A stretch of 61,551 nucleotides of DNA, counting the filler, from Ionaspis alba (Eukaryota), in NCBI GenBank assembly GCA_964255285.1. It is 7 parts of 7 records of this genome, joined end to end, with 100 filler letters (N's around TTAATTAATTAA, not from the genome) between each part and the next. Parts side by side here need not be neighbours in the genome. Positions count along the whole stretch, not along the records: positions 1 to 8,734 come from CAXUUL010000707.1; 6 more parts are not named here. One strand, 5' to 3'. Both the position numbers and the translations under genes were made by a program. This document shows positions 1-61,551 of the stretch, in pieces. The notes under the pieces were generated by a model. It ran no database searches. It saw nothing but the letters and a program-made list of their open reading frames with translations, and had not been told where the DNA came from. Positions within the stretch are counted from its first letter, which is position 1, and every line of letters begins with the position of its first letter.

Positions 1-373
1 CTTCTCGAGAGAGGTATCTGTAGGACTTCATGCGGAGCTCAGAAAGGAAGCATGTAGAACTATAGTCGAATCGTGCCATCGATTCACAAAGGATACACAT
101 GCAGTATTTTTTCATCTCTCGCTCGTGCTATTTACAGGACAGGATTCGAGAACAAAGTTCGGTATCGTAAAACAATCCCATGTATATCCAATATCACGCT
201 CAAATTCCAATTGACTCATCTCAGAATCGCTCAATCACTCCTTGTAATCATCCCAAGAGAATGCAAACAATGTGAAACAAAACGACGGCACAACATAATC
301 CAAGGGTATGTATCGCTGAGGCTCAACCCACAAACCGCACCCCAAAACACCGTCCATGCATCGCACTCACTGC

Positions 374-2588
374 TCAATAATTCTCCGGTAATCCCTGAAA
401 ATCCGGCACATTCTGCGTACAATTGAAGTCCCTTTCCCAGACCCTCTTCGGCAGAATCTCCGCCTGCATACCCAGTTTCCAACTCCACTGGACTGCATTC
501 TCCGTCACCCAAGTCCAATAGAACCATCCCCAGCCGATCTCAAAGCTAGTCATCTGCGCTTCCGCGTTCGTGAGGAGCCACCGCTTATACGCAATGCTGT
601 ATTTGGAGGCGTCGGCATTTGCGTCAGCGCATTCGCAGTTCGCCGAGGAGCCGCCGGGACAAGAGGGCGTAAGGACGGAAGCGGAGGGGTCGGGGAGGCG
701 GAGGTTGCCCTCCCACCTAGAGCCAGCGCCGACGTTGTTAAGGTTGGGGGCGCAGTCGGTGTCGGCCTGGGACCATTCGCCACAGAGAGTGGGACCGTAT
801 CTGTGGGCACAAAACATTAGTCTACTAGTTTTTCGGAAGGAATTGTTGATATGAAGATGAAACTCACCCAGTAGCAGTATCAATACTCTGCTTCATCTGA
901 CCGCTCCACCCCGCACACGCAAAACTGATCTTTTTCTTATGGTCAAATGCGATCTGATCGGTATTGAAGATCACGTATTGATGCGCATCCATCACCAATC
1001 CCTGCACACCCGACAACTTTCCTTGCCACTTTGGGAGACCCAGAAAACCATCGGCAAATACAATCGTCTGCGTGATACCGTTTTTCCGCACAATATCGAT
1101 CGCGGAAGTTGTCCAGCTGAGAACGGCCTGAACAGGTAGAACAATCATCTTGGGCTCATTGACGAGCCCATAAAGCCCGATAACGTTCTTGTACCGCGGC
1201 TGTGCAAAGAAGGTCGAAAGCTGACCATGAATATCGAGGGAGCGCTGACCGTTCGTGGCGCCGTCCGATCCAGCAAGCCAGTTGATGGCGCCTTGACGGC
1301 CGGAGTGATTCCACCCATTCTGGCTGCCAGGCAGGGCGTGTAAGTCGAGATTTACTCGTAGGCCGTGCTTGCGCGCCCACTCAATACCGCGGATGAGGTA
1401 GCGCCAGGAGATCTTGGGAACATAAGGGTCTCCGGGATATGTCGTGACAGCCCAGTAGGAGAATGGGATACGCACGTGATCGAAGCCGGCGGCTTGGATG
1501 TCGATGAAGTCTTGCTCGGTGATGAAGGAGGAGTAGTGTTTTTCAAGGGTTTTGGCCGCGTCTTGAGGACCCAGATGCTGGGTTAGTGAGTATTCGTCCA
1601 CTATGTTGAGTTTGGAGTCGTAGGAGGAGAAGAGGCTGGGAGTGATGAAGGGTTCGAGGGATAGCCAGCCCCCGAGGTTGATACCTCGGATGGGCATTTG
1701 GCCGTAATTGAATTTATCGCTGAGTTTGGGGACGTATTTGTTGGCTTGGGTTGTGTCGTCCCATTGGGAGAAGAGACCCATGACTGGTAATCCTCCCACC
1801 ATCTGGCTCGTATAGCTGACGTTGAAATCCTTGGTATCGTACCAGGTAAAGGGATCCAGATAGCTACCTTTGGCTGAGGTAGGGATATCGCTTGGACTTA
1901 TGCCGTTCAGATTCGAATTGTCCGGCGGACTTCCCGAGGAGCCACCGTTGCTGTTCTTTCCGATCACCAATACCCCAATTGGTATCAAGATAATCAGCAG
2001 AAGTACCACGAAACCGACAAGTAGCCAGCATCCCTTCCCAAATCTTCTGCCTTCCGGCTTCAGATACCCACCTCTTCGCCCCATCCCCTCCTCTAGTCTT
2101 GCGCCACTGACTATCCTTTTCTTCCTCTTTTCCACTACTCTCCCATCATCGTCTTCCCTCCGTTTGTGCTTGCCCCTCTCTTTGACCACTCGTCCTGTCA
2201 CAACCTTCTCCCTCTTCTCCTGTTCCCGCTCTCTCTCCCTTCTCCTCGCTTCCTCTTTCTGATTCAGCGCATCCAATTTCGCCAGCGAGTCAAGACTCAA
2301 GGGAGCCGAGCTAGTCTGAGACGTCGTACTGTCATCTTTTGGCCTTGAGTTGGGCTTCGAAGAGCGCTTCTGCTGTGTGTGCGATCTCCGCTTTTCAGCA
2401 GGTGTTCCTGATTTGCGCCTGCTCTTCTCTTTCTCGTAGGCAACTTCTTCAGATCCTGAGTCGCGAAGTCGGCGATCTTGTTCTAACAGAGATTCACTGG
2501 AGATGGGTCGCACTTTGGGTTTGGATTTTGGTTTCGTTTTTGCTTTGGGCCTTGAGATGGCGGGGCGGTCTTTGCGCGGGGTTGCCAT
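374..2588 (-). CDS. exgD: Membrane-anchored GH5 exo-1,3-beta-glucanase (ExgD/Exg2 type), 2 exons (2588-868, 800-374), ~715 aa
   Basis: Basic N-terminus, one TM helix (WLLVGFVVLLLIILIPIGVLVIG), GH5 motifs RGINLGGWLSLEPFITPS, HVRIPFSYW, DLHALPGSQNGWNHSG, VNEP (acid/base), GEWS (nucleophile), GWGWFYWTW. GTGAGT...CTAAT...CAG intron 867-801 joins the two ORFs in frame. Confidence 0.92.
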
Positions 2589-3435
2589 GTGAGGCCTGGC
2601 GAGCTGGAATGCGTGCGCATGCGGCTTCCCAAAATGTCTAGAATTGCAATCTTTCAGCGTCCAAAGCTGTTTTCGGTGGGATCTCGTAGTCCAATGATTG
2701 CGACGACCAATCTCGTGGATATGGAATGTAGATGTCGCTGGTGGTGTTTACCGACTGTCGATCAAGATCGCCGTTCGCAGGTCTGGCCGGGCAACGGCGC
2801 CAAGCTTTTAGTCCTCAACTCTCTGGTGGCGGTTGAATCCAGTGGATTGCTCTATGTTTCTTTTCGAAGAAGAAATGTATGTTGATGTCGTTACAATGGC
2901 ATTCGAAAGCAAAGACATAGTGACAGCTGGCCGTGTTCATCAGAGAGATGAGGGGAACGGCGAAGATGACTTTATCGAGCCATCCACTGATCTCGCCAGT
3001 AACAGCCAGGGTTGCTGCATCTCATAGTTTCCGTATCGCATACGAAACCCATGCACATTATAGCAGCAGGAGCTTCACGGTAACACGCAGACGAGGGAGT
3101 GGCTAGGCCTTGAGAAAATTCGAGAGACCCCAGCTTCATGAGACCTACGTGGTTACTCTTGGAGAGAGCACTCTTCTGTATCTTTCAGCAGCTCTTCAAG
3201 CGACCGCGAGAAGACTTCTCTTTACGCTTTATCAGCATTGACTCACATGCCATCGAAGAATACAATAATGCCGTATGTGCGGAAGCTACAACCACATATG
3301 AAAGACCTAAATCAACGCCAAGCCTTTCATCAAGCCCCACCATATCTCTCGACCCAGCTTTTGTTCAAACTGTACCAAGACTGAAATACAAACACCCCTT
3401 CAACTTTCAACGAATATCAAAATCTCATTCCCAAG

Positions 3436-4123
3436 ATGCCGCCCAAATCGTCTGCTCCACTGTCTCCACCCATTCCCGACGACGAACATGCTCCCTCCCT
3501 TCCCCTACCCATGTCTGCCTCCGTCATCCTCTCAGCCCTCCCCACCGACGCAGCTACAGCATTAGCAGATGTTGATGACATGCAAGGGAAGAAAGGTAGA
3601 CTTCCCGACCAGCGTACGATTCATACATTCCATCCTTCTCTATCTGTCCTCTTATCATTTGTTGCGTGTGTGCCACATCTTCATAGCTCCTTCAATCTCG
3701 CTTGCGAGTATGAACAAGAAACGTCTGACATTTTCGACAAGTCAAAATCCGTTTCCAACCTCTGCCTTCAGCACCAGCTCTAAGCCAGCGCGTGTTTACT
3801 ATTAGTGCTTCCAACCGCTTCGAGACGGTAGTCACGTTTCTGCGGAAGAAGTTGGGGGTGAAGAGGGAGGAGAGCGTGTTTTGCTACGTCAATAGTGTTT
3901 TTGCGCCGGGACTTGATGAAGGGGTGGGAGGGTTATGGAAGGTATGTCTTCTCTTTTTTCGGTTTCAGTAATCGTACATTTGAGATATGGGGACCCAGGG
4001 GTGGGCGATGAGGAATAGTAGTATACTGTGTTAACTTCTAGCCATTTCTAGTGTTTTAAGACGGGATTTCAAGGGGACGAGCAGCTAATTGTGGCATACT
4101 CGATGACGCCCGCTTTCGGTTGA
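3436..4123 (+). CDS. ATG12: Ubiquitin-like autophagy protein Atg12, 3 exons
   Basis: Spliced translation gives ...[39 protein letters not shown]...[27 protein letters not shown]...[12 protein letters not shown], with the C-terminal AFG conjugation glycine. Introns 3596-3741 and about 3942-4051. Confidence 0.93.
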
Positions 4124-4411
4124 GGTAATGGCCGGTGTTGAGCATCAAGTTTATAGTCTGGTCAAACATGGAGTTATTTACCGTCGAAAGACCAAGGGAT
4201 GAGGCTCAAAGGTTCGTGTAAACGTGTGGTCTCGTCTATCTATCCAAATCTATATCCTTTTATCCAAAATCTAACCAAATCGACATGCAAATCAACAGAT
4301 CTTCAGAATTCTACCTTAAAACAGTCGTAACCAGTAGACAGGAGAGGCAGGAACGACAGGGGTATATCCGCTAAAGCGCAGGACAAGAAAGAAAATCCAA
4401 AATGATCGCAT

Positions 4412-5520
4412 CTATTCTCCAATAGCTTGCTGAAATTCGTCGAGTTCTTTGGCTGGTATCGGATAAGTGTGTTCCGGTGCCGGGTAAGCTCTACTCTTGA
4501 CCTCGGCTAGAGAACGAGTTAGCCTTCGGAAAAGGCCTTACGACATGAACGAGACATGCCTTTATACGACTCGATTGCTCTCATACTCTCCCCCCAAACA
4601 TCACCATATTTCTTGACAAACTTCGGCAGAAATCGTCCAGGAGGGAAGTTGCCAGACATATCAACCTGAACTAGGACTTGCCCGGAGCAGCCGTTTCCAG
4701 CGCCAATGCCAATAGTCGGAATCCTCAACTTCTTGGTGACAATAGCAGCTACTTCAGCAGGAACGGCTTCTAGGACCATAGCAAAGCAACCTGCTTCTTG
4801 TACGGCGAGGGCATCTTCGAGAACTTTGATAGCGCCTGCTGTTGTTTTCCCTTGGACTCGGAAGCCGCCCAACGCGTTTTGTCGTTGAGGAGTTAGACCG
4901 ACGTGACCTAGTACGGGGATACCTGCTCGAGTGATCCGTTCTATTGTCGGAGCCATTTCCACACCGCCTTCGAGCTTGATAGCTTGAACCCGGCCTTCTT
5001 TGATGACTCGGATGGCAGTCTCTAAGGCTTGCTCGGGGGCTACTTCATAAGAACCCATGGGGAGGTCTCCAATCTATTGAAGAGGTTAGTATAGTGAACA
5101 GCAACAATATTTAGGGGAACATCTTACGGTAAAGGCGGCTTTGGTTGCACGAGAAACGCTCCGGCAATGGAGGATCATTTCCTCGAGCACTACCTCGCTC
5201 GTATCTTCCATGCCTAGAGCTACCATTGCGAGACTATCTCCCACTAAGATCATGTCCATACCGGCGGCATCGGCGACATGAGCACTGGGAAAATCGTGAG
5301 CTGTGATCATAGTGATAGGTTCTTGCTTCTGATGTAATGAGCGAAGAGTATTGATAGTGACTTTCTTCCTCTGATTCGTTGGTGGTGCGCCCATGGGCGA
5401 GTGGGAACTCTGACGAGTCTGACATTGCGACAGCACAACTCTAGGAGGGACAGGAGTCGTAGGCTTCCATGATCGTGGTATCGGTCGCAGTACACTCGGT
5501 TTCATGAGTCCGTAAGACAT
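4412..5520 (-). CDS. panB: 3-methyl-2-oxobutanoate hydroxymethyltransferase (ketopantoate hydroxymethyltransferase), likely mitochondrial presequence, 3 exons
   Basis: Motifs ITMITAHDF, ILVGDSLAMV, GDLPMGSYE, IKLEGG, GHVGLTPQ, PTIGIGAG, GQVLV, C-terminal YPAPEHTY. Introns 5127-5074 and 4559-4507 (GC-AG). Confidence 0.95.
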
Positions 5521-6456
5521 GCTTTCGAAGTGGGGGTTTTTCCACGAATTGCGGGATGGATTATAGATAAAGATGATGACGGGCCACGTATGTCAGAGAT
5601 GAAAGGGTCCATTGTGGGCAGGAGAGAGTCCGCTGCCTTTAATAATACCTAAGCTCGTGATGGTGAGTGCTGCGGATTATGAGGTACGAGTAGGAGGTTT
5701 TGGGGATTATTTTTTCTTTCGAAGCTGAATTGCTCCATGCGACCGAGGTTGCAGAACCGAGGACGAGGGGTGTTGGCTTTGGGCTTAGCGTCCCCAAGGC
5801 CTTTCAGGTACGAAAACTTTCATACCATCGTTAACTCTACAATAACAATGAGGTATTAGGTATCGGGGAGACCTCCGGTAGTGGCATGATGCGCATGGAC
5901 AGATTCTTTTCCCATTGGGGTACGGACATCCAATCAGATACGCCCAAAGACTGTTGCTTTGCATTTTGCAGCAGTTGAGAGCGATTTTTCTACAGCCTTA
6001 TGCTGGACAGTTTTATGCATTGGCATTATTATCTCCACGTTATGCCAGATGCATAGGTGATGATAAAGAACAGCTCCCTCGGTGGAGGATGTACGTCGTG
6101 ACCATCCCACTCGTGATTCCCAGACCGACCCTCAAACCCTTCGATTCCTTACCATTTCTCTAGAACAAGTTTCTCCTACAACTCACTACCACCTGAACCC
6201 ATCTCAGCGCTTGCTCAAGTCAATTCCGATACATCCGTCTTCGCCCGCAAGCAACAAAGCCACAGCTTGAGAGTTCTTTATCTCGTGGATGGCCCACCAG
6301 ATAGCCCATCCGAGTCAGCCTACAAGCAGAACGTGAAGCATTCCAGGATAGCATCATCGCCTATACTTGTCATATATTCTAGCTAGAATTCAAATACCTG
6401 CTAGAAAGCAAGACTCCGTCTTAGGCGCTCCGAGTTTGCAGGTATTGGGAGGCACG

Positions 6457-7619
6457 ATGAGTAGCCCAAAGCGGAGGATAGAGACGGATGTGAGTCAACA
6501 GTTAAATGATGGCCACAGTATGAAAGGATACATAGAATACTAATCGAAATCTTTTGCGCGTGGCTACAGGTGATGAAGTGAGTTCCTGCACCTCTGTATT
6601 TTCACGAGAAACCAGGACTGACGTATTTCTCAGGATGTATGCCCAATTCCATGGATTACTCCCATACACCAACGATATTCCCCCCCCTTACCACATATCG
6701 GAAGATGAGGAAGCTGAGAGCAAGGGAATTGTAGGATGATGAGCGACTACGAGGTGACGCTAGTCAACGACAACAGTCAGTATAGCCCATTCGAAAGGGC
6801 TCGTGGCTCTACCGTTGTCACGGGTCGCATATATCGCATCGCATATACACTGACGCCATGATACTAGTGTACGGCCCTTTTCACTACACCGCCTCCGACT
6901 TATCAGATCGAGAGATAGCCATACATACTCACACAGAACTAGGCAAGAATTCTTCGTGCGATTCAAGGGACCCGATGAGAGTATGGCTACCCTGGCAAGG
7001 TCACACCCGCAAAAACCGAAATACTCACATGAAAATATAGCACCCTTCCAAGGCGGGCTCTGGAAAGTGCACGTCGAGTTGCCCGACCAATACCCGTACA
7101 AAAGCCCCAGCATCGGCTTCGTGAACCGCATCTTCCACCCCAACATCGACGAGTTGTAGGCCTCTTTCCCCCAAAACAGCCTAACGACGCACCTCTGATG
7201 CTCGGTCACAGATCCGGATCCGTCTGCCTGGACGTTATCAACCAGACCTGGTCGCCCATGTTCGACATGATCAACATCTTCGAGGTTTTCCTGCCGCAAC
7301 TACTCCGATACCCGAACCCGACGGATCCGCTGAACGGAGAGGCAGCGGCGCTGCTGATGAGAGAGCCGAAGAGCTACGATGCGAAGGTTAAAGGTGAGTG
7401 ACTGGTTTTCAGGAAGCGAATGGCGCTCCCCCTTTTCTACTTCTTCTTTGCACGGGAAATAGGCGACTGACGGCCAGGGCAGAATATGTGGCCAAGTATG
7501 CGACCAAGGATGCTGCAGATGAGGCCGGAGATGATAGCGAGTCGGACGATTCGATGAGTTCGGTCGGGAGTTTTGAGTCAGGGGATGAAGAGCCGGCCGG
7601 GCAGATGGATGAAGTATAA
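6457..7619 (+). CDS. UBC8: Ubiquitin-conjugating enzyme E2 (Ubc8/UBE2H). Predicted 9 exons: 6457-6489, 6570-6577, 6634-6636, 6735-6775, 6868, 6943-6980, 7041-7155, 7212-7393, 7483-7619 (185 aa)
   Basis: Model reads [39 protein letters not shown]...[10 protein letters not shown]...[22 protein letters not shown]...acidic tail. Exon lengths sum to 558 nt (in frame). Gene identity is secure; the microexons are inferred. Confidence 0.93.
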
Positions 7620-8734
7620 TGATCAAGAGGGTTAGCTCTCGGGGGACTGAAGCGAGGTCTCAGAGGTGTTTGCGCGGGTGATTGATGTATGGGACTTGGT
7701 TATCGGGGCGCGTTTGGACGGGGCGTTTATGGATTTGGGCATATGGGGCTGGTGCATGTTTCGCGGAGATTCCTGATAGTACAAGATAGTTTGCCATCTC
7801 TCTACTCGAAACAATCTCGTAACAGGCGCAAGGTCCGGGTACTACAGAGGAAGGCTACACCGCTTCGAACGTCAAAGAACTTCTAGCAGCACCAGTGGAG
7901 AGTGAAAAATAGGGGCTATAAGCGGGAGCATGTTCGCGTAACAACGTCTAGAACGAATAGTCGACCCGATTGGCGGCAATGATTGCCGCCAGACCGTGGA
8001 CATGAGAAAGCTGAGATGCGGTTTACAAAGACGCAGCTCGTCTTACTCAAAAAGGGTGACAGCCGAACAGGTCGTACAGTTACAGAAACGACCTGAGGGA
8101 AAGCCGCAGTCACACAACATCCCCATATCCTCGCGGCAATTCCTTCGAAACCTCGTAGGAAAAAAAAAAACCTCATCGGGCGTCCGAACTCCTCAGCCTC
8201 TAGCAATACTCTTTGCACAAATCCACCAAATCCCGAAACAGCGAACTCGTCCGATCTGAGATCGAAGCACGGCCTTCGATGATGGTGTGAATAATCATCA
8301 TCATTCACATGCAAGCCACTTGCCTATGCGTTTTGGAAAGAAAGGGGGTTGCAAACCCTTGAAAGCCGGCCGGAAGAAGGGCCACGTGGGAAATGCTGGA
8401 CTGAAGTTCCGCGATGCGAGGGCGTGGCGCGGAAGGCGTGGCGCTGGTCTAGAAGGCGGCGTGGAAGGTTGTGGATAGACGGCACCAATCAGTCCTGGTA
8501 GTGGTGGTGAAGTGTTCTTTTTTGTTTTTTTGTCGGCTTGTGCTGGGACTTGCTGGTTTCCGGTGTGGCGATGGTGAGTGATAGGCGTTGTTGAGACAAG
8601 CGAGTGAGTAGGATCGGTGAGATGGATGACTGGCAGTGAAGGATCTGATGCTGTTGTTGCGAATGTGACAGCGGTGGCCGGTGGGTTGGTGACCGCATGC
8701 TACTACTGGTAGAGTCACGCTTGTCGCGACCGAG

Positions 8735-8834
8735 NNNNNNNNNNNNNNNNNNNNNNNNNNNNNNNNNNNNNNNNNNNNTTAATTAATTAANNNNNNNNNN
8801 NNNNNNNNNNNNNNNNNNNNNNNNNNNNNNNNNN
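8735..8834. other. Artificial contig spacer (N44-TTAATTAATTAA-N44)
   Basis: 100 nt with a six-frame stop linker; identical to five other spacers in the window. Confidence 0.98.
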
Positions 8835-9761
8835 GGCAGTGGCCATGCTGTGACGTTCCTGGCAATTCCTGCTCGAGGTTCTGATGTCAGCACTGTAGCG
8901 GAATCTGTTTCTGCTTCATTGGCTACACTGGAGCAGGACGCTGCGAGCATGGCTGATGGCTCTCAGATCACTGTATACACACCCAGACCAGGTCCTTTCG
9001 TGGAATATGGCGTTCAAGTCATTCCTTGTAGGAGGGTCTGGGGATCCGATGGTTTGGAGTTAATCGCCGGTCTAGCGATGCACTCATTGTGATGGTATGT
9101 CTTACGACTTTGATACCCCAGTCCAGAAGGTCGAGAGATGAGACGGGCATCACGATTTGGCAGCAAAGCGTGGGGATAGGAGTGGTCAATCGTCGGAGGT
9201 CTGTTAGGGGGTTCTTAGCAGAACTTGGGGAGACGCCCACAGTCGTATTATTGCTGTTTTCGATGAAAGTTAAAATGTGGTGCATCTTCACTGAGTCATA
9301 TGACAGTACCAATTGGACATGCTCAAATCCTTTTTCAGTAGTTCTAATACAAACGATGCGACCTGCACACCCCAGCAAAGAAAAACTTATCTCACGAATA
9401 CAGCCAGAGAGAAAGAAAACGACCGAGCTTCGAAGCCGACGTACATCTCCTGCTAGTGTTACAACACAGATAAAAGAAAAGGTATTATACAACTGCTTCG
9501 AACGCCCCAATGCAGAATGACCCTGAGTCAAAACGTCCAGTTTAAACCAATTCAATCCCCTTCCTTTACCCCCGCTAAAGCTCCCTGTCGAGCGCACACA
9601 TATAACATCCTCCTACCAATCACCACCGCGGCAAAGGCCAATATGTGCAAGAGAAGTTTGACTCGGTTCCACTACCCTGTCCTCGAAGAATTGTTCTATG
9701 GCCACGTTTGCTTCGTTGATCTCGTTCAAGATATGATACAGGTTCTTGTGACAACAACTCC

Positions 9762-11715
9762 TCACTCGTCCCTCTTCCGCTTTTTCGCGCTTTTGGCATT
9801 CTCGACCGAAGGGGCGGGGCTCATGCTGCGGACTGAACCGACGCCTTCGGATGAGCTGCTGCTGGAGGCGTTGGCTGCAGCAGCTTGAGCAGCTTCGAAG
9901 AGAACAGCGCCAAGCATGCCAGCGTTGTCGTCTCCAAGCTCAGACTTCTCAGTCGGTGGTAGCTCACCATCCTCAAGCACACCCATGACGATGGCACCAC
10001 TTCCGTGGGTTCGAGCGTGCTGGGCTAAGTTGTCACTGCGCGAGAATTTCTTCCCGCAGTCGTTACATTCGAATGGCTTGTCGTGAGTGTGGAGTGAGCG
10101 GTAGTGGCGTTTGAGGTGTTCTTGACGACGGAAACGACGTGAGCATAGGGTGCAGACAAAGGTCTTTGAAGGATCTTCGGTGAGTGACTGCTTGCGACCG
10201 CGGCGAGCGACAGGTTGTGGTGTAGCTGAGGTTCCGTCGGACCCAGAGGTGACGGCGGCGTTGTCGGAGGACCCAGTATGGCTTGGGGCAGAAGAGCTCT
10301 GTTGAGGTGCAGACGTGGAGCCTGACTTGGTGTTGTCGGCGAATGATTGCTCCTGGCTGCTGGCGAGGGACTCGAGCTCAGAGAGCTCACTGCTGTCCGA
10401 ATGAGGTTTCCGAGATGCCTTGCGAGTGGTAGAACGCTTCTTTGACTTCAACATTTTTGTGGACGTTTCTGTAGGTATCTGTCGGAAAGTCTCTTGTTGG
10501 AACGACCCCGCTAACCCAACAGCTGCGAACTGATCCACCTCTTCAAAGTCCTCAAAACTGTCCTCACTAAGGAAATCCTCGTCCGAGAACGAGAGAAGGT
10601 CGAGTCGTTGACGCTTGTTTCCAAGGTAAAGGGGTGTCTCTGAAGGTAGTTTGGCGAGGTCTGTGACAAATTCGTTGTCGGAGTCGAGGTCAGAGAAGCT
10701 GTCGAAAGTTGGTAAGCCTCCGAGGGTTGAGGCTCGAAGTGAGTCAAACGCGGTGGTGAACTGAGACTCTGGCTTGGTGAGGTTTGCCTCGGCGCCTAGG
10801 AGATACTTGTTTTGATCGTTTTGCGTGTACAAAGTAGTGAGGTGTGGTAGATCTAGTTGCAAAGCTCGTGCACTGGAGCTCGGAGACTCGACCAGAAGGT
10901 TGCGTGGATCACAGAAGTCAAAGTCGAGGTCGGAGGTGACTGATCGTGGGATTGGCGAAGGTGAAGGCGAAAGGGAGGGACAAGAAGTAGCGGATAGGAG
11001 GTCAGACGTTTGGCTAGCGGTAACCGAGGGCGGATGGATGAACACTAAAACGCGGTAGGATTAGACGATGCAATCTATTATATTTTTGACACATAACGCT
11101 GATTTGTGACACGTCTACAAATTGTGTGGAATCATAAGAGGCAAACATACCAGGTGTCAATGGAGGCGATCCGCATCGTGTCCAATCCCCGCCAGCGAGA
11201 ATTTCGGACTTAACATCTCCTTCACATCCTTCCTTCACACCTTCAATGTTCTGGGTGCCAAAGAAGGCACTGGTGGTGGGTGTCGGCAAAAGACCACAAC
11301 TCGTCGGGGGACTGCTGATGGCACTGCCTGAAATAGAAAGTGGAGGAGTTGCTGGATAAATATATCCATCAACCTCTACACATTCGGTGTCGAGTGAAAG
11401 TGATTGCCCCTCGGATTGGAACAAAAATGCAGGCTTCTGGTAAAGTGGACGAGGTGACGCCATTGGTGGCATAGCTGGCTGCATTGAAAAGGCATTGGGG
11501 TGCATGTACATGTGGGTTTCGCCGGACGACGGTCTTTGAGGCTGTTGGTACATCATCTCTTGAGGGTATGCAGGCTGTTGGAAGTGCTGAACTTGACTGC
11601 TAGGAACGACAGTGCTCGGATGTGGCGAGAAATGGCCATGCTGCCGGTGATCGGGGTTTGCCTCAGGGGTGTAATAGAAGAACGGTGCTGGTGCCATGGC
11701 TTGCGTGTTGTTCAT
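9762..11715 (-). CDS. seb1: Stress-response C2H2 zinc-finger transcription factor of the Seb1/MsnA (Msn2/4-like) family, 2 exons (11715-11151, 11044-9762)
   Basis: Twin C2H2 fingers [68 protein letters not shown]-terminal PFFYY...[20 protein letters not shown] joined across a GTATGT...TAG intron. Confidence 0.9.
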
Positions 11716-14700
11716 GATGGCGTGCTCGTTTCAGAGCTTTTCTTGATTGGAATGTCAGAACGTCGTGCTCCCATCAACAAACAATGCTACACTTCGGGAC
11801 TTGCCTTATCGTTCTCTCTTCACGTTTGAATGGGTGATGTGTTTCTCTGTAGTATTATAATTGTCTTATGTTTGAGTATGTCGAGTTATTGGCGATATAT
11901 AAGCATCTGTCAGGAGTTTCTGAAAGCTATAGGAGAAGAGTCTCGAAGGAGTGACTGGACAACAGATTTGGATGATCCAAAAGCTGTCTAATAAGTATAT
12001 GCTGCTATATGCTCGACCTTATATCCAAGAGATGTCGAGGATCAAATGGACGGTATGGGCGAGTCAGATTAATAGGTGAGTATTTGAATCGAGGCAGATG
12101 CCGAAAAGAGTGACTAGAAGAAGATCCAAAGAAGGTTGAAGAAATTAAACAACCAGCTATGGACGATCCTCAGGGAAGGAGAAGAAACAAACGATGGACA
12201 AGAAACTGGGTACGAACGACAAGATGCTGATAGAGACGAGTGGATGGTGGGCGGATAATGTAAAAAAGAGGGCAGCGGCATTGCACAAGGCCGCGGGCCA
12301 CTTAGACGAGCGAAGTTGCCAGGAACGAAACTAGTTCCAGTACTTCCCCCCAGCTCGGTCCCTACACTTTTCCTTTCCACTTCCCTACACCCTCCATAAA
12401 CCTAACCACGCCAAGTTGCGACGGACTGGCGATGGGGGATTCGGGAGCACGACTGGCGCAGTGTCTTCCTCCGTGAGACCAAGCCAGCCATCCTGGTTGG
12501 TCTGGCGGTGTCCTTTCCCTTCTTGAACGGTGCATCCGGCGTCACTAAGAGGCAAGTCCAACTTTAGCCTTTTCAACCCGGCACCAACAGGAAGAGCAGC
12601 GTTATGCACCACTCAGCACAACTCAAATCCCTCTAGAGGCACTCGAGGACTGGCTTTGCTTCTTTGCATAAGCGTCGTGTGGCCCACCAAGCTGGGTGTG
12701 CGAGGGCAAACTAGACGGTAAGAGTGGCAAGACGTGTTGTTTGGGAAATTGCGACCGTCATCGCACACCCAGCGGCACAGGTCTTTGGTGGAGGGCCGGG
12801 ATGATCAGCGACTCGTCCGCGCGAGTGACTGTCACCCATGGTTGTCCTATCGAATGGACCGGATGCTTCACCATGCCGCCAACAAAGCGGCAAGAGACAT
12901 TTTGCATCCTCGCACTTCCCATGTCCAAGTCCAAGGCTTCCCGACCCATTCTTTTACTACCAATCCTACCGGCCGCTCTGACCGTTCAACGTGATACAAG
13001 CCTCTACGGCCGCCCGAGGCTTCGATCCATCACAGCTGCATTACCGTACCAGCAGCCGCTATTCGTTCAGCACACCAGCCTGGTTATCTGACCGCCAATC
13101 AGATTAGCCTCCGTGAAGATCGACAGCAATCGATATGCAAATCAGCGATTGCTTGTGGGTCACCGACATCGAGGACGAAGTCAAATGCTTCGTCAATCAG
13201 AAGCATTTCTTCGGCGCCTGTTTGACTATTCTATTAAGACTGGCGTAGTTGATCGAGTCTCTTCAGCTGTGACTTGCAATTCTATGATGCTAGCACAGTC
13301 TTTCAGATGTTTGTGCCAGCCAGTAAAACTCGGGCTTCTCTAGTGTACGAATTGTTTGTCTAACACCGGCTCGTAAAGAGCATCACAGGGATTCAATGTT
13401 CTTTTTGTGATGTATCTCAGTTCCAATAACTCCTGTATGCAATGTTTTTCGCATCAACCGTATCTGTCTCATGCTTCTGCTGCAGGCACACAATTTTTCG
13501 TTGCAGTAAGTCAGCGGAATTATCATGTACCGATCATCGATGATGCTTTCGACGGCGTGCGAAGCATACACGTCCCGAATGATACCTACTTTATTCTCTG
13601 CGGGGTTGGGACGCTTCTTGTGCTGTCCGACACCCTCCAGCGCATGAGCGGAACAAGCTGTTGATGTAATTGCGGCCAACCACTGGTCAGACTGTAGTCA
13701 GCTACGATGATTTGGTACTCCGAATCACCCATCAATAAGCAACCATAGTCGGTCAAACATTTCACTGGCTGTTCCGTTCACACCATAAGCGGAAAACTAT
13801 GGATGCCGATGCCTACTGTCCTTCATGTCTAGATGGCCACCTATATGCACATGTCCCAACCACTCGCGAATCCTCGATATCCTGTTATCTCAAACGCCTT
13901 CCAACTGCATACGAGGAAGGACAGCTTGCATAAGATTATGCGCATCGATACGATGGTGCACAACAGGATGTAAGCCACTGCGCCTAATAATAGTTCTTCC
14001 AATATCGCGATGGGAAAGCAGCGGCCCGACTTGACTCGTTGAGGATTCCGCAGCACGCTGCTTTAGCTGAGCAAGCTTCTTACTCCATCACTCTCTTATC
14101 AGGCTTCCAGAAGAAGGCCGTCAAGGTTCCAGCACAGGGTATGGCCACGATTCGCGCACAAGGCACTTCCTTGCCTAGCCAATGGCAAGTGTATGGTCTA
14201 CTTGAACCGTTTCGCCAGCTCGCAAGCATGCCATCGGCTAACGCAGGAACGACGCAGGTACCGGAACCTTCTTACTCACTTGAAAGAATTTTAACCTCGA
14301 GCGACACGGGCAAAAAAGTGACAGGCATGTGCAGAGAAGCACATACATAAATTGTGAACGATGGCACATATTTCAATAATCTACTAGCTACTCGTGAAGC
14401 TGACGGATTGCCGACCAACCATCACCAGCACCCCTGAATAAACTTAGATCCAAATGGCCCATACGCGTACAGGACGACTACATAGTACCAAAGACACTGA
14501 GAGCAGAAAATTTGAAGTCTGGAAAGTCAAATCAAATTCACAAACGATCCAGAAGTCTGCAATCGACTCTGGATTGGCCACTACAGCTCAATAGGCCCAC
14601 GCTGAAAAGTCCCAAAATGGGTGTGTGGGCGGAGGCGGAGTCTACGCCGCCTTCTCCACCGATCCTCCGAAGGCGTGACCGAACGTTCCATGGACCTTTC

Positions 14701-17548
14701 ACGCCTTCCCAAGTACGGCCGTTCGGAATGTTTTTCGTTCGATAGGCACACAGTTAGCTTATCGTCCGGTATGGGACGTCAAATGATGAGTCTCGGTGTG
14801 CAAGGATTGGGGGTGTTGTGTGTGCTCATGAGTCGGGACTTGGTCCTCGGTAAGACTTTGTGTGCGCGGAGCTGGGCGACAAGGCTTTTCAGGTCATGGT
14901 GATTTGTTTTTTTGGGGAAAGAGGCTGCTGGCAGTAAGCACTGTGATTGCTTCTTTTTAAGGTATCACTGCATCGATTCTGCGCGTTTGGGAGGTCGCTT
15001 CGTCGGTTGATCGTTCGAGAAATGGCACCCTCCCGACGCAGCATTTCGCTTCCCGAGGCAAAACACGCAGTATCTTCGTGCAGTGATGAAACTCGACTCT
15101 CCTCTTGATTCACCAGTGATGAGACTCGATGACGCTGCTGACTCCAAGCGAATAATGATTATCTTCCGCTTCCTTCCCTTCCCGACTCCGCAGAAGCTAT
15201 CGTAGTCCCCATCCAAGGAAACCCGCATTCGGCTCATCAGCAATTCCCACACCTCGTACTACAAGCCGAGCCATACTATTTCCAGACAGAATTTCCACGA
15301 TACTGCCAATTAAACTTTTCAGATCTACGATTTACTTTTGCTCTTCACATTTTGACGGCTTGCTAGTTCCACCCGTTCCCCCAAAAATCCTCTCGGGAAA
15401 TACAAAATGTCAACGAACAAAACATCCGCTTTAGGACTTCAGCCAGTGAGCCACCGTGCGACCAGGACTCGGACCTGCAGACCATGAAACACGCTAGGCG
15501 TCCGGCAACAAGGTCTCTGGTTCCCCAAGATCAAGCAGGCGGCCGCCTCGGCCAAGATATCGCTGATCCTATTTTCGTGACTAAATCTCGAAGTCTATTC
15601 TTTCTCGATTATCGAGCCATGAGATGCTAAACAAGCCTACGCAGTATGGTTTTCGGGATGTGAGAATAATACGGCACACAATCGTGGACTTTTTCTCCGG
15701 AGTTGGGGGCCTTGGGACTTGGAAGCCACGAGGTGGGAAGCCATGTTATTTTAGTTTTTGCTGGTCAATTCCCCATAACATGTGAACAGGCCGTGCGGGC
15801 TTCGATCGTGCAGCCCGCGGAACCATGAAGGATCATTGTTACTGGATATCTGCAGTGGAGTGTGTTCCGTGCCCATGAGAGGCCGAAATCGAATCGATCT
15901 TGTCGACGCCTTTGGGAGTTTTGAATTTTGCTTGAGACCGCCCTGACTTACTTACGAGGCTCGAACGTGAAAGGAGTCTATGTTCTGGAACTGAGTGTAT
16001 CCGAACCGGATAGCACAAAGAGCGGGATCAAGCCTATGAGTGCAGGAGGCGAAAAGCTCTGACTAGGTAGCTATTATTATAGCGATTGTAGCGGTCATGT
16101 CGAAAGCTCTGAGAGCGTTGGGGGCACTGGCGCCGTTGAGACTGCATATGAGTAGCAATTAATCGCTATTCTGGATTGGCAAGCCCCTTGTCCTCGAACA
16201 GTGAGAGCATTAGAGTATCCAAAGTATGACATGAACGGTGCTTGCTGGATACTAATTGTCTCTGACCTATGCAAATACTCAACCTCCCTCGGAAACTACG
16301 CCTTGAATTCGATGGTGAGAAGACAAGACACCGGCGGAGCTGTGCTAGACAAGCCGTGCTGTATCAGAGCCCCTTTCTCATCACCCGACTAGCTATAGTC
16401 TTGAAACAACATCTACCTGAACATTCAGAATCACATCCCTTGTTTATCGCACCATGCTATTCCACTTTGACCTCTGATCCAACAGACAACGACCTCGTGA
16501 CCCAACAACTAGTCAATCACTTGATCGAGCCACATGACCGTTGAGATTGGTGAACTGGTATGGAACACCAACACCAAAATAAAAAGGATGATATCGGATA
16601 TTGTTGCTCAAGGAGGATGCTGGACACTATGGGGTGGTAATCCCTTCGCTGGGATGGTGAGGCAATATTGCGTTTCTCCTCGAAGAAAGCGAGATCCTGT
16701 CATATCTCATCCTCCAGGATATCCCTCGCGGTTGTGCCCATCGCCGAGTCCGCACCAAGGGCAAAAGAGAACATCCAGAAAACATCTGACCCACGTAGTT
16801 CCTCAAAGACTTAGTACGGTCCTTGGGGCAAGATACAACAAAAGTCATTGCGAATAGAATCTGCTAGTAAATTCCATTCAAACAAGCCCCACGTCAAACC
16901 TCGCAGGAACAGGGAACACTAGTGCTAAAAACCATTAATGCAGAAAAAAAAGTCATGCCAGACCCACCATAGCGGTGCAAGAACAGATCACCAAACAGAA
17001 TTAATCATTTCATCCTCATTCTTGTAGAGCAAGTACAAAAAGTCGGAAGGAAGACGACCGAAGAAATGTAGATTCCCCAGCTTCCCATGCCTTTTCTGCT
17101 CCCACTGCTAACATATCCTTTCCCCTCAATCAAGGCTTCAGAAAACATGTCAAGCTCAGATCATCTGCCCATATGGGCCAATCATCCTCCGCCGACGCTT
17201 CCGCATCGTTCATCACAAGCCTTAAACATCTCCTTGCTCCACTCGCCCACAAAAAACCTCTGCTAAATAGCGCCATTCCCCAATCTGCCTAGCCTGCCAA
17301 GCCCAACGCACGATATAAATTTTCGCCCGCAACGGCAAGAACTTTTCTCTTCTTCGTGCGGCGGCGCGACTATAACACCCCCGTGTTGCCTGGTCATCGT
17401 GCTCAGTGATGGTTTTCCAAGCGTCAGTCGTGCCACAGATGGATGAATTGCACGTCGGGGCTTAATCCCTTCCTTATTGTACGTCTTAGCGCTTTTTGCG
17501 GTGCGCTGAGATATCAGGGGAGCGTCGAACATATTTCTTAGGGTAATT

Positions 17549-17648
17549 NNNNNNNNNNNNNNNNNNNNNNNNNNNNNNNNNNNNNNNNNNNNTTAATTAA
17601 TTAANNNNNNNNNNNNNNNNNNNNNNNNNNNNNNNNNNNNNNNNNNNN
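17549..17648. other. Artificial contig spacer
   Basis: N44-TTAATTAATTAA-N44. Confidence 0.98.
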
Positions 17649-17900
17649 TTATTATATTTTACGATAATAGTCTATCTAAAGATTAACCTTAGCAAAAAAG
17701 GATTTTATATAAATTTTAATATTATATAATTAATTATACAATTATTAAATATTTTAAAAAAAATTGATTTTTCATTTTTCCCACCCGAAAACGGGATTAA
17801 AATATTGAAATCTTATTTTAGATCGAGACAAAAGTTAAAAGTCCCTTCCATTCCCTCCCAATTTCATTTTTAGGCTGACTTTTTGAAAACAGCACTATTT
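17649..17900. repeat. AT-rich, RIP-like degenerate repeat fragment at contig end
   Basis: Abrupt very high A+T and TpA-rich sequence, with residual C/G often in CpG; no ORF. Confidence 0.55.
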
Positions 17901-18335
17901 GCACTAAATTGTTATATGTAAGGTTCATTTCGTATGTTAAACTGGTGTGAAGCACAATCGATACTATTCACAGGAATGCAAACACTGTTGTAATACGAAC
18001 CATATAGATGTGTCATCGTAGTCGCTCCGAAATTCGCGCTATACGGCTTTTCATCAATGAGCGCTTCCGTTACAGAATCATAATCATATCCTGGCTTGCT
18101 ATCTAAAGTTCGAGCCCACTGTTCCCAACTCTCCAAACTAGAGTTCCAAAGCTACATACAACAAGATCTCTTCTTACTCAGGCGACGGCGTAATCTATAC
18201 GAGAAAGGCGTGGGTTTTGGTGTTAGGGCGGCCGTAAAAGGGTTGGTCACGTTCGTAGCCTATTTTCTGCATATGAAATGAATCTAAAGGTGGTGGCGGG
18301 ACTGGATCCTTGCTGTGCATCTCCCCAGGTTGTGT

Positions 18336-20267
18336 TTACGTGACTAGAGTAATGTCTAGATGCGAGATGTTCGCAACGGGCGTTTCCACAGGTACATACC
18401 ATCCCGCGCCATATGTAGGACTAAATCCGCCATTGCCTGCATCGCGTCTGGCTGCGATTTTTCCAGTCATTTCAGCATGTACTCGTAGTCCCGCAACCAT
18501 AGCTATCTCTTTGGCTTGCTTCCTCAATACACGAGCGGCCTTGTTAAATTCTGCCAGTTCTATACGTAGTCGTACTCTCTCCCCCTTGGAGGTTTCTAAC
18601 GTCCCATTTTCCAGTGATCGCTGACCTCGCTCGTGAATGGGCTTGGCTGATGTGGAAAGCTCGACTGGCGTTTCTATTCCTCTCTCTCGGCATATCTCGC
18701 TCACCCGTTCACGAACAAGAAGTTCCTTCCGTATCTGGCAAGCTTCAATGGCTCTCCGAAGCTTCCGTCGAAGTCTATGGTTGTAGTTTAGAGCTTCATA
18801 GTCCTGGCCTTCACCAATGTCGAACTTGATAAACTCCTCAGACACTCCACCGTCCCCACTTTTCGTTGAGACGATCTGGGCTCCTTCAAAACCGGCGATG
18901 TTGGAGAGATCCACACGCTTATGGTTCAAGGTGCTCTTTAGCTTGGGTTTCATGGAGTCCAAGGACTCGTTCATTTTGAGGCTATCAAAGTCAACGTTGA
19001 CCCCCTTCATACCCAATGCCTTGGGTCTGATGTCGTCAATGCCAGGGGTATTCGACAAAGTGCAGCCGAACTCAGCACAACAGTCCAGCGCCAGTTCACG
19101 GTCCCGGGCAGCAATGGCGACGGCAATTTTCTTGGCTTCTTCATCCTCGGCACTTTTTATTCTCGTCTTGTGCCTGCTTTCTTCTTCTGGAATTTTGTAT
19201 TAGCTCAGACTCTCATCCACGCTGCGGCCATTGACCAACCTTTAATGGTCTTCCACGTCAGTTTGAGGTCTCGGTACACTTTGCGTTTCTCGTCTCTGGC
19301 GGCACGGCGCTCGACCTTTCCCGATTGCTGTTTCACTCGTAGCGCTTTCCTTGCTGCCGCAGCTTTTTTTTTGGCCCGTAGTACCCGACGCTCAAGTTCG
19401 TAGTCAGGTAGATCCCACAGTGCAATCCAATTTTCTTCACCTTGCGGTGGTGAGATTCCTTCCGGTAAAATCGGCCTTTGTGGCGGCGGTCGAGGCTCCG
19501 ATATTGTGGACCTCTTTTGTTGAGTCTTGCTCGGCTGGTTTTTGGAGGGAGCCTCAGAAGGAACGAGAGGGGTAGCATTACTAGCATTGAATTGAGATTT
19601 TCGGTCCGCACTGGTTCCATTGATCAGACTTGTGCCGGTATTGGTGACATGCGGGGACTCTAGACACTCGACGGAAGCTTGCTCCGGGACTTGCATAATT
19701 CCATTTGGTGCCGCGACATGCTCTCTCTTTGCTTGCTCCACCGCCTTTCGTCTCTCTTCCCGTCTTCGGAGCACCTCCAGGGAAACCACTGTCCCATCAT
19801 CTAGGGTGATGACAGGTCCAATACCGAAGAGAGCACCAGTAGGATCATGGACGGCCGCTAGCCTCTGCGCTTGACGTAACGCTTCTGACCATATCTTCCG
19901 CCTTTCGGTCTCGATTGCTCTCAGGCGGTTCCGCTCTGCGTTCTTCGTATATTTGTCGGGATTTCTTGTCTGAACGTATGTATCAGCTGCATCGTTTTAA
20001 GGGGCAAGAACAAATTAATTATACCATACGCCGGAGGATGGTAGCATTAAGCTTGCGTTGCTTCTTCTCGTCCGCCTTTCGGTTTCTCTTCTCGCGTCGA
20101 GCAGCTACACGGTACTCCCTGAGACGTTGTTTCCTCTCCCAATCAGGATCTAAGTGTAGGTAAACTTAGTTGAGACCAAGATCCGAATCGTGCGAACACG
20201 GACCTTTAGATATTTTCGCCTGATTCGGCATAGGTGTGGCTGACTGCCACTCCATCATTTCTTCCAT
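18336..20267 (-). CDS. Hypothetical Lys/Arg-rich coiled-coil protein, ~4 exons
   Basis: MEEMMEWQS...ISK|DPDWERKQRLREYR...|TRNPDKYTKNAERNR...GPVITLDDGTVVSLE...WIALWDLPDYELERR...WKTIK|EEESRHK...RPKALGMKG...YNHRLRRKLRRAI. GT-AG introns link the ORFs 19205-19789 and 18336-19058 in frame. Confidence 0.75.
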
Positions 20268-20579
20268 GATGGAGTTGCTGGCGGATAAGGTTGTGTAGAT
20301 GTCACTTGTCTTGAGCAGAGTAAGTCCTCGGGAAGAAACTTGTATTGCGCAATCAAAGAAATTGCTTATCCGAGGGCTTGGCGCGTATTCTGCGGTCAGC
20401 CTTACTCATGCCTCGGCCTAGGGACCGACCAGTATCAAAGTTGCTACGAACGTAGTCTGGAACGTGATGATTGTAAAAGATGATCTATCTACTAAGTGTC
20501 CATAAGGCCTTAAATACTATGGCGGTAGCATTTACCTGCTGGCTTACCCACATATACGCGCATATATACGGCTATACCT

Positions 20580-21185
20580 TAACAAAAACGGCAAATTACA
20601 GAGATGAACCTCAAAAACGATCTTTTTTACAATTCTGACCCCTATTTTACAAATTTAACCTTTTTTTATGCAATTATTTAATTGTTTTTTAATTATCGTT
20701 TTATTTGTTAAATCACGACGTATATAAATCAGCTATTTCTTATTTAAACAAAACAATTAAAAATAATATAAAATCGCCTCGATAAACGTATTTATATAAA
20801 TCAAAAATAATCAAAAAGAGATTATAATTGAGAAATTTATTGGAGATAAAAAATAAAAATAAATTTAAATTTTGTAATAATTAATATATTACGCTAATAA
20901 TATATATCTCGATATTATCGCCAATTTTTATTTAAATTTAAAATTTAAAAATAATTTAGAAATGTTTTAACGAATATATTTAAATTGTCAAGGTCGAGCA
21001 AGAGATAGTGTCGAGGGATAGGATTAGGTTCGCCTGGTATATAACTATAAAACTCAACCGCTATAAATATAAAATAATAAATATTTAAAATAATATTTAT
21101 CTAATTTGAATAAAATTAAAAGGTTACGATAAATCGAACGAAATACGATAATAAAAATAATATTACTTGCTTACTTACTTGCTGT
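20580..21185. mobile_element. AT-rich RIP-like relic, probably a degenerate transposon
   Basis: About 600 nt of very A+T-rich sequence with sharp edges; TpA-rich with CpG retained (tcg, cga, acg); no ORF. Element class is not identifiable. Confidence 0.6.
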
Positions 21186-21304
21186 CTAACGAGTATGTTC
21201 CCTGGATAATGACTATCTATCGCCTGAAATCCAAAAATATGCAAAACAGCCGAGTCCTGAATCCATGCTCAATCCACCACACTATTTTATAATCCGAATT
21301 TATA

Positions 21305-21339
21305 TTGGGTTGGGTTCTGATATCTATAACCCAACCCAA
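21305..21339. repeat. Perfect 12-bp inverted repeat TTGGGTTGGGTT-(11 nt)-AACCCAACCCAA
   Basis: Read directly from the sequence. Confidence 0.85.
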
Positions 21340-21482
21340 CCTATATTATGGTGCAGCGTATTAATCGCTGCCGTATAGCACCCTTGGTATATAGCTTAGG
21401 CCCTTAAAGCTCCACGCTGTGGATGGTTGTCTTCAAAAAATCTCTCTCTAAAACTTTCTGTAAATGTAAAAGCATACACCCC

Positions 21483-23543
21483 TCACAATAAGATTAGATA
21501 GTTCGAAGGTACTATTCCCGTCTCGTCATTACTATTTTTTGCCTGCCACCATCTGCCACTAACATCTGATACACGAAGGATCTCATTCTTGATGAAACTA
21601 ATCTCGTCCGTATTGTTTGTGTCTGCCTTGTAGCTGTATATTGCCTTGGCGCGGTATGGGTATTCTTCGCCGATGGGGACTGAAAGCTGACTGATTGAAC
21701 TATGACGGATTGAACTATGTAGGAACAGATCTTCTTCGCTGGTGGTGAGCCCTTGCTGTGTTGCAGGTACGAACTCGTCTGGATGCTGACGATTTGTGAC
21801 ACCAGGTATGTAATCAATTTGTATTATATCGGAAGCACGAGTGAGCACCGTTGAGGATATGGAAGCGATTGTGGATCTTGTATCGCCTTCTTTATTAGCA
21901 TCGTAAACCGTTCCTTGAGCCACGATTGCCTCGTCGTCGCTCGCCTCCAGAATTTCGTTCTGGTCGCTATCGTCATCGTTGCCGGATGAGTCCTCGCCGT
22001 CGTGATCGGACACATTGGCTACTTTCAGAGCCGATAGAGCTAGTTGCTCAAGATGCCTTCCTAGATGACGTCGTAGTTGCTTTTTAGAGCCATAAGGCAA
22101 GGAGCCAGGCTCTTTGATTCCAGATCGCACGTCACGCTCATGCGATTGTTCCAAACCTCGGGACCAGTCCTTGCATAATAGGCACGCGTTCCCGTAGAAC
22201 TTTTCTTCATGCTCTTCGCACCGTGACATGATAGCTTCGAGTTGTGGTTGCTCGATCTGCGTGGATCGCGATGAATACGCATCGGCATGCACTGTCTGCA
22301 GATGCCTTGCGAAAGCGCCCTTTGTCTTGACAGGCTGGTACTCGCAGTATACACATTTCCACTGTCTCCTGTGGACTTGTATCTCGTGTTCAAACCATCT
22401 TCGTCGGCTCGCAAACATGATCAGTCCACATGCTTGGAAAGTACAAAGATATGGTCTCAGGTCGTTGAAAACGTGTTTCCTTTTGCTGCTTTAGTACCTG
22501 AGATTGTACAAACATGCCACCACTTACTTCCAATGATGCTTGCTCCTACAGATTTGAATTGTATAACAATACGGGCATTGAAAAGGCTCTCCATATGATG
22601 AAGAGGCCGGCAGTCGAGGCACATTCAGGATACCAGAAACATCTTCGTCGAACACGGTTGGCGCATACGAGGTTCGCGAGCCTTCCGATTCTGTGTCCTG
22701 ACCTACTTGTTCTAGGATCTCAGCCATGTTGATTCCAGGTTGTGGCACGTGCGTCGTCGCTTTAGTGAATGCTAGACTTTTCGCAGCCTCAGACTTCTGC
22801 ACATTTGCTATGACCTCCGATGATAGCTTCTGATGATGCTCTTCACGATATCGCAGAAAGGCCCTTCGTCTCGTGATTGCATGGCCAAGGCGATCGACAA
22901 GCCACCGCTTCCTGGGATCGATTTCTCGGAACTTGTCGCGCACATGCCTGATGTCCCATTCCGTTGGAAGACGATATCGAGAGGTAGCGCGGTCGTAGTC
23001 GTCCTCAATTGGCACTTTTCTGATCAATATGGACAGGCGGAAAAGGTTTGTGATAGCGGCCTTGACAGTGGCGATCAGTTCTAGAGTATCGGTCGTTTCA
23101 GCCTCTACATGTTCCATCGGTTCGTCAAGATCCATCTCAGTATCGCTGTAGAAATCTGCAGCTACAGTGGCCTCTGAGGGCACAGCGATGCTCCAAGGTT
23201 GATTTCGGCTGGGGTCTTGTATAACAGTGAATGCTGTCCAATTTCAGCTACGAGCGTTTTTGGTGTCATCCATCGCACCTTCTTCCAAAGACGCTTTGCA
23301 GTGGCCAAGGAGCTTCAAAACCATTGTCCGAGCATCCTGGTCGTTGTGTAGACGGCTCTCTAATGAGCTAGGCAATGATGGTTTCTGAGCTGCACCAATG
23401 TTATTGGCCCATATCTCTAGACGCTCTTTCTCCGTATTCACGGCGAGCAATGTCGTCTCGTCGCAGAGCTGCGCTAGCTCTGAAAGATGTTGAAAGGCTG
23501 CCTCGCAGCTCTTGTAGCGTAGTGCTATTGTATCTGACTCCAT
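21483..23543 (-). CDS. Fungal helical-N-terminal / C2H2-like zinc-finger protein with a C-terminal Sho1-like SH3 domain, 3 exons (23543-23279, 23233-22528, 22479-21483), ~655 aa
   Basis: N-terminal [11 protein letters not shown]...[48 protein letters not shown]...[19 protein letters not shown]...WFEHE...WKCVYC...HL; CLLC...[11 protein letters not shown]; terminal SH3 [12 protein letters not shown]...EISF...GRWWQAK...[11 protein letters not shown]. Intron phases are consistent. Confidence 0.85.
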
Positions 23544-23750
23544 TGGAAGAGCTATCACTCAGGTTGGCAATAAGTAGATAGGTCTACATCACAACTCGAA
23601 GATTGAGGACTCTTGAGCATTACGTCGACTGGCTCATATGACATCGAGCTGGTGTTGAAGGTGGGGCCGTCCAGCTACCCCTCAGCCTCACAACATTGTA
23701 GTAGAGCAAACTTCGCTTTCTCGCATCATTGCGTTTTTAGGGAATATGAG

Positions 23751-25831
23751 ATGACCGGAATAGAAATAGCTGGCCTAGTTCTTGGGGGATATCCTGTCCT
23801 TGTCTGGACCTGCGAGAAGTATAAAGACGTCTTCCGAGGCCTTGAGGGCTGGCGTGCCTTCCGCAGTCGGTTCGAAGACTTTACGCTCTCCCTCGAGACG
23901 CAGAGACTTTGCTACCGAGATGTGCTCAAGAGCCTTTTGTGCCTAGGCCCCAATCCATACCTCCAGAATATTGAAGAAGCTGGCGCATTCTTGAGCGATC
24001 CATACCACGAAGGATGGCGCAGCAATGAGCTGGCAGAGAACCTGAAAGACCGCCTGGGCGAAAGGTACGAGCCGTGCGTGGCCATTATAGACAAGCTCAA
24101 TGGTATCATGACGGAACTCTACCGACTCCTAGACATCCAACGCGGCCAGGTAAGCCCTTTCACGGTAGTTTCACAGCTTCGAGGAACTACTATACCTTAG
24201 GATGTGGATGCGAGCCCCAGTGGTGCCGCTACCGAGCAAGACTAACACGATCACATCAGATCGGCATCGACGAGGACCACCCTTCGAGCTGGTGGCAAGA
24301 GAAGCTTGATCGAACTAAGTTCAGCTTCTCCACGAAGAGATTCAAGAAACTTGCGCAACTCAAGACGCTCAACGAAGACCTCGAGCGGTTGATCCGTAAC
24401 AGCGACCAGCTTGACGTGCTACGAGCTACATCTAATCCTAGTGCTTTCACCACATTCTTTAAGAAGATCCGAGACAATGCAAGCGGCCTACATGCTGCTA
24501 TTAAAGCAGCATGGACGTGTGACTGTCAGTCGGCCCATCCGACAAGATTGCGCCTCGAAAACAGGATCCAGAATCAGGACCCACCGTTTATGTTGCGCTT
24601 CGATGATCCCAATGCCTCGAAAGCACGGAATATTAGGATTGAGGTTGCTGTGGTCTCCGTAGGGGACTTGGGCCAGACATCGTCCACAACCTCGAAGTCG
24701 GTATCGTTTGTAGCCAGCAGCGTGACCACTCCGGCTATCCCCGTTCGAGCATCATCTGGTCAGAGAAAGAAAGACTCATCGAACGGTAAGAGTATCACTT
24801 CTCAAAACTCGAACCAAGTAGATGTCAAGGGGAGCAAATATTCGAAATTCAGGTTCGTTCCGTTTCTCTCAAAGACCAACAAGGCCGCTGAGACATACTC
24901 GAGATCTGGAGAGATATGGATGTCTGTAAAAGCTTCTAGCTGATCAACTTGCAGTACCTTCTTCCACAAGTTTCAGTGGAATGGTTCCAAACCACCACCC
25001 AGCCAGATATCATCACGAATCCCAGTAGTGCCTCTAGCACATTGCTTCCCAGACCTGCCGAGGAATACCCATGGTGCTGCAATACTGCAACAAAAGAAAG
25101 TGGACGACCTCTGTCGAACCATGCGTTCCAATATAGGAAGTAAAATCTTCTACCTAGGTGACAACAGTCGCAATTATTACCTATCAGAGACCGGACCTAG
25201 CCATGCCGAGAACACAATTACCCTGCGAAGTCTGCTCGGAGAAGGTAAGCTCAGCAAGAGGCAACGAATTCTCATCGCTAGCATTCTCGCATCCTCCCTA
25301 CTCCAACTCCAAAAGACCCCGTGGTCCGCTAATGGCTGGCGCAAAGACCACATCTGGTTCACATATGACCAAGACAGCAGCCAGCTTTCCGAACAGCCGT
25401 ACATAACCCACTCATTCCCTTCAACACGCACCTCTCACCCAGACGGTCGTCGCCAACCCATGGGTGCCAAGCCCAAGAGCCCCTTCGAGACCGTCCTTAT
25501 CCAGTTCGGCATCCTGCTGCTGGAGCTGTGCTTCGACGAGACGATTGAGGCGCGGATGGCGCGGAAGAAGTGGCCCCTAGCTGGGGACACGGAGCACGCC
25601 AGCCCGCTAGAGTACGCGGCGGCGCTGGAGTGGAGCCGAGAGGTGCAGGACGAGTTTCCCGACCTCCAGACGCCGATCGAGCGGTGTCTGAAGGAGTCGT
25701 TTGGTGATCGGATCGACTGGGGGAACCCGCAATTCATACAGAAGGTGTATGCGAACCTTGCAAAACCGTTGCGAGAGACCTTGGTTCGCAATGGATGGTT
25801 GACGGAAAGGTCAATGGATGTATGGTTGTAA
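23751..25831 (+). CDS. Fungal protein with a HeLo-like N-terminal helical domain and a C-terminal degenerate kinase-C-lobe-like domain, 3 exons (23751-24149, 24260-24852, 24955-25831), ~622 aa
   Basis: Start MTGIEIAGLVLGGYPVLV...; W...LKDRLG; RTKFSF; WTCDCQSAH; C-terminal RILIASILASSLLQLQKTPW...WRKDHIWF...PYI...FGILLLELCF...IERCL...VYANLAKPL. Introns GTAAGC...CTAAC...CAG and GTTCGT...CTGAT...CAG are phase-compatible. Domain names are inferred from motif resemblance. Confidence 0.8.
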
Positions 25832-26360
25832 TGCGAGGGATTCTACCGAGCCTCCTAATGCATAAATTGAATATGATGTTTACAAGAAGCGGTATGATAT
25901 TACCTTGGCTCTTCCGGCGCTGATGATATGCTAGAAAGCCACGGCGCCTGTTTGTGTCGTATGATTTTCAGATATGGGAGGTAGGTAACAGCTCATGGAT
26001 TTTCTTAGTCCTGGACGGGGTTTCCAGTGTCAATGTTGCCTGTTCGACGCCGGTGATACAAAGTTACCAGAAGGCTCTAGTGAACGTTTCCCGGCGTTCA
26101 AGGGAAGGGTTAAATTTAACGGAGACCTCGGGTACGGCAAACTAGTTAGATATATACGTGTATGTAGATGTTTGTGAGAATATAGAAATTCAGTTTCGGA
26201 TTCTGGAGTTCCAACTTTGAATTGGCCATTTGATAATGCAAAATCTAGCTGATTTGGCGAGGTGATTATTCATGTTCCTCGCTAACTGTTGCCAGCAGCA
26301 ATTGACTTGAAGCTGGAGTAAGTACCTAAGGCTGTATCTCATGAAATTTCCGCTAAGAAA

Positions 26361-26460
26361 NNNNNNNNNNNNNNNNNNNNNNNNNNNNNNNNNNNNNNNN
26401 NNNNTTAATTAATTAANNNNNNNNNNNNNNNNNNNNNNNNNNNNNNNNNNNNNNNNNNNN
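26361..26460. other. Artificial contig spacer
   Basis: N44-TTAATTAATTAA-N44. Confidence 0.98.
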
Positions 26461-27111
26461 CCACCGCCTCAAACCCCCATCAGCAACACCCCTGACTCCA
26501 TCCTCCTCCCTCCTCTCCCTCCCCCAGCCCTCAAAGTCCTCACTCGCGCTCTCCACATCCGCCATCGCACGAGCTGTATACCTAGGCAGATAATCCATAG
26601 GCGAGGGAATCCTGAGCTCGAAACCCAACGTGAGCAGAAGATGCTGCTCAGCACGTACCAATGTGGCGCGGAGCGCAGGGTATAGAGGCGAAGAGGTAGT
26701 GACTGGCTGGGGTTTGCCATCTGCGGTTTCCCGGTCGCGATGAGTGGGAGCTGGGTGCAGGAGAGCCCAGGCGGGGAGGATGATGGAAGAGAGACGGCGG
26801 GGAGACTCGCTTGTTTTGCAGGCGAGGGAGAGGGTTGCTAGGGCGAGGGTCTGGAGCTTGGGTTAGCTGATGCGGAGCGCGGAGAGGGAGGGTGAGACGC
26901 ACGTACAGGTCGAGGGGAGAGGTGGTGGAGGAGGAGCGGAGGAAGCGAGTGTGTTTGTGTAGGTAAAGGTAGGAGAGGGCGAGGGTCTCGTCGGGTCTGG
27001 AATTGGTCAGTTGTGGTAAGTAGGGTGCTTTCTGGGGGAAGGGAGGTGTCACAAGCGGAGGATATCTGCCATTGCGTCTGTGAAGGCGATAGGGTCTTTA
27101 GGCTTCACCAT
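26461..27111 (-). CDS. Cyclin-fold protein (transcriptional cyclin-like), 3'-truncated by the contig end, with apparent frameshifts
   Basis: Pieces read MVKPKDPIAFTDAMADILRL|PDETLALSYLYLHK...|TLALATLSLACKTSESPRRL...LVRAEQHLLLTLGFELRIPSPMDYLPRY, matching cyclin-box motifs (ACK.E, E..LL..LGFEL). The frame changes between pieces. Confidence 0.7.
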
Positions 27112-27223
27112 TGTGGTTTTAACAGGGTTCAAATGCACTCAATGGTGACGTTGCTGCTGTTTCAGGACTCGTCGATGAGAAAGCAGAGCTCTCCGTTGTC
27201 TAAACCCTAAATCAACACCCCGC

Positions 27224-27235
27224 TAGACGCGTCTA
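27224..27235. promoter_or_regulatory. MCB-like element (ACGCGT) inside the 12-bp palindrome TAGACGCGTCTA, in a divergent promoter
   Basis: Lies in the ~220-nt gap between the cyclin-like and Nkp2-like start codons; a CACGTG occurs at 27248-27253. Confidence 0.5.
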
Positions 27236-27333
27236 AACGCCTTGGGACACGTGCGCTGACGAATCACCCTTCTTTCGGTTACCACCATCATTTAATCCCT
27301 CTCGCCACGCAACTCACCGATTCAATTCCCAGA

Positions 27334-27987
27334 ATGCCACTCACCGAATCTACCATCCTCACCACCTTCCTCCTTCCTCCCACCTCTCCCAAACATTCTC
27401 CCGCCAAAATACTCACCATCCTCTTCCCTTCCTTCGCTCCCACCTCCAGATCGCTTCTCTATACCGTGACTTGCAGCACCAACGTGCTCTCGCCATAGAT
27501 GAAGTGCGGCGGAATATTAAGGAAGAAGTGAGGCGTGGAGGGAGTATAATGCGGGATGTTGAGAGGGCGAGGAGAAGGGTTGAGAGGGTTGAGATGGATG
27601 AGGAATTGAGAAGGGATGGCGTGGTGGAGGACTTAGTACGTCTTCCTCTTCTGTTTGGACAGGGGGTTCAGGTGACGTTGATGAAGGAGTAGATGCATCT
27701 GGAGAATGTGGAAAGGGAAAGGCACGGGAAGGAGCATACGTTGGCGAGTGTCTTGCCCGCAATGGAAGAGGCGTGTAAGGAGCTGGGTGACGAGTTCGAG
27801 GAAGTGGAGAGGGAGACGGAGAGGATAGTGAAGGAGATGGAGGATATCGTTGGGGAGTTGAGTAATTTGAGATACGGGAGCTTTGTACCTGTGGCGGATG
27901 GGGAAGGGGGACCTGAGGGAGAGTGTTTTGGAGGCTTTGGATGGGTTGAGGAGGAGTTGTGAGAGGGTTGGAATCAGAGGTGGATGA
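27334..27987 (+). CDS. Cnl2/Nkp2-family kinetochore protein, with apparent frameshifts
   Basis: MPLTESTILTTFLLPP...LYRDLQHQRALAIDEVRRNIKEEVRRG...HTLASVLPAMEEACKEL...IVGELSNLRYGSF resembles fungal Nkp2/Cnl2. Several frame breaks; the end coordinate is approximate. Confidence 0.72.
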
Positions 27988-28264
27988 GCACGAGGTCGAA
28001 CAGAATTTTTATTTGGTACTATCTACTCTAGTAGTGTACGTACATGACTCCCCTGGATGTTATGGACATGAGCAGATTTCTATGGGAAACAGCCTCCATT
28101 TCTCCGTTGATTCTTCGAATGCTCTCGTCCCAGATCATGCACGCTTTCATCCCAAAGGGTATCACAGTCATCCCAAGCGTCATCGAAATTCATCCTAGAG
28201 GGTATCATGCCTCTACGCCGCTTCCTTTCTCAAATCCAGCTGCCTTGTGTGAATCATAAAGTAT

Positions 28265-31200
28265 TCAATCGTTCATCACTTCGTCCGCAAAGGTGACAGT
28301 TCTCTTCTTCTTCGCGCGTTCATCTGTGCTATTGACGGCAGACGGCTCATTGTCGACAAGCCTCTTCTCAGACGGTCGGTGCGAGAGTTTGGTCATCCTC
28401 TCCGCAAGGATCTCGGAGTCTGAAACCCGACTGCCGTATCCTATGATCGTCTCCAGAGGGACAATACGGTCATTGCGGAGGACGCGAAAGCGTTGCAGCT
28501 TGCCGTTGAAATCGTACAAGGGAAGAGGAGTAGCGAGTCGGGCCATCTGGTTCTGTTCCGCAAGCAATTCCTCAGACGATAAAGGAATGAACTGTGCAGC
28601 CTTGATGACTCCGTTCATGGTGTTATCATCTAAAGGACTCTTTGATGCCTGTCGCTGCTCTGAGCTTGTCATCGTTTTCCTCCTCTGCATCATATGATCT
28701 TCAAGCGTGTCTTTCAGGACAACTGTCTCGACATAAACAGGTCTTGTCTGACCAATTCGATGAGCACGTTTTATTGCCTGCGCCTCGATGCTGGGTTGCC
28801 AAACAGGGGCCACGAAGAAAATGCGAGAAGCTGTAGCGATGTGAAGACCACGCGCAGCCTGACGAAGATCCATTAGTAAGACTCGGACTGTGGCATCTGT
28901 ACGAAATTTTGTGACATATTCGTCCCGGCGTGCCTGCTGTAGTTTGTTTGTGTAAATAAGGTACTGTACATTGATGTAGTCAAGTGTTTCCGCGATGTAG
29001 AAAGCGATATGATCTCCTTCATAGAAGACCAGAATCTTCTCGTCTTCCTGCAGAACCATGATGCGATCGAGCAAGTAGCTCAATTTTGCAGATGCTGTGC
29101 CCGTCAGGTCGACGCCTGGAAGTTGCTGTACCGACGACTCGATCTCTGAGCCAATCGCAGATTTGTAGGCCAGAACTGGCCGCTTTTTCGAGTCTCTCCA
29201 GTGGTAGTACTGATGCGATGCTATTGTTTTCGATGGTAGATGGTGGAAGAACTCTCTGTCTGGAAAGTTCTCAACATACATTCCCATCTCATTTCGTTGA
29301 GTGAAGTCTCTCCAAGCAGCAGAGCTGAGAAGAGTCAATCCCATATCGATGACACTTTGGAGCAAAGCCCGGTCTTCTTCACTGGCACCAGTACCTTGCT
29401 TTAGGAGGTAATCTCGACTGACTTTCATGCATGATTCTACTTCCTCGATTGAAAATCCTGTCCAAAGATAGAAACTCGACTGTCTAAGATTGTTGAACAA
29501 CTTGTCGAGTGGCGCGCGATTGGCTTGATGAAAGATGTAATCCCGATCCACTCGTTCAGAAGTGACCGCATTTGCTGTCAAGACCATGACAAACAAGTTG
29601 AGGGAGAGCTTGTCGAAGAAGCATGGATCCAGATAGACGACACGGTTGTGTAGCGGCGGTAAGACGAGATCCATTTCAATATCCGGCATCTGATGGCGGA
29701 CCACAAGACCTTCCAATGTGGACCTTAGCGAAGCTGCCTTCCTTTTGCCCTTGTTATCGGGCATCATGTATCTGTTCCATATCGCACCATCATCGCCTGT
29801 TCTGAAATTTGCCCATGGTTTAACCCCAAGAAAATTGACTGCGATATTACCAAGGTTCTCTATATCTTTGCGTTCCTGCTCCAAGGCAACATCAGTCTTT
29901 CGCCTTTCCAGAACTCCGTCGATTGGCTGTCCATCTACGATTGGAGAAGTCCCAGTCTCATCGGCTGCAAGCTCCACATCCGCGCCGATAAGCCCTCCCG
30001 AAGGAGTACCACTGACGATCCATTTACGATCGAAACGTAGTGCCTGGAGGTATCTTGAAGTTCGGGTGGTGCCGGACGACACAAAGTTATGTCCTTCATC
30101 GACGATGAGCCTGAGAAAATGGCAATTATCGCTCCTGAAAAGATGCTCTGAATCATTACCAGATTTAGATCTGGAACGACGCGACATCTCCATCTCAAAA
30201 CGTGGCTTAGAAACCAAGACCACATCACATTTCTTCAGCTCAGGGATTTCTGGAAATGGCTGGGAATCAGATTCGATAATGGTGACATGAAGGCAGCCTG
30301 TTTCAAGGTGGGCTGAGAGCTCATGCTTCCACTGCGACAACAGATTGGTGGGCACGATGATCAATGTTGTTGAAATCAGGTGGACCTTCCTTTTCGCGGC
30401 AATCCGGCGTGCGTTCATCGATCTCGTCATTGAAATGCTTATGGTGCTTGGTTCTTCGTAGTAGAAACCGGTAGTATCTTCTAGTAATTTGACACACCTA
30501 CCATAATCTTCACCTTGATCAGATAGGACTCGAAAGTATGGCTTCCAAAGGACTCTATATCGACCGATGGTGGTTGCTGCCAGCTCGGCCAATGATGGGA
30601 TAACATGAGCACTGCGGATATCAGCAAACAATCCGTGGGGCCCTTCAGGCAAATAGCCCTTTGTCTGTAGCACTACTGCTAGGCATATCAGAGTTTTCCC
30701 ATATCCCATAGTCTCCGCCAAGATGCCTCCTTTCGCCTCCTCATAGCTACACGGCGTAGCGTAGGCCAAGCGGGCGACTCGATCCAAGTAGATGTAGCAT
30801 CCTGTTGGACCTTTCAGCGCTTCTACCCGAGGATCGAGGATCCGGGCTGGATTAGACTCTCTCTGGATCATCATTGCTGCCGAGCGCTGCTGATAAGGGT
30901 AAAGCTTTGTCTTCAGACCTGGAATTGAGAGAGAGCCGGCTAAGAGACCTTCAATCCTATCCCTAGTCATATCTTCACTGATAGCGGTGGGATCCGGACG
31001 AGGTGACCTGAGTGAATTGAAGATAAAGAACAGGGAGTCGTCTTCCGCCTGCTTCCTTTTGTAGCGCTTTGGCTTTTGAAACCAATACGCATTTCCTTCC
31101 CAGGCTTCATTGGATTTGTCAACTTGTTGGAGGATTTTGATCATAGATCCCCGTGCCTTCCTACGGTCTCGATGCAGAAACGACTGAGAAACATCGTCCG

Positions 31201-31873
31201 GGAGTAAGTAGATCCTCATTGTCTCCGCACAGGTGTCTGTGTCTGTATTGTTTTCCCCAATGAAGGTACGAATCCATCCAGATTGTAGAAGAGTATTGAC
31301 TTCACAGAAAAGAGGATGGTTCGTAGGTAAATGGTGTGAGAACGAATCAACTTCGACCCACTGGGCCGTGGGATGCGTTCCGGAGGCTCTGAGGTATGTA
31401 ATGCTTCCCAAGGGAGCATAGTGTTCCAGGGACGGTTTCTTGAAATTTTGGCTATTGGTGATCCCCTGCTTAACCTTGTGGTGCGCTGGCATGGGCTCGA
31501 GTAAGTCTGTCTCTAGCTCGGCATGCAGGCCACGAGGCCATTCGGGTATTGGTTGCGTGGCATCCGGAGTAGGCCTAGCTCTCGGGAAGTCAAGTACAGA
31601 CAAACTATCAGGTGTGGTTCTTCGAAAATCAACTACAGACGAAGTGGTAGGTCCGGCTCTTGGACAATCAAGTGCAGATGAAGGGTTCCGAGGCCCAATT
31701 TGGAGTTTCTTGAAAGGTTCTGACTCTGACATTGACGCCGCAGGGTTCCTTGTGCCAGGATCCAGCGGCTGGAGATCATTTTCTTGCTGGGATTCGACCG
31801 AGGAGGACACGTGATGTTCGACGTTCTTCACTTCTCCTGGATCCCAGCTTGAGTTTATCGTGGACCACGACAT
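28265..31873 (-). CDS. SNF2-family (Rad5/Rad16-like) helicase/ATPase, single long ORF of 1202 aa
   Basis: LYPYQ, GGILAETMGYGKT (motif I), TLIIVPTNLLSQWKHE, RLIVDEGH (motif II), WIVSGTP (motif III), C-terminal helicase motifs SAKLSYL, GLHIATASRIFF, QAIKRAHRIGQTRPV. Confidence 0.92.
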   Translation of the reverse strand: MSWSTINSSWDPGEVKNVEHHVSSSVESQQENDLQPLDPGTRNPAASMSESEPFKKLQIGPRNPSSALDCPRAGPTTSSVVDFRRTTPDSLSVLDFPRARPTPDATQPIPEWPRGLHAELETDLLEPMPAHHKVKQGITNSQNFKKPSLEHYAPLGSITYLRASGTHPTAQWVEVDSFSHHLPTNHPLFCEVNTLLQSGWIRTFIGENNTDTDTCAETMRIYLLPDDVSQSFLHRDRRKARGSMIKILQQVDKSNEAWEGNAYWFQKPKRYKRKQAEDDSLFFIFNSLRSPRPDPTAISEDMTRDRIEGLLAGSLSIPGLKTKLYPYQQRSAAMMIQRESNPARILDPRVEALKGPTGCYIYLDRVARLAYATPCSYEEAKGGILAETMGYGKTLICLAVVLQTKGYLPEGPHGLFADIRSAHVIPSLAELAATTIGRYRVLWKPYFRVLSDQGEDYGRCVKLLEDTTGFYYEEPSTISISMTRSMNARRIAAKRKVHLISTTLIIVPTNLLSQWKHELSAHLETGCLHVTIIESDSQPFPEIPELKKCDVVLVSKPRFEMEMSRRSRSKSGNDSEHLFRSDNCHFLRLIVDEGHNFVSSGTTRTSRYLQALRFDRKWIVSGTPSGGLIGADVELAADETGTSPIVDGQPIDGVLERRKTDVALEQERKDIENLGNIAVNFLGVKPWANFRTGDDGAIWNRYMMPDNKGKRKAASLRSTLEGLVVRHQMPDIEMDLVLPPLHNRVVYLDPCFFDKLSLNLFVMVLTANAVTSERVDRDYIFHQANRAPLDKLFNNLRQSSFYLWTGFSIEEVESCMKVSRDYLLKQGTGASEEDRALLQSVIDMGLTLLSSAAWRDFTQRNEMGMYVENFPDREFFHHLPSKTIASHQYYHWRDSKKRPVLAYKSAIGSEIESSVQQLPGVDLTGTASAKLSYLLDRIMVLQEDEKILVFYEGDHIAFYIAETLDYINVQYLIYTNKLQQARRDEYVTKFRTDATVRVLLMDLRQAARGLHIATASRIFFVAPVWQPSIEAQAIKRAHRIGQTRPVYVETVVLKDTLEDHMMQRRKTMTSSEQRQASKSPLDDNTMNGVIKAAQFIPLSSEELLAEQNQMARLATPLPLYDFNGKLQRFRVLRNDRIVPLETIIGYGSRVSDSEILAERMTKLSHRPSEKRLVDNEPSAVNSTDERAKKKRTVTFADEVMND

Positions 31874-32241
31874 CGAGGCCCAAGTCTAGGCGTCACGAGC
31901 ACAGTATCTCAGAGAGGCATCGGGAGCCTTCGTCAAATAAACCAAACCTCAACTATCGAGGCTGAAAGGTAGAGTAAGTGGTGACAGGCAGACGTCGAGG
32001 ATGAGATCCTGGCGTTATTGTAGAACTCGTTTAACACTCCCGATTAGGAATCGCTCCCGCTCCGTAGCGCGACGAGAACCCTCGCGTCGTGTTGTGGACT
32101 CTACAGCACTTCATAGTCGCTCGTTCCTTCCTTGTCAGTACTGTTCCTCTCGAAGATGATATCCCCTGAATTGCTGTTAAACTTGCTAAACACCCTGTAG
32201 TCCTACATACCTTGCTTTGCTCAAACCCTTCACAGCCAGTC

Positions 32242-34549
32242 ATGGCTCCAAGTGCTCAATCAACCCAGCAGACCTACGTCAAAGACGAAAGGGTGCTTTG
32301 CTTCCACCATGAGCTCCTGTATGAAGCCAAAATACTGGACTCCAAACTGGCAGATCCAAATGACAAGAAGAGCCAGATGTTATATCGCGTGCACTACAAA
32401 GGCTGGAAGAACACGTGAGTTGACTTTGCCTTTTTGTATTGGACACTCTTTGTTCTTCAAGATTATCCTCCATATCTAGCCTGTCTGGTTACGCCAAGAT
32501 AGGGGCTTGTCCTTTACCTATTAAGTGTTAGTGCACGTCTGTTACATCATGTTGCGCTTGAACTTCATCTCCATCTTCTGTGGTCTTGTGTAAAACAGGT
32601 TTCTATGTCATGCTGCTTGCTGAGACCATACCACTGTGTCCATGTTTCGCTGCTTTTGCTGCAGACGTTTCCTTGAGTCGTCAGGGTCATTCAGATACTC
32701 ATTGACATATTGAGATTCACGACACATTAATCGGAAAGAAAGCCCCTTGAACAGCCTCTTGCTTTTGTTCTTCTGCTAGTACTGCCCATGAATGAAATAG
32801 AAATGCAGAGTGGACAGAGCTCATAGAACGATCAGCTGACATTGAGTCACTAATCTGGTAGATGGGATGACTGGGTCAACGGCGACCGTGTGCGTAAACT
32901 AAACGACGAGAACAAAGAGCTGGCGCAGACATTGAAAAAAGATTCTGATCTGCAGCGGCGGCCTGCAGCGCCAAAGAGTGCCAGCAATAAGAAGAAAGCA
33001 GGAGGCTCTGACCGGAGCTCCAACCGCGGTAGCGAAGAGAGGCAGTCCTCTCTACCTGCAGGAGGACGTGGACAGAAGCGTGGGAGGGATTATGAGCTTG
33101 AAAAGGTTTGTAGCAATTCTTCTATAAGGTTTTCATCTCCTTTACCAGAAATGGAACCTATATTCCCGGGATTAGTATCACGGCCATACGGAAAGGACAC
33201 GTCCAACCAGGTCATGGAAGGTGAGGTGGAGCCTACCGCAGAAGCAATTGAACCTCCCGTTCCAGTTCCAGCTAGTGGCGAGAACTGCAACCCAAGTATG
33301 TTCTGGGAGCGCCAAGCCCCGAAGATTGCCTTCCCCGAAGTTGTTATCACTTCATCACGAATCCTTCGTAGCAGAAAGCCAAAAGTCAAGGAACGTGCAA
33401 GGCAAGGTAGCGTCGCGGTGTCTAGTCGACACTGGACTAGACCTGCTTCGAGGAAAGGTCTGGCTACTGAAACTGTGGATGAAATTCTCGCTAGGAGTCC
33501 TCCACCTGAGCGCCCCGTCATTCTAGAGTCGGGTTGGCTCACAGAATACCCTGACTATCCTGCCCTAGCGACTGCTTTCAAACAAGACAACATCCATCCC
33601 CAACTGAAGACCCTTAACATTCACGATCCGGGTAACATAGCCAAACGCCACTTCTTCCAAGGCCAAGATCCAAAGGCCAAGTTGATGATCGCTGGTGTTC
33701 CAAGAGACGGTGGACTACATCCTATACGATCCGAACCTTCCAAAACATCCAAAAGTGCCAAAATGCCCGGCTTTCCTATTCGTCAGCCCCAGCCGGTGAC
33801 TGAAGGACACCCTTCAGTGGAAATCGCAACCGCGGTTTTACAGGATATGTATGAAGCAGCTATTGACGATGACAATCAGGAAGAAACGTTCCTCGGCCGC
33901 CCTTCGATCAGCATCCCATGCCCCGACCACCTCAAATCAATCCTCGTCGACGATTGGGAGAATGTCACCAAGAACCTCCTTCTGGTCCCTCTCCCTTCCA
34001 AGACCCCAGCTAACAAGATTCTCGATACTTACTACGAAGAAGAAAAGGTGAAACGTCGTCCTGGCTCTGCAGAGGCAGATCTACTCGACGAGGTGGTCGC
34101 GGGTGTCAAAGATTACTTCGAGAACGCACTCGGCCGCATCTTGCTCTATCGTTTCGAACGCGAACAGTATCACGAGGTTCGCCAGTTGTGGGAAGGAGCC
34201 GTTGGTGGAGAATGGGAGGGTAAGGGACCAGGTGATGTGTACGGCGCGGAACATATGGCCCGGCTTTTTGGTACGTCAATCACAGTCTCTGTCGCCCGCT
34301 TTGTATCACAGCCTGAAAAGAAGCTTTGACGGGTGCTCGAAAGAAGCTGACGTTCCCCTCCTTCTCAACCATCTAGTCTCATTACCCGGCCTCGTCGCTC
34401 AGACAAACATGGACCAGCAATCAGTCAATCGTATGCGCGAAGAGCTCACCAAGATGACTCAGTGGCTCGCTCGCAACTCTGACAAATACTTCACTGCTGA
34501 GTACGAGGCTGCGTCTCAGGAGTACATTGAGAAAGCACGTGGTGTCTAG
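32242..34549 (+). CDS. EAF3: Chromodomain-MRG protein Eaf3 (NuA4/Rpd3S subunit); exons 32242-32414, 32862-33105, 33880-34270, 34377-34549 (326 aa spliced form)
   Basis: Chromodomain ERVLCFHHELLYEAKI...YRVHYKGWKNT|WDDWV; MRG domain PDHLKSILVDDWENVTKN...LGRILLYRFEREQY...VYGAEHMARLF|VSLPGLVAQTNMDQQSV. Confidence 0.95.
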
Positions 34550-35163
34550 CTCGACCATACACGGTTTCTGTGGGACCTCATCTCAGCCACAATATGAAGT
34601 CACGTGCTAATTGTGAAAGGGCTACCAACGAGTGCTTACTACGTTGCTCGCAATGAAATCTTTGAGGAGAGATGGAAATTGGGCAGGAGAGCCAAGTGGA
34701 TATGATGAAATTCTCTCGTGGCTATTCGATCTAGCTTGGCATTGCGTTGCATTGCAATGCGACTGTATTGCGGCTGGAATAGATCCTGCATGAAGTAAAG
34801 TGAGAGAGGCTCACTCAGGGCGGAGATCTCAGTAATTCCCAGCATGATGCTTTCTCTTAGCTAGCTCACAAGAATTCGATCTTCTCCTTACTCCTGCTCT
34901 CATCGAAGTCCTCTCGCGTCAGAACACAACCTGAGTCTTCGTTCGCTAACCAAAAGCCACCAATCCAACTTCCCATGCACGAGCACCCAACCCTCACCCT
35001 GCAACTACCCAAACCTTTAAAAGCTCCCAACAACCCTCCTCCCATCCTCCACCGCCACCCTGGCCACCCTCTTTACAAACCCTCTCTCCTCCCCCTCCCT
35101 CCAAGGCGTCCAGCTTCCCAATCCTTCCAGCTCCGGTAACCTCAACCCTTCAAACCCCTCTCT

Positions 35164-35263
35164 NNNNNNNNNNNNNNNNNNNNNNNNNNNNNNNNNNNNN
35201 NNNNNNNTTAATTAATTAANNNNNNNNNNNNNNNNNNNNNNNNNNNNNNNNNNNNNNNNNNNN
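35164..35263. other. Artificial contig spacer
   Basis: N44-TTAATTAATTAA-N44. Confidence 0.98.
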
Positions 35264-36220
35264 GTCGAATTCTCCGAGTCTGAATACAACTATTATATCT
35301 ACTGGGGCAGCGTCACTACCACAGAAGACAAGTTGAAAGAAACAGTCAAACAAGGCTACGCAGACATGCTCGCGGCTCACGAAGAGTTCTCCGATTGGCC
35401 CTTACCTGCCATGATGGCCGGCATGTATGTCGACGGAAAAGTGTGGCTCTGCTCCTCGGCCAAACATTCGGAAGGTGGAAGACCTGTGAGATACCCCGAC
35501 GATTTCCCGGATGTGCTCAAAAAAGCCATGGATGAATGCTGGGAGGGATCTTTTCACAGGACAGGCGGGGTTTGCGCTGAGCCAATGTTAATCGCGACAT
35601 ACATCCTTGAGACTGGAAAATCTGAGCTCAAAGATGTGAGTATCAGCACTTACGGTGCCGGTGGAAGAAGCGACCGTGTAGGCTTTCACACCTCATGCCA
35701 AATGGACGCGGGGGGATTTGGCTGCACTCAGCTCATTGGTAGTCTCGGCATGAAAGACCTTGGCAAGCGGGATCTTGCTGACCATGACCTGACAACGCGA
35801 GCCACTATCAAGCGTCCTAAAAAGGTTCCAAAAGGGAAAAAGTGCAGCCAGGCGATCGGCAACTCTTGCAAAACCTTCAGCAAACCATTGGGCAAAACTA
35901 ATAATGGTTCAAAGCCCGCCACCAAAGCTAAATTACCACCTCAGCATAGTACCAATGACAAAGTTGCCAAACAGAACAAATCGTCTAAGGCCTCTCAGTC
36001 ACCCAAGGCATCCCATCCTTCCAAAGCATCCAAACCAACCAAGCAATCCAAACCGTCTAAATCAAACAAGAGACCCAAAATGCTCAAAGTCCGAGGCAAA
36101 GTAGGTCCAACCATTCCGATGATCAAGGGACGGCCTGCTTTCAGTTCCATTATGGATGATTATATGGAGTCTGCCTCAGAGAAGCAGGAACATGACGAGA
36201 CTGTCTTCCTCATGGACTGA
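35264..36220 (+). CDS. Possibly 5'-partial protein with deaminase-like Zn motifs and a Lys/Ser-rich tail
   Basis: The frame is open from the contig edge (VEFSESEYNYYIYWG...). Contains H-x5-CAE (HRTGGVCAEP) and SC-x8-C (SCQMDAGGFGC), a GKR dibasic site, then K/S/P-rich repeats. Confidence 0.65.
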   Translation, partial: VEFSESEYNYYIYWGSVTTTEDKLKETVKQGYADMLAAHEEFSDWPLPAMMAGMYVDGKVWLCSSAKHSEGGRPVRYPDDFPDVLKKAMDECWEGSFHRTGGVCAEPMLIATYILETGKSELKDVSISTYGAGGRSDRVGFHTSCQMDAGGFGCTQLIGSLGMKDLGKRDLADHDLTTRATIKRPKKVPKGKKCSQAIGNSCKTFSKPLGKTNNGSKPATKAKLPPQHSTNDKVAKQNKSSKASQSPKASHPSKASKPTKQSKPSKSNKRPKMLKVRGKVGPTIPMIKGRPAFSSIMDDYMESASEKQEHDETVFLMD

Positions 36221-37203
36221 GTCCTTTCTGCCGCTACTTCTGTTTTAGAGAGTATGTTCCATTGAGATAGATTGTTGGACGAGTCGAGGATTTGTAGCGC
36301 GATTGTTCTCGAGCACTGGTAATAGAACCACTTTGAGGCAGACTCTCGACTTGAACACTGCACCAAACTGCTGTCTGTTAGCTAGTTCCCTCTTCGTTTA
36401 GATTGCCAACCCTTCCTATTGCTGTCGTTTGGGTGTTTAGTACTGTGAAATCAAGGACTGTAACCTAGATGAATCTAAATTTTTCAAGATACTGTGTTTA
36501 AACGCGTTCGACCTTCCTTTCACGACCAAGCCTATTACAGCCTTCATCCGAAATATCCCAACAGCCCGTCTTCAAGGTCAGGCTCAGTGGCTCAGGTACC
36601 TTCTTTGGCCACGCCCTTCGGTTCCCCTGAAGACACACGATGAGCGTATTCATACTCTTACTAAAACTTCCGTCAGCCTCCAATTTGACTGAGCAACGAG
36701 GTTGACTCCATCAGGGTGATTGCAGATAGAACAGCCAGCAAGAAGACCTGTCTGGACTTGGCCTGTAGCTAGATGTAGATGAGGGCCGTGGCGAATGACG
36801 CTCGGAGTGTCTCAATCGGGTCTCCTCTGGCTAGAGAATTATGAACAGGATTCCATCTCGATGTATTTGCTGCATGGCCACTGTGGAGGTAGGGGACCAT
36901 CTCGTCTCAAGATAATCCTTAGAACAGGCGATCGCCTACTAGGTCGAATGGATTGAAGATTGGTTTTCAAGAGAAGCCGAGCTGTTCAAGAGTTAAAGGG
37001 AAGATTACATTAAGCTTTGCGGAGCACATGCAAAAAAATTGGAAGCGCTTTTGATCAGGATAGCCGGGTACTCAGCTGTAGCAAAGAGAGAACCAAAGTC
37101 GACCGTGATTCATCCAACGCAATTTTCTATTCCAAGCCAAGCCAAATCCCTTTCGACCTTTTCCAAAACTCCACACCTTTCAAACAGCCAGCACCGTGCA
37201 AAT

Positions 37204-40200
37204 CTACCCAAAAACGTCACTAACAAACCTCTCGTTCCTAATCCTATCCAACCACTCCGCCGCCTCCTCCTTCGTCTTCACCTCCCCCTTCCGTTCCGCC
37301 TCCTCCAAATAACTCCTCAAAACCACATCTCTGATCCCCTCCCCAGCATCCTTACTCCCACAAACAAACAACTTCGCGCCGTTCCTCCACAACTCCATTG
37401 CAGCCTCCCTATCCTTCCAAAGCCGATCCTGTACATATCTGCAACCCTCACTAGCATCCAAATTACGACTGAAAGCGTAGCGGACGTCAACGGCACCCGC
37501 TTTCATCCAGTCGGCGAACTCGGTTTTGTAGAGACAATCGGCCTCGGGGTCGCGGCAGCCGATAAAGAGCATGGCGGGCGCGAGGACCCGCCCGGCTGCG
37601 AGTTGTTTCGCGCGTTCCATGACGAAGCCACGGAAGGGAGCGACGCCTGAACCGCTGGCGACCATGATGATCGGGACGTTGGCGATGTCGAGGGGAGGGT
37701 GGAAGGCTTGGTGGGACGGACGGACGGAGACGTTGATCCGGTCACCAGGGTTGAGCTCGGAAAGGTAGGTAGTTGCTGTACCGTAGAAATGTTTGTTGCC
37801 GCTCTTGGAGGGCTGGTCGATGACGGCGTAGGTGAGAGTGCAGGCTGTAAGAGAGACGAGCGGGGAGGAGGAGATGGAGTACTGACGGATGCGCATGGGC
37901 GGAAGCATGGAGAGGTAGCCTGCGAAAGGGAGCTCGGCGGTAGGATAGGTCTCTAAGAGGTCGAGAGCGGAGATGCGTTTTTGGCTGATGGTGGTGTGGG
38001 AGAGTGATTTGCAGGCTTCGCGGGTGGCGGCGTCAGGAATAGATGCTGCGATTAAAGCAACGTGCTTGGAGGTTGCTGGTTGTGTGAGCTCGACATAGGC
38101 GGAGAGGAGAGCGAAGACTAGAATTTCGCGACCAGTGGGCAGGATAGTGTTCTGACCCGGCTTGATGGTGATCTTGGCATCCCATGGTAATGAGAAGCGA
38201 TTCATAACTCGCTTTATGGTTCTGTTGTGGTTGATTGGTAGGACCGCTAGGTAGTCTCCGGCTCTGTACTCCATCCCACTGGGAAGCTGGATCTCGATGT
38301 GCCGTTTCTCTGGTTCACCAGGCGCGGTGAGGATTTTGACGTCCCTAACAATGGCTTCGCTGACATCTTGCCGTAGGTCTGATGATCGGCTGCCAGCCGT
38401 AATCTCAATGTCAAGCCCACGGCCCTGGGAATCGTCTTCCTCCTCGACTCCATACTCAGCAGCAATCGCAGGCCAGAAGGACTTGTCGACCCATTTGTCA
38501 AAGTCATTGAAGATGTCATTGTCGGCTGCATCTGAATAACCACGCGGAGCGAGCCGTTTAGCACCTCGATCAGAAAACAACTTGTCTACCAGCGTCGGGA
38601 TCTTCTGGAATGTTGCTTGCCAGTCATCTATACTCTGATTAGTAGCAGCTCAAGGCATGCTCTGGCTCGACTTACGATGACCACAACCAAAGACAGTATA
38701 TTTCACCCCCTGTAGTTGACTGCCCTCCAAACCTTGCAGCCATTCCATGAAGTAAACGGCGTTATCTGTAGGCTGTCCTTCATAACTCGCAGTTACCACT
38801 ACCACTGGCTGATCCTTAGGAATCTTTCCTGACGAAGAATCCATAGTTTTGACAGACGCGTTATATCCACGGCCTGAAGCTCCGCTCGCTAATGTTTGAG
38901 CCAAAGACTCACATGTTCCAGTATTGGAGCCATACAAAATGGTCATCGGCTTCTTTGCTGGACCCGAAGACGCAATTTCTTCAATCTTCTTGTCCTTATT
39001 TGACACGTGCTTTTGGCCACCCCAAATACCTTGCTCAAGGGTGATGGGATCAATGCCTTCTCGCAGCCTTGCGTACATGAAGAAGTCTTTTGGCTTGATA
39101 GTCAGAGTCTGCTTGATTGACAATTGGTAGCTTGGATCTTCGGCACGAAAATTAAAGTTCTGCAAGAGCAAAGCGACAACGATGTGAGCTTCTTGCCATG
39201 CGAAGGCTCGACCAATGCAACCTCTTGCACCATTACCGAATGGCTATTATGGTAAGCTTTGAATCTCTTGATTTGGGAGGGAAATACTCGCCTTCCAAGA
39301 GTTTGGCGGGAGCTTTTCGAATTTCCCATCGAGCATACGCTCTGGCTTGAACTCCTCTGCATCCTCTCCCCAGACTGCTGGATCACGATGAACGCAGTGT
39401 AGGAGTACGCCAAAGTACAGGCCCTGCTTGACTTCGTACCTCTCCTTACCCAGATAGATTGGAAAGTCTTTCGGATCCTTACTCTTCGGCTCTACCGTGA
39501 AGCCAGGAGCCGTGGAGTGTAACCGAAGACATTCTTGCAAGCATGCAGTCAGGTATGGAAGTTTGGACATATGCTCGTAAGTGACTGGTCCTCTTCCGAT
39601 GACATCATCTACTTCCTTCTGTGCTCTCTGGTACGTCTGAGGATTCTTAAGGAATTCGTAGAAGAGGAACGAGAGAAGACCAGACGTGGTCTCATGACCT
39701 AGAAGCTGTCAACAGGGCAGATATCGGGATGCTTGGTCAGGTTGTGCCCACCTGCTATCAAGAACGTGATCATGTTATTAACGATGTTCTCATCAGGCAA
39801 ACCTCTTCCGGTCTTCGGATCCTTGCCAAGAATCATGGCATTCACCAGGTCTTTCTTGTCTGAAGGGTGAGCTCTCCTCTCTTTGATGACATGATCTGCG
39901 ACCGATCGCATGAGCTTGATACTTTCATGGTACCTCCGGGTGGTCTCCCTATAGAGATAGTTTGTAGCAAAAGCTGGTCGCTGAGCTCTTGCCCCTGATT
40001 CCAATAAGAAGAATTGCATGGCCTCAATAAAGGGATGAAGGCCATCACGATAGAACGAATTGAAGCGTGTGTCCATAGCACATCTAGATGGTAATATTAG
40101 TCAATCAATCCCTGAGATGGTAGAACCGTAGCCACCAAGAGCCAACTTACAGGGCAATACTGTCCAACGTGAGTCTTGTGAAATCATCCACAACCGAGAT

Positions 40201-40725
40201 CTGGCTCTCAGGCCCATATCTTGCCCACTTCGAGATCAATTGACTACTGATATCAAGCATCTCTGGTGCACGAATATTAGCTAAAGCACCTAAGGTTACA
40301 CAATGCAGATCTAGCACTCACCATCAAACATATTTTTAATTGCTAAGGGGCCAAAAGCGGGCATAAGAATCCGATGGGCCAGACCCCAATTCTCCTCGCC
40401 ATCAAAAGCGGTAAAGAGTCCATCACCGATACCATTCCGAACTTGCAGCAGACCACCAAAGGGATTCTTCACAAAGCGTTTCTCGTCGCATAGCTCGTTC
40501 AGGAGCTCCTGGCTGCCAATGACTATCCGTTCTTGCCCGAGGATATTAAGCTTGAATATGGGGCCTTGGATTTGTACTGTGAACAAAAGCTTTCTCGAGC
40601 TGGAAGGATGACATACCATATACTTCTGCAAGATGTATGGAGCTCGCTAAAGGATTTTCGGCGTCGATGTCGGTGACATTGCCGAGTATGGGGAGGCCAG
40701 GGGGTTGAGGTATTGGAGTGCCCAT
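37204..40725 (-). CDS. CYP505: Self-sufficient cytochrome P450:NADPH-P450 reductase fusion (CYP505 / P450foxy type), multi-exon
   Basis: [43 protein letters not shown]-helix [15 protein letters not shown]; ExxR (ECLRL); heme motif [24 protein letters not shown] domain [25 protein letters not shown] domain [28 protein letters not shown]. Confidence 0.96.
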
Positions 40726-40909
40726 GTTAACGGGAGGTAGGGGGTATCAACGGGAAATCCTGGTGATAGTAATACTCCTTGGTGAAGGCGTTGGCAGAAT
40801 GGAAAGCTACAGCAAAGGCTCAATGGAAGGAAGTTCAACTCATCACACCCGTCCAAGAAGAAAGTACGACGTTGATATGAAAGGGAGGAAGCTACAAGCA
40901 AGGAGAAGC

Positions 40910-40916
40910 TTATATA
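40910..40916 (-). promoter_or_regulatory. TATA-like box upstream of CYP505
   Basis: TATATAA on the minus strand ~185 nt upstream of the ATG, followed by a pyrimidine-rich leader. Confidence 0.45.
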
Positions 40917-41682
40917 CGACCCAAGCCACCGGCTTGTTCGGATGGTAGTAATCCTTTGTGCGAAATCAGTGCACGTTCAAGAGCAAAGGCAAGAATAGCG
41001 ATAGGATCTCTCGATCCTGGCGGCGAAGATGAGAGGAAAATTCCCTCTGCAAAGTACAACAGAACGGATGAAACCATGCCGCCGTTGAACATAAGAAGTT
41101 GCTTCGGCCGAGACAAGCTCGGGAGCAACTGGAAGCACGAGCAGGCTGGTACGGTGATTGGATCTCATGTTTCGGTGCTGCAGGGAGGCGGGGCGTGCGT
41201 GAACTCGAGCTAGCGATGCCAGTTCGTTACAGGCAGAGTCAGCCAGAAGCTGGACAAATTATGCTCTGTTGACATCCTCAATCTTGTGAATTTCGAGAGA
41301 CATTCTTGTGCTTTGATCAGGCAAACAAGATTGATCATAATCGATCATGGCTATCATGTCGGTAGCAAAAAATCATGAAAAAACGGTACGCGGGTATTTC
41401 TTGGAGGATGAATTGTCACCTCGGCACCTCGGCGGCCGGGAAAGTCCGCTGCGCAAAGGAGCTGCTACATTCCCCCAACCTTATTCCTACATCCTTTACT
41501 TCCCTCCTCTCACACCCCGATCCTTCCGACCACACGCGAATATTGAAACCCTAAGCGTGTTGCTTCAGTGGGGATCTGGGACTCGCTTAGTGACCAGCGG
41601 AGTCGTGGTAAGCCTGCGTCGAGTCTTGGACAATCTGCCGCATCTACTAATCAATCTGTTCAGATCGATCGTATCCGCTGCC

Positions 41683-42633
41683 ATGTTCGGTCTCCTACGT
41701 CCCAACTCCCCCCGGCAAGATCCACCAATGTCTCCAGAAGATTCACCACCTCCACCGATGAGTATGGCGGGTCCACCCGCAGAAGAATTTCGTACAAGAG
41801 AAGAGCTACTCGAGTACGTGAAGGACTGGGCCGAAAATCAAGGCTATGCTGTAGTCATCGGGCGCTCTCGTCCCAACAAACTATGGATCAAATGCGACAG
41901 AGGAGGGAAATACTCAGATCGCCATGCCGAGCACCCCGAGAACCGGAAGCGCAAACGGGGTGAGAGTAGACTCACCGAGTGTCCCTTCAAAGTCCAAGCC
42001 AACGCGAGAAAAGATGGCATATGGCGATGTCGGACAGAAACCGAAGAGCACAACCACGGACCAGCAGAAGATCTCAGCGTGCATCCGTCATTGCGTCGAA
42101 TGACCGAGGAGCAGACCGCGAAAGTCAACGAGATGACCGAATCGGGTCACACTCCACTGGAAATCTTAGCAGAGATGCGGCGGATATGGCCGAGGATCAA
42201 GGTGCTGAAACGCGACATCTACAACGCGAGAAAGAAGTACAAGACAGAGAAAGAGCTGGAGGAAAGGAGGCAAGGACTCCATCTCCCGCAGCCGTATCAA
42301 GATCCCAATGGTATCATGCCTGGACCGACACGGACGGGACGATGGGCGTGGTTGGAAGAAGGTGATGAGATTAAGAGGAAGAAAANNNNNNNNNNNNNNN
42401 NNNNNNNNNNNNNNNNNNNNNNNNNNNNNNNNNNNNNNNNNNNNNNNNNNNNNNNNNNNNNNNNNNNNNNNNNNNNNNNNNNNNNGAATGGGGAAGCCAA
42501 CACAGCTAAAGCACCCAGTAGCCTGGTCCTCATGTCGCGCATCGAACGCATGGACAAGGAATTGCAAGATCAGAAGAATATGCTGGCGCAGATTTTGGGA
42601 GCTGTGAAGGGTGTGCGTGAGACGGGGGGTTGA
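41683..42633 (+). CDS. FAR1/WRKY-GCM1-type (Mutator-transposase-derived) Zn DNA-binding protein, interrupted by a 100-N scaffold gap (42386-42485)
   Basis: FRTREELLEYVKDWAENQGYAVVIGRS...IKCDRGGKY...SRLTECPFKV...W...HNH, then RDIYNAR. No DDE transposase core is visible; short coiled-coil C-terminus. Confidence 0.8.
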   Translation: MFGLLRPNSPRQDPPMSPEDSPPPPMSMAGPPAEEFRTREELLEYVKDWAENQGYAVVIGRSRPNKLWIKCDRGGKYSDRHAEHPENRKRKRGESRLTECPFKVQANARKDGIWRCRTETEEHNHGPAEDLSVHPSLRRMTEEQTAKVNEMTESGHTPLEILAEMRRIWPRIKVLKRDIYNARKKYKTEKELEERRQGLHLPQPYQDPNGIMPGPTRTGRWAWLEEGDEIKRKKXXXXXXXXXXXXXXXXXXXXXXXXXXXXXXXXXXNGEANTAKAPSSLVLMSRIERMDKELQDQKNMLAQILGAVKGVRETGG

Positions 42634-42827
42634 TGTTGGAGAAGGGGAAGGGATTGGTGGTGATGGGTGCTGGGTTGCTGGTCTTGGTTGTTGTGGGAGG
42701 ATATATGTATATATTTTGTCTATGCATGGACGGTTTGAGTTGCCTGTTGTATGAGTAGAAGGGCACATTTGATAGTTGGGTATTAGTACTCGAATCGGCT
42801 GTGGTGACGGTTTGGGAGTTCAAACCG

Positions 42828-42854
42828 CTTCTTCTTCTTCTTCTTCTTCTTCTT
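42828..42854 (+). repeat. (CTT)9 microsatellite
   Basis: Read directly from the sequence. Confidence 0.9.
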
Positions 42855-43466
42855 TTCTGTTTTAGATGGCTAGCCTCGGTACTAGTATAGCATGAGTATA
42901 TATATGGAGAAAGGGTGTGATCTACGATGGGATACCGAGGATTTCTTCCTCTATCTGCTATGACTGTGGAGTGTCACGGTGGATGACAATTTGATTAAGA
43001 GTAAAACGCCGCAGGCACCAGCCAGAAATTCCCCTTGTTTACTGTCATCCGCGTGAGTATGGAAATAGGATACCTTTTTCATCACCCAGCACTATTTTCC
43101 ATCAATGGCTTCCATGAACCGAATCACGACCATGCTCGATCCTCTAGATCCGTGGGCTGCAGATCGGCCGGAGTTGACCCTTTCATAGGATCCGTGGCTA
43201 GAGTGTACTACTGGAAGCCCCTTGTTATGATTGGCGAGGGGTTGCTTGGTTTGGGTCTTGGAGCCAAGAGCCAAGGACGGAGTGTTGTGATGGATGACAT
43301 CATAGACTTTCCAGTACAGCAGCTTCCAAGACTTTTCTTCATCCTTCCATTACTCTGTCGCTGCGGAGTCTCGTCAATCCTGCTTTATCACCAGTAGTGA
43401 CGATGAACATCTAGGCTCCATCCATCAATCAATCAATTGACGCTGTTTTGGGCAGAAACCCAGCAT

Positions 43467-43561
43467 CATCGCAATAATAATTTTAAATGGTCGAATCATC
43501 GAAAAATACCCCCGGCATCGCAATCTTAAATGGACGAAACATCGAGAAATATCCCCAGCAT
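43467..43561 (+). repeat. Imperfect tandem duplication of a ~45-nt unit
   Basis: catcgcaat...ttaaatggtcgaatcatcgaaaaatacccccgg followed by catcgcaatcttaaatggacgaaacatcgagaaatatccccagcat. Confidence 0.7.
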
Positions 43562-43962
43562 TCCCACCTCGCTAGTCCTAACCCCCTCGTCCCCCCCTGA
43601 GCGCATGAAGTGGGCGGAAGGCGGGGTTTAGCTTACCAAAGCTGTCCCATACATTGGCCTTTGACATGGAGAAGTCATGATCCTTACAGTCCTTTACTGC
43701 ATTGCGTAAGCTCCGTTGCTGCAACTTCCCTGTTCACTGCCGTCTTTCCCAGATCATCCGCTCCCAAAAGACCGCAACGATCGGTCGGGGTGGGGTTTTT
43801 CCGGAGACTTCTCCGGACGACGACGACAAGACACGACAACATCCATTACGACTGCATACCAAGCCAAGCTCGAATGCTGTATGCACTGCCTCCTTTTCTG
43901 ATCGCCATTGATCTCTGTCTGTCTCTGGTCGAGTTGATTCAACATGCAAAAGAATAATGCTG

Positions 43963-44062
43963 NNNNNNNNNNNNNNNNNNNNNNNNNNNNNNNNNNNNNN
44001 NNNNNNTTAATTAATTAANNNNNNNNNNNNNNNNNNNNNNNNNNNNNNNNNNNNNNNNNNNN
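43963..44062. other. Artificial contig spacer
   Basis: N44-TTAATTAATTAA-N44. Confidence 0.98.
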
Positions 44063-45728
44063 TTTGAGGGGTGGGTTGCGGGAGTTTGACTGGTGATGGG
44101 GCTGGAGCTGCGAGCGGGATGGTGGTTGTTATTGTGGTACCTGCGGTTGGGAGGGTTGGTGCTGTTTTACGTTTTTTCGTCGATGGCTTGGCGGATGTGA
44201 GTGGGATGACGATCTCGGAGCTTACTTGAGCTTGGATCTGAGAGTCTTCGGTTGTGGGTGTGGCGGTGTCGGTTTCGCGCTTGCGCTTCTTGGGTGTTTT
44301 GGTGGGAGGTTTCTCTTTTGCTTTGTCTTGGTTGTACATATTGCTGTAACCTGTTCCGAAGCGGTTCGATTCATCCTGGGGCTTGTCGAATAAATTCTTG
44401 AAACTGCTACCAATATCTCCCAGTCTTTTGGCGGCTTGTTCAGCCTCTGCAGCCGCTAAAGCAGCTTGTTCTCTTTGCAGCAAGACTTTCTTCAGCTTCT
44501 TGGCTTCGTTGAGCTTCATACCTTTGTTGCTTAGCTTAGATTCCAGTCCTAGCGAATCGGCACTGATCTCGCCGGGAACGAGAGGTTTCCCTGGAGCAGT
44601 CGTAGCGATATTATCACAATCGATCAATTCCTCACTGTTCTCTTCCGCCTTCGTCCTTGCTTTGCGGTAATTTTCCGGTCCTCGCCCGGCTTCCGAAAGC
44701 TCCCGTCTGATCATAGTCTCACTAGGTGTCCATATCGCGTTTTTCTTCATCCGCTTCCTGAGTCGAGCCATTTCCCATTCCGTTAACCGCATCCACGGTG
44801 CGTGAACACTACCAGGCTTCGCATCTGGAGGTGGTGGAGTCAAGAGCGATAGAGCGTTGCTTGTCGAGATACCAGCAACAGCACTATGTACGTTAGTACC
44901 CATCGCTCCTGGTGGTCGCGGCGGCCTTGGTGGTCGAGGTCCTTTTGGTATTTTGATCTTCGGTGGCTTGGACGCTTTGGGTAGTCGGATACGACCTGGC
45001 TTGGCGGATCGGCTTCGTGAAGGGGCTCCCACGCGCGATGTGGGCATAGGTATTGGAGATGGTGGTAAGGACTCCCAGTCGGAGTCTGTGAAGGGAGGTG
45101 GAGAATCAGGATTGGGTGGTGGTAACACCTCTCCAGGAACAGTGATCCTGCGATTCCGAGGTCGTGGCCGATGACCCGCGCCATGCTGTCTCGAAGCATT
45201 GGCCGTGGCGCGAGCATTGTCAAGTCTCAAAGTGATCCGTGGCTGTGTGCTTTCCGCAGTGTCTTCCTGTCTTCCTAACCGAGCTCTATTTGCTTGTGGA
45301 GAATGCTGGAGAGGAGCCGGTGACGGGTCCCGAGACGGTGGCTTCGGCAGCGCGTGAAGCTTTGTTTTCACGCTCAACAAGCGGTTGTAATGGCGATCCA
45401 CCTCATCATACAGTCGGGATGACTCAGCGTAGGCAGACTCCCGCGCATTCAGAGCATAGTCGAGGTAGTGAGATATTTGTTTCCTGAGCTCTTGAGGACT
45501 CTCTTTCCTGGTTGCTTGTGAGTTCGGTAAACCGCCATATGTTGCAAGAAGATCATGTATCTTGCTGGTGGAAGACAGATAGGATTCATCTAGCTTTCCG
45601 ATCAAGGTTAGAGATCGAGTAAGGTCTGAGGGGAGGTATTCTGTGTAGTCGAGGAAGTCCGTCACTGTCGCTTGAGCGTCTGGATCAGTATGAGCTTCGC
45701 TTTGGAGACTTTGCGCAACGGCAGCCAT
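44063..45728 (-). CDS. ING-family chromatin protein (N-terminal ING helical domain); 3'-partial, so the expected PHD finger would lie beyond the contig end
   Basis: DPDAQATVTDFLDYTEYLPSDLTRSLTLIGKLDESY is ING N-terminal-like; block PWMRLTEWEMARLRKRMKKNAIWTPSETMIRREL; the ORF runs into the spacer. Confidence 0.78.
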
Positions 45729-46537
45729 ATTGAAGTCAGTAACAGTACTCCTCTGTAATATTTGATGCGCTTTTTGAAGGAGAGTAACGGAATCCGAGGG
45801 TCTAGTTTGCGGAGTGGTGAGATCCGTTGCGCATCAACCTGAGATGCTTTGGCCCTTCGTTCGCGATGTGATAGAGTAATAGGCCTCCAGGGTTGTCTTT
45901 GTGCCAAGAAGTATAGAAAGGGGAGATGAGAGGCCTTTCATACGCTCTCTTGAGCTACTGGACTTGATCAGACTGTCAATCATGTCGCTATACACACTCC
46001 TAGCTCTCTTGAACTGACGATACGCGATGTGATCTGCGCTAGGATCTTTTAGCGTGGTTTGCGGCAGGACACAGCGGGCACTTTGCTCTTTCTGGCCTTC
46101 GCAATGTTTACTCGCACCCTACAAACAAGGACAGTATTGCTAGGAAAGCACGAGACAGAGTAGCCAGGTTTCAAGGCCAGGGATTCTGCGTACAGCTTCT
46201 GTCGGAGAAAGCCAGCTTGGTTCTTCCTCCATGCAGATCCAATTTACCCAATAGTGAAAGTTCTGCCTTAGTCGCCTGCTATAGAGATGGAAAGTGCTCC
46301 GTCTGTCCTGCAAGAGAATATTTGATCTTCGAATCCCGTCTACCGATCTCTTCTAAGTCTTTACCAACTTCCCTTCCCTCAAGTGTCTGTTCCTTCAAGC
46401 ATTTGTCACTGGTGACGCAATCTGCACTCTTCATCCTGTTGTTGTTCATTATTCCCTCCTCGAGGGGCCAGAACACCTTTCTCTAACAGTGGTATCTTGT
46501 CCGAATTGCACAGACTGCTTTGAACAACAACTCTACG

Positions 46538-49085
46538 ATGGCTCTGGACAGACTACAGAATCTCCGAATCCTACTGGGGGAAGCAGAGTTTTCGAGAGTT
46601 CAGGAGGAAGGCGCCTTGGAAGCCAAAACCGCAGAGATGAAGGCTGCAGAGTCCGTGAGCATGAAGCACGATATTACACTGCCCAAGGAGATACCGCCAG
46701 TGTTAACTTCGAAGGCCTTTACAAGCCAATGGCCTATCTGGGACGAGCCTAAGAATGCTTATTCAAGCTCGGATGATTCCTACGCAGCTCGGGCTCCTGC
46801 CCCAGTATCGTCAAGTAAGAAGTCCAAGGGCAAGAAAAAGGAGAGCACAAACACCATGCCCGATCCAGATCCCGCAAATCGGGAGATTGGAAATCCATCT
46901 CCTATTGACATGACCTTTTGTCCAATTCTGGCAGTGAGCAAGTTCCCATATAAGTTCATGAGTAGTTCTTCTGCATTCGTGTCTGACGAGGTTTCTCGCC
47001 AATTCTTTGCAGCTGAGATGTTTTGGAGGAGGAAATGGACCATGTAAGTCTCTCTTTGTTTGTCAAACATGTTCTGTTTCACTGTGGTTCTGTTATCTTC
47101 CGTTCATGACCACTACGACCCCGGTCACAGCGTATCTCAGTCCTTGGTTGCCCAAGCGAAGCGAGATACCAGAAGATCGTCATATCAGCTGATGTCGCGT
47201 GTACTTGAATAGCTACTACATCCATCTTCCACCTTCAATATCAGTCAAACCGTTCCTCTTGGTTCCTGCTGAAGAAGTGAGAGCATTACTGCGAGAGATC
47301 AATACAGCACTAGACCTAAGTCTCGACTTCCCCATCCGAGCCGAAGAGCGTGGTTTCCATCTAGAATTCCCAGAGGACGGAAATCCTCGACCACGATTTG
47401 TCGGCATATCCTCCTCGCGAGAAGCATTTAACGCAATGGAGAGGAAGGTACCTGGACAGGACCTGATGCTCAAAGAGAATGGCTCTCTTGCAGACGAAGG
47501 AGATGATCGTTCCTACAATGCCTTCAAGCTGAAAATGGAGAACGCGTTCCTTGCTACTAGGAACAAGGCAAAGGCATCTAAGGAGAAGAAAAAGTTGCAA
47601 AGGGTTCAGCAGAAAGATAGTAGGTGGCATAGGTCTCTTCCACTCTGGTCGTTCACACAGCGAGCACGCGATGTTATTCTGCGATGATGCTTTGGTCTGA
47701 TCGGTCTTCTGTGTTGACGTCCATATGACCTGTTCATGGTATCTGTTGACTCTTAGTTGAAGAATTCGTTCTCTCAACGCGCTTGATGGCTGTTTCTCAG
47801 ATTTTAGAGCTAATAGCATGATTCCTAGGCTGGTGTCGTCAGCTAAAGCGTGCTCAACGATACCTAGGCCTACGACCACGTCGACCCTCTGCTGCAAAAA
47901 GTGACTGGATCAGTCGGTCAGGCACGACCTGGGAGGAGTACCTTAAAGCCAAAGAAGAGCATGAGCGTGCACTAGAGTCCTATCAACCCGTCCTTCATAT
48001 CGACATCGAGCAGCCAGTGCCATATCCTTTCGATGAGAATATTGTCTTCATCTGCGTGGACGTTGAGTCGTTCGAGCGTAATCACAATCAGATTACCGAG
48101 ATCGGTATCTCGACCCTTGACACGAACGACCTAGTCGGCCTCGCACCTGGTAAAGGTGGTACCGCATGGCTACCCAAGATCCGAGCACGCCATTTTCGCA
48201 TCCAAGAATACGTTCACCTCGAGAACAAGGACTTCATCCAAGGTTGCGCTGATAGATTCGAGAAAGTCTTCGGCAAAAGCGAGTTCATCTCCATTAAGGC
48301 TGCACCTCAGGTGGTGGCGTCTTGTTTCCGACCACCCTTCTCAAGTCTATTAGACGAAAACGTTACCCTCACAGATAATGCCGAGAAGCGCAAGATCATC
48401 CTAGTCGGCCATGATACCAAGACCGACATCAACTACCTCCGCCAGTTGGGCTATGATATTGGTAACCTATCCAATCTTGTCGAGATTCTTGACACTTCTG
48501 AACTCTATCGAGCGATGAAGCGTGACAGCCAAAGCTGCGGATTGGGATCTCTGCTGGTCGACCTAGGCCTGACCGGCTGGAACCTCCACAACGCCGTAAG
48601 TTCGCTTGCTGTGGTAATTCATATCTGGCGTTTTCCCCAATGCTGACCATGAAACAATATAGGGCAACGACGCAGCCTATACCATGCAAGCTCTCATCGG
48701 CATCGCCTTCCGCGCCCTTACCGCCAAAGAAGAGCGTGAAACTCTCGATAGCGAACAGCGCAAAGAAGCCGCAATGCAGGAAGCAGCCGCCAAAATCGCA
48801 GAAGATAGCGAAGAGTGGGAGGTCGCTGAAGGCAACGATGATGGAGGCTCCCCCGAGAAGAACATCGAAACACCTACAATACCACACGGCCAGGGAACAA
48901 ACAGTCAGCGTGGGGGAAGGGGTGGTGGACGTGGCGGAGATCGTGGCGGATTCGGTCGTGGCGGATTCGGTCGTGGTGGAAAAGGTAGAGGTGGTGGTAC
49001 ATGGGTCCCACGAGGAAACTATAGAACAGGATATCAAGAGGCGGAGAAGCGTGTGATTGCTCCCCACCTCCGCACTGAGTGGTAA
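46538..49085 (+). CDS. qip: DEDDh 3'-5' exonuclease of the QIP (QDE-2-interacting protein)/Gfd2-like family with a C-terminal RGG tract; exons 46538-47043, 47213-47619, 47829-48595, 48663-49085
   Basis: FCPILAVSKFPYKFM; WCRQLKRAQRYLGLRP; ExoI VFICVDVESFE...ITEIG; RARHFRIQEY; ExoII ILVGHD...DINYL; LDT; ExoIII LHNA|GNDAAYT; RGG repeats. Intron phases are consistent. Orthology to Neurospora qip is inferred. Confidence 0.82.
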
Positions 49086-49407
49086 TGTGCACAAGGATTT
49101 TGTCCTGCTGTTCGGGAATGAAAGAAACATCTGCAGTGTGGTATATTGCGGGGTCGAAAACCTTACAGGTATCCGGTGACAAAATAAGGAGGCAACTGGT
49201 AGCTATGCCTCTATGTGATTGACGTGGAGGACCCAAGCAGTCTTGGCCATACTTCAGATGCATAGGACATTTTAGACCATATGGATCATATTACAACCGC
49301 CGTTCTCTCATCGATGAGTAGTGTAGCCCCTATTCAAGAGGATCGGCAAATATCCCGGCCTGTCTATTCGCTTCTTCCTTCTCTCGTGCGCATCTCCCCT
49401 CCTAGAG

Positions 49408-51276
49408 TCACGCCTCCAGCTTCGTACTGGGCAAGCCGCTCCCAAAGACCAAATCTACTCTACTTTCTCTGTCCCAAACTACAACCCCGTTCCCCTTCCG
49501 CTTGAAATACCGGATCCGACTCTGCGGGATGAAGTCTTCCGCCGTAATATCTTCGGCCTTCCACCATGAAACCGGCATCTCCTTGATCCCAGCTATGCGA
49601 TCCAGATATCCGACCGAAAAATCCTCGGTGTCCATCTCCGGGTCGTGGATGATACGATTCAGGATGTCAAGAGCGGGCCGTAGCGAAGTTCTCTTAGGCT
49701 CTGGAGAGGGGTTTGGCGTCTCTAATTCCTCTCGCTTGATCTTGGACTTGGACTTGGATTTCTTCTTGAGCAGGGCTGATGATTCCTCCGAACGAGTGTC
49801 CTCTTCGTCGTCACTTGAGTCCGGATTTTCAGCATCAGCGATCAGACCCCAGTCTTTGTCATCGGGGACAATGTCATGGATGGGGAGATTTGACATTACG
49901 CCGATGTCAAAGAAGCATGTTCTCGAATCGTAGTTGCGGTCTGCGCGTAGTCTTCTGTCCGTCTCCAATATTCGCCCAGGTGGGATCGTGCCTTCGACGC
50001 CGACCAGATAGAAGACGTCGTAGAATGTCTCTGTCGAAGCTTTTGCACCATTCTTGACGCGCATGGGCCAGGCACGGAGACGGAGTGACGGACTCGAGAG
50101 ACTAGAGACGAATTCCGCGACCTTCAAGTCGAACCAGTTGACAAATCTGCCATTTTTGCCGTGGGAGGGTCCCCAACAAGAAACGTCTAGTTCGATGTAA
50201 CTTCTGTACTGCTCGAGAAATTTGGGAAGTCCGAGCTCGTGTCCTGGCAACCGGCCATTGACAAGATCGCTCCATTCCCAGGCGCCAGTAGATATTAGCT
50301 CATGTGTTGAGATTAAGCATTCCTTGACAATAGCTCCATTCACCGCGAGGTTTGCAAGTCCAGTACGCGGCACCTCTTGTGCCGCAGGACTGTCGTCAAT
50401 GGCATCTACCCGCTGCGAATAGGTCAATCTGTGATCCCACCGGGTCCCGTTATTATAAGAAGCCGGATCTGTTTCGAAGCGGAATGTGGAGTAGAAGGCA
50501 AAGAAGTCCTTGATAATTGCTTCAGTTGTCAACTGGGGGACCCGTTGGCATGATTTGGCAACCATCGTTATTAGCTGTGACTCTTCTAGGTAGCCAAAGC
50601 GATGAGAGTAGATTCCACAACGCTTTGCCCATGATTTGATGGCGTAAAAAGATAACGGGAATATCTCATTAAGAGGGATGGATTTGGAGAGATACAATGA
50701 GTCCCGATACATCTTGGCTTTTGACTTTGTGGTAGATGCTACGCTGCTTGATGGTTCTTTGGCCAAAACATCCAGAAATTCGGATTTATCCACAAGAGGA
50801 GCCTGGTGGTACTGCAACGTAAACTTTATGCTTTTGACGCTCAACTCGAAACCGATCATTTCATCCTTGTCAGCTCTTAGAATGATCAAGCCATCGTCGA
50901 ATGCTTTTCGAAACTTTGATTTGGCTATGCTATAAAAGCTCTTCTCGGATATTGTGCCCGCGATAGAGCACATTATCGGCTCGGAAGCGTCCCAGACTCG
51001 AAGTCCATAAGATGCAATTGGCGCAACCACAAGACTGACTACCTGAACAGTTGAGGAGTAAGTATCGAGTGTCGAAGACTCTAGTTTATCGTATTGTTCG
51101 CCAAGTAAGACTCGGTTCAAGAGATCCAGTCCTTGCGCCGCTTGAGTAGTCACTTCAGGAGAAGGAAGTATGGCCTCCTTGAGAAGGCATGAGCGAAGCC
51201 CATTGGTAGACTGAAAGCCTTCATCTTCATTCGAAGGCTGACCACTCGGCGGTAATGTAAAGAAGTTGCCGGCCAT
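49408..51276 (-). CDS. Degenerate poly(A)-polymerase-like nucleotidyltransferase fused to a C-terminal MJ1316 (RNA cyclic-end recognition) domain; start uncertain
   Basis: PAP central-domain motif AIKSWAKRCGIYSHRFGYL; degenerate NTase region IASYGLRVWDASEPIMC; MJ1316 motifs LRPALDILNRIIHD...VGYLDR..G..E...FIPQSRIRYFKR...VVWDRESRVD. Confidence 0.8.
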   Translation of the reverse strand: MAGNFFTLPPSGQPSNEDEGFQSTNGLRSCLLKEAILPSPEVTTQAAQGLDLLNRVLLGEQYDKLESSTLDTYSSTVQVVSLVVAPIASYGLRVWDASEPIMCSIAGTISEKSFYSIAKSKFRKAFDDGLIILRADKDEMIGFELSVKSIKFTLQYHQAPLVDKSEFLDVLAKEPSSSVASTTKSKAKMYRDSLYLSKSIPLNEIFPLSFYAIKSWAKRCGIYSHRFGYLEESQLITMVAKSCQRVPQLTTEAIIKDFFAFYSTFRFETDPASYNNGTRWDHRLTYSQRVDAIDDSPAAQEVPRTGLANLAVNGAIVKECLISTHELISTGAWEWSDLVNGRLPGHELGLPKFLEQYRSYIELDVSCWGPSHGKNGRFVNWFDLKVAEFVSSLSSPSLRLRAWPMRVKNGAKASTETFYDVFYLVGVEGTIPPGRILETDRRLRADRNYDSRTCFFDIGVMSNLPIHDIVPDDKDWGLIADAENPDSSDDEEDTRSEESSALLKKKSKSKSKIKREELETPNPSPEPKRTSLRPALDILNRIIHDPEMDTEDFSVGYLDRIAGIKEMPVSWWKAEDITAEDFIPQSRIRYFKRKGNGVVVWDRESRVDLVFGSGLPSTKLEA

Positions 51277-51792
51277 ACTCAATTCATCGACGATACTAAT
51301 ATTAAAAACAATGAGAAAGGAAAGGCTGGTAGGGAATTAGATATGATGGACAATGGGCAATCAATTGAGTTATTGCAATACAGACAAGACTGTAAAGTGC
51401 GTAAGAGGCGGCGAATCATGCGAGATATAAGATACCCGTTGAAGTATACATAGAGGCTGGAACGAATGGGGAAACATAGGAAGGCGCATTGGAGTCACGT
51501 TCAAGTGACTCATAGCAATAATTGCGTGAGCCAAGGCATCTTAACACACAACGAAGCATTTTAATACTTGGGGTTTTGAGCTGCAGGCAGTGCCACGTTG
51601 GGAACATGGCTCAGGTACACCGTGGAGGCAGGATCATGAACGATGGAGCACAGCCCGTACCAGTAAGCATTTTGATTGCTCGATCTCTTGGCATCGGTAG
51701 TTGTAGACGCCGACTATAATTTTCCTCTCCAAATATATCATAGCAGTATTGGATAGCAATGGTAAGTGAGCTCAAGGTTTCCATATCTCGAG

Positions 51793-51802
51793 TGAAAATT
51801 TT
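51793..51802 (+). promoter_or_regulatory. RRPE-like element TGAAAATTTT upstream of DBP8
   Basis: Matches the yeast rRNA-processing element; ~70 nt upstream of a ribosome-biogenesis helicase. Confidence 0.5.
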
Positions 51803-51870
51803 CTATCGTCGAAAGACGTGGATCCATCCAGTGTGTTTGTTCTCGCGCAAATAACTTTCATGTCCACATC

Positions 51871-52760
51871 ATGTCAGCGAAATCATCTAGTTCAGAAAGC
51901 TCGAGCTCAGAGTCGTTTGGCGAGGATGTGTATACCAAAAGATCAAGAAAAAGAAGGCGATTATCAGTGCCGGAGTCGGGAGGCTCTGATGGTGAGAAGT
52001 CTACAGAAGGGCCTACGGAGAAAGCTACAGAGAAGGTCAACTCCACCACATCAACATCTCGAATAAAACCTCGAAAAGCCCAAGAAATCGCGTCTGCATC
52101 AAAGCCTCGGACAATCATCAGCAATGGCAAAGTGGTTGATGCAAATTCCAGCTTTGGTACTCTTGAAGTGGCTCCATGGCTCATTGCCTCCCTCTCGGCA
52201 ATGGCCATCCTCCGCCCAACGGCCATCCAGAAAGACTGCATTCCGAAAATACTCTCTGGCCACGACGTTATCGGGGCAAGTCGTACAGGTTCCGGAAAGA
52301 CAGTTGCCTTCGCTGTGCCAATCCTTCAGAAATGGGCCGAGGATCCAATGGGAATCTATGCCGTCGTGCTGACACCCACGAGGTAAGTCCCCAACCCGCA
52401 TGCCAAATTGTACGACCAGGACATATTGACGGACGTCCTCCAGAGAACTCGCCCTCCAAATCTACGAACAATTCAAAGCTATTTCCGCCCCACAATCCCT
52501 CAAAGCCGTCCTCATTACTGGTGGTACCGACATGCGCACTCAAGCCCTCGCCCTCTCCTCACGTCCTCACATCGTCATCGCCACTCCAGGCCGCTTAGCA
52601 GACCACATCGCCACTTCCGGTACCGACACCATCTCCGGCCTCATCCGCACCAGAGTCCTCGTCCTCGACGAAGCCGACCGCCTCCTAGCCTCCGGTCCTG
52701 GCAGTATGCTCCCCGACGTCGAAACCTGTATCGCAGCCATGCCTCCTGCCACAGAGCGAC
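51871..52760 (+). CDS. DBP8: DEAD-box RNA helicase Dbp8 (40S biogenesis), 3'-partial; intron 52383-52443
   Basis: [83 protein letters not shown]. Confidence 0.92.
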
Positions 52761-52860
52761 NNNNNNNNNNNNNNNNNNNNNNNNNNNNNNNNNNNNNNNN
52801 NNNNTTAATTAATTAANNNNNNNNNNNNNNNNNNNNNNNNNNNNNNNNNNNNNNNNNNNN
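52761..52860. other. Artificial contig spacer
   Basis: N44-TTAATTAATTAA-N44. Confidence 0.98.
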
Positions 52861-53320
52861 AGAAGCTGACTCGAACAAAGAGTAATATGTTTACATCGCA
52901 AGGATGCATCTTTGCCGGCCTTTAGCAGTGAAATCACGGAGTCTAGCAGGTGGATGGCTCTACCAGACAGGCCTGTGGTAGTCACTTAGAGGCTCTGAAC
53001 GTCTTTGGATGAATAGTTTCGACTTATGTCGCCCGACAGGTCTAGAAGCATCCATACATGAATGAGTACAGACCTTCAGAGTCTTCCTGCACATACTTGA
53101 AACACAATATACATAGCTGCAAAGTTTCTATATCTCTTCCTAATGTGATCAAGAATGAATATTTCTGCCAATAGGGTACATCGACGCCCAGGACGAAAAT
53201 TTATAGGGCTAAACGAGGTCATTTTAATATTTCTAGTCAAATCATGTCATAAGAAAGCTTCGAAAATTTCAGTCATCGAACACAAAGATTGGTCCTAGAT
53301 ACTGTGTTAGATCACACCCT

Positions 53321-54688
53321 ATGGACACCACTGAATCAGACTTGGATCTTGAGGCCCAAGAAATTCTTCTTGCCGCAAGCCAGCATGACCTCGAGAAGTT
53401 AAAGAAACTACTTCGTACTGGCTCGGCAAACGTGCAGGATCCCGATACAGGACTCACTCCGCTACATGCTGCCATAGCAGCTTGCGAAGGGTCAACGCCG
53501 TCCTCTTCGAATGGCATAAACTCTGGAATTCAGCGTTTCAATGACAGCAATTCCGCCGCAGAGAATTCCCAGCATGAAAACGGGACCAATGGCCAAGTCA
53601 GCACCGCCGAATCTTCTGGTAAAGAGCCTGGCTCTGAACAGCAGAATGAGTTGAACGCGGCCGCAAGGACTGTAAGGCTCTTGTTGCAGAACGGAGCCAT
53701 TTGGAATGACTTGTCGAAAGACAATGAGACACCCGGCTGCATAGCGAGGAGACTTGGTCTTTCGGAGTTGTACGAAATTATGGTAGATGCTGGTGTTAGG
53801 GCTGAGATGCTGCTCAATCGTCTGGATGGGTATGAGTTGCTGGAAGATGACGACGAGAATGAGGAGGAAGAGCAGCGGAACGCTGGTGAAGAATCTAATG
53901 GTTTAGACGAAGTCAAGAATACAGATGACCCATCATTTTCTACAGACCGGCCGATACATGCCACCGAAATCTCCAATGATGCTACTACTGCTGCTGAAAT
54001 TGCCATCAAGGAAGATACTGCTAGGCCCGTCGACGAAGATTATCTCAAGTCAGATCTCACTTTCCAGACAGATCGTCTACTAGACCAGGACAAGAACGGT
54101 GTCATGATGTCCTGGGAAACAGACATCATGAAGAAAACCGCAGACCTACTGGTACCTACAGCTGGATTCAGAATCCTGAATATTGGCCACGGCATGGGCA
54201 TCATCGACGACTTCTTCCAGGAAAAGTCGCCGTCCTCGCACCATATCGTCGAAGCCCATCCAGCAGTAATAGCTCAAATGAAGAAGAACGGCTGGCACGA
54301 AAAACCTGGCGTCATCATTCACGAAGGAAAATGGCAAACCGTCATCCCAACCCTGATCGAGCAAGGATTACAATTCGACGCCATCTACTGGGACACCTTC
54401 TCGGAAGCCTATAAAGATCTGCATCTGTTCTTTAGTGAGTATGTCATTGGACTCCTGGACGACGGCGGGAAGTGGGGATTCTTCAACGGGCTGGGAGCAG
54501 ATAGGCAGATCTGCTACGATGTCTATACCAAGCTCGTGGAAATTGATGCCCTTGAGATGGGCTACGATGTCGAATGGACTACTGTTCCGGTACCGGATCT
54601 TGAGAAGGACAAGGAGTGGGAGGGTGTCAAGAGGCCTTATTGGAGGCTGAAGGAATATAAGCTGCCAATATGCACCTTCATTGGCTGA
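53321..54688 (+). CDS. RMT2: Protein arginine N-methyltransferase 2 (ankyrin repeats plus type IV PRMT)
   Basis: Ankyrin TPLHAAI, LLQNGAIWNDL...ETPGC, MVDAGVRAE; GVMMSWETDIM; ILNIGHGMGIID; HIVEAHP; FDAIYWDTFSE; FFNGLGADRQICYDVY. Confidence 0.95.
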   Translation: MDTTESDLDLEAQEILLAASQHDLEKLKKLLRTGSANVQDPDTGLTPLHAAIAACEGSTPSSSNGINSGIQRFNDSNSAAENSQHENGTNGQVSTAESSGKEPGSEQQNELNAAARTVRLLLQNGAIWNDLSKDNETPGCIARRLGLSELYEIMVDAGVRAEMLLNRLDGYELLEDDDENEEEEQRNAGEESNGLDEVKNTDDPSFSTDRPIHATEISNDATTAAEIAIKEDTARPVDEDYLKSDLTFQTDRLLDQDKNGVMMSWETDIMKKTADLLVPTAGFRILNIGHGMGIIDDFFQEKSPSSHHIVEAHPAVIAQMKKNGWHEKPGVIIHEGKWQTVIPTLIEQGLQFDAIYWDTFSEAYKDLHLFFSEYVIGLLDDGGKWGFFNGLGADRQICYDVYTKLVEIDALEMGYDVEWTTVPVPDLEKDKEWEGVKRPYWRLKEYKLPICTFIG

Positions 54689-55037
54689 ATCTTCGAGATA
54701 TACCGGCAAAAGATGCCAACCCCGGTTATTGCAGTGTGAGGGTAAATCAAGCTGATTCTCGCCCTCGCAAATGCTGAATTCCCAGGCAACGAAAATAGCT
54801 TGTGCTCAGCGAGTTTACTCTTTGAAGAAAACGACTTCTCCATGGCTCTGAGCATTCAAGCGTTCCATCTCCTTCAACATGTCGTGCCTACGCTGCGGTC
54901 TCGCTCTTGAATTGCATGAATGACGTCATTTCTTGCTCCGGACATACCACCGGGCTAAACCGTCAACAGACTCGCTGAGCAACAACACACCTGCTAGAAA
55001 CGTGTAGGTGTAGCCTCTCGCCACAGATTGATTGACA

Positions 55038-56266
55038 ATGAACATCACAATAGGAGCCAACGCGCCGTCGACGACGAAGTTCAATTGGAATCATTCGAAG
55101 ACCCCGCCACGTCTTGTCATAACCGCTGAATCACCCCAATTCGATCCCGAGACCATAAGCCATTGGAAGGATGAAGGTTTCCAGATCATGTACATGCCAT
55201 TCGAAGGCGGCAAGAAGGACTTGATTACAAAACTACACAATGTCTCTGACCCCTTAGAGCTCGGGGAGACTTATGCCATTGTAGGTGAGCGCTGTACCCA
55301 AGGAGTGGTACAAGTACAACAGCTAATGGCTATGTGACTACCTAGCGTATGGAGATGCCGCAGAGGTCGTTCTAGATACCTGCATGAAGCCCATGCCCAA
55401 GCTATGCGCTATCGTCGCATACTATCCGACCAAGCTGCCTAACACCAATACCATGTTCCCGCCAAACACAAACGTCGTCATTCATATGGCTGGGGACCAA
55501 CCCATGGCGCCCAAGCAATCGAGCTACTCATACCCCGATACAGAGACCGGGTTTGCGGAGAAGGACTTGGACGAATACGACAAGGTCGCTGCTTCCCTTG
55601 CATGGTCACGAAGTCTGGCTGCAGTGCGCAAAGGATTTGGCATAGAGGTTGACCTGGAGAAAGTGTGGGAGGAGCACCTAGATCGTATGTGCTGCACCGG
55701 TCTGCCCATTGCAGTTATGGCCTGCTTGAGTGATCAGCTACTGACAATATCCCCCCTCAGTCGAGTTCAAGACCAAAGACGTCGACCGCACAATGGCAAC
55801 CATGGTCTCTGAGCCCTACGTTAACCACATCCCAACCATGACTGGCGGTATTGGCTACAAAGACCTCTACCGCTTCTACCGGGACTTCTTCATCCCAAAC
55901 AACCCGCCTTCGATGAAGATGCGGCTGATATCTCGAACCATCGGCACAGATCGTGTAGTGGATGAGATGCACATCTTCTTTCGACATACTCAGGAGATAC
56001 CGTGGATGCTACCGGGAGTAAAGCCGACGGACAAGGAGGTCGATGTTGCGCTTGTTTCTGTGGTGTGTATACGTGGGAAGAAGCTGTATCATGAGCACAT
56101 TTATTGGGACCAAGCGACAGTGTTGGTGCAGATTGGATTGCTTGATCCGAAATTGGTGCCGGATCAGAAGCTGGCGAAGAGGTTGCCTGTGGTTGGTGCT
56201 GAGGGTGCGAGGAAGGTGCTGGATGAGCAGAGTGCAAGGAGTAACGAGCTTATTGATGATTGGTGA
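55038..56266 (+). CDS. Dienelactone-hydrolase-like domain plus SnoaL/NTF2-like domain protein; exons 55038-55284, 55346-55684, 55761-56266
   Basis: WKDEGF; YAIV|AYGDAA; AIVAYYP; GFAE...YDKVAASLAWSRSL; DLEKVWEEHL; TMATMVSEPYVNHIPTMTGGIG; ISRTIGTDRVVDEM; HEHIYWDQATVLVQIGLL. Confidence 0.88.
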
Positions 56267-56754
56267 GGCTGTGTTTTAGATGGCACCAGCTTTATTTCTT
56301 AGCTGTCAAAATTGTGCCTGTGCAGTCCTACAATTCTGTATCTGATCCACCATAAGGGCGGCCACGATGTCTCAAATGCTTAGAGTAAGTCACTTGTGTA
56401 TGTGAAAGCGGTTTATCGATGCTTTTAGCTGGCCAGATATCCTGTGGAAGCTTTTGTCCTGCCGCATTGCTGTAGCTGACCACGAGCTCAGATATATCAG
56501 TACTTTTGTCCGACGGAGGCCGTACGCATGATAGATATAGTAGAGGAGCTGAGCCTTCAAGGCTCTTCTAATAGACGCTTCTGTTGCCAACCCTTCTAGC
56601 CTCTGAAATAAAGTAGTAGTAGATGCGCTGCTCATAGCGCTCTCGTAGAGGTAACTCCACGTGAAAGACATGGCCCACAAGATTGAGGCGCTCAATGGTG
56701 CCGAATGCCTGAAACAATGGAGAAAAATGACTTTTATGAGTATCATACCCGTCC

Positions 56755-59353
56755 TCACAACTGCGACTTCAGTGTCGCAATCTTTTCGCTGACCGACTCT
56801 TTGCTCTTCAGCGTCATCACAGCTCCTCTCTGTGCGATCTGTACCAACTCTTCGATCGGCTTGGGGTTATCCTTAGCAAGTCCAGCCACCACAATCCCAA
56901 GAAAAGTATCACCAACACCATTGACGGAGATGATCTCCTCTTCTGGGACAACTTCGGCTGGAGGAAACAGGCGCAAGTAGACTCCGGCTACGTTGCTGAG
57001 GGTGTGATCATATTTGTCAAAGTGTCTTGATGCGGTTTCGTCAGGAGAGTGTAAATGGCCAAGGCCACTTCGTAGTATGGTTTTGAAGTCATCGTCTCCG
57101 TTGGCTTTACTGAAAATAATGTGCTTCTGCGCTGCTTGTGACCTAAGTCGAGGGTGTCCAGGTGGCAGAAATTGTGTCAGAAGGACCCCTTCCGGACCAA
57201 GCTTGGTGAGAATACAGGGTATATATGGCAGAAGCATTAGAGCTTGAATAGCAATATGCCGGTTGGATGGCATGGCAGGCAAGGACGATAATTTCGAAAT
57301 CAGAATCGACTCCACATACATTGACCACAGAGATTTGAAATCAAATCCTCGAGCTTGCACGAAATTGAACATGGCTTCTAGCTCCAATGCATTTGGTGAT
57401 GCAAGATCCGCAAGGCGGTAAGCCATATCGTACTTTTGGATCGGATGATCGAAGATTCGTATCGATTTTTCAACGGATACGGGCTCAAACGCGATCTTGG
57501 CTCCGACGTCTCTAGCCGCTTCGATCCATCTGCTCAGAGTAGCCGCATCCCAGTTACCATCGACAACAAGCCACTTGGGCTTGTGCCGTTCCAAGATGGG
57601 TTGCCAAAGCTTCCTGAACTCTGAGACTGTGCCCTCCAGAATTGTCATATCTGCCATGGCCATGACCAGACCTTTCTTTGCGTCATTCACTGCAACGTAT
57701 TGCGCAGTACGAGAACCATCTTCGAGGACTCTGACACCATCGACTCTCATACCACGTTGGGAGAGTGCAGTAATGGCATTATGCCCGGCTGCATCATCCC
57801 CAACAGCAGTGCTGAGGCAGACGGAGGACTCAAGATAATGAATAGCTGTGGCAACATTTTGTCCAACACCACCAAGCCTCTGTGTAATCGTCGCTGGATT
57901 GGAAGTCTCAGGTAGTGGAGTAGTCCTAGACGATGTAGGAAGATAGTCGCAGCATAGATCAATGGCCAAAGAGCCGGCAACAATGACGTCCGATCGACGG
58001 GATATCTGGCCTGACAGAACATTGCAATCTCGACGATTGCCTTGTTGAGATATGAACGGAGCTCGTTGTGAAGTCACCTTTCGTCCGTTGAGTGATGGCA
58101 AGGTAGTGCCATCTCTTCCATTACGTCGATCTCTATGAATTTAGATGCTAGATTCTGCGCTTGAGTTCGGTGGTACGTAACTCACTCGGCCAGAAGAATG
58201 CGATCACGTAGATCAAGCTTCGCTAGCTCGACAGCAACTTTGGTGCCCCGCTTGACATTTTCCTCGACGAGAATTTTGTTAGCAGTTATCGTCGATCCTC
58301 CTGTCAGTTCACGGATCCTGGCAAGAACAAACGGAGTATTATCGCTGCCGGAGATACCTCTCTCCGTCGCATCATGGATCGCCTGCGCCATGACTTCATC
58401 CATTCTCTCCTTTGAAAGAGAATGCTCCGTAGGAATGGGATTGGCAAAGAGTAGTCCAGAAGAAAGTGGCAGGGTCATCTGAGCATGTATGATAGCAGCA
58501 GCTTCTGCCTCGTCCTGTATAGCTGTTGGACTCGGTACCCCGCTATCCCTGGTCCAGAATGCTGGAAAGTCCACACGTCCATCACGTCCATCGGAAAATG
58601 TTCCCACACCAACACCTTGAGTCTCGAGATATTCCAGCGTTCGAGGAATATCGAGGAAACTCTTGCAGCCGCTACTGACCAGAGCCACTGGTGTCCGGCC
58701 GAGCTCTGTAAGATCTGCACTGATGTCCATCGAGTTCTCGCCTCCTCTATGAACACCTCCCAGACCTCCTGTGGCGAAGACCTTGATTCCAGCAAGGTGG
58801 GCGAGGATCATTGTGCCAGCAATAGTAGTCCCGCCATTCATTCTGCGACCTCTAAGACCCTGCTCGCCATTAGACACGAGCATGAACCGTCACCAGTAGC
58901 AGGCGGAGGTCGGTACCAATCCGCAGATATACCCTAAATCCCTCCTCGAGAGTTTGATTGTGCTTTCTTTGCCAGCTGACTCAAGAAGCTCAATGAGCTC
59001 TTCGGGTTGAAAGCCAATCTTTGCAACGCCATTCAAGACACCAATTGTCGCTGGAATCCCTCCATTCAATCGAACAACAGACTCCAAGTGAGAGGAAAGA
59101 GCGATGTTCTCAGGATATGGAAAGCCTAAGCAACATGAACTTGTGCAGCGTCGGTAAAGTAAACTGAAACTCACGAACCATGAGTGTAAATCGTTGTTTC
59201 CAGTGCCACGACAGGCTTTCGACTCTGAATAGCCTCTTGCACTTCCTCCGAGATTCTGAGAAACGGACTTCTGGTTGATACCATCCGCTTGAGCTTTGCT
59301 GCTGGTTTGGGTATCCCAGCAGCAAATGGCCGCCATCGTAGTGCGCTCTTCAT
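56755..59353 (-). CDS. Bifunctional pseudouridine-5'-phosphate glycosidase (PsuG/IndA) / PfkB-family pseudouridine kinase, ~4 exons
   Basis: PVVALETTIYTHG|FPYPEN; PATIGV; GGTTIAGTM; FATGGLGGVHRG; DISADLTEL; GCKSFLDI; TPFVL; PfkB part GGVGQNVA, VVDGNW, ISVNGVGDTFLG. Arg/Lys-rich N-terminus suggests a mitochondrial presequence; start is inferred. Confidence 0.92.
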
Positions 59354-59570
59354 GCTCAAAGCAATGCAGAACTGCTCCAACCTGGTAAGATACCATTTGT
59401 TGACAGTGGGACGTGGGGGTATCTCTGCAGGGCTGGATTTTCGAGATGGCGCTAGTGAAGAGCTCCGGAAAGGCCACCTCGAGCTCCTACAGATAGTCTC
59501 TAGGGTATGCAACAAGGCGCCTCTCTTCCCCTAAACTTTTGTTTTTGAAATTACTAGCGCGTCAGATTCT

Positions 59571-61200
59571 ATGATGAAGCTCGCAGCAGCTGTACTGGCC
59601 TGTTTACCCCTACTTCCCCATGTGCTCGCCGGAGATTCGAACATCAGCACACCACTGTCCTCGCAATTAATTCTTCCCAGCAATTTTAAGCCTCCTCAGG
59701 TCTTCAAAAACGTCAATCTACTTCGGAACACAAATTTAGAGAAGGGCTATGTCAAGGAGACTGTCAACGTGGTAATAGAGAATGTGGATACAAAACCGCA
59801 GGATAAATATTTCATCCCCTTCGAAGCAAGCGTGATAGGGCATGTTGGAGGGCTGCAGGTGAGAGACAAGAAGGACCCAGATGGCCCTGCTTTCGTGAGC
59901 GAGGTTGTTGAATATGATCCTTCAAGGTACGATGAAAAAGCCAGCACTCCAGTGCCTTCAATCGGAGGACTGACCAAATCTAGCTCTACACAATTCTACC
60001 GCATCAGGCTCTCGAAGCCATTAGGACCTTCAACTCAGCAAACACTGGCTATATCATACCACTTCCTCTCCTCTCTCCAACCGTTGCCCGCAGCCATTAC
60101 CCAGCAGGACAGACAGTACCTGCAATATGCCTTCTCCTCTTACGCCCCCTCGGCCTACTTCACCCAAAAGCAAAAGACGAAGGTGAAGTTCTCTGGAGTT
60201 GATGTTCCGGACTTCACTGGTGAGCCAGAGCGGCAAGGCTCCACATTTACATATGGGCCGTACGAGAATATTCCCGCAGGAGCGACTTCAATGGCAAGTG
60301 TGCGTTACGAATTCACAAAACCTGTCATCCATACCACCCTGCTCGAGAGAGATGTAGAGGTCAGCCACTGGGGAGGCAACATCGCTTTTGAGGAACGCTA
60401 CTGGCTCACGAACAAGGGAGCTGCCCTTTCAAATCACTTTTCCAGAGTGACGTGGGCTGCGACACAATACTACAATCCTCCTACGCCTGCGATCAAGGAG
60501 TTGAGGGTTCCCCTCCGCATAGGGTCAATGAATCCATACTACACAGATGACATTGGAAACATCTCAACAAGTAGATTCAGAAGCAACGCCCGGGAAGCAC
60601 TTCTCGAGCTCAAGCCTCGGTATCCTCTTTTCGGTAGCTGGAAGTTCCCATTCCGGATAGGCTGGGATGCGGATGTAAAGAAGTTCCTTTGCTCGGTCAA
60701 AGGGGATGGTTATGTACTGAAGGTTCCTTTCCTAGAAGGACCAAAGATGAGTGAGGGTGTGTCTTATGAGAAGGTTGTGCTCAGAGTAATTCTTCCAGAA
60801 GGCGCAAGGTATATTTCTATACCCTTGACGATAGAAGTGACTGATGACTTACCATCCTTATAGGAACGTGAAGTATGAAACCTCCATTCCACTTGTTGAT
60901 ACCTCGATTTCTTCACACAAAACATTCATGGACACTCTGGGCCGGACTACCCTTACGCTGACAGCGATGAATGTGATCGATGAATCCCGAGACAAGGACC
61001 TCATTGTAAGTCGTCGAGCGTCACCTATCAGGATGTAACGAAGAGGCACGTCGCTGATACGGTAAACATAGATCACATACGATTATCCCTTCACGGCAGG
61101 CTTCCGCAAGCCGATCACAATCTTCGTTGGCGTTCTTGGTGTATTTATTGGCGGGTGGGTCATTGGTAGGTTAGACATTAGCATAGGGAATAAAGAGTGA
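59571..61200 (+). CDS. OST1: Oligosaccharyltransferase subunit ribophorin I, ~4 exons
   Basis: Signal peptide; LERDVEVSHWGGNIAFEE; YYTDDIGNISTSRFR; LKPRYPLFGSWK; RVILPEGA; HKTFMDTLGRT; C-terminal TM helix (PITIFVGVLGVFIGGWVIG); stop at 61198-61200. Confidence 0.95.
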
Positions 61201-61343
61201 AAAGCTAGGTTTTTGTATTATATTCACAATGTCTCAAATTCCAGAAGATACATGGAGATAGTCTGTGAAATTGCGTTTGCCGGTGCAGTACTCAAGTGGC
61301 CTCTCATAGTCCATTGCTCTACTTTACCTCTGACAGCCACCGC

Positions 61344-61350
61344 TATAAAA
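61344..61350 (+). promoter_or_regulatory. TATA-like box of a gene lying beyond the window end
   Basis: TATAAAA followed by a CT-rich then CA-rich leader-like sequence; no CDS visible before the end. Confidence 0.35.
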
Positions 61351-61551
61351 TACAGCCATCCCCGCCCGCTTTCCTATTTCCTCTACCAGAACACATCGAC
61401 TGTACAATCACTCAACAACTCATTGGTCAATTTCCATAACCATCTTCAAATCAAGCTCCAACTTAGATCGAAATCACCAAAGCGAGGACCTTCGATAGGT
61501 CGCTCAAGGCTTGTCGAACAAGAGGCTGGCAGCCTCAACGATCCAAACACT

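Follow-up and report, generated by a model that had tools for sequence, protein, structure and literature searches.

A predicted single-nucleotide exon in UBC8 of Ionaspis alba, with a two-intron layout shared among filamentous ascomycetes

The UBC8 locus and position 6868

The T at position 6868 of the window (the whole 61,551-nucleotide stretch of Ionaspis alba DNA that was analyzed, filler included) is almost certainly a constitutive one-nucleotide exon of UBC8, a gene for an E2 enzyme of the UBE2H family; the introns on its two sides are ordinary ones of the U2 type, each complete in itself. One base separates a branch point and AG from a GT in 55 of 55 two-intron loci, that of the window included, and the complete introns on either side are of normal size (92 and 74 nt here). 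The T is needed for the reading frame and for a conserved Met, as judged from loci that read ATG or TG at this place and from the alignment with yeast Ubc8, and in a relative it is present in presumed spliced sequence. For the mRNA of I. alba itself, inclusion of the T is predicted by homology.

Window positions 1 to 8734 are a single contig of an 18.3-Mb assembly with 1282 contigs. On the plus strand, the UBC8 model has nine coding exons and eight GT-AG introns of 56 to 98 nt, and it encodes a 185-amino-acid protein that reads DN-M-QEF across the region in question. Coding exon 1 spans 6457 to 6489, with the start codon at 6457; an intron after CDS nucleotide 33 is found in 50 loci. Two microexons of the model come next. 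The first, of 8 nt (6570 to 6577), matches at 8 of 8 positions in a pair of spliced and genomic sequences from relatives (L015 and L027, discussed below), and the second, of 3 nt (6634 to 6636), matches at 3 of 3 positions in that pair and in another (L065 and L066); an intron after CDS nucleotide 41 is found in 44 loci. The 3-nt exon had not been mentioned in the initial annotation.

A 41-nt exon (6735 to 6775) supplies in its last base the A of the Met29 codon. Intron 4 (6776 to 6867, 92 nt, after CDS nucleotide 85) follows, with donor GTCAGT, branch point CTGAC at 6850 to 6854, and acceptor TAG at 6865 to 6867. The single T at 6868, for which the gene model, the orthologous loci, and the spliced pair all speak, is the middle base of the codon. 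Intron 5 (6869 to 6942, 74 nt, after CDS nucleotide 86) has donor GTACGG, a candidate, noncanonical branch point, TACTCAC, at 6926 to 6932, and acceptor TAG at 6940 to 6942, and the 38-nt exon beyond it (6943 to 6980) opens with the G of Met29. The A before the first intron and the G after the second are found in 55 of 55 two-intron loci. The upstream exon end, both donors, the CTGAC, both acceptors, the T, and the downstream exon start had all been located correctly in the initial annotation; the candidate TACTCAC had been overlooked there.

The rest of the model consists of coding exon 7 (7041 to 7155, 115 nt), which also emerges from the spliced alignment of loci; coding exon 8 (7212 to 7393, 182 nt), covered by PF00179 and carrying a CLDVIN motif that we take to be the catalytic Cys site; and the last coding exon (7483 to 7619), with an acidic tail and the stop. 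The candidate branch point TACTCAC is common to intron 5 and its neighbor, intron 6 (6981 to 7040), and the branch point of intron 3 is CTGAG.

The protein itself is ordinary for a Ubc8/UBE2H enzyme; what is unusual is the structure of the gene alone. The protein has a full-length UBC domain (Pfam PF00179), and a search with a close homologue, P0118, as the query found yeast E2-24 kDa (8pmq; E = 7e-72) and human UBE2H (8pjn; E = 6e-67) closest. In the alignment with yeast Ubc8 (8pmq), a Met stands at the place equivalent to Met29, with no gap. The genome of I. alba contains one 100% match to UBC8 and two distant paralogues at 36 to 40%.

Direct joining of 6775 to 6943, with the T skipped, shifts the frame, as had been claimed at the outset, and runs into a stop after 68 codons; with the T included, the frame is open for 185 amino acids. 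Retention of intron 5 gives a stop after 93 codons, and retention of intron 4 gives one after 56. Of all 43 in-frame alternatives with a single GT/GC-AG intron between 6745 and 6980, none yields the conserved DN-M-QEF. The identity of the T would be fixed by the Met codon; a message that skips it loses the frame. The proposal that a one-base exon builds A|T|G and restores DN-M-QEF is borne out by the open frame, by conservation in relatives, and by a near-identical spliced and genomic pair.

An assembly error or a broken gene in this genome has to be considered, given that the assembly is fragmented and that two haplotypes are seen close by in one sequencing run, X1. However, a single X1 contig spans 6508 to 6987 at a depth of 93.5 with zero differing letters, although X1 probably represents the source sample itself and is therefore not an independent check. 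The layout is also common to 54 foreign loci, and all other UBC8 exons are intact. Conservation refutes an error of this kind, and its probability is negligible. In X1, two versions were seen of 6317 to 6537 and of 6958 to 7114 (16 and 7 differing letters, respectively, and one indel each), with none over 6538 to 6957; the two versions reflect two haplotypes or strains in the sample. The contigs from X1 are DNA-like, as are those from a second run, X2, which has no cover over 6810 to 7013; neither run shows a spliced junction at this place.

Orthologous loci and spliced sequence from relatives

Metagenome contigs were scanned with UBC8 exon 8, and the best 80 of 390 relatives, mostly ascomycete-like, were kept. 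Five of the 80 (L030, L039, L041, L049, and L077) were dropped because an anchor exon was missing. The remaining 75, with both flanking exons, comprise 54 with a long intervening sequence, one (L029) with one short intron, eight with neither intron of the pair but with others, and 12 that are wholly intronless. Conservation of AG-T-GT in orthologous UBC8 introns had been suggested as a check; an acceptor, a T, and a donor (HAG-T-GT) stand behind a branch-point-like motif in 54 of the 54 foreign two-intron loci. With the window's own locus included, a central HAG-GT pair separated by A, C, or G was found in 0 of 55 long intervening sequences, and all 55 start with GT after an A and end with AG before a G.

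Grouping the intervening sequences at 65% identity gave 34 clusters, the window's own locus included, with a median between-cluster identity of 0.50; these clusters are kin to each other, so that p-values overstate their independence. HAG-T-GT, placed so that neither intron is shorter than 40 nt, is present in 34 of 34. In 500 dinucleotide shuffles, the mean was 1.05 of 34 and the maximum was 5, falling to a mean of 0.26 and a maximum of 2 when a loosely defined branch point was required as well. As a control, an internal HAG-N-GT occurred in 1 of 31 other UBC8 introns of at least 85 nt. A spliced aligner run without a preset base placed introns after CDS nucleotides 85 and 86 in all 55 sequences. 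One locus, L053, has two candidate central sites.

Over the 34 clusters, introns 4 and 5 have median lengths of 60 and 63 nt (ranges, 46 to 92 and 50 to 95 nt), compared with medians of 54 to 72 nt for the other UBC8 introns, and apart from the splice signals their interiors are unrelated (median identity, 0.50). The total intervening length modulo 3 is evenly spread (11, 10, and 13 clusters), and therefore read-through cannot explain the intervening sequence. Where both introns are absent (8 + 12 loci), 20 of 20 read ATG. L029, the sole single-intron state among the 75 loci, keeps the first intron of the pair alone and then continues with TG, which argues that the T is exonic.

The sequences that appear to be spliced point the same way. 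Intronless L015 and genomic L027 are 98.7% identical over 1199 nt, including the untranslated ends; all eight introns are absent from L015, the T is kept, and the exons of 8, 3, 41, 1, and 38 nt match fully. L025 gave the same result as L015 (98.8% over 863 nt), and a second, more distant pair, L065 and L066, has the same structure at 94% over the coding region. The absence of all eight introns suggests that L015 is RNA derived. Alternatively, L015 may be a processed copy, and even then its source would be a spliced message.

These data bear on an alternative already raised in the initial annotation, one long intron running from a shifted donor at 6780 to 6942, with one extra residue (DN-SQ-QEF) and an incidental AG-T-GT at its center. 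The frame is indeed open, for 186 amino acids, and six named protein models have a DN-S-x-Q-EF junction of this type. However, the 6780 donor lacks the +5 G that 243 of 257 real donors have; a GT at +5/+6 is present in 24 of 34 clusters and has its own +5 G in 6 of those 24. The intron would be 163 nt long, and 3 of 257 introns reach 160 nt. The corresponding junction was found in 0 of 12 intronless contigs, DN-M-Q/S-EF was found in 28 of 29 unnamed proteins with both anchors, and a central signal present in 34 of 34 clusters would be left unexplained. A shifted donor is therefore very unlikely.

Nor does the region qualify as a stwintron, in which one intron lies inside another and splits one of its splice signals, so that the resemblance noted at the outset is a loose one. 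What stands of it is the presence of two tandem sets of U2 splice signals and a presumed two-step removal by intron definition, as described for stwintrons in Pezizomycotina; intron positions one base apart also figure in the [D1,2]/[A2,3] intron-shift model (PMC5587772). The defining interrupted signal is missing: a base between stwintron parts is intronic (PMC5587772), whereas each of the two UBC8 introns carries its full set of signals (donor, branch point, and acceptor) before any splicing takes place, and the single base that separates them is part of a codon. A [D1,2] stwintron needs a G before the first donor (PMC5587772), where an A stands in 55 of 55. An [A2,3]-type internal intron could conceivably begin at the GT made up of the T and the G that ends the first acceptor, and the last acceptor is indeed followed by G in all 55, but this donor has a +5 G in 1 of 34 clusters and its use would remove the T and a G, leaving the frame shifted. 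Retention of the T in spliced L015 refutes a stwintron as the productive route, and we consider this reading extremely improbable.

A different possibility is that the exon is real but regulated, its skipping or retention making unproductive messages that tune the level of Ubc8 via nonsense-mediated decay. All of the mis-splicing routes above end in a premature stop, and the donor of intron 5 is weaker than that of intron 4 (mean matches at +3 to +6 of 2.38 versus 3.00). In plants, VPS55 has isoforms with and without its one-base exon (PMC8831610). Against regulation, a skipped or retained form was found in 0 of 12 intronless contigs, though assembled contigs drop rare isoforms and such forms could escape them. 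In addition, the intron pair has been lost outright in some lineages (eight loci), and the unconserved intron interiors argue against conserved regulatory elements. Regulation of this sort thus seems unlikely, and we favor a constitutive exon.

Branch points and the order of splicing

Intron definition applies in Pezizomycotina (PMC5587772). We imagine that each of these short introns (46 to 95 nt) is recognized across its own length, in which case the T at 6868 would need no recognition of its own as an exon. A single base lies between the intron 4 acceptor and the intron 5 donor, which suggests that the two splicing reactions take place in sequence. On balance, we lean toward intron 4 usually being removed first, with skipping avoided by this upstream-first order. 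The strong branch point of intron 4 would capture the donor at 6776 ahead of the weaker one in intron 5, which would keep the two outer exons from being joined directly. Removal of intron 4 would also change the exon side of donor 5 from AGT to CAT or TAT, nearer to the U1 consensus, in which the exon side of the donor is CAG. In the 34 clusters, donor 5 is preceded by AGT before intron 4 exits and by CAT (27 clusters) or TAT (7 clusters) afterward.

The branch points are consistent with such an order. Canonical CTRAY was found in 30 of 34 introns 4 versus 17 of 34 introns 5, with 13 to 0 discordant pairs (P = 2.4e-4, a value inflated by related species). Intron 3 lies further 5′ and yet is canonical in 22 of 33 (9 to 1 discordant versus intron 4; P = 0.02, likewise inflated), so that the pattern is not a simple 5′ gradient. 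Over the UBC8 introns of the 34 clusters, canonical branch points were present in 87 of 93 introns that precede exons of at most 11 nt versus 103 of 164 others. The idea that intron 5 is specially weak was set aside, its 17 of 34 comparing with 86 of 130 for other introns before long exons (P = 0.11); what stands out is how strong intron 4 is. The window is in keeping with this, having a canonical branch point in intron 4 and TACTCAC in intron 5.

One might envision a general fungal rule, in which a near-perfect branch point before a tiny exon causes that intron to leave first and, in the case of a one-base exon, its departure builds the exon side of the next donor. The 8-, 3-, and 1-nt exons of UBC8 would then be an ancient run of such exons, with an order dependence that is stwintron-like without the region being a stwintron, and possibly with a tunable frameshift/nonsense-mediated decay switch acting on the Ubc8 level. 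This is a speculation suggested by sequence patterns, and it may well fail.

Phylogenetic spread, gene models, and known one-base exons

Judged by the nearest named proteins, the one-base exon layout is conserved across several classes of filamentous ascomycetes. For the two-intron loci, these proteins come from Alternaria, Parastagonospora, Cadophora, Hyaloscypha, Cercophora, Fusarium, Lobaria, Arachnomyces, and Geoglossum, genera that span the Dothideomycetes, Leotiomycetes, Sordariomycetes, Lecanoromycetes, Eurotiomycetes, and, with Geoglossum, the Geoglossomycetes. The Ubc8 protein of the window is itself nearest to one from Geoglossum (96% over 122 amino acids), which serves as a loose placement only. 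Several Sordariomycete-like loci have a single 11-nt exon, without the intron between the 8-nt and 3-nt exons.

In the protein tree, a quick version of 144 columns in which 37 of 67 inner branches are open and which fixes neither the root nor the origin of the intron pair, the loci with neither intron need five changes, four of them forced by well-supported branches. Three such loci (L014, L019, and L072) are nested in groups that keep the pair. The simplest reading is repeated loss of both introns together, as would be expected from recombination with spliced cDNA, with L029 representing the one single loss. Intron loss mediated by cDNA is usually expected to show a 3′ bias. The pattern in L011, L024, L035, and L057, a well-supported group that is without all five 5′ introns and has kept the three 3′ introns, is the opposite of that bias. 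L075 is a divergent locus on a long branch, with introns after CDS nucleotides 44, 124, about 223, 421, and about 452 and with neither intron of the pair; it is possibly an outgroup.

That such an exon would be invisible to most gene finders, as the initial annotation had it, fits the public gene models. Among 157 named fungal Ubc8 models, a set skewed toward odd models and made up of representatives of 90%-identity clusters together with ten hand-picked clusters, 19 have the correct junction, 64 have both anchors but join them wrongly, and an anchor is missing in the others (one in 62, both in 12). Some of these models are partial, and a share of the correct ones may belong to species that do not have the introns. 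The junction is correct in 19 of the 83 named models with both flanking exons, again in a biased sample; among 71 unnamed proteins, many of which stem from short contigs, both anchors are present in 29, and 28 of these have the right junction. The errors include read-through at donor 4 (DN-S...), continuation from the T into intron 5 (DN-MY...), use of the +5 donor (DN-S-x-Q), and a shifted acceptor (DN-KF). These types match the two-intron layout. The one-base exon explains a widespread annotation fault. The residue from the 3-nt exon is missing in 38 of 62 named models versus 0 of 19 unnamed proteins and 0 of 12 intronless contigs. Any construct, primer, or phylogeny that relies on the faulty models is wrong at the N terminus of Ubc8.

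One-base exons are already known in plants and fungi. The Arabidopsis APC11 exon was proven with base-substitution reporters (Guo and Liu 2015, PMC4674806), and conserved one-base exons are described in plant APC11 and VPS55 (Yu et al. 2022, PMC8831610). Like the UBC8 exon, those of APC11 and VPS55 are constitutive, frame-critical, coding, deeply conserved, and absent from reference annotation, and intronless versions in some lineages have been attributed to intron loss (PMC4674806, PMC8831610). They differ in that both are plant genes and APC11 was proven by reporters, whereas the UBC8 exon is known from sequence comparison and is flanked by introns of 46 to 95 nt.

Closer to hand, a one-nucleotide exon is reported in the CYP621A P450 genes of Fusarium (Nelson and Syed 2026, PMC12940212), where it is presented as the first found in a fungal gene. 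In both cases the gene is a nuclear gene of a fungus, and annotation misses a lone base between AG and GT that forms the center of a conserved codon. The kinds of support are also alike, the CYP621A exon being backed by orthologues, an intronless homologue, and transcript reads. The CYP621A exon, however, is a G described from Fusarium species only, in a rarely expressed gene (PMC12940212), whereas that of UBC8 is a T in a core E2 gene of several ascomycete classes, and UBC8, unlike CYP621A, has 8-nt and 3-nt exons just upstream.

The statement that a codon split over three exons is very rare was too strong for fungi, as 13 one-base exons have been annotated by long reads in Coprinopsis cinerea (PMC12230235). 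These, too, are internal exons of a fungal nuclear genome, though that of a basidiomycete. The term "ubc8" does not occur in the part of the supplementary text of that report that was searched, and the list of the 13 genes lies outside that part; the list may include a UBC8 orthologue. A literature search confined largely to openly accessible papers found no report of a UBC8 microexon, and the UBC8 case is apparently unpublished.

UBC8 thus adds a widely conserved example from a core gene to the short published list of one-base exons. With introns of about 60 nt each in many species, its intron pair is a compact natural reporter for how splice sites one base apart are handled and in what order. 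The proposed branch-point rule, if true, would be open to study in any filamentous ascomycete used as a model in which both introns are retained.

What the first reader, a model, noticed from the sequence alone, without database searches (positions are those of the whole stretch)
21486..21668. Sho1-type SH3 domain grafted onto an unrelated Zn-finger protein (possible integrated decoy)
Seen: the last ~61 aa ([61 protein letters not shown]) closely match what I recall as the C-terminal SH3 of the filamentous-fungal osmosensor Sho1, down to the terminal [12 protein letters not shown]. The protein has none of Sho1's four TM helices. Known: the Sho1 SH3 binds the Pro-rich motif of Pbs2 in the HOG pathway. 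Inference: the 3' end of sho1 was captured by domain shuffling, either as bait for factors targeting HOG signalling or to couple this protein to Pbs2.
Basis: partly seen in the sequence, partly recalled or inferred. Interest (0 to 1): 0.72.

Follow-up and report, generated by a model that had tools for sequence, protein, structure and literature searches.

The report
Fungal sensor with captured MAPK hooks
A fungal zinc-finger protein has captured two separate docking pieces from the stress-signalling proteins Sho1 and Opy2 and sits head to head with a dead-kinase gene, a pairing kept across many fungi that looks like an undescribed immune sensor-and-executioner system watching a MAP-kinase pathway.

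Summary
21486-21668 (-) encodes a Sho1-type SH3 (best PDB hit yeast Sho1, E 1.5e-20, next 7e-8) ending an intact 655-aa, three-exon zinc-finger gene; one contig from a separate assembly spans the junction.

First, about 40 codons upstream lies a second captured piece, 23/28 identical to the cytoplasmic tail of this genome's Opy2. Opy2 and Sho1 both dock on the MAPK adaptor Ste50. The Opy2 + Sho1-SH3 tail recurs on two non-sister zinc-finger lineages and on a NACHT NLR. Second, the gene lies head to head (207 bp) with a DUF7580 gene that folds as a pseudokinase. That pairing held in 31 of 32 related loci with enough upstream DNA, while their C-termini vary (PHD, RRM, RhoGEF, ankyrin, TPR).

The SH3 diverges faster than its chassis (16/59 against 11/135 residues). 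Best reading: a non-NLR sensor with integrated bait or hook domains, paired with an MLKL-like executioner and monitoring Ste50-based MAPK signalling. Function is untested, no sho1 gene was found in this assembly, and Ste50 is a likelier partner than Pbs2. My literature searches found no description.

The parts
21483..23543 (-). Sensor-like gene, 655 aa; exons 23543-23279, 23233-22528, 22479-21483; introns 23278-23234 and 22527-22480
   Evidence: Open spliced frame with GT..AG introns; same architecture in P0002 and P0003
21486..21668 (-). Sho1-derived SH3 domain ending at the stop codon. Ligand-binding Tyr/Tyr/Glu/Trp/Pro/Tyr kept; RT loop changed; 9 of 47 positions invariant in Sho1 orthologues altered
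   Evidence: which residues bind ligand is general SH3 knowledge
21789..21872 (-). Opy2-derived segment of 28 aa from the conserved cytoplasmic tail; probable Ste50-RA-binding motif (the name CR-A for this exact segment is recalled)
   Evidence: 23/28 identical to the genome's own Opy2, E 4e-13; only 2 places in the genome; weak predicted binding to own Ste50 RA
21927..22007 (-). Acidic linker between chassis and captured tail
   Evidence: Sequence; acidic stretches follow the zinc-finger core in most relatives
22035..22475 (-). C2H2 zinc-finger cluster of the conserved chassis (PF26082 in homologues; its name, AcuF-like C2H2, is recalled)
   Evidence: invariant Cys/His across 18 sequences
22528..23233 (-). 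Conserved region of the chassis of unknown fold (probably helical), ending in a CxxC
   Evidence: Alignment A4 of 19 sequences; no PDB relative by sequence
23279..23543 (-). N-terminal helical domain, weakly HeLo-like
   Evidence: Pfam HeLo E 0.0014-0.0026, 18-19 bits, below the cut-off of 23.2; no HeLo hit in 6 homologues
23544..23750 (.). 207-bp divergent intergenic region, probably a shared promoter
   Evidence: Start codons at 23543 (-) and 23751 (+); shared promoter is inference
23751..25831 (+). Head-to-head partner, about 622 aa; exons 23751-24149, 24260-24852, 24955-25831. Conserved hydrophobic N-terminal helix and helical domain, middle domain, DUF7580 pseudokinase
   Evidence: Gene model; Pfam DUF7580 E 7e-16; AlphaFold2 model pLDDT 74 matches kinases and pseudokinases at Z 10.5-13.4; no HRD in 21 of 21 aligned sequences
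20450..21300 (.). AT-rich (27% GC) multi-copy repeat just 3' of the sensor gene; context, not part of the module

Best explanation
The gene is the sensor half of a conserved two-gene, non-NLR surveillance module. A constant chassis (helical N-terminus plus C2H2 cluster) carries a swappable C-terminal tail taken from host proteins. It is transcribed divergently with a partner that has a hydrophobic N-terminal helical domain and a pseudokinase, the layout of MLKL. In this copy the tail is a double capture from one signalling complex: the Ste50-binding motif of Opy2 and the SH3 of Sho1. The sensor most likely hooks onto, or imitates the docking sites for, the Ste50-Ste11 MAPK module. When an antagonist's factor, or an incompatible allele after hyphal fusion, binds or alters the tail or Ste50, the chassis releases or activates the partner, which damages the membrane and kills the cell. 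Shown: origin of both captured pieces, intact genes, conserved head-to-head pairing, variable tails, kinase-like fold without HRD, faster SH3 divergence. Weakly supported: the Opy2 piece binds Ste50 RA. Inferred only: the two proteins interact, the partner's N-terminus is a HeLo/MLKL-type killer domain, and the role is immune.
For: (1) A DUF7580 gene lies upstream on the opposite strand in 31 of 32 related loci with at least 3.4 kb upstream, 21 of 22 after collapsing at 90% identity (23 by tblastn; 8 more by HMM). The genome's second clear family member is paired too. The genome holds only 4 DUF7580-like matches in 18.3 Mb. (2) Tails vary: PHD, RRM, RhoGEF, Rua1_C, TPR and ankyrin lie in the same ORF as the zinc fingers; GYF, CNH, Bud6_N and NACHT-ankyrin lie in downstream ORFs. 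(3) All 50 listed structural matches of the partner domain are kinases or pseudokinases, MLKL among them at Z 11.0-11.2. (4) Against the close orthologue P0066 the SH3 differs at 16/59 residues and the zinc-finger core at 11/135, Fisher p 0.001; true Sho1 SH3s are 88-100% identical. (5) Sho1-type SH3s also end a NACHT NLR (P0001, with the Opy2 piece), kinases and a TPR protein. (6) Opy2+SH3 bearers sit on two chassis lineages; one clade is rejected at p-AU 0.017. (7) Predicted complex of the Opy2 piece with own Ste50 RA: score 0.39, best of 3 controls 0.01, contact agreement at least 73%, partner pLDDT at least 49, rated weak. The mark was reached by 51 of 78 solved complexes and 2 of 108 mismatched pairs, but at 0.60 or under by only 5 of those 78 and by all 4 mismatches that passed; peptides are untested.
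Against: No functional data. The partner's N-terminal domain gave no HeLo hit in 13 of 13 sequences at E 0.1 and no relevant PDB match; the only link is an ESM Atlas cluster at score 0.80 with DUF7580 in 37% and HeLo in 27% of members, a lead only. The kinase match is to kinases in general (best TNNI3K, Z 13.4), not MLKL in particular, and Foldseek gave no match at E 0.001 or better. The chassis HeLo hit is below cut-off. Fast SH3 divergence also fits relaxed selection; no full dN/dS could be computed. Two pieces that dock on one adaptor are also what a signalling scaffold would carry. No sho1 gene was found, which a decoy model expects. The partner gene could be checked only for the window gene and its X3 relative, not for P0003, P0123 or P0027.
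Confidence: 0.55

Rival explanations
1. Signalling output rather than bait: the tail is a miniature soluble Opy2-plus-Sho1 scaffold that, when the chassis oligomerises, clusters Ste50-Ste11 with the downstream MAPKK and fires the MAPK cascade.
For: In yeast, Opy2 binds Ste50 RA and the Sho1 SH3 binds Pbs2; bringing Ste11 and Pbs2 together is the activating step (PMC13233613, passages). All 6 non-Opy2 proteins with the Opy2 piece among 177 held (one is this gene's own fragment) also carry a Sho1-type SH3. Core SH3 ligand residues are kept.
Against: The same chassis position holds PHD, RRM, RhoGEF, TPR and ankyrin domains in other members, which share no output. No membrane anchor. RT-loop and Opy2-motif residues that do not vary in true orthologues are changed. 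The 177 proteins were mostly gathered by SH3 searches, so co-occurrence is biased; the one search by the Opy2 motif alone gave a single such fusion.
Confidence: 0.2
2. A non-immune modulator: a soluble competitor that titrates Ste50 or other Sho1 ligands away from the membrane sensors, or links a zinc-finger regulator to MAPK signalling.
For: Both pieces lack their transmembrane anchors; weak predicted Ste50-RA binding (0.39 against 0.01 for the best control).
Against: It does not explain the pseudokinase partner in 31 of 32 loci, the same tail on a NACHT NLR or the accelerated divergence.
Confidence: 0.1
3. A selectively neutral chimera: a shuffling-prone gene family picks up fragments at random and the tail is decaying.
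For: The SH3 diverges faster than the chassis; the gene lies next to an AT-rich repeat.
Against: The frame is intact in two relatives that differ by an in-frame indel in the linker. The capture is old: only 6 of 23 shared residues use the same codon as own opy2. The same two pieces recur on three chassis, and SH3 core residues are kept.
Confidence: 0.08
4. The SH3 is the relocated remnant of the only sho1 gene and stands in for it.
For: No sho1 found in the assembly.
Against: The assembly has 1282 contigs and no completeness value. The SH3 is more diverged than true Sho1 SH3s, and similar fusions occur in several other fungi.
Confidence: 0.05
5. Mis-assembly or a wrong gene model.
For: The window is a join of short contigs; no RNA evidence is available.
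Against: Zinc fingers, Opy2 piece and SH3 lie in one 335-codon ORF; a single X1 contig spans it, and a relative (X3, P0066) has the same fusion.
Confidence: 0.02

Closest known systems
Plant paired NLRs with integrated decoys (sensor and helper head to head; described in PMC12258605, passages; examples RGA5/RGA4, RRS1/RPS4, Pik-1/Pik-2 recalled)
   Same: Head-to-head pair with a short intergenic region; one member carries variable host-derived domains; the captured domain diverges quickly
   Different: Neither gene has a NACHT/NB-ARC domain or LRRs; the sensor chassis is a zinc-finger protein and the partner a pseudokinase
Fungal NLRs with putative integrated decoys in Sordariales (PMC12258605, passages)
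   Same: Host domains fused at the C-terminus of candidate immune receptors; P0001 and P0011 are NACHT proteins with Sho1-type SH3s
   Different: That study found head-to-head NLR pairs rare (13 of 225 two-gene clusters) and its main text has no SH3 or Sho1; the window gene is not an NLR
MLKL and fungal HeLo/HELL-pseudokinase proteins (PMC12881547, passages); Podospora HET-Vb (PMC9262711, passages)
   Same: The partner has an N-terminal helical domain with a hydrophobic first helix and a C-terminal kinase-like domain without HRD
   Different: Homology of the N-terminus to HeLo/4HB was not shown here; there is an extra middle domain; HET-Vb carries TUDOR and pairs with a methyltransferase
Sho1 and Opy2 of the Sho1 branch upstream of Ste50-Ste11
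   Same: SH3 and cytoplasmic motif are clearly derived from them
   Different: No transmembrane or extracellular parts; two pieces from separate genes on one soluble chain; otherwise invariant residues changed

Membership tests
Sho1 osmosensor | C-terminal Sho1-type SH3 | tested here: met
Sho1 osmosensor | Four transmembrane helices | tested here: not met
   A full-length Sho1 query matches this gene only over residues 252-313
Opy2 membrane anchor | Conserved cytoplasmic motif | tested here: met
   23/28 identity to own Opy2; HMM E 6e-15
Opy2 membrane anchor | Extracellular Cys-rich domain (PF09463) and transmembrane helix | tested here: not met
   PF09463 occurs once in the genome, on another contig
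Opy2 membrane anchor | The captured segment binds the Ste50 RA domain | tested here: inconclusive
   Predicted complex 0.39 against best control 0.01, rated weak; the primary paper defining the motif was not held
NLR (sensor of a paired NLR) | NACHT or NB-ARC nucleotide-binding domain | tested here: not met
   No such Pfam hit in the exon ORFs of either gene
Paired sensor/helper with integrated domain (as a way of working) | Conserved head-to-head arrangement | tested here: met
   31 of 32 loci; own paralogue
Paired sensor/helper with integrated domain (as a way of working) | Variable host-derived domains on one partner | tested here: met
Paired sensor/helper with integrated domain (as a way of working) | Physical or genetic dependence of the two proteins, and activation by a foreign factor | not testable with these tools
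MLKL-like executioner (partner gene) | Pseudokinase domain | tested here: met
   Kinase fold, Z up to 13.4, rmsd 5.2 over 176 residues; rat MLKL Z 11.2, rmsd 3.1 over 144; HRD absent in 21 of 21
MLKL-like executioner (partner gene) | N-terminal four-helix-bundle/HeLo domain | tested here: inconclusive
MLKL-like executioner (partner gene) | Membrane permeabilisation and cell death | not testable with these tools
   Bench test needed

The most novel reading that the evidence does not exclude
Ascomycetes carry a widespread, undescribed immune family that reinvents the plant paired sensor/helper design without NLRs: a zinc-finger chassis that keeps collecting bait domains, fixed head to head with an MLKL-like pseudokinase executioner. 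Its tails would then be a catalogue of the fungal proteins that antagonists attack. The repeated joint capture of the Opy2 motif and the Sho1 SH3 on three chassis would mark the Ste50 adaptor as such a target, held by a two-point hook.
Probability: 0.45. Interest if true: 0.92.

Novelty: new variant of a known kind. Interest (0 to 1): 0.8.

Why it matters
The natural triggers of most candidate fungal immune receptors are unknown; a review says roles outside allorecognition for guard-guardee pairs remain to be established (PMC10197012, passage). A two-gene module with swappable bait domains gives a small testable unit and a list of candidate targets. A bait built from two different proteins of one complex points to one specific node, Ste50. 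If the scaffold rival is right instead, it would be a natural rewiring of a MAPK cascade to an intracellular receptor, which is also of interest.

Tried and rejected
Own sho1 gene: not found by SH3 query, full-length Sho1 query or a degenerate motif with 2 mismatches; in a fragmented assembly this does not show absence. Expression: no RNA holder listed. In run X3 the pair is covered but the gene to its left barely is; a part without cover proves nothing, so I draw no conclusion about mobility. A single-sequence fold of the partner domain failed (pLDDT 37). Foldseek gave no match at E 0.001 or better, though its rows were all kinases. The SH3 tree has few columns and an unsettled bootstrap: the branch holding the window SH3 with filamentous-fungal Sho1s is 80/96, not starred, and one unrelated long-branch SH3 of this genome fell inside it; it cannot say whether the Opy2+SH3 tail arose once. 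The first chassis tree dropped P0003, P0123, P0025 and P0022 for short matches; the second added P0003 and P0123 and left out two long-branch loci, L061 and L067. ESM Atlas named no family for the chassis N-terminus. Profiles A3 and A4 found no solved relative and do not match each other. None of the 51 metagenome loci carries the Sho1 SH3 or Opy2 piece; many are cut by contig ends. The syn/non-syn tally uses only the 36 listed rows that fall in exon 3, out of about 379 differences of which 40 were shown, so it is not used as evidence. One paper search was swamped by an ambiguous term. I did not look for this genome's Pbs2, for want of a query sequence.

Full report
OBSERVATION. The quoted 61 residues lie at 21668-21486 on the minus strand and end at TGA. 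They close a 335-codon ORF that also holds C2H2 fingers. With two short GT..AG introns the gene runs 23543-21483 and gives 655 aa without internal stops. The window is a string of contigs joined by N spacers; this gene lies inside contig C710. Pfam calls the domain SH3_1, E 2.7e-10. Among 196 PDB matches the best by far is 2vkn, protein SSU81 (yeast Sho1, synonym recalled), E 1.5e-20 against 7.4e-8. It is 45/59 identical to the consensus of 15 full-length Sho1 proteins, 11 named and 4 unnamed. A Sho1-built HMM scores it 110-112 bits and seven other SH3 domains of this genome 15-29 bits. In a tree of 75 SH3 rows its nearest rows are all Sho1, but support is modest (80/96) and one unrelated long branch fell in the same group. 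One X1 contig spans 21206-26360 with 4 differences. A relative in run X3, about 93% identical over the chassis, has zinc fingers, linker and SH3 in the same order, and one of its contigs crosses the 5' ends of both genes. The letters X3 shows in the linker match protein P0066. All three runs are of one study and X1 may be the source sample.

A SECOND CAPTURED PIECE. Homologues shared a short motif in the linker. The genome's single Opy2 gene, found by PF09463, contains it: 23 of 28 residues identical, E 4e-13. A 57-aa Opy2 query finds only two places in the genome, opy2 and this gene. Only 6 of the 23 shared residues use the same codon, so the capture is old. Papers (passages read): yeast Opy2 binds the Ste50 RA domain and the Sho1 SH3 binds Pbs2 (PMC13233613); peptide motifs in the Opy2 tail bind RA (PMC6589780); Bipolaris Opy2 has a CR-A region and binds Ste50 (PMC13062926); Metarhizium Opy2 is said to resemble CR-A in one paper (PMC5691130) and to lack it in another (PMC10512405). 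That this exact segment is CR-A is my recall; the defining paper was not held. A predicted complex of the window segment with the genome's own Ste50 RA domain scored 0.39 against 0.01 for the best of 3 controls, with at least 73% contact agreement and partner pLDDT at least 49. The tool rates this weak: the mark was reached by 51 of 78 solved complexes and 2 of 108 mismatches, but at 0.60 or under by only 5 of the 78 and by all 4 mismatches that passed, and peptides are untested.

WHICH PARTNER FOR THE SH3. In Verticillium the Sho1 SH3 region binds the middle region of the Ste50 orthologue (PMC6916341, passages). A review says Aspergillus nidulans PbsB lacks the Pro-rich Sho1-binding motif (PMC3153207, passage). 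Against this, yeast Ste50 binding depends on the Sho1 transmembrane part (PMC4411306, passages), and Alternaria Sho1 is placed upstream of Ste11-Pbs2-Hog1 while binding Ste50 and Ste11 (PMC11047198, passages). So both captured pieces belong to the Sho1/Opy2-Ste50-Ste11 complex, and in filamentous fungi both plausibly dock on Ste50. Pbs2 is less likely but not excluded.

RECURRENCE. An Opy2-tail HMM run over all 177 proteins held hit the 4 it was built from and 6 others: this gene's own fragment P0026, P0066, P0027, P0003 (Pyrenula), P0123 and the NACHT protein P0001. All 6 carry a Sho1-type SH3. The set was mostly gathered by SH3 searches, so this is biased. The one search by the Opy2 motif alone (579-2000 aa, 69 candidates) gave 5 hits: three Opy2s, one Opy2-Ras gene model and P0003; it missed P0001. 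On a chassis tree of 40 rows, window/P0066/P0027 form one clade (100/99) inside an 18-row clade (100/97) that excludes P0003/P0123; holding all five together is rejected at p-AU 0.017 (P0066 and P0027 fill under half the columns). So the double tail sits on two zinc-finger lineages and one NLR, by repeated capture or by transfer of a ready-made cassette; I cannot tell which. Two changes in the Opy2 motif recur in parallel, each in the window gene and in one of P0003/P0123 but not in their close orthologues; the sample is small. Sho1-like SH3s without the Opy2 piece also end other zinc-finger chassis, kinases, a TPR protein and a second NACHT protein (68 proteins scanned).

THE PAIR. A gene starts 207 bp away on the opposite strand (23751-25831, about 622 aa) with DUF7580 in its last exon. 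Of the 32 with at least 3.4 kb upstream of the zinc-finger core, 31 have a DUF7580 gene upstream on the opposite strand: 23 by tblastn with the window partner and 8 more by an HMM built from 16 of those and the window. After collapsing at 90% identity it is 21 of 22; L048 is the exception. L026, with less upstream DNA, shows the partner's 5' part, and the genome's second clear family member (C401) is paired the same way and carries a different SH3. In the 13 loci measured, the chassis N-terminal match begins 0.2-1.1 kb from the partner's start codon. With 4 DUF7580-like matches in 18.3 Mb, such a neighbour would be rare by chance.

VARIABLE TAILS. I read the C-terminal extensions of 46 of the 51 loci and scanned 65 of the 180 candidate ORFs with Pfam. 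In the same ORF as the fingers: PHD (L018), RRM (L019, L020, L033, L064), RhoGEF (L050, L060), Rua1_C (L045, L046), TPR (L052), ankyrin (L057, L067). In downstream ORFs, assumed but not shown to be later exons: RRM, GYF, CNH, Bud6_N with ankyrin, TPR, NACHT with ankyrin. Many scanned ORFs had no hit. Labels such as DUF8035-like, RfeG-like, vWA-like and Bem1 in my trees are recalled.

THE PARTNER'S FOLD. With a 21-sequence alignment the DUF7580 exon folded at pLDDT 74. Against 48,161 chains all 50 listed matches are kinases or pseudokinases, Z 10.5-13.4: best TNNI3K (Z 13.4, rmsd 5.2, 176 residues), rat MLKL Z 11.2 (rmsd 3.1, 144), Arabidopsis MLKL3 Z 10.9. Foldseek agreed in kind but had no row at E 0.001 or better. 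No HRD occurs in any of the 21 sequences. The N-terminal exon begins with a conserved hydrophobic helix, as HeLo-type domains do by established knowledge, but gave no HeLo hit. 'Pseudokinase' is therefore supported; 'MLKL-like killer' is an inference. Fungal HELL-pseudokinase proteins are known in outline (PMC12881547, passages; PMC9815663, passages).

DIVERGENCE. Window against P0066: SH3 16/59 changed, zinc-finger core 11/135, Fisher p 0.001; true Sho1 SH3s are 88-100% identical, and the window copy alters 9 of their 47 invariant positions, five of them in the RT loop. The aromatic and Pro residues of the binding groove are kept while net charge moves from -2 or -3 to 0. This suits a bait under pressure, but relaxed selection is not excluded.

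MECHANISM. Most likely (0.55) a paired surveillance module: the chassis holds or activates the pseudokinase partner, and the tail reports interference with the Ste50-based MAPK module, either by binding Ste50 at two points (guard) or by imitating its docking partners (decoy). Rivals: a soluble scaffold that fires the cascade (0.2), a non-immune titrator (0.1), a neutral chimera (0.08), a stand-in for a lost sho1 (0.05), an artefact (0.02). No sho1 was found in the assembly, although opy2 and ste50 are present.

WHAT IS KNOWN. It works like a plant paired sensor/helper with an integrated domain but is not an NLR pair. A Sordariales survey reports putative decoys on NLRs and finds head-to-head NLRs rare; its main text has no SH3 or Sho1 (PMC12258605, passages), and 12 of its 17 supplementary files gave no hit for SH3, Opy2, DUF7580 or AcuF; 5 files were not searched and may bear on this. 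DUF7580 occurs in 0 papers of the library. Searches for Sho1/SH3 with fungal NLR or integrated domain, fungal decoys, head-to-head pseudokinase pairs and het-v showed no description of this pair in the listings; term searches within PMC10197012 and PMC13449251 and PMC9262711 showed none either. The library lacks most subscription papers. Two earlier AI notes on this genome describe other HeLo-type fusions; they are leads, not support.

VERDICT. Real, intact and recurrent. New variant of a known kind; interest 0.8.

Noticed in passing
L079:5676-7256 (+) and L079:1785-4769 (-), own genome contig C394: A DUF7580-like gene with a helical N-terminal part sits head to head with a long protein-kinase gene that looks like the kinase type carrying Sho1 SH3s in P0127 and P0017; possibly a second kind of sensor/pseudokinase pair.
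   Followed up: no
L071:6535-8779 (+) and L071:3742-5133 (-), own genome contig C401: Second pair of the same family; the chassis carries a non-Sho1 SH3 (by recall like that of Ras exchange factors) and further zinc fingers.
   Followed up: partly
L078:368-3970 (-), own genome contig C196: A 1201-codon ORF with a helical N-terminus and a DUF7580-like part, without a zinc-finger neighbour in the 10 kb read; may be the fusion described in earlier finding e1-7679956.
   Followed up: no
P0001 and P0011: Two related NACHT proteins end in two and four SH3 domains of Sho1 type; only P0001 has the Opy2 piece, between its SH3s.
   Followed up: partly
P0004: Zinc-finger chassis fragment followed by an SH3-PX block (Bem1-like by recall) and a Sho1 SH3: another double capture from MAPK and polarity scaffolds.
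   Followed up: no
P0023, P0039, P0041, P0046, P0020, P0034, P0109 and others: Tyrosine-kinase-like, TIR, RING, VHS and GAT proteins carry arrays of Sho1-like SH3 domains; Sho1 SH3 capture seems frequent across fungi.
   Followed up: no
window 20450-21300: AT-rich (27% GC) multi-copy repeat right behind the sensor gene; summed contig depth up to 591 against 106 over the gene.
   Followed up: no
window 8735-8834, 17549-17648, 26361-26460 and later: Contig joins written as 44 N, a 12-base spacer, 44 N; the window is several unrelated contigs.
   Followed up: yes
L043:7359-10414: A NACHT and ankyrin region lies directly downstream of a zinc-finger chassis that has the DUF7580 partner upstream; if one gene, the chassis is fused to a full NLR.
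   Followed up: no
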